From contig NZ_CP043314.1 of NCBI RefSeq assembly GCF_008189525.1, positions 450,001 through 482,000 on the forward strand: a stretch of DNA of 32,000 bases. The letters are read 5' to 3'. How positions within the stretch are numbered: the stretch's first letter is position 1; each line of letters starts with the position of its first letter. This document shows, in pieces, positions 1 to 32,000 of the stretch. The stretch is from Candidatus Saccharimonadota bacterium (GTDB taxonomy: Bacteria > Pseudomonadota > Alphaproteobacteria > CAJXXZ01 > 1604HC). The position numbers and the translations under genes are program-made. The notes beneath the pieces were generated by a model. It saw nothing but the letters and a program-made list of their open reading frames with translations, did not search any database and was not told the DNA's origin.

Positions 1-782
1 TTTGTATCTTTTCCTGCAGAACCTGCTTCTTTCCTGAAACAAGGAGTTAATGAAGTAACTTTGTATGGCAATTCGTTCTCCAGAAAAAACTTACCTTCTC
101 CTAAATTAACTAAAGGAACTTCACCAGTTGGAATAAGAAATTTATCATCACATCTAAATAAATCATCTCTAAATTTTGGAAGTTGTCCAGAATTAAATAG
201 CGCTTTTTCTAAAACTAAGTAAGGCAATGAAAATTCTTTGTATCCATTCTTAACATTGAAATCCATCATCCAGTTTGCAAGTTTTCTTTCTAATGTAGCC
301 AATTTATCACTAGAAACAACAAATCTAGATCCCGACATATTTGCTTCATGCCAACTTAAACTACCCGAAAGTATTTCATCATGAGTTTTCTGAAGCTCTA
401 TTTTATCACCAAACCCCCTGATAGTTATATTATCACTCTCTGAATCTCCCTCTGGAACCTCTGAATCTAAGACATTAGGTACAGTTAACAAAGCTTCATC
501 TAAGCTTTTCTTAAACTCTTTTTCTATTTGCTCAGACTCTTTTATATTAAGTTTGATATTTTTTATATTTTCTTTTGCTTGCTCTTTTTGTAAATCAACT
601 TTCCCTTGAAATTCTGCAGATTCTTGTTTTAGATTCTGTCTCATGGATTGTATCTTAGAAACTTCTGTCTTCCATTTTTCATACAAAGAAATAAGTTCAG
701 AAGATTTATGGCTTTCTCTTCTTAAAAGCATATTTCTGTCAAATTCTTTTGGGTTTTCTTTTATCCATTTTATATCCAGCAT
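1..782 (-). CDS. serS: Seryl-tRNA synthetase, N-terminal ~260 aa (gene continues past the left window edge)
   Basis: Minus-strand ORF open to the window edge, with ATG at 782-780. It is absent from the ORF track because it is truncated. My translation MLDIKWIKENPKEFDRN...SGSRFVV...NSGQLPKFRDDLF...LIPTGEVPLVNL...LTPCFRKEAGSAGKDT matches the SerRS coiled-coil arm and class II core motifs. Confidence 0.85.
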   Translation of the reverse strand, partial: MLDIKWIKENPKEFDRNMLLRRESHKSSELISLYEKWKTEVSKIQSMRQNLKQESAEFQGKVDLQKEQAKENIKNIKLNIKESEQIEKEFKKSLDEALLTVPNVLDSEVPEGDSESDNITIRGFGDKIELQKTHDEILSGSLSWHEANMSGSRFVVSSDKLATLERKLANWMMDFNVKNGYKEFSLPYLVLEKALFNSGQLPKFRDDLFRCDDKFLIPTGEVPLVNLGEGKFFLENELPYKVTSLTPCFRKEAGSAGKDT

Positions 783-926
783 CAAGAAATTTTAAACCAA
801 TTCCAAACTTTATACAATTTTACAAAATTATTTACTATTTATATTGATTATATTACTTGTGCTTTGTTTGTGTTTTGTCGGATAGAATACTTAAGAATGA
901 ATTGAAATCATATTTGTTTAATAAGC

Positions 927-1670
927 TTAAACTACTACTTGCTTATTTGCTTTTTCACTTTCATCAGAAGATTTAACTGCTGGTTCCACAGATAATTTAT
1001 AACCCCTACCCCATACAGTTTTAATTGTCGGAATATTATCTAAATAATCTTTTGAAAATTCACTAATTTTAGATCTAAGCTTACAAATAAACACATCTAT
1101 TATCTTTTTTGTAGGCTCATCACATCCAGAGTCATACAAATGACTTAGAAAGACGTCTTTAGTTAATATAGAATCTTTCCTGACTGCTAATAACTCTAAT
1201 ATTAAGTATTCCTTGTTTGTTAATCTAATCTCTTGATCATTTACAAAAACCATTTTCTTGGTTGTATCCAAAACAAGCTGCCCTAAATCTACTAAAGATG
1301 AAGATTGTCCATTGGACCTTCTTACCATAGCATTAACCCTAGCCAAAAGTTCATCTTTATCAAAAGGTTTGGTTATATAGTCATCAGCTCCGGCATTAAA
1401 TCCCTTAAGCTTATCACCTACCTCTTTCATAAAAGAAACCATTGCAACAGGCGTGGAAACCTTACACTTCCTAAGTCTGTTTAACAAATCGTATCCAGAC
1501 ATATCAGGCATAACCACGTCCATTATTATTGCGTCATATTCAAAAATCCTAGCGTACTTTAAACCTTCGAAAGCAGAATCTACATGCTCACAAACCATAT
1601 TATGAGATTGAAGAAATGAGATAATGCTAGATGCAACTGAAGAGTCATCCTCTATTATAAGAATTTTCAT
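927..1670 (-). CDS. ctrA: Cell-cycle response regulator CtrA (OmpR-family receiver + winged helix)
   Basis: MKILIIEDD...DAIIMDVVMPDMSG receiver domain. The C-terminal TNKEYLILELL...DEPTKKIIDVFICKLRSKI...KTVWGRGYKL closely parallels Caulobacter CtrA (KIIDVFICKLRKK, ETVWGRGY). Confidence 0.85.
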   Translation of the reverse strand: MKILIIEDDSSVASSIISFLQSHNMVCEHVDSAFEGLKYARIFEYDAIIMDVVMPDMSGYDLLNRLRKCKVSTPVAMVSFMKEVGDKLKGFNAGADDYITKPFDKDELLARVNAMVRRSNGQSSSLVDLGQLVLDTTKKMVFVNDQEIRLTNKEYLILELLAVRKDSILTKDVFLSHLYDSGCDEPTKKIIDVFICKLRSKISEFSKDYLDNIPTIKTVWGRGYKLSVEPAVKSSDESEKANKQVVV

Positions 1671-1944
1671 GTTTTTCTTTTCACTTTCATATAAGACATT
1701 TACAGAAAATATTAAATAAATGATTAACCTGGTTTAAAATAAACGTTAATTTCTGTTCTGTAAGAAATATAATCACCTCTAAGAAGAGATTTTATAAATC
1801 ACAAAACAACAATCAATCTAATTAAATAGTTAAAAATTCCATAATTTTTATGTCTATTGTTTAATAAGAACAAAACCTAACTCAAAAACAAATTAAAGAA
1901 ACGATTAGTTAATTAAAAAATTAATTAGTTAAGAATTAATTAAT

Positions 1945-2538
1945 TCAACTCTTTTCTGCATCATTCTGCATTTTTATTACCTGGTCATATCTGAAACATT
2001 TAGTTAAATGATCATTAACCATACCTATAGATTGCATATAAGCATATATTATTCTAGGCCCTACAAATGTCATTCCACGTTTTTTCAAATCTTTAGACAG
2101 CAAATCACCTTCTTCAGAAACACTAGGAACCTCACTATACTCCTTCCAAGCATTGTTTATAGGCTTATTATTTACGAATCCCCATATATAATTAGAAAAG
2201 GATTTATATTCTTCTACTATCTTTAAAAAGGCAATCGCATTTTTTCTGGCTGAAAATATTTTAAGCCTATTTCTAACTATTCCTTTGTTTTCCATATTTT
2301 TCTCAAGCTCTTCATCTGACATTTCAGAAACTTTAATTGGATCAAAAAAGTGAAAAGCTTCTCTGTAAGCATCTCTTTTCATCAATATAATTTCCCAGCT
2401 CAAACCTGCATGAGCCCCTTCTAATATCAACATTTCAAACAAAACTTGGTCATCATATATAGGTTTTCCCCACTCCACATCATGATAATCTCCAAAAACT
2501 TTATTTTTATTTCCAAAACATCTAAACATAAAGATCAT
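1945..2538 (-). CDS. tag: DNA-3-methyladenine glycosylase I
   Basis: YHDVEWGKP...LFEMLILEGAHAGLSWEIIL...FDPIKV...KKRGMTFVGPRIIYAYMQSIGMVNDH..C is collinear with E. coli Tag, including the Cys/His/His/Cys zinc ligand positions. The true start may be the Met at 2529. Confidence 0.9.
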   Translation of the reverse strand: MIFMFRCFGNKNKVFGDYHDVEWGKPIYDDQVLFEMLILEGAHAGLSWEIILMKRDAYREAFHFFDPIKVSEMSDEELEKNMENKGIVRNRLKIFSARKNAIAFLKIVEEYKSFSNYIWGFVNNKPINNAWKEYSEVPSVSEEGDLLSKDLKKRGMTFVGPRIIYAYMQSIGMVNDHLTKCFRYDQVIKMQNDAEKS

Positions 2539-2638
2539 TCTACTTTTTTAGAAATATATTTTCAAATAAAATAAAATCTTAAGAAAATTGAGAAATAATC
2601 TTGATATAAATAATTAAAAAGTGCAGAATTAGAATATT

Positions 2639-2715
2639 GGCGGAGTAGCTCAGTTGGTTAGAGCAGCGGGATCATAATCCGCGTGTCGGGGGTTCGAGTC
2701 CCTTCTTCGCTACCA
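2639..2715 (+). tRNA. tRNA with CAU anticodon (elongator Met, or Ile2 if lysidine-modified), CCA encoded
   Basis: Hand-folded cloverleaf: acceptor GGCGGAG/CTTCGCT (G1-U72 wobble), D arm GCTC-AGTTGGTTA-GAGC, anticodon arm GCGGG-atCATaa-TCCGC, T arm GGGGG-TTCGAGT-CCCTT, then A-CCA. It lacks the C1-A72 mismatch and the 3 clean G-C pairs of an initiator. Confidence 0.85.
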
Positions 2716-2721
2716 CTTTAA

Positions 2722-2796
<75 letters not shown>

Positions 2797-2990
2797 GTTT
2801 TTTTATTGAATAATTTCTATTTAGACTTTTTAGAAACAAATTCATAGCTTAATGTAAATTTAATACGAACTACTCTGTTTTTAGAGTAAAAACCAAAAAA
2901 AAATTTACGAACGTTCAGAAAATAAGTTTTCAAAAATCTAAGTCCAACCCTGCAATTACTAAAATAGAAATGATGTGGTAGAATGACTCA

Positions 2991-3644
2991 ATGTACAGTT
3001 TATTCAAACTATTAGCAGATAATACTCTGGAAATATTTTTCATATTAAATTCTATTATGAATGCTTTTTTCATAGTTTCTCTTACTGCGGAAAATTCTTA
3101 TCTAGAAAGAAAAAAAATAATACAAAAAGCTATCATAGTGGTTACTTTTTCTATCTTTGCATTCATTTTTATAGGAAACTTTATGCTTGAATCCTTAGGA
3201 GTAGTTTTCTATGCAATGCAAATCACAGGTGGTATTTTAGTTTGCCCATCGGCATATGATATGATTTCAGGAAAAGCATCAGAAGATATCGGAACAGATA
3301 GCTCAGACGTATCATTATACCCAATAGGAGTTCCAATAATAGCTGGACCAGGCGCATTTACAACTTCTTTGAATTTGTTCAAAGAAGCAACTTTATTCCA
3401 TGAGAAATTAATAACGATAATTGCTATATTTTTAGGAATATTTTTGACTTATTTAGTATTAGTATTTGGTGCAAAAATAGGAAACAAAATAAAAAAGATG
3501 CACATGAGAATACTAAGTGTGTTTTTTGGAACAATATTAATGGCTTTAGGTGTACAATTCTTTATCAATGGAGCAAGAGGGTTTGCAAATGAATACATCA
3601 ATACAAAACCACGCACATTAACTTATAAACAAAATAATTCCTGA
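2991..3644 (+). CDS. MarC-family (UPF0056/NAAT) integral membrane protein
   Basis: Multi-TM protein with the family hallmarks ITGGILV...G and YPIGVPIIAGPGAFTT (cf. PLAIPLLAGPGAIST). Confidence 0.75.
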   Translation: MYSLFKLLADNTLEIFFILNSIMNAFFIVSLTAENSYLERKKIIQKAIIVVTFSIFAFIFIGNFMLESLGVVFYAMQITGGILVCPSAYDMISGKASEDIGTDSSDVSLYPIGVPIIAGPGAFTTSLNLFKEATLFHEKLITIIAIFLGIFLTYLVLVFGAKIGNKIKKMHMRILSVFFGTILMALGVQFFINGARGFANEYINTKPRTLTYKQNNS

Positions 3645-4270
3645 AACTTGAAATCCCCCCTCACATACTTTGTGAACAATACTTAAACTTTCTCTCTTGA
3701 GATATAATTTTTACTTAACACATTGCATAAATGGATCATATTTTAATGGATTTTGCATAGTTAGAATTTAAAAAAATATAAAACAACTAAGGCAAGTTTT
3801 CAGATTAAGAAAATAATATTAAATCATTCTTAACAGATAAATTAACCTATAAATTAACCTTTAAAGCACTTTAATAAAACAAAAACTATTAAAAAACCAT
3901 GAATAAAAATTAAAAATACCTTAACTATAAGCAGTAATATCTAATCAGATTTGATACTAATTTCTAAGATTTATGCTTAACCTTTTCTGTTGATTGTTGT
4001 CTATTTTTAACTAACTAAATTTCACTCTACAAGAATTTCAGAAACTCATTAACATATCAAATCATTACTTCATATATATATTAGTTAACACAATAAGCTT
4101 GATTATTACTTATCACAGCAATGCTCTGGAGCTGATTAATACTTATAAAGACTGTTGTTAGCTAACTGTATGCCTGCTTAATCTCACATTCACAAATACT
4201 TTTGAATCTGCTTATTTACTTCAAAACCTAATTTAAAAATAAGTCAAAATGCATAAATATATAATTTGTA

Positions 4271-5533
4271 TTATTTTTTAAATTTTGATTTACAAAATCT
4301 AAATTCATTTCTTAGCTTTTTCAAAACATCAGAATTTAAACTTTTGTAGAAAACCTTCAGAGAACTAGGGTTTACGAACTTATTATCAATTTTCAAACCA
4401 AAATGCAAATGAGGCGCTGTAGCAACTCCTGTATCTCCAACACACCCTATATTTTGACCAGAAGCAATTTTTTGATTTTTAGAAACTTTTATGGAATGCA
4501 AATGCCCATAAATACTTATGATTTTACCTTTATTAGTAAAATGAATAATTTCAACCATATTTCCATACCCAGAATTAGAGAAAACAACTTTATTTACCAC
4601 TCCTTCTGCAGTAGCTCTGATAGGCGTTCCTTTTTTAGATGCATAATCTATACCTTGATGAAATCTGAGAATCTTAAAAACTGGATGTAATCTCATTCCA
4701 TAAGGAGATGAAACACGTCCATCTACAGGTCTTATAAAATTAATAGGCTCATTATGAGCACATTCTTTTATAGGGTTGTATAACTTGTCTGAACCTGAAA
4801 CTCTCATCAAACACGAAGCATATCCACCATTACTATCTTTTATTCCAATAAACTTAATAACAGGCATACATCCTTTCCTGCTAGATGTATCGTAGGATAT
4901 ATTTATTACTTTATTTTTCAAATTTAATTTTCCAAAATTCCTAACGATCTCAGAAACCATAGGATCTGGAAAATGTTTAGAAAGATTTTCTGCTGGAAAG
5001 TTGCCAGACCTTATAGAAATAAATTGCTTTTTTGATTCTTGCTTCCATTTTGAAGTTATTATGTTATTTTCATTTTTAATCAAAACTTCATAACCAGAGT
5101 GCTTTAATGTACATTCCTTAAAGACCATTTTATCTTTATGATCTTCAAGTTTTGTAGAAATTGTAGCATTCCTAATCCACTCACCAGGAATCATAGATTT
5201 TATTTCTGGAATAATTTTATGTAAATCCATCAAAGGCACTCCATGTTTAGACAAAGCTATACCAACACCTTCATAATCTATTTTTCCATTTTTACAAAAA
5301 ATCTCTCCTAAATCTTCCTTTTTAAGAAGTGGATCTGGAGAAATATCTTCTTTAATAAAATAAACGAAAAACATAGATCCAAATAAAAATATGCTTAATC
5401 TAAATAAAGAAAAAAATCTAGAAAAAGATATAAAGCTTATTGATAAAAATCTTCTAATTACACTCAGCTTAATCAAACTACTAACCCAGAAATTCATTTC
5501 TTCAAATAAAAATCTAAAAAAAATCGGAATCAT
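4271..5533 (-). CDS. M23/LytM-family metallopeptidase with N-terminal membrane anchor
   Basis: The C-terminal domain carries HQGIDYASKKGTPIRATAEGVV...GHLHSI...GQNIGCVGDTGVATAPHLHFGLKIDNKFVNP (HxxxD and HxH zinc motifs). There is a hydrophobic N-terminus; the real start is probably an internal Met downstream of 5533. Confidence 0.85.
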   Translation of the reverse strand: MIPIFFRFLFEEMNFWVSSLIKLSVIRRFLSISFISFSRFFSLFRLSIFLFGSMFFVYFIKEDISPDPLLKKEDLGEIFCKNGKIDYEGVGIALSKHGVPLMDLHKIIPEIKSMIPGEWIRNATISTKLEDHKDKMVFKECTLKHSGYEVLIKNENNIITSKWKQESKKQFISIRSGNFPAENLSKHFPDPMVSEIVRNFGKLNLKNKVINISYDTSSRKGCMPVIKFIGIKDSNGGYASCLMRVSGSDKLYNPIKECAHNEPINFIRPVDGRVSSPYGMRLHPVFKILRFHQGIDYASKKGTPIRATAEGVVNKVVFSNSGYGNMVEIIHFTNKGKIISIYGHLHSIKVSKNQKIASGQNIGCVGDTGVATAPHLHFGLKIDNKFVNPSSLKVFYKSLNSDVLKKLRNEFRFCKSKFKK

Positions 5534-5546
5534 ATTAACTTAACAA

Positions 5547-6128
5547 TCACTTCTTGTTGCCAAGTATTTCTTTTTCCTTTTCAGAAAGAATACTATCTAT
5601 ATTTTTTGAAAACTTATCCAAGATAGCATCTATTTTCTTTTGATATTTCTTAGAAGCATCTTCAGATATTTCTTTGTTTTTCTTCATGCCTTTGACTTTA
5701 TCCATAAAAGATTTTCTAACATTCCTCAACGAAATCTTAAAATCGTCACAAGTAGATTTAGCAGTCTTTACAAGCCTAACTTTGTCTTCTGTAGTTAAAG
5801 AAGGAACTTTCAAAAACATACTATTCCCAGCAGTAGCTGGATTTAAACCTAACTTACTATCCATTATAGATCTTTCGACATCTTTAACATCTGTGGAATT
5901 ACGCACTTCTATCAGGATAGTTCTAGAATCTTTTAATGATAAGTTAGCCAAAGCATTTATTGGAAGAAATCCATTTTTGGTCTTTATCTTCACATTTTGT
6001 AACATTTTAGGAGAAACAACATCAGTTCTTAGACCAGATACGTAATCTTGCAGTTTTTTTATAACAGTAGAACATTCTAAATTCATTTGTTCTTCTATGT
6101 TTTCAATAGAATTTAAGTCTTGCATCAC
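5547..6128 (-). CDS. frr: Ribosome recycling factor
   Basis: Length ~190 aa. The pattern ...LRTDVVSPKMLQNVKI...INALANLSLKDSRTILIEV...LGLNPATAGNSMFLKVPSLTTEDKVRLVK... matches RRF. It has a 4-nt overlap (ATGA type) with pyrH upstream and sits in the conserved rpsB-tsf-pyrH-frr order. Confidence 0.9.
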   Translation of the reverse strand: MMQDLNSIENIEEQMNLECSTVIKKLQDYVSGLRTDVVSPKMLQNVKIKTKNGFLPINALANLSLKDSRTILIEVRNSTDVKDVERSIMDSKLGLNPATAGNSMFLKVPSLTTEDKVRLVKTAKSTCDDFKISLRNVRKSFMDKVKGMKKNKEISEDASKKYQKKIDAILDKFSKNIDSILSEKEKEILGNKK

Positions 6129-6850
6129 GATACAATTGTACCCACAAAATTCTCTTTTTTCAAATCTGAAGAGATAATTTTTTGTAATTCAGAAATAGAG
6201 GACATAACCAACTTCAGAGAATTCTCTTTTGCTATAGCAATTGCAGACTTATCAAATGCCCCGAATTCTATAGCTTCATCATAAGAAATACTCTTTATTA
6301 GTTGAGCATCCTTATCAAACTTTGGATCCTTATCAAAAACCCCACCTGAAGAAGAAATTTTACAAGCCCAATTGCAACCTAGTTCTAATGCTCTGATAAC
6401 CATTGCAGTATCAGTGCTTATGTTACCACACCAACCTAATCCACCGGCTAAAATAGAATAACTTTTTTCATTTTCATCAATTATTTTTAATGGATCATAA
6501 GGTCTGATTATATCTTCCTTACAAATAGGCGAATAAACAACAGATTTTGCCTTAAACATACTAGATAAATCCAACGCATTTATAACAGTGCTCAATACAC
6601 CTATTCTATCGTTGAAAACCTTTTCTACACCTTTATAATCTCTACCTCTTCTAATATTTCCACCACCAACCATAAAAACCAGCTTTCCTAGTGGAATATT
6701 GTCTATAAATTCTTTTAATTCTTCTCTAGGAGCTTGTGTGTTGTTTTTTGACAAACCATAACCTTCATGCTGGTTAGTAAAATAAAGTCCTGAGATTTTG
6801 ACCAATCCTACACCTTGTTTTAAAAAATCTGCACTAAAATTTCTACTCAT
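6125..6850 (-). CDS. pyrH: UMP kinase (divergent)
   Basis: VKISG...VFMVGGGNIRRG...IGVLSTVINAL...TDTAMVIRALELGC...GGVFDKDP...GTIV matches the amino-acid-kinase-fold UMP kinase signature (KLSGE / GGGN / GMLATviNal / TTDtaAaLRA / DGVYdaDP). Position between tsf and frr supports the call. Confidence 0.8.
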   Translation of the reverse strand: MSRNFSADFLKQGVGLVKISGLYFTNQHEGYGLSKNNTQAPREELKEFIDNIPLGKLVFMVGGGNIRRGRDYKGVEKVFNDRIGVLSTVINALDLSSMFKAKSVVYSPICKEDIIRPYDPLKIIDENEKSYSILAGGLGWCGNISTDTAMVIRALELGCNWACKISSSGGVFDKDPKFDKDAQLIKSISYDEAIEFGAFDKSAIAIAKENSLKLVMSSISELQKIISSDLKKENFVGTIVS

Positions 6851-7056
6851 AAACCACCTTTAAACAATCAAATAACATGACTTAAATAAGTAACGCTAAT
6901 TATAAACACTACAAAATCACAAGTATTTTCATTACAAGAAACACCATATGATCAACAAACAATCAGAAAGAATATAAATTATTAAAATCTATAAAATTAA
7001 AAAGTTAAAGTTAACAAAAAAAAAATCTAACAAATTTATTTACTAGTTCTATAAAA

Positions 7057-7881
7057 TTAATCTTTTATAGAAATTTTCTTAAATTCTAAAATTTCATTAC
7101 TGGATTGAAGCGCATACTGTCTTACAGTTAATTTTGTATCCTTTACATAAACTTGATCCATAAGAACAGATGGTCTAAGCTTCTTTTCCAGCTTTCCTTG
7201 TAGAATTTTGCTCTTATCTTCTTCAGATTTGTCTAGGCTAGCAACAGAATCTTTTAGAATTTCCAGCTCTCTATCTTTTTCTTCAGAAGGAATGTCAGAA
7301 AATTCTAAATACTGAGCTCCCATACCAACTATATTAAGAGCTATATTATTTCCGAATTCAGAATCTTCTTTTGAAACTCTAACTAAAGTAGCTATTCTAC
7401 CTACATTTTCAGCATATTTATTGTGTGCATATCCATAAACATAAGAATTATCCTTTTTATCAAACTTAATCACTTCACCAAGCTTGATATTTTCTCCTAA
7501 AGAAGATGATTGTTGCATAAGATAATCACTAACTGAAACAGAGTCTATTTTTATATCTTCTAATTCTTTATCCAAAAGTTCTGTTGCCAAAAACTTAGCT
7601 ATTGAATAAAACTTTTCGTTCTTAGCTACGAAATCTGTTTCACATTGTAATGAAAGCAAAACACCAGCATTATCCTTAATCTCAAAAGCAGCCACACCTT
7701 CAGAAGCTTCTCTCCCTGCTCTTTTTGCATAAGAAGCAATTCCTTTCTTCTTAAGCCAATCTATCGCCTTTTCTTCATCTTGACTGGATTCCATAAGAGC
7801 TTTTTTACAATCACCCATAGGAGCAAAAGTTCTACCTCTAACAGATTTAATTTTTTCTAATAAACTTTTCTCTTCACTCAT
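7057..7881 (-). CDS. tsf: Elongation factor Ts
   Basis: N-terminal UBA-like IKSVRGRTFAPMGDCKKALMES...KAIDWLKKKG and EGVAAFEI...LLSLQCETDFVAKNEKF. It starts 3 nt after the rpsB stop. Confidence 0.9.
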   Translation of the reverse strand: MSEEKSLLEKIKSVRGRTFAPMGDCKKALMESSQDEEKAIDWLKKKGIASYAKRAGREASEGVAAFEIKDNAGVLLSLQCETDFVAKNEKFYSIAKFLATELLDKELEDIKIDSVSVSDYLMQQSSSLGENIKLGEVIKFDKKDNSYVYGYAHNKYAENVGRIATLVRVSKEDSEFGNNIALNIVGMGAQYLEFSDIPSEEKDRELEILKDSVASLDKSEEDKSKILQGKLEKKLRPSVLMDQVYVKDTKLTVRQYALQSSNEILEFKKISIKD

Positions 7882-7884
7882 ATA

Positions 7885-8985
7885 TTACTCTCCTTTACTA
7901 TCAGAATCTTTAGATTTAGACTCTACCTTATCTACTTTTATAGAACTTACAGAATCATCGCTTAATTTTTTTTCATCAATCTTTGAATCATTAGAAGGAA
8001 TATTTTTCTTTTCTACAGAAATCTTTGAATCAAATTCAGGCTCAGTTTTCTTTGCAACAAACTTTGTTTCAAAAGCATCTCTTCTTTCTCTAGGTCTAAA
8101 AGATTCTTTTCTGTAATCTCTATTAAATTCTCTAGGATTTCTTCTTTTCTTACTTTCGACTTCTTTGCTTTTCTCAGAAATTTTAATTTGTTCATCATGT
8201 ATACCTAACAAACAAGCAGAGGCACACAAAGAGCTGAAAAATTCTATTGATTTCATCGCATCATCATTTCCTGGAACAGGGTAATCTATAGAAGCAGGGT
8301 CAGCATCCGTATCCATAAGAGCAACAACAGGAATTCTTAACTTAATAGCCTCTCTAATTGCAATATTTTCTTCCTTCCATGAAGTTACAACTATTGCATT
8401 AGGTAAACCGTGCATATCTTTTATACCAGAAAACATTCTTTTTAAGTTAAAAAGCTTTTTGTTTATTTTTGATTGCTCATGCTTTTTATATTTTTTGAAA
8501 AAACCTTCTTCTATTTTTTTCTCTAAATCTTTCATTCCTTGAATTGAAACTGAAACTGTATTCCAGTTTGTCATCAAACCACCGGGCCATCTGTGGTTCA
8601 TGTAAAATTGACCACAATCTTCTGCAGCTTTCTTAACAACTTCTTTTGATTGATATTTAGTCCCAACAAAAAGAACTCTTCCACCATTACATGTAATTTT
8701 TCTCAAAAAAGATAAAGCATCCTTAAACAAAGGAACTGTTTTGGATATATCTATCACATGCATGTTTCCTACTGTACCGAAAACATAAGAATCCATTTTA
8801 GGATTTAGTTTTTTTGTATTGTGTCCAAAATGAAATGCATGATCCTTCAAATCAAATACATTAAATTTAATTATTTCCTCTATATTTTTACTTGATTCAG
8901 CTTCTTCAGATTCAGAATCCTTTGATTCAGTTTCCTTCTCTACTTCTTTCTCAGAATCTAAATTCTCTTGCTTTTGAATATCCAT
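7885..8985 (-). CDS. rpsB: 30S ribosomal protein S2 with acidic N-terminal and ~100-aa charged C-terminal extensions
   Basis: Core is HFGHNTKKLNPKM...MHVIDISKTVPLF...VLFVGTK...NHRWPGGLMTNW...PVVALMDTDADP...YPVPGNDDAMKSIE. An AAGGAG Shine-Dalgarno (8990-8995, minus strand) lies 4 nt upstream of the ATG at 8985. Confidence 0.95.
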   Translation of the reverse strand: MDIQKQENLDSEKEVEKETESKDSESEEAESSKNIEEIIKFNVFDLKDHAFHFGHNTKKLNPKMDSYVFGTVGNMHVIDISKTVPLFKDALSFLRKITCNGGRVLFVGTKYQSKEVVKKAAEDCGQFYMNHRWPGGLMTNWNTVSVSIQGMKDLEKKIEEGFFKKYKKHEQSKINKKLFNLKRMFSGIKDMHGLPNAIVVTSWKEENIAIREAIKLRIPVVALMDTDADPASIDYPVPGNDDAMKSIEFFSSLCASACLLGIHDEQIKISEKSKEVESKKRRNPREFNRDYRKESFRPRERRDAFETKFVAKKTEPEFDSKISVEKKNIPSNDSKIDEKKLSDDSVSSIKVDKVESKSKDSDSKGE

Positions 8986-9349
8986 ACTACTCCTTCTGTT
9001 TTAGTTGGGCTAGGAATGTATCATGTACATGTCCACAGAAAGTTTCTCGCCACTAACGTATAAAATATCTCAATAAAACAAGAAAAAATCAATATCAGAA
9101 TGTGATTTAGGTCAATTTAGAGTTACAAAAAATACATTTTTAGAAATACGTAAATTTTAAAATAAACAGTTTTTAGAAATTCTTAGAAAATGATTTCTTG
9201 TAATAGAAATTGTAATATAAAATATAAAATAAATTTTAGATCTTATATATAAAATAAATTAAGCTATCTAGAAAAGATCTAGAAACTTAATTAGCTGAAG
9301 GAAATTAAACTAGTGAAAGTTTAAATTATAAAAAAAAGATTCTTAATAA

Positions 9350-12300
9350 TTAAGAAGGGTTGTTTTGAGCAATAAAGTGCTCATCATTAATCTCTCTGTT
9401 CACTGTATTGAAAATTATCTCAATCTTTTTAAACGCATCTAATGCATTATTAGACTCTGCTCCAGAAGGAAGGTTTGAATATGATGCAAATTTTTCAAAT
9501 CTTTCTGTTTCTTTTAGTGAGCTCAAGTTCCTCAAAGAAACATTGCCATCTGCATTCTTAGCAACATTCAAGTAGTATTTGAATGTTTTTTGTGATTCAT
9601 CTTTGTATTCAACTCTCTCAAGTGAAATCTCACTGTCATCATTGCTTAGATGAATCTGTGCTTGACCTTCTCCAAACGCACGTTTCAAAACTGTTTTGAA
9701 GTTTGCTTCATTAAACATAGCACCATCTATAATAATTATTCCATCTCTGTTCTTTTTTAAGTATGTAGCACAAACACTCTGTGGAACATTTATTCTATAG
9801 AACTTGTTTTTATCAATATCTCTATTTGCGTTAATATCACCTTTAGAGAACTTTAAGTCATACAAGTTAACATGCAATTCAATTTCTTTCTTGTCTCCAT
9901 TAGTTACAGCTCTTGCAAAAGCATTTGTAGTCAAATCCATATCTTGATATTTAGCATGTGTTTGTCTTACAACTGCATGAAGTTTCTGATCACCTGTCCA
10001 CTTTGGATCATAAATAGGCTTCAATTCAGTTAGATTGTTATCACTACTATCTTCATCATATCTTTCAAATAAATCAGAATCCTTAACCAAATTATCACTT
10101 GATTCTAGCTCATCAATGCTTGTTAAGTAATCTGTGGTTTTGATTAAAATTGAATCATTGTTTTTTTCTGAATGTGTTATTCCTTTCTCTAGATCAACAA
10201 CCTTAACCATAAATGCTTTTTTAAATGCTGATGATTTAGATGATTTCTCTACAGAATCAAATAATTTTGCTATGTTAACCGTTAATGCATCATCCAAAAG
10301 AGTTTTCAATCCTTCCACATCAACTATACTGCTAGTATTACCTGACTCTAAATTATTATTTAAGTAGCTTTCAGCTATAATTTTTATATCAGAACTCAGT
10401 TTTGAAAAGCCTTCTACAAAATCACTTAAAACTCCAGAAACCTTTGTAAGATCATTATCATCTGAAGCTGTTCCAATAAGCATTCTATTTGATCCGTGAG
10501 CAGCGCCAGGTTTTGTTATTTTAAGAACAAGAGAATCAAATCTGAATAATGATTGAGCTGAGATACCTAAGCCTTCAAATCTTTCATAAGCAATTAAGTA
10601 ATCTTTAACTCCATCTACTAGGTTGGCAAAGTCTCCGCTACCACCTACATTAACCAGCCTTGCATTTTCATCTCCAAAGAATTCGTTTACATATCTACCA
10701 AACACTCTTGCTTCTGGATTTTTTAAAATTGATGACAATGTGGAAATTGAGTTTAACCTATCTTTAATTGCTTCATATGAATCTAACTGATCTTTTACAC
10801 CATCCTTATCCCAAACATTAAATAGTAATTTATAAACAAGTATTCCCTCTTTATCGTTAGAATTAGACTCCAATAAAGGCAAAAAGCGATTTTCTATATT
10901 TAAAATAACACCTGGTTCAGATCCATTTACCCCTAGTGCTTTCAAAGGAGCAAATAATGTTTTGGATATTTCAAAACTTAATTCGCTCTTAGATCCATCT
11001 GGGAATGTATTAGAGATGATTTTACTAGCCTGTTCTAAAATTTCAATCAAAGAATAGAATGAGAAAAGATTATCACCACCCAAACTATCTACATTGTGTG
11101 ATTTCTCTACACTGTAAATCCTATCAAATAAGTCAAATGATTCTGATAAAGTATCGTTCAAAGCATTCATTCCAAGTTTAATTGTATTACTATCTTTGCT
11201 GTTCTTTATTATATTTTCAGTAATTGCATTTAACCTACCAACAAAAGCATCCTTTGCATTCTGTTCTGAAAAGTAGGATGAATTTATCTTCTCATTTAAG
11301 TAAGACTTAAACACAGCTTCTAGTAGCTCTGTGTTATACCCTGATGATAAAATTTCACCTACAGTGGAGCTTTCTCTATCTTTTAGCAACATTTCTAAAA
11401 CAGCATCCACAGTATTATCTAAGTCCTCTGCTTGGCCTAATTTATATTCTTGAGTGATTTCGTGAATCTTTTTCCCATATTCTACTGCTAAATCATAAAC
11501 TGTATTCATATCAGTAAGTTTAAAACCAATTGCTTTATCTTTATTTTCCAACTCTATTTTTTCTAAATCTGCTTTCAAAAGATCTACGACCTTAGGGTTT
11601 TCTGCATATAGTTGTGCAATTTTTTCAAAAATTTCTAAACTTAAGTCACTTTTTTCCATTATACTATGGAACAATGCAGATCTAAATGAATCTTTTAGTG
11701 CTTCATCAGATCCACTATTAACAGTGTTGTAAATTCGTTTGTTATTGTTATTGTTAATTATATCTCCAATAAAATCGACTTTACTACCAATTTCTTCCAA
11801 AGATTTACCTTGATCTGTTACAGACAAAATATGTACTAACAATTCATCTCTTCTTGCATCATTTCCACTAAGTCCTAAGTAATCTACAATTTCAGATTCC
11901 AAGTTTTCTAACTTTGTAAATACTTCACTAAAAGCTTTGTAATTTGATACATTTATATCCAAATCATTAAACAATACATTGTTTTGTTCATCTTTTACAT
12001 CACTTAATTTTGTACCTTCAAATTCTAAATCTGAATAATATGCTTTAACTATCTCTGCTTCAGCTGCTGCAAACTTTTCTAAAAACACGCCTCTAGATTT
12101 AGCTATTGCACCAGAAACCCTGCCATCTAAAGTAGCTAAATCAGATGATTTATCATGTAAAACTACACGAATAGGATAAACTACTGCATTCACATCATAC
12201 GAGCTAAGTTTAATTCCCTTATAAGATAGCATATCACTATATGTTTTCCCTATTTCTTCAATGAAATGTGTAGCTTCTTTTAGTGCAAGTGATATTGAAA

Positions 12301-13765
12301 CATATTCTTTTGCTGACACATCAGAATCGCTGTACAAATACTCAAATTTACCTAACACAGAGTTTGTTCCATCAGCATTTTTATAGCTATTGTTTAGTTC
12401 TTTAATCAATGAAATTAATGAATTTGATTCCAATCCTTTTGTTACGTAATTACCAATAAAAACCTGAACATCTGATTCTGTGTCAAGTCTTACATCCAAA
12501 AGTTCTGTTTTGAAACTTTCGAAAGTTCTATCTGAATCAGCTAAAAATAAAAAGTTATGCAAGTTTTGTGAATAAAGTTTGTCTGCTGCTTTGTTTATAA
12601 ACCCAGAACTAAATAGATCTGCAAAAAAACTTTGATAAGATTCTGTTGAAAAATTACGACTCTCAAATGCTCTTAAACATAACTCAGTTACTTCAATAAC
12701 TCTTTTTGAAATAGTTTCTTTACCATCTGCTGTGTTCTTTGAGTCCATTTTTTCCTTACGTAGTACATTCATTTTATCAACGAACCATCTAACAGCATTA
12801 ATCATTTCTTGAGCTTCTTTTACAGACTTAGCTTTATCAGCTTTTGAGTCAGAATAGAAAAATGCATCATTTATAGCTCTTTTAATTCTATAAGGCTCAT
12901 AACTCTGTAGATTTTGATCTCCAATTTTAAAAGATAAGGATCCTTCAGGCAAATCTAGCTCCTGCACTACTTTATTTCTTATTTCGTCATAGCTGTCATG
13001 AATACTAACGTCAGAATACCCAAATCTCTGTGCAAAGCCTGGAGCTGCATCAGCAGAGAACCTTAATAGCTTTTCATCAGCTATTGAGATGTCTATGTTT
13101 AAATTAGTCAAATCAAACTCTTCTTTAGTTGATGCTTCTAATAAGTCCATTGAGTAAGTTGAGTTCAAGAACATTATCACATCACTAACCTTCTTCTCTG
13201 AATCTGTACTTACAGCAAAAAGATCATAAAGACTAAGTGGGTTTTCTCCAACTTGTGCAGTCAAATTTAATCCCCACACTCCATCAGCTTTACTGATATC
13301 ATATAAACTTTGATTTCCATTAGATTGTCTAGAAACTAATACGAATCTACCATCGTAAGATCCTATTGAACCCATTCCTAGTCCGTACGCAAAGCTATGC
13401 AAAGCTATGAATTTATTTCTTAAATCTACAGCCGGTTGATTTTGAGATCCAGTGAAATCTATTGCAGGAATAGTTCCATTTTCAAAAGTTATATTTAAAG
13501 CATTAGAAGTAATTTGCCCTTTATCATTAATAAGCTTGTGCTTGTTTTTGAATTCGTATTTAGTTTTTTGATCTAATTTTCCTGCAATACCCCTGACATC
13601 ACTTTCCAAAATAACTGGATACTTTGTCTTTTTTGAACTGCTTTCTGTGTAGAATAATCCAGTTGAAAGAATATCTATATCCCCAGCAGATATATTAGCT
13701 ACTGACAGCAGAAGAAGTGCTGACATAAGCTTAGTGTTTGTTTTGTTGTTTTTATACCTAGTCAT
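9350..13765 (-). CDS. Very large (1471 aa) hypothetical exported/surface protein, no recognisable domains
   Basis: Single uninterrupted ORF in AT-rich DNA. The N-terminus MTRYKNNKTNTKLMSALLLLSVANISA/GD has a basic n-region, a hydrophobic core and an A-x-A-like cleavage site. I count only two Cys in 1471 aa. I saw no internal repeats and no autotransporter-type C-terminal aromatic residue. Confidence 0.7.
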   Translation of the reverse strand: MTRYKNNKTNTKLMSALLLLSVANISAGDIDILSTGLFYTESSSKKTKYPVILESDVRGIAGKLDQKTKYEFKNKHKLINDKGQITSNALNITFENGTIPAIDFTGSQNQPAVDLRNKFIALHSFAYGLGMGSIGSYDGRFVLVSRQSNGNQSLYDISKADGVWGLNLTAQVGENPLSLYDLFAVSTDSEKKVSDVIMFLNSTYSMDLLEASTKEEFDLTNLNIDISIADEKLLRFSADAAPGFAQRFGYSDVSIHDSYDEIRNKVVQELDLPEGSLSFKIGDQNLQSYEPYRIKRAINDAFFYSDSKADKAKSVKEAQEMINAVRWFVDKMNVLRKEKMDSKNTADGKETISKRVIEVTELCLRAFESRNFSTESYQSFFADLFSSGFINKAADKLYSQNLHNFLFLADSDRTFESFKTELLDVRLDTESDVQVFIGNYVTKGLESNSLISLIKELNNSYKNADGTNSVLGKFEYLYSDSDVSAKEYVSISLALKEATHFIEEIGKTYSDMLSYKGIKLSSYDVNAVVYPIRVVLHDKSSDLATLDGRVSGAIAKSRGVFLEKFAAAEAEIVKAYYSDLEFEGTKLSDVKDEQNNVLFNDLDINVSNYKAFSEVFTKLENLESEIVDYLGLSGNDARRDELLVHILSVTDQGKSLEEIGSKVDFIGDIINNNNNKRIYNTVNSGSDEALKDSFRSALFHSIMEKSDLSLEIFEKIAQLYAENPKVVDLLKADLEKIELENKDKAIGFKLTDMNTVYDLAVEYGKKIHEITQEYKLGQAEDLDNTVDAVLEMLLKDRESSTVGEILSSGYNTELLEAVFKSYLNEKINSSYFSEQNAKDAFVGRLNAITENIIKNSKDSNTIKLGMNALNDTLSESFDLFDRIYSVEKSHNVDSLGGDNLFSFYSLIEILEQASKIISNTFPDGSKSELSFEISKTLFAPLKALGVNGSEPGVILNIENRFLPLLESNSNDKEGILVYKLLFNVWDKDGVKDQLDSYEAIKDRLNSISTLSSILKNPEARVFGRYVNEFFGDENARLVNVGGSGDFANLVDGVKDYLIAYERFEGLGISAQSLFRFDSLVLKITKPGAAHGSNRMLIGTASDDNDLTKVSGVLSDFVEGFSKLSSDIKIIAESYLNNNLESGNTSSIVDVEGLKTLLDDALTVNIAKLFDSVEKSSKSSAFKKAFMVKVVDLEKGITHSEKNNDSILIKTTDYLTSIDELESSDNLVKDSDLFERYDEDSSDNNLTELKPIYDPKWTGDQKLHAVVRQTHAKYQDMDLTTNAFARAVTNGDKKEIELHVNLYDLKFSKGDINANRDIDKNKFYRINVPQSVCATYLKKNRDGIIIIDGAMFNEANFKTVLKRAFGEGQAQIHLSNDDSEISLERVEYKDESQKTFKYYLNVAKNADGNVSLRNLSSLKETERFEKFASYSNLPSGAESNNALDAFKKIEIIFNTVNREINDEHFIAQNNPS

Positions 13766-14007
13766 GAAAGATTATTATCCATAGATTTGTTAAAGTAAAG
13801 TTAATTTCTGTTAAATTTATGAAAACATTTCTAGTTTTTTACTGCATATTCATTTATACAAATCTGCAGTATTTGATTGTGCTTTTATATACAAAAAATA
13901 AGAAAACCTACTAAATAGTCAATAAGCTCTAAATAAAAACAAACATAACTTTACTCTAAATCTCATTATAATTGAACAATCTCACTATACAAACAAATGT
14001 GCTAAAT

Positions 14008-14574
14008 TTATTGATTTACTTTAATAATCTTTCTAGTCAAAAAGAATTTTTCTATTTCTGATTTAATTTCTTGATAAGTACTTTGTACAATTTCTTTTTT
14101 AACCAAAAATAAAATTATTTGCTCCGTTTTCTCTAGTTCATTAGAATTAAAAATCTCATCTAAAGCACTTTTAATGCGACGTTTTATTTTATTTCTAGAG
14201 TGAGCTTTTCCGATTTTCTTTTTTACAATTATACCTATTTGTACATATTCTTTTATTTGTAGATTAGAGTTTATATTATTAAAATCACAAGGCATTAAAC
14301 TGTCCAAATTATGATTTCCAAAATCTTTACAAGTATTATCTAAGTTTAAATCTATATTGGAGTCTAACAGAGAATTTCTCTCTAAAACTCCATAACAAGA
14401 CATATTTTTATCTTCAGCAGAATTACATGAATTATGTTTTAAATTTTGTGTATTAATATTGGGTATATTAGAATTTTTTCTATATCTAATCGAAAATATA
14501 TCAGTAAAAAATCCTTTGCTCTTTTTCATAGAAAGAAAAGTATGGCTAGATTTGATTATAGAATATTTACGCAT
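14008..14574 (-). CDS. rnpA: RNase P protein component with ~75-aa low-complexity insertion
   Basis: The RNR motif IGKAHSRNKIKRRIKSALDE (cf. AHERNRIKRLTRE) is preceded by VQIGIIVKKK. The gene lies downstream of rpmH on the same strand. The N-terminal strand FFTDIFSIRYRKN is separated from the core by an N/S/D-rich stretch. Confidence 0.8.
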   Translation of the reverse strand: MRKYSIIKSSHTFLSMKKSKGFFTDIFSIRYRKNSNIPNINTQNLKHNSCNSAEDKNMSCYGVLERNSLLDSNIDLNLDNTCKDFGNHNLDSLMPCDFNNINSNLQIKEYVQIGIIVKKKIGKAHSRNKIKRRIKSALDEIFNSNELEKTEQIILFLVKKEIVQSTYQEIKSEIEKFFLTRKIIKVNQ

Positions 14575-14873
14575 TTTCTATTTCGAAAGTAAAACTTAGT
14601 AAAATCTATAAAAGTCCAAAATACATCTACGAAACGAAATATATCAAAATATCGATCAAAGATATAAATTTTATAATCTATACAAAATTACGAATATATA
14701 ATTAAATAAATCACTTTTATTTTACAGGATAGTAAATAATTCGTTCGCAAATAATACAAATTCTTAAAAATTACTTTTAAGTTTTTAACCCTATGCTTAA
14801 GTAAAAACTATTCAAGAACTGACTAACAAGAATTTAATCTGTCAATAAATAAGTTCTGAATAAATTTTACAAA

Positions 14874-15008
14874 TTAAGCGCTAAGGACTTTTCTGCCTTT
14901 CGCTCTTCTTCTGGAAAGAACCTTTCTACCATTTGCGGTAGCCATTCTTGATCTAAAACCATGTCTTCTTTTTCTAACTAAATTGCTAGGTTGAAATGTA
15001 CGCTTCAT
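14874..15008 (-). CDS. rpmH: 50S ribosomal protein L34
   Basis: Not in the ORF track (44 aa). My translation of the minus strand is [44 protein letters not shown], the canonical L34 sequence. Confidence 0.95.
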
Positions 15009-15064
15009 AAGTACAATAATGTAAGTTTTTCACAATTTTGTCAATAAATATAACTAATAACATA

Positions 15065-15093
15065 TTGAAAAGATTATATATAAAATATATCAT
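15065..15093 (+). promoter_or_regulatory. Candidate sigma70-type promoter for tRNA-Ser
   Basis: TTGAAA (15065-15070), a 17-nt spacer, then TATCAT (15088-15093), ending 7 nt before the first tRNA base. Chance matches are common in DNA this AT-rich. Confidence 0.35.
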
Positions 15094-15100
15094 TCGTTTT

Positions 15101-15194
15101 GGAGAGGTGGCCGAGTGGCTGAAGGCGCCGGTTTGCTAAACCGTTATACGTTTTTTAAGACGTATCGAGGGTTCGAATCCCTTCCTCTCCGCCA
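15101..15194 (+). tRNA. tRNA-Ser (GCU), type II with long variable arm, CCA encoded
   Basis: Acceptor GGAGAGG/CCTCTCC, anticodon arm CCGGT-ttGCTaa-ACCGT, variable arm hairpin ATACGT-tttttaag-ACGTAT, T arm GAGGG-TTCGAAT-CCCTT, then G-CCA. Confidence 0.9.
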
Positions 15195-15570
15195 TTTCTA
15201 TAAAAACATAACAACGATAGTTACAATCCAATTCAGGAAGGGAAGCTGCGAATAAAATGAGCAAATAATCCCTTCCTCTCCGCCATTTCTATAAAAACAT
15301 TACAGCGATAATTACAATCCAATTTAGGAAGGGAAACTGTGAGCATAGTGAACTGTAATCCTTTCCTCTCCGTAGGTTTCCAAAGAAGAATTACAACGAT
15401 AGTTACAATTTTATATTAAGGAAGGGAAGCTGCGAATGCAATGAACAAGCAATCCCTTCCTCTCCGCCATTTCTGTAGAAACATTACAAAAAAAAATATT
15501 ACAACTGTAGTTATAATTTAAATTTAGGAAGTGCACTTTTCAAATAAGATAATCAAGCAATCCATTAGTG
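15176..15570 (+). repeat. Tandem ~90-94-bp repeat array reiterating the 3' end of tRNA-Ser plus its downstream flank (4 copies + 1 decayed)
   Basis: AATCCCTTCCTCTCCGCCATTTCT(A/G)TA(A/G)AAACAT(A/T)ACA starts at 15176 (inside the tRNA), 15267 and 15451. A degraded copy (AATCCTTTCCTCTCCGTAGG) starts at 15357 and a remnant (AATCCATTAG) at 15559. Each unit also carries AGGAAGGGA, complementary to the next unit's TCCCTTCCT. Confidence 0.85.
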
Positions 15571-15592
15571 AAAAAAATCTATTTAGACCACT

Positions 15593-17089
15593 TTAGCAGC
15601 AACTATGATTAGTTTTTGATTCTTCTTTATCTGCTCCACAACAACTGGATCTTTTACTTCTTAAGCTTAGTCTGTAATCTTGATATTCAATTTTATCATG
15701 ATCATCTAAGTTTTTTTTATCCAAAGCTTTTTCGTAATAAATGTTTTTTGAATTTGAATTGCAAACTCCAGTTTCTGGTAATTTAAGCTGCACTTCCCTT
15801 GCTGCTTCATGATTCCCAGCAAGTTCATCAGCTATAGAGCGAACCTGCTCATATCCAGTAAGCATTAAAAAAGTTGGAGCCCTTCCATATGCTTTCATTC
15901 CTACTATGAAAAAATTTTTATCAGGATGGGACAGTTCATCTACACCATGTGGCTTTACAGTTCCACATGAGTGTAAATTTGGGTCAATCATCGGAGCAAG
16001 AGTTTTTGGAGCTTCTACAATTGTATCCAAGTCTAACCTCAATTCTCTTAACATATCTAGATTAGGCCTAAATCCTGCAGCAACAATTATTCTATCCACT
16101 GTTAAAACTATCTTTTTACCATCAAACTCTGACTTTACCTTCAATTCTGGTTCTCTCTTTATAAACTCACCATTGAACCCTGATCTATTTCTAGAATATT
16201 TCCTCTCAATTTCTTTTACTTCAAATGGAGCCATAAGATCTAAAGAACCTTCAGATATAGCTTTCTTTGCAGCTTGACCAAGCGCACCTCTTGCAGGAAG
16301 TTCATCATTAATACCTCCTCCAAGTAATTTATCCAATTTATTATTACGTAATCCCCAGATCAACTTTGTATCTAAGTTCTTATTTTTCAAACTTAATATA
16401 TCCAAAACCACATTAATAGCAGAATGACCGCTTCCTAAAACAAGAACCCTTTTTCCTTCATATAAATTTCTATTCTTAAGCAATATATCTGGAATTCCAT
16501 AGGAAATATACTCTTTGTTTTCTATTTCACCAATCACAGGCAAACCATCTGCACCAATTGGATTAGGGGTTCCCCATGTTCCAGAAGCATCAATTACTCC
16601 ATTTACTTCTGTAACATAATGAGAGCCATTCTCAGATTTATAGTGTATAGTAAAGGACTTTTCATCACGATTATTAGATGAAGATTTGCTGCTTTTAGAT
16701 TTAGATACAGCTATAACTTCAGCTCCATATATTATTCTGTTTTTCAGTTCTGGGATTTTTGATGCTGGATATAAGTATTCTTCTACAATTTCATTTCCAG
16801 TTGGAATATATTCTTTGTCTGGATGCTTCCAGTCTGTTTTACCCAAAAGATTAACAACTTCTTTGTCCATCACGTATTTCCAAGGTGTAAAAACACGAAC
16901 ATGTCCCCATTCTTTCATAGCATGACCTACGCTAGACCCTTTTTCAAATACAATAGGATTTAATCCTCTTATTTTTAAATGAACTGCTGCAGATATGCCA
17001 ACAGGACCAGCGCCAATTACAGCTATTGTGTTTTTATTTAAACTTTTCATTATTCCTCCGTTCTTTTTTAAAGAAATATTCTGAGTCAA
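15593..17089 (-). CDS. FAD/NAD(P)-binding pyridine-nucleotide-disulfide-oxidoreductase-like flavoprotein with Cys-rich C-terminal tail
   Basis: It has two dinucleotide-binding motifs: VIGAGPVGISAA...FEKG near the N-terminus and VLVLGSGHSAINV mid-protein. The tail is ...ETGVCNSN...SSCCGADKEESKTNHSCC, with two vicinal Cys pairs. The exact subfamily was not resolved by eye. Confidence 0.7.
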   Translation of the reverse strand: MTQNISLKKNGGIMKSLNKNTIAVIGAGPVGISAAVHLKIRGLNPIVFEKGSSVGHAMKEWGHVRVFTPWKYVMDKEVVNLLGKTDWKHPDKEYIPTGNEIVEEYLYPASKIPELKNRIIYGAEVIAVSKSKSSKSSSNNRDEKSFTIHYKSENGSHYVTEVNGVIDASGTWGTPNPIGADGLPVIGEIENKEYISYGIPDILLKNRNLYEGKRVLVLGSGHSAINVVLDILSLKNKNLDTKLIWGLRNNKLDKLLGGGINDELPARGALGQAAKKAISEGSLDLMAPFEVKEIERKYSRNRSGFNGEFIKREPELKVKSEFDGKKIVLTVDRIIVAAGFRPNLDMLRELRLDLDTIVEAPKTLAPMIDPNLHSCGTVKPHGVDELSHPDKNFFIVGMKAYGRAPTFLMLTGYEQVRSIADELAGNHEAAREVQLKLPETGVCNSNSKNIYYEKALDKKNLDDHDKIEYQDYRLSLRSKRSSCCGADKEESKTNHSCC

Positions 17090-17182
17090 TTTTCAATCAC
17101 ATATTAGATCATTTATACATAAAACAATCTGATGAAAGAGATTTCTTATGAATTTTTAATCTCTATACATAGAATCAAAGAA

Positions 17183-17590
17183 TCAACCTATGTTACATAA
17201 ATCATTTTTACATTTATCCTGAATTTTTTCAGATGTATCGCATTTTCCTAAGCATTTTGCAATTTTTAACCAAGCACTCAATCCAATTTGAAATGCTTCT
17301 AAGCCTCTATCAGTTATTGTGTAAACTTTTCTTCCACGCCCTGATACAGTTTCACTTTTACAAGTAGCATATCCACCTTCTTCAAATTCTCTTAGAATTG
17401 GATAGACTGCTCCTTCTGTAGGAGAACAGCATCCTCCTGATTGTGATTCAACAACTTTTGCAACATCATACCCATGCATTGATTTAGAACGAAGCGCACA
17501 TAAAATGAAAAATTTAGATAAGCTCATCTTAATTACACTATTCCAATATAATGGATTCAATAGGTCTTGTGATTTTCTCTTATCGCTCAT
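17183..17590 (-). CDS. PadR-family winged-helix transcriptional regulator, unusually Cys-rich
   Basis: ILCALRSKSMHGYDVAKVVESQSGGCCSPTEGAVYPILREFEEGGY...GRGRKVYTITDRGLEAF fits the PadR wHTH pattern (HGYei...spGtlYPiL.rLe..G...grkrkvY.iT..G). I count 8 Cys in 135 aa. It lies 93 bp upstream of the flavoprotein on the same strand. Confidence 0.75.
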   Translation of the reverse strand: MSDKRKSQDLLNPLYWNSVIKMSLSKFFILCALRSKSMHGYDVAKVVESQSGGCCSPTEGAVYPILREFEEGGYATCKSETVSGRGRKVYTITDRGLEAFQIGLSAWLKIAKCLGKCDTSEKIQDKCKNDLCNIG

Positions 17591-17680
17591 GTTTTATGAT
17601 ATACATAGACGCTCTAGGTGTCAACAGTTCTTTTGTAAAAATCATACGACATCTATGCGCCTCTTTCTAGAAAAAACAGA

Positions 17681-17715
17681 TTGACATACAGTAAGTTTAA
17701 AAATACATTTAAGCA
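17681..17715 (+). promoter_or_regulatory. Possible sigma70-type promoter for ogt (coincides with the TTG 'start' of the ORF-track model)
   Basis: A perfect TTGACA (17681-17686), a 17-nt spacer, then TACATT (17704-17709). If real, ogt translation starts at a downstream ATG (17717, 17750 or 17837). Confidence 0.25.
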
Positions 17716-18358
17716 AATGAAAACTAAAGGACAATTCTCCAATAGCAGCATGAATGATAAAAATTCTCTGCACAAATCAAATTTAGAAATAATAAATGAA
17801 ATTCTAGACACAGAACAGAGTAATGATAAAGAAAACATGAACTTGAACACCAATTCACTTACAATTGCATACATAGACACTCCATTAGGAAAGATGTGCG
17901 CAATCTCTGATAACAAATCACTTTTCTTATTAGAATTCATTGACAAAAAAAATCTAAAACAAGAAATTGAGAAAATAAAAAAACAATCCAAATTATCCCT
18001 AGGCTCAACCACCCCAATTAAAGGAATAACAAAAGAATTAAACTTATATTTTTCAGGAAACTTACAGAGCTTCACAACCACAGTTTCATTTACAGGAAGC
18101 AAGTTTCAAACCAAAGCATGGCAAGAATTATCCAAAATACCATATGGAAAAACAATAAGCTATTCAACACAAGCCCAGTCTATGAAAAAAGAAAAAGCAT
18201 TCAGAGCTGTTGCAAATGCAAATGGTGCAAACACATTAGTTATAATAATTCCATGCCATAGAGTAATTGGATCAAATGGCAAAATGGGAGGATATAGCTG
18301 TGGCTTACAAAGAAAACAGTGGCTCCTGGATCATGAAAAGAAATACAGCTTTTCCTAA
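17681..18358 (+). CDS. ogt: Methylated-DNA--protein-cysteine methyltransferase (O6-alkylguanine transferase)
   Basis: Active-site IIIPCHRVIGSNGKMGGYSCGLQRKQWLLDHE (PCHRV motif) plus the helix-turn-helix TISYSTQAQSM...FRAVANANGAN. The start is uncertain: the track start is TTG. The Met at 17837 (MNLNTNSLTIAYIDTPLG) would give a typical ~173-aa Ogt. Confidence 0.88.
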   Translation: MTYSKFKNTFKQMKTKGQFSNSSMNDKNSLHKSNLEIINEILDTEQSNDKENMNLNTNSLTIAYIDTPLGKMCAISDNKSLFLLEFIDKKNLKQEIEKIKKQSKLSLGSTTPIKGITKELNLYFSGNLQSFTTTVSFTGSKFQTKAWQELSKIPYGKTISYSTQAQSMKKEKAFRAVANANGANTLVIIIPCHRVIGSNGKMGGYSCGLQRKQWLLDHEKKYSFS

Positions 18359-18464
18359 TCAAAAAATAAACATCAAAATCATGCGAACAAGAAAGAACAA
18401 ATAAAAATAAATCCAATAAATCACAAACACACAATTTTATTGTACATTTAATGCATGAGAATAT

Positions 18465-18908
18465 ATGAGAATTTGGAGCATTGAACCTAAATATTTAGAT
18501 TCAAAAGGATTAATTGCCCTGTGGAGAGAATCTCTACTAGCTCAAAATGTACTTTTTGGACACACAAAAGGATACAAGCATCACCCTCAACTTATCAGAT
18601 TCAAAGAGCATAAAAATCCAACCCAAGCAATGTCAAAATATCTGCACTATGTTTCTGAAGAAGCAAGGAATAGAAGCTATAACTTCAATGCATCAAAAAT
18701 AAAACATGAACTAGACTCTATAATTGACATAGACCTAATCACTGTTTCCACAAAACAAATCCAATATGAATGGAGTCATTTGCTGCACAAAATAAAAAAT
18801 AGAGACTGCACGCATTACGAAAAAATTAAACAAATAAAAGAAGTAGAACCAAACCCTTTATTTAAAATAGTTAGCGGAGAAATAGAGAAATGGGAAAAGA
18901 TAGCATAA
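18465..18908 (+). CDS. Pyrimidine-dimer DNA glycosylase (T4 endonuclease V / DenV-like, Pyr_excise family)
   Basis: The N-terminus MRIWSIEPKYLDSKGLIALWRESLLAQNVLFGHTKGYKHHPQLIRF matches my recollection of the family consensus (MRLWSLHPKYLD.KGL.ALWRE.LLA..VL.G.T.GY.HHPQL.RF). Confidence 0.8.
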   Translation: MRIWSIEPKYLDSKGLIALWRESLLAQNVLFGHTKGYKHHPQLIRFKEHKNPTQAMSKYLHYVSEEARNRSYNFNASKIKHELDSIIDIDLITVSTKQIQYEWSHLLHKIKNRDCTHYEKIKQIKEVEPNPLFKIVSGEIEKWEKIA

Positions 18909-19023
18909 GACAACGAATCCTTACAAAAAAACAAGCATAAAAAGAATTAATAACCTTTGCAAAGTAAATACTTATCAAAACATTAATAAACTTTATTTAC
19001 TATCAAACCTGAAGGGCTTTAAA

Positions 19024-19611
19024 ATGATTATAAAAAAATTAACAGAAAAAATACATCAATATAAATATGAGCTTATTGGTATAGCGATATCCTTATTAAT
19101 AGGAATTTTCTATAGCTACTTAATAAAACACTCTGCTATATATACTCACAATCCATCTTACAGCATGAGCAAGTGCTATTTAAAATGCATATTTAAACTT
19201 TCAACCTATATTGTAACAGGAATTGCATTTGGAAAAATGATAAAGAAAAGTTATGAAATACCCTGCTTAACCAGATTATTATTAGTTCAACTAACATTAA
19301 CAATTGCATGGGCTCCTACATTCTTTCTAGCCAAAAGAACTGGGCTAAGCTTAATAATATCCTTACTTATGCTAATCACTTTATTCAGGTTGCTCTGCAA
19401 ATCCAGAAAAAGCAAAAAAATCTTAATCCTAATGACTCCTTATCTTATATGGTCATTGTTTATGTTTTTTATGAACTTTAAAATATGGATGTCAAAGTCC
19501 AAAATTTGTAAGTATGGATGCGGCAAAAATGCTATAGTAATTAACTTACAGAAAAACGGAATACTACCTGAAAAGAAAAATAATTCAGGATTCCTAAGCA
19601 GATTTTACTAA
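19024..19611 (+). CDS. tspO: Divergent TspO/MBR-family membrane protein
   Basis: The C-terminal half VQLTLTIAWAPTFFLAKRTGLSLI...LMTPYLIWSLFMFFMNFKIW aligns with Rhodobacter TspO AQLAFNTLWTPVFFGMKRMATAL...FVPYLIWATATTGLNFEAMRLN. The N-terminal Trp-rich motif is not conserved, and there is an extra ~35-aa C-terminal tail. Confidence 0.6.
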   Translation: MIIKKLTEKIHQYKYELIGIAISLLIGIFYSYLIKHSAIYTHNPSYSMSKCYLKCIFKLSTYIVTGIAFGKMIKKSYEIPCLTRLLLVQLTLTIAWAPTFFLAKRTGLSLIISLLMLITLFRLLCKSRKSKKILILMTPYLIWSLFMFFMNFKIWMSKSKICKYGCGKNAIVINLQKNGILPEKKNNSGFLSRFY

Positions 19612-19775
19612 AAAAAATACCAACAACAAAATCTTATAAACAAATGAAAATTGGCAGTAGAAAGAATTGGATAGCTTTATAAAATCTAATTTATTTAACA
19701 ATATAAACAAAAAAACACTCTTAATTGCGCACAAAAGCTATATACAGACACTTCAAAACTTAAACAATTTATTAG

Positions 19776-21140
19776 TTAAATTATGAAGTAAGATGCTGCT
19801 ATAAGTATTGCAGCGTTCCCGACTATATCTGTTGACGCTGTAAGGAAAGATCCTGCGCTCAAAGCTGGATCAAACCTAAATTTAGTCAATATCATTGGGA
19901 TCATCATTCCAACAAATCCTGACCAAACTATATTTACCAGTATGGCAAGAGAAAATACTAATGATATTTTCGGAGAAATATAGAAATAAGAAATCAGACC
20001 GAACAAGCTTGCAAAAAACACTCCATTAGACAACGCAACAGTGATTTCTTTCCTTAAAACCCTTGCTGCATTTAACTTACTAATTTGCTGATTAGACAGC
20101 GCCCTAATTATAACAGCCACAACTTGCATCCCAGCATTTCCTCCTATGGATGCAGTAATAGGCATAACAATAGCCAAAGCTGCATTCTTAGAAATAACAC
20201 TCTGGAACTGTGCAATAACACTTGAAGAAAGCATTGCTGTGCAGCTAGACATAAAAAGCCACTTAAATCTAGATTTTGTAGTATCTATTGTATTAGAATG
20301 CAATCCATCATCCTCAACACCAGCAAGATGCAAGAAATCCTCTTCTCGTTCTCTATATATAATATCTATAACTATGTGAGAATCTATTACACCTATCAAC
20401 TTGCCATTATTATTAACAACAGGCGCAGAAACCAAAGAATATTGCTTAAAAATCAAAGCAACTTCTTCTTGATCAGAATAAGAAGAAATTGAGATATCCT
20501 CATCTGACATGCAGTCACTCAGGGTAGAATATTTATCGAACTTATAAACATTACTTAAAGATATATGCCCAACAGGTCTGTTTTGCAAATCCACTACAAA
20601 TATGTAATAAAAATCCTCTGGCAAATGCTTTGCATTCTTTAAAAATTTTATAGTCTTTTCTAATGTCCAGTTCAATGGCAAAGCAACTATCTGATAAGAC
20701 ATAAGCCTTCCTGCACTTTTTTCAGGATAGCTAAGACTTTTCTCCAAAAACACTCTGTCATCATGATTTATAAGCTTCAATATTGCTTTTCTATGCTCTG
20801 GATGCAAATCAGAAAGAATTTCTAAAGCATAATGCTCATCCAAGTTAGCCAAAGCCTTTCCAAGCTTGTCATTTGCCCATTTATGTAATATTTCTTCCCT
20901 AACAGCATCTTCTAAAAATGCAAGAATGTAATAATCAAAATCATCACCTAAAAATTTTATTAATTTGCTTCTTTGAGATACAGAAAGGTAATGCATTATA
21001 TTTGCTGCTTCAGAGGCATGCAAATGAGAGAAAATTCCTCTTATATCCCCTTCTAAATTATTATTAATAGAATGTATTACAAGAGCAGTTCTTCTTTGAG
21101 AATCATCGTACCTGTTTTTAGTTAGAACTAGATAAGACAT
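19776..21140 (-). CDS. mgtE: Magnesium transporter MgtE
   Basis: N-domain (HASEAANIMHYLS...), tandem CBS region (SAGRLMS...VVDLQNRPVGHISL...APVVNNNGKLIGVID) and a TM domain with SIGGNAGMQVVAVIIRAL. Confidence 0.9.
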   Translation of the reverse strand: MSYLVLTKNRYDDSQRRTALVIHSINNNLEGDIRGIFSHLHASEAANIMHYLSVSQRSKLIKFLGDDFDYYILAFLEDAVREEILHKWANDKLGKALANLDEHYALEILSDLHPEHRKAILKLINHDDRVFLEKSLSYPEKSAGRLMSYQIVALPLNWTLEKTIKFLKNAKHLPEDFYYIFVVDLQNRPVGHISLSNVYKFDKYSTLSDCMSDEDISISSYSDQEEVALIFKQYSLVSAPVVNNNGKLIGVIDSHIVIDIIYREREEDFLHLAGVEDDGLHSNTIDTTKSRFKWLFMSSCTAMLSSSVIAQFQSVISKNAALAIVMPITASIGGNAGMQVVAVIIRALSNQQISKLNAARVLRKEITVALSNGVFFASLFGLISYFYISPKISLVFSLAILVNIVWSGFVGMMIPMILTKFRFDPALSAGSFLTASTDIVGNAAILIAASYFII

Positions 21141-22839
21141 CAGCTATCCTTGTCAATAATATTCCCAGGTATGCTGCGTTCCTAACAGAACTTTTATTAT
21201 TAAACTCCATATTAATCTGATTAATTGTCATGGACAGCCTCCCACAAAAGTCTTTCCTTCTTTCTAAATCTCTGCATTGGCTAGATTCTACAACAGGAAC
21301 TATTAACAAATCCTTACCAAAAATACTTTTAAATAGATCTTTTATTACTTTAGATTTTTCAGATCCAGTTTCACTTAGAGCAATCCAAGGCTTGTCATTC
21401 AAACCAAATACCCATAGCAATCTTTCAGCGTTACAAGAATTAGAAATTGGAAGTAAAGTATTATGAGATTCAATATCAATATCCAAATTTAAATCCCAAC
21501 ACTTAAACAATTCTGAAATTATAAAACTTGTCTCAGAACTGTTTCCTTTTAGAGATATTGCAGATTTTCCTTTTGAATTAAAAATATATTCAGAATTAGG
21601 ATTTAGTCTTTTTTCTATCAAAACACCATGATCATCCACTTTCTTACCTACTCCAGTTTCAAAAGCTGCTTGCGCAACTGCCTGTGAAACTTTCTGAGAC
21701 AAAAGCTCATTTAATGGCCCAGGGATTATAAAATCTTTTCCAAATTTATCAGATATCCTAGCAATCTTAGATATTCCATCTATGCAAGCTTTTTTCATCT
21801 CCCAATTCATTTTCTTAGACTCTGAATCCAAAGCCCCTCTAAAAATATATGGAAAACAAAGTACGTTATTAACCTGATTAGGCAAATCACTCCTACCTGT
21901 TGCAACTATACAGTCGCTTCTTACTGAATGAGCTTCATCAGGCATTATTTCAGGGACCGGATTAGCTAATCCAAATATGATAGGATTCTTGTTCATATCT
22001 GCAACCATATCTTTCTTCAACTTACCTGCGACAGAAAGTCCTAAGAACACATCAGTTCCCTTGAAAGCATCTTTAAATTCTACAGATTCTTTTTGCATAT
22101 ATGCTTTTTTATATTCATTCAAGTCATCTCTAGATTCACTAACTAGCCCCTTGGAATCAAACAAGTATACATTTTCCTTCTTAAGCCCTAGATTAACCAT
22201 GGCATCTAAGCATGCCAGCGCTGCTGCCCCTGCTCCACTTACAATTATTTTTATGTCTGACCATTTCTTGTCAACTAAATGCAAAGCATTCTCTAAACCA
22301 GCACAAGCAACTATTGCTGTACCATGTTGATCATCATGAAAAACAGGGATATCAAGCCTTTTCTGAAGCTCTTTTTCTACCACAAAACATTCTGGAGCTT
22401 TTATATCTTCCAAATTTATAGCACCAAAAGAATCACCTATTTTTGCTACACATTCAATTATTTTATCTGCATTGCTTTCAGAAACTTCTATGTCTACACC
22501 ATATAAACCAGCCATACCGTTCATCAAAACACATTTGCCTTCCATGACAGGCTTAGAAGCTAAAGGACCTATGTTTCCTAAACCAAGCACAGCTGTTCCA
22601 TTACTAATTACTGCAACAGTGTTTTGTTTAGAAGTATATTCCATTACCATTTTAGGATTTTCTTTTATGTCAGAGCAGACCACAGCAACTCCCGGAGAGT
22701 AAGCTAAGCTCATATCAACATGAGATAGTGGTTTTGTGGAATGCATACCAAACTTACCGTTAGGAAAAGAGGAGTGATATTCTCTAGCTCTATCTTCAAG
22801 ACTACTAATTTTCTTAGAATCAAAATCTTTTTTTGACAT
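21118..22839 (-). CDS. maeB: NAD(P)-dependent malic enzyme (MaeB-type) with short, degenerate C-terminal domain
   Basis: LAYSPGVAVVC...AVISNGTAVLGLGNIGPLASKPVMEGKCVLM...INLEDIKAPECF...PVFHDDQHGTAIV...SGAGAAALAC...ANPVPEIMPDEA...ATGRSDLPNQVNNVLCFPYIFRGALD. The start is set at ATG 22839 (MSKKDFDSKK) because the longer ORF-track start (22905) runs into tRNA-Leu. The stop overlaps the mgtE start by 23 nt. Confidence 0.85.
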   Translation of the reverse strand: MSKKDFDSKKISSLEDRAREYHSSFPNGKFGMHSTKPLSHVDMSLAYSPGVAVVCSDIKENPKMVMEYTSKQNTVAVISNGTAVLGLGNIGPLASKPVMEGKCVLMNGMAGLYGVDIEVSESNADKIIECVAKIGDSFGAINLEDIKAPECFVVEKELQKRLDIPVFHDDQHGTAIVACAGLENALHLVDKKWSDIKIIVSGAGAAALACLDAMVNLGLKKENVYLFDSKGLVSESRDDLNEYKKAYMQKESVEFKDAFKGTDVFLGLSVAGKLKKDMVADMNKNPIIFGLANPVPEIMPDEAHSVRSDCIVATGRSDLPNQVNNVLCFPYIFRGALDSESKKMNWEMKKACIDGISKIARISDKFGKDFIIPGPLNELLSQKVSQAVAQAAFETGVGKKVDDHGVLIEKRLNPNSEYIFNSKGKSAISLKGNSSETSFIISELFKCWDLNLDIDIESHNTLLPISNSCNAERLLWVFGLNDKPWIALSETGSEKSKVIKDLFKSIFGKDLLIVPVVESSQCRDLERRKDFCGRLSMTINQINMEFNNKSSVRNAAYLGILLTRIADVLSSSN

Positions 22840-22863
22840 AAAACAACCTCTTTTCGTGAAAAG

Positions 22864-22947
22864 TACGGTTGAGAAGACTCGAACTTCCATAGGGTTAACC
22901 CCCACAACGACCTCAACGTTGCGCGTCTACCATTCCGCCACAACCGT
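22864..22947 (-). tRNA. tRNA-Leu (GAG), type II, CCA not encoded
   Basis: Reverse complement folds as ACGGTTG-TG-GCGGAATGGTAGACGC-G-CAACG-ttGAGgt-CGTTG-TGGGGGTTAACCCTAT-GGAAG-TTCGAGT-CTTCT-CAACCGT-A. It is followed by CTT, not CCA, and has G37 3' of the anticodon. Confidence 0.85.
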
Positions 22948-23149
22948 ATCCTTAAAAGATATTATTATATTAAAATAAAGTCAAACATTAACAAGAATCA
23001 CAAGCTATCACAAAGAGATATAAGAAACTTATAAGCAAAATTATAGGAATATATACAAAGTGTAAATTCTATAATCATACAAACAAATTTAAAACACTCA
23101 AAACATATAAATAAATATAACAATCAAATTATAAAAATATATAGAACTT

Positions 23150-25333
23150 TTATATAGGAAGCAATGAGCTTACTATTCTCTTCATTTTTATATTTTTCCT
23201 TATAACTGGATCAGATACATCACCCTCTACTACAAAATTCAAATCGTGATTTTCCTTATTAACCAGTCCAGATATTTCATTAAACACTGTTCTGGATTGC
23301 ATTCTTCCATTTATAAAAATTTTATTATCCTTACTTAAATACCCTTCTCCATCAAATACAGAAAACACATTGGAAAGTTTAAACTCTTTTATATTATATT
23401 GTCCATTTATTAAGCTTCCTGAGCACTCGAAAAGATCCCAAGTATCTCTGCTGTACTTCATCATTTTAGTCCAATATGTTATAGAAAATAGATTTATAAA
23501 AATGGAATCTAACTTTGCTTTAGTTCTCATATCTTTTATTTTGAAATCCCAGTCTATAACTTTATTAGAAAAATCAATGCTCCCCAACAAATGCCCACCA
23601 TTCTTAACTAAGTTATTTTCAGACAACAGTGAAATCATTTTACCAAAATCAAAAAGCTCAATATTCACAAGTAGCCCATTCTTACTCCAGAGATATATAG
23701 GTTTCTTATCACAATAAGCCTGAAATACTATTGCAGAGTCACTAGTTTTTTTGGTATTGAATATCAAATGAGCATCATCCAAGTATAGATTCCCATGCAC
23801 AAAAATTTCTTTGAAAAATGAATCAATAACAACTGAAACTCCCAATCCAGGACCTTTAAACATGCCCAAATCAACAAGATTGCAATTAAAGTAATTACCC
23901 TCACTTTTTACAAACATGTTCATGCTTTGATCAAAATACCCAGAGCCCTTCATATGAACCTGAGAAGTATCTATGAAGAAATTAAAATCAGTTTTTCTCA
24001 AATTAATCTTAGAGCTGACCTGCAAATTACCAGAATCAATTTTGACATAACTTTTATCACCCAGAGCAACACTCCACTTCAAGTGTTTTTGATGTAAATC
24101 CAAGCAGTTCAAATGTATTTCTTGAGTCTTTGAGCTGTTTTTGCTAGTTATTTCTATTCCATTTTCATTGAATTGAGCTGTAAAAGAAAGATCTAAGTAA
24201 CATTTATGATCACAGAAATCATGAGATTTTATAAACCCAACACCAATCCCATCATTGTATTTAAATCCAACTTTTGTTCCATTGAAATCTTTACAAGAAA
24301 AATCAACCTTATCAAAATTACAATATTTATTAACGAAGTTAACTTTTTTGTTCTTTATACAATTCTTTAATTTTGTTTTTCCAGTGGCATGTTTTTTAGA
24401 GTTACTTTTCAGTTTGTTTCCAGATTTAGAGCTATTATCTCTTTCATATTTTTTCTCTTTAGCTTCTGCGAAGCTTGTGTTTAATTTTTCCACACAAGGC
24501 TCATCTAAATAATATAAACATTCTTCATTTTTACTTTCATTATCTATATGAATATTATCAGAGCCTAGACTGTTTTCTGAATTTGTTAAGCTATTACTAT
24601 TGTCAGAGATTCTATCATTGATTGTGTTATGAAGATCTGGAGTGTTAGGTGTATTGCAACTCTTTAATCCCTCGCTTGAACAATCAACCTCTTCATTTTT
24701 CTTAAAATCTGTAGTTTGCTTTAAACATCTTCTTGCAAGTTTTCCAAAAGAACTGCTTTTTATATTCTTGCTCAAATTCAACTGCAAAGATTCATTTCTA
24801 AAGTTCAGCAAGAAAGAATTATCATTTATCAACATGAACCCCTTAGAGTTTTTTTCAAAAGTGATTTCTAAGCCCTTGCTTTCAGAAAATAAAAACCTTC
24901 CCCCACAATTAAACCCTAAAACGCTAAAATCATAAACATAATTATCATCTAAATAGAAATAAGAGATTTTTTTATTGGATTTACTTACCTCAATCTTGAC
25001 CCCATCTCTGTAGTCACATAGCAAACCAAATTCGCTTCCGTATAGAGTTAAGTTTTCCATAACTAAGTTTTGTTTATTTAAATTTGCTTCTATTTTTTTT
25101 ACAGAGAAATCTTTAGAAACAAAACCTTTTAATCCAAAAACATTGTTTTTAAAATATATTTCCTGAAATTCAGATTTTGTTCCAATTAAAAAATCAAAAC
25201 TCTTTCTGTACAAAGATGTAAATATAGCAAATATGATCAAATAATTAAAACATGAAATTGTAAACACTAAAGTACTAAAGAACTTCCAAGAAAGTACAGC
25301 CATGAATCTAAAGAAATTTTTTAAAATTTTCAT
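23150..25333 (-). CDS. Membrane-anchored 727-aa hypothetical protein (possibly AsmA-family)
   Basis: N-terminal TM segment (FSTLVFTISCFNYLIIFAIFTSLY), long predicted periplasmic body, central S/N/K-rich low-complexity region. The C-terminal ...VVEGDVSDPVIRKNIK... resembles the AsmA_2 ending (G.l.nP.v). The family assignment is weak. Confidence 0.4.
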   Translation of the reverse strand: MKILKNFFRFMAVLSWKFFSTLVFTISCFNYLIIFAIFTSLYRKSFDFLIGTKSEFQEIYFKNNVFGLKGFVSKDFSVKKIEANLNKQNLVMENLTLYGSEFGLLCDYRDGVKIEVSKSNKKISYFYLDDNYVYDFSVLGFNCGGRFLFSESKGLEITFEKNSKGFMLINDNSFLLNFRNESLQLNLSKNIKSSSFGKLARRCLKQTTDFKKNEEVDCSSEGLKSCNTPNTPDLHNTINDRISDNSNSLTNSENSLGSDNIHIDNESKNEECLYYLDEPCVEKLNTSFAEAKEKKYERDNSSKSGNKLKSNSKKHATGKTKLKNCIKNKKVNFVNKYCNFDKVDFSCKDFNGTKVGFKYNDGIGVGFIKSHDFCDHKCYLDLSFTAQFNENGIEITSKNSSKTQEIHLNCLDLHQKHLKWSVALGDKSYVKIDSGNLQVSSKINLRKTDFNFFIDTSQVHMKGSGYFDQSMNMFVKSEGNYFNCNLVDLGMFKGPGLGVSVVIDSFFKEIFVHGNLYLDDAHLIFNTKKTSDSAIVFQAYCDKKPIYLWSKNGLLVNIELFDFGKMISLLSENNLVKNGGHLLGSIDFSNKVIDWDFKIKDMRTKAKLDSIFINLFSITYWTKMMKYSRDTWDLFECSGSLINGQYNIKEFKLSNVFSVFDGEGYLSKDNKIFINGRMQSRTVFNEISGLVNKENHDLNFVVEGDVSDPVIRKNIKMKRIVSSLLPI

Positions 25334-25421
25334 TTTCCTAATTTGTTAACTAACCTTATCTAACACAATATAAATTTCTATTAATTTCTAGAAGCAAAGC
25401 TTCATAAAACACAGAACAACC

Positions 25422-25925
25422 TTATATAGGATTTATTATAACAGAAACTCTAGCCCTCTCTTTAGGAACTCTAGAATCTGCTTTTCCTACATCATTCAAA
25501 TTCTCTATAAACTTATTTAAAACATTTTTTACGTTATCATCCAAATGAATCAATTCTCTTCCTCTAAATTTAAGAACTATTTTCACCTTATGTCTCTGCT
25601 CTAAAAATTTCCTAGCCCTGTTTATTTTTGTCATTAAATCATTTTCACCTATATTAGGTCTGATTTGAATTTCTTTTAGAGCTTGTACTTTTTCTTTCTT
25701 TTGTTTCTTTTGCTTATATTTCTCTTGATTGTAATCCATGACTTTACAAATAGGCACATCAGAATCAGACATTTTCACCAAATCTAACCCTTTGTCTTTG
25801 GCGTATTGCAAAGCAGAAAAGAAAGGCATTTCCCCTAGATTATCACCCCCATGAATGACAACAACTCTCTCTGCCCTTATTTCCTTATTAATTAGATCTT
25901 TTTTCTGCTTTTTTTTACTCTTCAT
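25422..25925 (-). CDS. infC: Translation initiation factor IF-3
   Basis: INKEIRAERVVVI...LGEMPFFSALQYAKDKGLDLVKMS...VPICKVMDYNQEKYKQKKQKKE...KEIQIRPNIGENDL..K....FLEQRHKVKIVLKFRGRE. It lies immediately after thrS, as in the canonical thrS-infC operon. The start codon is uncertain because IF-3 often uses non-ATG starts. Confidence 0.9.
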   Translation of the reverse strand: MKSKKKQKKDLINKEIRAERVVVIHGGDNLGEMPFFSALQYAKDKGLDLVKMSDSDVPICKVMDYNQEKYKQKKQKKEKVQALKEIQIRPNIGENDLMTKINRARKFLEQRHKVKIVLKFRGRELIHLDDNVKNVLNKFIENLNDVGKADSRVPKERARVSVIINPI

Positions 25926-27816
25926 TCTTTCCCTTCAATTTTATCACTAAATCTTCTAGACTCAGCTGCTCTTGATTTCCTTCTATATCCCTTAAAGTCA
26001 CCAAACCTTTTTCCATTTCTTTCTTACCTATTACTATCAAATTAGGCACTCTTTTTTCTATGTACTTTCTTATTCTATAGCCAAGTTTTTCAGAGTGATC
26101 ATAATCTTCTAAACATTCCAAATCAAGGCCCTTAAGTATCTTTTTGATTTGTTTAGAAAAATCTTCAGCTTCTTTTACTAAAGGAAGTACTACAAATGGC
26201 GCTGGATGAACCCAAGCAGGAAGCAAGCCTTTTGTGTTTTCTATTAATATTCCTAAAAATCTCTCCAAAGAACCTAAAGCTGCATGATGAACTATAATCG
26301 GAGTTTTTTGAGATGAATCAGAGTCTGTATAAGTAGCTCCAAGTCTCTCAGCCAAAGAAAAATCTACCTGAACTGTTCCACATTGCCATACATGCTTCCT
26401 TTTGTCACATATAGAAAACTCTAATTTAGGACCATAAAAAGCACCTTCTCCTGGATTGATTTCACATTCTAGGTCACATTTATTTGCTGCTTCTTGCAAA
26501 GCTGACTCAGCCTCAGACCAAGAGTCATCATTTCCTATGTATTTCTCTGGTCTTGTAGATAACTTTACTTTTAACTCTTCAAAACCAAACTTCCTATAAA
26601 TCTCTTTAAGCATCTCACAAAAAGAAACTATAACATCAGTAATTTGATCTTCCATACAAAATACATGAGCATCATCTTGAGTAAATGCTCTTGTTCTCAT
26701 TAATCCATACAAAGAACCTGATGGTTCATATCTATGGCAATAACCAAATTCTGCTAGCCTAAATGGCAAATCCCTATAGCTTCTGTTTCTAAATTTAAAC
26801 ATATTTATATGAGCAGGACAGCTCATTGGTTTTAGAGCATAAGTTAGCTTGTCGAGATTAACAAACATCATATTTTCTTTAAACATCTCTTCATGACCTG
26901 ATTTTTTCCATAGATCTGAAGCCATTAGTACAGGTGTTTGCACTTCAGAATAGCCATACTTATCCCACATTTCTCTAATAAAGGTTTTCATTTTATTAAT
27001 AACCTTCGTTCCATTTGGAAGCCAATTGATCATTCCATTAGAAACATCATGATCTACAAAGCATATATCCATATTTTTGCATATATTTCTGTGATCCCAT
27101 TTTGCATTTTCTTCTAGCTCATCTAAATATTTTTTCAAATCTTGTTTGTTATGCCAAAAAGTACCAACTATCCTCTGTACATTCTGATAATCATATTTTG
27201 AACTCACACCTGATATTGAAACTAGTTTGTAATTATTACCTACATTTTTGGTGTTATTACCACATGCTTTAGAACACACAACCTTGTAATCACCTATTGA
27301 ACATATATTAATAGGTTCCTCACCTAGCAAGGAAATAAAACCTCTAGCGAAAGAATTATCTTCTTGATCAAAAATTTCCAAAGCTTCTTCTTTAGAATAA
27401 ACACTTTTACTAATAGCAGTTGATTTTCCTGTAATAACATTCATTTGCTTTTCTATTTTTTCGAAATCATTCTGAGAAACAGGATTTTCAGAGTAAAACT
27501 CTAGATAAAAACCATTCTCCAAAACTCCAGTTTCAATTATCTCTGCATCATCTTCGTAAATCTCTTTTATAGACTTAGAAAGGACATTAGCAGCATCTTG
27601 TCTTAATATAATTAAGTGGTATTCAGATCCTTTTTTGATTGGTTTAACAGAAATATGACCTGTCAATATACTATGCAAGTCATAAATATCGCCTTCATCT
27701 ACTGATCTAAACCCTACTATACCTTTTCCCTGGTCCCCTAAACTTTCCACAATTGCTAAAGCAGAAATACCAGATCCAAATTCCTGACTTCCATTTTCTA
27801 AACAAACTTCTATCAT
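25915..27816 (-). CDS. thrS: Threonyl-tRNA synthetase (full length)
   Basis: The class II core and anticodon-binding domain are collinear with E. coli ThrRS: DHRNI...KPMSCPAHINMF...SYRDLPFRLAEFGYCHRYEPSGSLYGLMRTRAFTQDDAHVFC...LSTRPEK.IGNDDSW...GEGAFYGPKLEF...WQCGTVQVDFSL.ERL...PIIVHHAALGSLERFLGILIE. Confidence 0.95.
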   Translation of the reverse strand: MIEVCLENGSQEFGSGISALAIVESLGDQGKGIVGFRSVDEGDIYDLHSILTGHISVKPIKKGSEYHLIILRQDAANVLSKSIKEIYEDDAEIIETGVLENGFYLEFYSENPVSQNDFEKIEKQMNVITGKSTAISKSVYSKEEALEIFDQEDNSFARGFISLLGEEPINICSIGDYKVVCSKACGNNTKNVGNNYKLVSISGVSSKYDYQNVQRIVGTFWHNKQDLKKYLDELEENAKWDHRNICKNMDICFVDHDVSNGMINWLPNGTKVINKMKTFIREMWDKYGYSEVQTPVLMASDLWKKSGHEEMFKENMMFVNLDKLTYALKPMSCPAHINMFKFRNRSYRDLPFRLAEFGYCHRYEPSGSLYGLMRTRAFTQDDAHVFCMEDQITDVIVSFCEMLKEIYRKFGFEELKVKLSTRPEKYIGNDDSWSEAESALQEAANKCDLECEINPGEGAFYGPKLEFSICDKRKHVWQCGTVQVDFSLAERLGATYTDSDSSQKTPIIVHHAALGSLERFLGILIENTKGLLPAWVHPAPFVVLPLVKEAEDFSKQIKKILKGLDLECLEDYDHSEKLGYRIRKYIEKRVPNLIVIGKKEMEKGLVTLRDIEGNQEQLSLEDLVIKLKGKNEE

Positions 27817-28532
27817 TAAATACCTTGTTTTTTCTGGCTTAAGTAATTTTTCAGATCTGCTTCAGTAGGCCAGTAAGTTCCATATATTCTCTGCATTTTT
27901 ATAGAACCATCATATAACCAAGAAGACTCACCTATTCCAAGAATCTCAAAATTATGACCTAAGAAATCATTATTAGTTGTTCTTGGCCCACCACAGATAT
28001 CTATATATCCACCATGAGAATAAAGCATCAAGCTTTCTTTCTTGCAATTCTTAACTATGTCAACCTTAAAGCTATCATTTTTAAATTCTCTCAAGCTTTT
28101 TGATTTAGACCAAATTTCCCTTAATATAGAATCTTTTCTTTCTATTATTTGAGACATTCTAAATTCTATTGCTGGAAAATCAGATTCACTAACTTTTTTC
28201 TCAGATATAAAATCAAATCCAAAAATAGATTCTTCATCGAAATATTGCTTTCCATACTGAACACCATCAAATAAATCTGACAATGCCTGAGCCAGAACAT
28301 GAGCTATATCATGCCTAAGCATATGCAAAGCTTCTTTGTCAGTTCTTCTGATAGGCTTTACTTCCTCTCCTTCAGGAATTTCAGAATGAAGGTCGTAAAC
28401 CTTTTTATCTCCTTCTGAACAAGAAACAAATCCTAATATATCAGAAGATAAACATAGCTCTTTAACTAACTCAAAGCATTTTATGCTTCTCCCAATGATT
28501 TTTTGACCGCTAAGTAAGTTTATTTTTACCAA
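27816..28532 (-). CDS. Stand-alone ThrRS N-terminal paralog (TGS + editing/second-additional domain only)
   Basis: The 238 aa are collinear with residues 1-~240 of ThrRS and retain LRHDIAHVL and YIDICGGP. The ORF ends at ...QRIYGTYWPTEADLKNYL, just before the point where the catalytic core begins in ThrS. It has a TTG start at 28532 with AGGAGG (28538-28543, minus strand) 5 nt upstream, and its TAA overlaps the thrS ATG (TAATG). Confidence 0.8.
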   Translation of the reverse strand: MVKINLLSGQKIIGRSIKCFELVKELCLSSDILGFVSCSEGDKKVYDLHSEIPEGEEVKPIRRTDKEALHMLRHDIAHVLAQALSDLFDGVQYGKQYFDEESIFGFDFISEKKVSESDFPAIEFRMSQIIERKDSILREIWSKSKSLREFKNDSFKVDIVKNCKKESLMLYSHGGYIDICGGPRTTNNDFLGHNFEILGIGESSWLYDGSIKMQRIYGTYWPTEADLKNYLSQKKQGI

Positions 28533-28703
28533 AGAACCCTCCTAATAAGAATTATAAGACAATAACAACCACATTAAAATACCATTTTTGACTAAATTCA
28601 TAATATTAAACCTAACTAAATAAACAGGCTATTAATTTTGCTAACACTTACAAAAAACAAAGAAACTCTTTTAAACTAAATAAAAAGGAGATATTTTTAT
28701 ATC

Positions 28704-29009
28704 ATGATAAGAATTTCTGATTCAGCAGCAAATGAAATGAAGAGAAGAAACAAAACAGCAATACAAGTAAGAACATTCTTTGGAGGCTGTAGTGGATATA
28801 AATATGAACTCTCTTTTCCAAACACATTTCCTGACAACGCAGAAATCTTAGAGTCAAATGGAATCACAGTTATTACAGATATATTTAGCGCAAAAAAATT
28901 AAAAGATTCTATTATAGATTTTAAATCCACACTTATGAATAGTAAGTTTGAAATAAAATCAAAAACATTCAAAAGAAATTGTCACTGTGGAACTTCTTTT
29001 TCTATATAA
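28704..29009 (+). CDS. HesB/IscA/ErpA-family iron-sulfur cluster insertion protein
   Basis: IRISDSAANEM...FFGGCSGYKYEL...IDF...SKFEIKS......CHCGTSFSI has the three conserved cluster-ligand Cys (C-x(n)-C-x-C) and the family length of ~100 aa. Confidence 0.85.
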   Translation: MIRISDSAANEMKRRNKTAIQVRTFFGGCSGYKYELSFPNTFPDNAEILESNGITVITDIFSAKKLKDSIIDFKSTLMNSKFEIKSKTFKRNCHCGTSFSI

Positions 29010-29055
29010 AGTATAATTTGTATTAAGTAAGCATAAGGTATATCATGTGATATAA

Positions 29056-29796
29056 GTGAATAAAATGAAAAATAGAAATATATTTTTTTCTTTAGTTAAT
29101 GGGTCAAATTTAAGCCCTAAACAAAAATATATTCCTGTTAAAAATTATAGTAATGTTTTATCAGAAGAAATAAACATTCAAGAAAATAAGCAAAATCAAG
29201 ATACTATTCTGTCAGAAAAAAACAATGATGATGATCTAGAATTCAGTTCTATAAACGAGCTTAGAACAAGCATGGCAAAAAATATAGATTTAGAGTTCAA
29301 GAAAGATGCAACTACCATGGTATTTGCAGATGGAGACCCTAACTCAAAAATAATGATAGTCGGAGAAGCACCTGGAGAAGAAGAGGATAAAAAAGGCAAA
29401 CCATTCATTGGAGATAGTGGAAAACTTTTAGAAGCAATGTTCGAAGCTGCACATATAAAAAGAAAACATATGTATATAACTAATGTAATTCCATGGAGGC
29501 CTCCTGCTAATAGAACTCCTACAAAAGAAGAAATTTCAAAATCTCAACCTTATTTACTAGAACATATAAGAATTATAAATCCTAAAATATTGGTTTTAGT
29601 TGGATCTATTGCTATGAAAGCTTTTACTAACACTTCAGAAGCCATTACAAAATCTAGAGGCATATTCAAAGAGCATAGAAATTGTCTTTATATCCCTATT
29701 TTCCATCCTTCTTATTTGTTAAGATCTCCAAGCAAAAAAAAGATATCATGGAATGATATTTTACAAATAAAAGAAAAATATAAAGAATTAATATAA
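29056..29796 (+). CDS. Uracil-DNA glycosylase, family 4-like, with ~80-aa N-terminal extension
   Basis: Motif A is MIVGEAPGEEEDKKGKPFIGDSGKLL; motif B is FHPSYLLRSP, with ITNVIPWRPPANRTPT between them. The track start is GTG at 29056, with an alternative ATG at 29065. Confidence 0.85.
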   Translation: MNKMKNRNIFFSLVNGSNLSPKQKYIPVKNYSNVLSEEINIQENKQNQDTILSEKNNDDDLEFSSINELRTSMAKNIDLEFKKDATTMVFADGDPNSKIMIVGEAPGEEEDKKGKPFIGDSGKLLEAMFEAAHIKRKHMYITNVIPWRPPANRTPTKEEISKSQPYLLEHIRIINPKILVLVGSIAMKAFTNTSEAITKSRGIFKEHRNCLYIPIFHPSYLLRSPSKKKISWNDILQIKEKYKELI

Positions 29797-29808
29797 AATT
29801 AGAAAAAT

Positions 29809-29837
29809 ATAACATTATATGCTGAATATAATGTTAT
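29809..29837. terminator. Candidate bidirectional hairpin terminator between the UDG gene and 23S rRNA
   Basis: Perfect 12-bp inverted repeat ATAACATTATAT-gctga-ATATAATGTTAT, flanked by T-rich sequence on both strands. The stem is all A/T, so thermodynamically weak. Confidence 0.35.
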
Positions 29838-29919
29838 TATTTGTGTATGAAATATAAGAAATTAAATAAAAAAATTTAAACAATTATTCAAAAAACACAG
29901 CATTTAAAATTTGTTGCGT

Positions 29920-32000
<2,081 letters not shown>

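Follow-up and report, generated by a model that had tools for sequence, protein, structure and literature searches.

Trans-editing factors are known for alanine (AlaX), proline (YbaK/ProXp), D-amino acids (DTD) and, in archaea, threonine (ThrRS-ed). In Crenarchaeota, threonyl-tRNA synthetase (ThrRS) is split into ThrRS-cat and ThrRS-ed, which places the proofreading of Ser-tRNA(Thr) on a polypeptide separate from aminoacylation (Korencic et al., 2004, as cited in PMC3592468 and PMC11295145). An editing domain is absent from ThrRS-cat, and ThrRS-ed combines an archaeal DTD-like editing fold with an anticodon-binding domain. In Anabaena, the bacterial ThrRS T2, whose N2 editing domain is degenerate and carries an insertion although the HxxxH/DxCRGPH motifs are kept, depends on a paralogous N2 in trans. 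A complete second ThrRS serves as the editor, and its T1 monomers heterodimerise with T2 under zinc limitation (PMC4787780). A degenerate cis-editing site is also found in the ThrRS of Mycoplasma, likewise in a reduced genome, where mistranslation is reportedly tolerated and no substitute for the lost editing has been described (PMC4787780). AlaX and AlaXp stand alone, share the editing fold of ThrRS N2 and hydrolyse Ser-mischarged tRNA (PMC11295145, PMC11260482, PMC12003907); AlaX is derived from AlaRS, binds zinc through HxxxH/CxGxH, lacks the TGS domain (N1) and carries Leu, Thr or Val at the position of ThrRS Tyr173. A natural free-standing combination of TGS and a ThrRS-N2-like domain occurs in mL39 (MRPL39), a structural component of the mitochondrial ribosome of eukaryotes, for which nothing usable was found in the literature on a link to ThrRS. 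N1-N2 fragments of ThrRS from E. coli and yeast have been engineered as laboratory truncations (1tje; PMC3592468; PMC12003907); that of yeast, made up of the N-extension, N1 and N2, deacylates Ser-tRNA(Thr) alone, albeit less efficiently (PMC3592468).

The window analysed here is a stretch of 32,000 nucleotides from Candidatus Nesciobacter abundans, an endosymbiont of a diplonemid protist whose genome measures 616 kb. It encodes a short free-standing protein, S, followed by a full-length ThrRS, T (Table 1). As in the crenarchaeal pair, proofreading would reside on a polypeptide separate from aminoacylation, but S is a bacterial N1-N2 module that ends ahead of any anticodon-binding domain, and T is full-length with a catalytically eroded N1-N2. 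No DTD-like fold was described among the Foldseek matches of S at E<=0.001, which comprised ThrRS N1-N2, mL39, AlaRS, AlaX and AlaX-like proteins, and the Ser-tRNA(Thr) hydrolase model NF011500 did not match S and matched T in its anticodon-binding region only. The resemblance to Anabaena lies in a bacterial ThrRS with a degenerate N2 and a paralogous N2 in trans; here, however, T has lost the motifs themselves, and the putative editor, unlike T1, is only the N-terminal third of a ThrRS, in the same putative operon as the synthetase. Unlike AlaX, S has N1 and Tyr173 and lacks the last zinc ligand, and AlaX structures were weaker Foldseek matches (TM 0.44-0.52). In contrast with Mycoplasma, an extra gene is present and under purifying selection; in contrast with mL39, S retains editing residues. 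The engineered fragments have the same domain content, whereas S is naturally encoded, separately translated and independently evolving.

Table 1. Features of the S-thrS-infC locus, in window coordinates
Feature	Position	Strand	Basis or remark
Gene S (238 aa, TTG start): free-standing module of ThrRS N1 (TGS), N2 (editing) and linker helix	27816..28532	-	ORF
Shine-Dalgarno AGGAGG	28538..28543	-	5 nt ahead of S TTG start (28530-28532); read directly
TAATG junction	27814..27818	-	S stop TAA (27816-27818) and thrS ATG (27814-27816), one base in common
Full-length thrS (T), 633 aa	25915..27816	-	ORF
T N-terminal 240 residues: N1 and catalytically eroded N2 ('pseudo-editing' domain)	27097..27816	-	
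T catalytic core and anticodon-binding domain, canonical	25915..27096	-	Pfam, TIGR00418
infC (IF3)	25422..25925	-	ORF; 11-nt overlap with thrS end
S HxxxH codons (H74..H78 = E. coli H73/H77)	28299..28313	-	alignments; invariant in 8/8 S
S K156 codon (= E. coli K156)	28065..28067	-	invariant in 8/8 S; all T have A or I
S D178-I-C180-G-G-P-R184 codons (= E. coli D180, C182, H186->Arg)	27981..28001	-	alignments

An earlier note, made from the letters of the window, had read S as a paralog of the N-terminal part of T that stops just before the catalytic core. Both points hold: S is a paralogue of T residues 1-236, BLASTP aligned it with T residues 1-233 at 31% identity over 236 aa (E=4e-30), the peptides that the note had quoted are present in S and T, and the end of S aligns with T residue ~236, immediately before the ...WDHR that begins the core. 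The same note had given S its own AGGAGG and a stop codon overlapping the thrS start, and both were found as described; the TTG start, 5 nt from the AGGAGG, had not been mentioned. infC is the last recognisable gene of the unit, and the identical infC gene in locus L001 has IF3_N and IF3_C Pfam matches. Scanned for promoters and terminators, the operon region gave 10 promoter-like matches against 19.2 expected in shuffled sequence, and in the host transcriptome protein set thrS is the only one of the two among the entries, S being absent.

T is a threonine--tRNA ligase by its profile (TIGR00418, 529.7 bits; cut-off 383.65). Pfam matched it to tRNA-synt_2b (E=2.9e-49) and HGTP_anticodon (E=1.4e-14), and it scored 460 bits against ThrRS 6vu9. 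The aminoacylation-site motifs KPMSCPAH, QDDAH and HHAALGS are retained and align with those of solved ThrRS, so T should be active in aminoacylation. Neither Pfam TGS nor tRNA_SAD matched T; the AlphaFold2 (AF2) model of its N-terminal part has, despite the eroded N2, the ThrRS N1-N2 fold (pLDDT 95.5).

S shows the fold of the ThrRS N-terminal editing module in each of three comparisons. It matched the ThrRS structures 1nyq, 1qf6 and 1tje in phmmer with E=4e-22 to 8e-18; its AF2 model has a pLDDT of 93.2; and Foldseek gave TM values of 0.80/0.85 to 1tje and 0.87 to 1qf6, with a range of 0.80-0.87 over 1tje, 1qf6 and 6vu9. Both proteins are thus confidently modelled as ThrRS N1-N2, in a check that the earlier note had proposed. 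Sequence profiles recognise S poorly: the tRNA_SAD score (12.8 bits) lies below the Pfam gathering score of 24, Pfam TGS did not match, and TIGR00418 gave only 68.8 bits, which sets S apart from a ligase. Against a canonical HMM, S scored 126-153 bits and T 71-143, against 375-412 for canonical sequences. The overall distance of S from canonical N1-N2 therefore equals that of T, yet the active site is retained in S. Outside the invariant residues, S is ~30% identical to canonical N2, and conserved stretches have changed (IGP to GKQ and FYYD to FGFD), as has Y104, which is Phe.

The distribution of editing residues between S and T, compared over eight orthologues of each in E. coli ThrRS numbering, carries the main argument. 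Opposite the E. coli segments IRHSCAHLL, ESYKVSIL and YVDMCRGPH, S has LRHDIAHVL, DSFKVDIV and YIDICGGPR, and T has LRQDAANVL, NSFARGFI and YKVVCSKAC. H73, H77, K156, Y173 and C182 are present in 8/8 S, and D180 in seven, the eighth having Glu. In T, the two His of HxxxH are found together in 0/8, K156, Y173 and D180 are each found in 0/8, and C182 survives in the Nesciobacter protein only, which reads Q, N, A, C, V, C and C at H73, H77, K156, Y173, D180, C182 and H186 (its own V179 and C185 being the equivalents of D180 and H186). What the earlier note had said of the erosion of T was borne out in independent phmmer alignments to the E. coli, S. aureus and S. maltophilia ThrRS structures, and catalytic residues are missing from T in the relatives as well as in this genome. 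Its reading of HxxxH in S stands as well; K156, kept in S and lost in T, it had not named. Of the D-x-C..H element that it assigned to S, Asp and Cys are kept, but the final His is Arg in all eight. In E. coli ThrRS, the H73A, C182A/S and H186A changes lower the editing kcat 7000-fold, >500-fold and 70-fold, respectively (PMC4041444); from the residue losses and these kinetics, the N2 of T is expected to be editing-dead.

Position 186 deserves separate attention, because the CxGxH motif has been described as invariant (PMC12003907). It is Arg in 8/8 S and 5/8 T, while among 372 other ThrRS homologues it is His in 358 and Arg in none. Since this Arg is common to S and most T and occurs nowhere else, the change predates the duplication. 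It could also mean that the S site is non-catalytic, in which case S might support or regulate ThrRS as a partner, bind tRNA(Thr) or associate with the ribosome. For the last of these mL39 is the precedent and, identified from PDB molecule names, the next-best structural match of S after ThrRS (TM 0.67-0.73); a partner role would suit the linker helix, which packs against the core in ThrRS and is kept in S. We consider a non-hydrolytic role quite unlikely, however: the residues that are invariant or nearly so are exactly those of hydrolysis, a pattern difficult to account for if S is not catalytic; no part of S is less conserved than the linker helix (32%); and the profile similarity to mL39 falls short of significance (E=0.06-0.2).

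The same substitution bears on a second reading, in which S is an active aminoacyl-tRNA deacylase with changed or broader substrates, for example a general Ser-tRNA deacylase that includes Ser-tRNA(Ala) in the manner of AlaX, its pairing with thrS being historical. H186->Arg, Y104->Phe and GKQ in place of IGP, all conserved, remodel the surroundings of the pocket, S has a weak NCBIfam similarity to AlaXM (E=0.013), and eukaryotic AlaX acts on many Ser-mischarged tRNAs, including Ser-tRNA(Thr) (PMC11260482). This too appears unlikely, as the AlaXM score (NF040865), at 15.3 bits, lies far below the cut-off of 300, the serine-recognising D180 is retained, S derives from thrS and always adjoins it, and the Tyr173 of S is the residue that distinguishes ThrRS-Ed from AlaRS-Ed and AlaX (PMC12003907). 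The paralogy, fold, residue pattern, conservation and synteny observed here point instead to S as probably a Ser-tRNA(Thr) deacylase acting in trans, in place of the cis-proofreading that the adjacent ThrRS has lost.

The order S-thrS-infC was recovered in 7/7 relatives, which with Nesciobacter makes 8 assemblies: Cytomitobacter primus (two assemblies), C. indipagum, the MAG HK-STAS-PROT-4 and three metagenomic contigs. The S orthologues were recovered by an exhaustive HMMER search and a profile search; a word-indexed protein search with S alone returned only S itself, and a close-relative search of metagenome contigs with S alone gave 113 pattern matches, of which 0 were confirmed. A scan of genome contigs with a two-sequence alignment retrieved the HK-STAS-PROT-4 MAG and otherwise only the ordinary thrS of unrelated bacteria. 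Two candidates on long contigs for free-standing N1-N2 genes in other bacteria were inspected (P0283 and P0375) and proved to be the halves of one frameshift-split thrS. Operon-like spacing is conserved across the 8 assemblies and GGAGG-N5-TTG is conserved 5' of S (L029, L030, L002 and L034). The S/thrS junction varies from the 1-nt overlap of Nesciobacter through ATGA overlaps (4 nt; L034 and L031) to gaps of 19-39 nt in the other relatives, which argues against an S-T fusion by frameshifting or readthrough.

These relatives also decide whether S could be a decaying relic or an artefact of assembly or annotation such as a frameshift-split thrS. Pseudogenes do occur in reduced endosymbiont genomes, the metagenome contigs L032 and L033 carry thrS genes that are split and so look like free-standing TGS+SAD proteins, and S has no precomputed Pfam match. 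Yet S is followed in the relatives by a complete ThrRS of 623-658 aa, not by a missing half; it is intact upstream of thrS in 8 independent assemblies at 42-75% identity, and its TTG start and the ribosome-binding site ahead of it are conserved. pN (0.19-0.38) is far below pS (0.63-0.83), a comparison used only qualitatively and without dN/dS figures, as synonymous sites are saturated in every pair (pS 0.60-0.83 over all pairs) and several dS values are infinite. With its catalytic residues invariant and its N2 conserved, a pseudogene or artefact is extremely improbable and in practice refuted. N2 is the more conserved domain in S (59% identity against 42% in T, in 21/21 pairs), and the opposite holds for N1 (62% in T against 47% in S, again in 21/21 pairs).

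In a neighbour-joining (NJ) tree, S and T each form a clade with 100% bootstrap and have congruent internal topologies, which suggests that they have co-diverged since before the ancestor of the clade. S, T and other ThrRS appear there as a three-way split, in which a sisterhood of S and T is not resolved; the shared and otherwise unique Arg186, used in place of the tree, points to a duplication within the lineage. A tandem duplication of the 5' third of thrS (N1-N2-linker) may thus have taken place in the ancestor of the Nesciobacter/Cytomitobacter clade, followed by reciprocal degeneration: the fused copy would have kept N1 and the fold and lost the N2 catalytic residues, and in the free copy the N2 active site would have been preserved and N1 would have relaxed. 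We infer that S, thrS and infC are co-transcribed, with S translated from its own GGAGG-N5-TTG site. T would charge tRNA(Thr) and, as with all ThrRS, occasionally produce Ser-tRNA(Thr), whose mischarged CCA end S would bind and hydrolyse with its H73/K156/D180/C182-type pocket, either after release from T or while docked on it. Several points weigh against trans-editing by S: besides H186->Arg, the other altered stretches, the low tRNA_SAD score and the absence of S from the host transcriptome protein set, ancestral editing might already have been weak, as R186 is older than the duplication; T could attain fidelity by other routes, for instance pre-transfer editing; and bacteria with reduced genomes such as Mycoplasma can live without ThrRS editing (PMC4787780). 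The proposal of the earlier note, that cis-editing was lost and replaced in trans, is nevertheless supported: each computational refutation test that the note had suggested was run, and none went against it.

The locus appears to be a new variant on known trans-editing systems. In agreement with the earlier note, which knew of no characterisation of the arrangement, no published description was found, neither in the genome paper nor in the 2024 review of editing factors, which contains no free-standing bacterial-type ThrRS editor (PMC11295145). Judged by its sequence features, S may well be the first natural free-standing Ser-tRNA(Thr) trans-editor of bacterial type (N2 fold, ThrRS-derived), arisen by partial tandem duplication of thrS and reciprocal loss (N1 kept in cis, N2 catalysis in trans), and would work with Arg at the 'invariant' fourth residue of HxxxH/CxGxH. 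It would then cleanly exemplify subfunctionalisation, or constructive neutral evolution, in which a gene was added to an endosymbiont genome of 0.56-0.63 Mb. Selection for the proofreading of Thr codons seems, even in an endosymbiont of ~0.6 Mb, to be strong enough for an additional gene to be retained, whereas in Mycoplasma ThrRS editing was left to decay. The S/T pair offers a dated natural experiment, replicated in 8 genomes, on the conversion of a cis domain into a trans factor by duplication and reciprocal degeneration, and the fact that T conserves N1 where S conserves N2 offers a way into the function of TGS/N1, which is poorly understood. The conserved H186->Arg is a natural variant for models of C182 activation, zinc inhibition and oxidant sensing (PMC4041444, PMC12003907), and, if S is an editor, may make editing insensitive to zinc inhibition or change its sensitivity to oxidants. 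At present the S genes are annotated as 'hypothetical protein' or 'TGS domain-containing protein'.

As far as comparative sequence analysis allows, it supports the earlier note's proposal that the threonyl-tRNA synthetase of Candidatus Nesciobacter abundans (T, the 633-aa thrS product) has lost cis-editing in favour of a trans-acting protein; the adjacent free-standing ORF of 238 aa (S), which resembles the N1 (TGS) and N2 (editing) domains of ThrRS, is probably a trans-editing factor for T. S, T and infC follow one another on the minus strand in an operon-like organisation. S is a paralogue of the N-terminal ~240 residues of T, with which it shares 31% identity across 236 residues, colinear from residue 1 of each (BLASTP, E=4e-30), and all the peptides quoted in the note were found in the two proteins. 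As that note also described, S ends just before the catalytic core, at the point where T runs on into the WDHR segment that opens it, and both the strong AGGAGG and the overlap of S and thrS, in which the stop TAA and the ATG have one base in common (TAATG), were read in the window. Judged by its profile matches, T is a bona fide ThrRS: it scores 529.7 bits against TIGR00418 (cut-off 383.65) and 460 bits against the ThrRS structure 6vu9, and Pfam detects its class II core as well as its anticodon-binding domain. Pfam TGS and tRNA_SAD gave no match in T, and S reached 12.8 bits on tRNA_SAD, below the cut-off of 24.

Editing residues were called from independent HMMER alignments to ThrRS structures of E. 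coli, S. aureus and S. maltophilia and from MAFFT alignments with canonical ThrRS, all of which were concordant. In E. coli numbering, S keeps H73, H77, K156, Y173, D180 and C182, where T has Gln, Asn, Ala, Cys, Val and Cys, respectively; Y104 is Phe in S and Leu in T, and H186 is Arg in S (R184) and Cys in T (C185). The pattern first reported stood for the HxxxH pair, the Asp and the Cys, but the Arg at position 186 of S had gone unnoticed, and K156 and Y173, with the same kept-in-S and lost-in-T pattern, were absent from the list. In E. coli ThrRS, the editing kcat falls 7000-fold in H73A, more than 500-fold in C182A/S and 70-fold in H186A (quoted in PMC4041444). From the residue losses and these mutant kinetics, no post-transfer editing is expected of T, and activity is expected of S provided that Arg186 does not disable the site. 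S also departs from the conserved sequence in two other stretches, with GKQ for IGP and FGFD for FYYD.

A protein with exactly the sequence of S, annotated as "hypothetical / TGS domain-containing", belongs to Candidatus Nesciobacter abundans (616 kb), one of the Holosporales, which lives as an endosymbiont in the diplonemid Diplonema japonicum. When 1.84 billion representative proteins were scanned exhaustively with HMMER, only two representatives fell below E=1e-30, and a profile search gave a family of eight members at E<=5e-99, separated by a gap from ordinary, mostly partial ThrRS (E=2e-38 onward). The members come from Nesciobacter, Cytomitobacter primus (two assemblies), C. indipagum, the complete 558-kb MAG HK-STAS-PROT-4, a 619-kb circular metagenomic contig and two short contigs, and the arrangement is confined to this small clade. 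Wherever flanks were available, the survey of relatives suggested in the earlier note found the same order: UDG and an Fe-S protein, followed on the other strand by S, thrS (full length in every case, 623-658 aa), infC and a large ORF that no Pfam model matches. This last ORF has 727 aa in the window, where it follows infC in the place usually taken by rpmI-rplT, and an ORF of 563-594 aa, also with no Pfam match, occupies the equivalent place in six loci of relatives (L002, L003, L029, L030, L031, L034). The clade's ThrRS lack TGS and tRNA_SAD Pfam matches; among the matches listed, nearly all other ThrRS (39-42% identity) have both, and two lack only TGS.

Across the eight S and eight T proteins compared, H73, H77, K156, Y173 and C182 are retained in 8/8 S and D180 in seven, the remaining S having Glu. 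No T has both histidines, and K156, Y173 and D180 are likewise kept in 0/8; the T substitutions differ lineage by lineage, as relaxed constraint would predict. The orthologue with Glu, P0273 (Logan SRR12358675; its C-terminus also in L003), has Thr in place of the Arg preceding H73 (FLTHDTAH, YIEICGGPR), and its substitutions are either genuine or errors of sequencing, the assembly being of low coverage. On a canonical N1-N2 HMM, S scores 126-153 bits, T 71-143 and canonical sequences 375-412, so that S as a whole is as distant from the canonical module as T is. Since S is as diverged as T yet keeps the catalytic set, this retention is selective and no by-product of slow evolution. Pairwise pN among S proteins (0.19-0.38) is well under pS (0.63-0.83), synonymous sites being saturated, hence no ratios are offered as estimates. 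With its catalytic residues retained across relatives and pN below pS, the possibility that S is a decaying duplicate was not borne out. Mean identity is 47% in S and 62% in T for N1, 59% and 42% for N2, and 66% for the T core; this reciprocal conservation of N1 and N2 has the same direction in 21/21 genome pairs, which are not phylogenetically independent. The linker helix of S is present and is its least conserved portion (32%). The pair offers an unusually clean evolutionary signature, together with an interesting active-site substitution.

In a bootstrapped NJ tree the S and T clades each received 100% and their branching orders were congruent, so the copies co-diverged since before the common ancestor of the clade. 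The tree left the sisterhood of S and T unresolved, but the rare shared Arg186 resolves it in favour of sisterhood: this residue occurs in 8/8 S, 5/8 T and 0/372 other ThrRS homologues, of which 358 have His, and the CxGxH motif containing H186 is described as invariant across life (PMC12003907). Arg186 is a lineage marker older than the duplication. The simplest history would be H186R in the ancestral thrS, tandem duplication of its 5' third and then loss of catalytic residues from the fused N2, with relaxation of N1 in the free copy. Arg186 might either keep thiolate stabilisation while removing an inhibitory Zn site, or weaken editing.

AlphaFold2 models of S (pLDDT 93.2, pTM 0.90) and of T residues 1-240 (pLDDT 95.5) were confidently ThrRS N1-N2-like, their best structural matches being ThrRS N1-N2 (6vu9, 1qf6, 1tje; TM 0.79-0.87, rmsd 2.3-2.8 Å), with modelling alignments that included canonical ThrRS sequences and so biased the models towards this fold. 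T thus retains a folded "pseudo-editing" domain. After ThrRS, the next matches by Foldseek were mitoribosomal mL39 (MRPL39 in PDB names; TM 0.63-0.73 over both S and the N-terminal domain of T), a non-enzymatic protein that occurs in nature as a free-standing homologue of N1-N2, and then AlaRS and AlaX.

In the proposed mechanism, T would occasionally attach Ser to tRNA(Thr), no more often than is usual, and could not correct the error itself, and S, either free or docked on T, would hydrolyse Ser-tRNA(Thr) in trans. There is precedent for this: residues 1-310 of yeast ThrRS (N-extension, N1 and N2), as an isolated fragment, still deacylate Ser-tRNA(Thr), if less efficiently (PMC3592468), and in Anabaena a ThrRS impaired in editing is served in trans by the N2 domain of a paralogous ThrRS (PMC4787780). 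The tRNA-Thr(GGT) of the window, paired with tRNA-Met(CAT), is a candidate substrate of T and S. The GGAGG-N5-TTG initiation region of S is conserved in all genomes where the 5' end of the gene is complete, although the gene caller picked another start in two records (GTG, or ATG within the Shine-Dalgarno); conservation of a non-ATG start, so close to a strong Shine-Dalgarno, suggests that expression of S is tuned with respect to that of ThrRS. The overlap permitting translational coupling with thrS occurs in two lineages only. The protein set of the host transcriptome yielded the symbiont ThrRS but no S: the 385 aa encoded by the EukProt Trinity transcript P0151 match the C-terminal portion of T at 100% identity, which places symbiont thrS mRNA in a host transcriptome assembly.

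S-T would join the known trans-editing factors. Although functionally similar to crenarchaeal ThrRS-cat/ThrRS-ed and to AlaX, it belongs to neither: ThrRS-ed has a DTD-like fold and an anticodon-binding domain, whereas S has the N2 fold and no such domain, and S scores 15 bits on the AlaXM model (cut-off 300) and carries the ThrRS-type Tyr173. In its logic the pair comes closest to Anabaena T1/T2, whose editor is a whole second synthetase. The arrangement was not described in a 2024 review of editing factors, the genome paper or targeted literature searches. Other seemingly free-standing TGS+SAD proteins, on the long contigs checked, were frameshift-split thrS genes. On the metagenome contigs L032 and L033, ORFs with the ThrRS core (366 and 308 aa) come directly after "TGS + tRNA_SAD" ORFs of 288 and 333 aa, respectively, each pair being a single split thrS that could be mistaken for a free-standing editor.

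Coordinates of the features discussed (window positions unless a locus is named)
Feature	Position	Strand	Remark
S	27816-28532	-	238-aa ORF
T, threonyl-tRNA synthetase	25915-27816	-	633 aa
infC	25422-25925	-	11-nt overlap with thrS end
AGGAGG upstream of S	28538-28543	-	5-nt spacer, then TTG start
S initiation region	28530-28543	-	
S initiation region, L029	~3275-3296		
S initiation region, L030	~3262-3282		
S initiation region, L002	~5994-6009		
S initiation region, L034	~4002-4016		
R184 of S	27981-27983		H186 position
C185 of T	27262-27264		H186 position
C-terminus of P0273, L003	2-136		
Large ORF after infC	23150-25333	-	727 aa
tRNA-Met(CAT)/tRNA-Thr(GGT)	2639-2796	+	
Split thrS, L032	3001-4948		
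Split thrS, L033	3001-4925		
1471-aa ORF	9350-13765	-	
23S rRNA gene	29921-32000	-	truncated by window end
RNase P protein ORF	14008-14574	-	188 aa
S2 ORF	7885-8985	-	366 aa

Elsewhere in the window, the 23S rRNA gene lies ~125 nt beyond the UDG gene, and the 1471-aa ORF has no Pfam match at E<=0.001 in a neighbourhood that is otherwise housekeeping, with rpsB, tsf, a pyrH-like kinase and frr on one side. The Pfam models matched the RNase P protein ORF at residues 108-178 only and the S2 ORF at residues 50-259, so that each protein seems to be extended, unless its true start is downstream.
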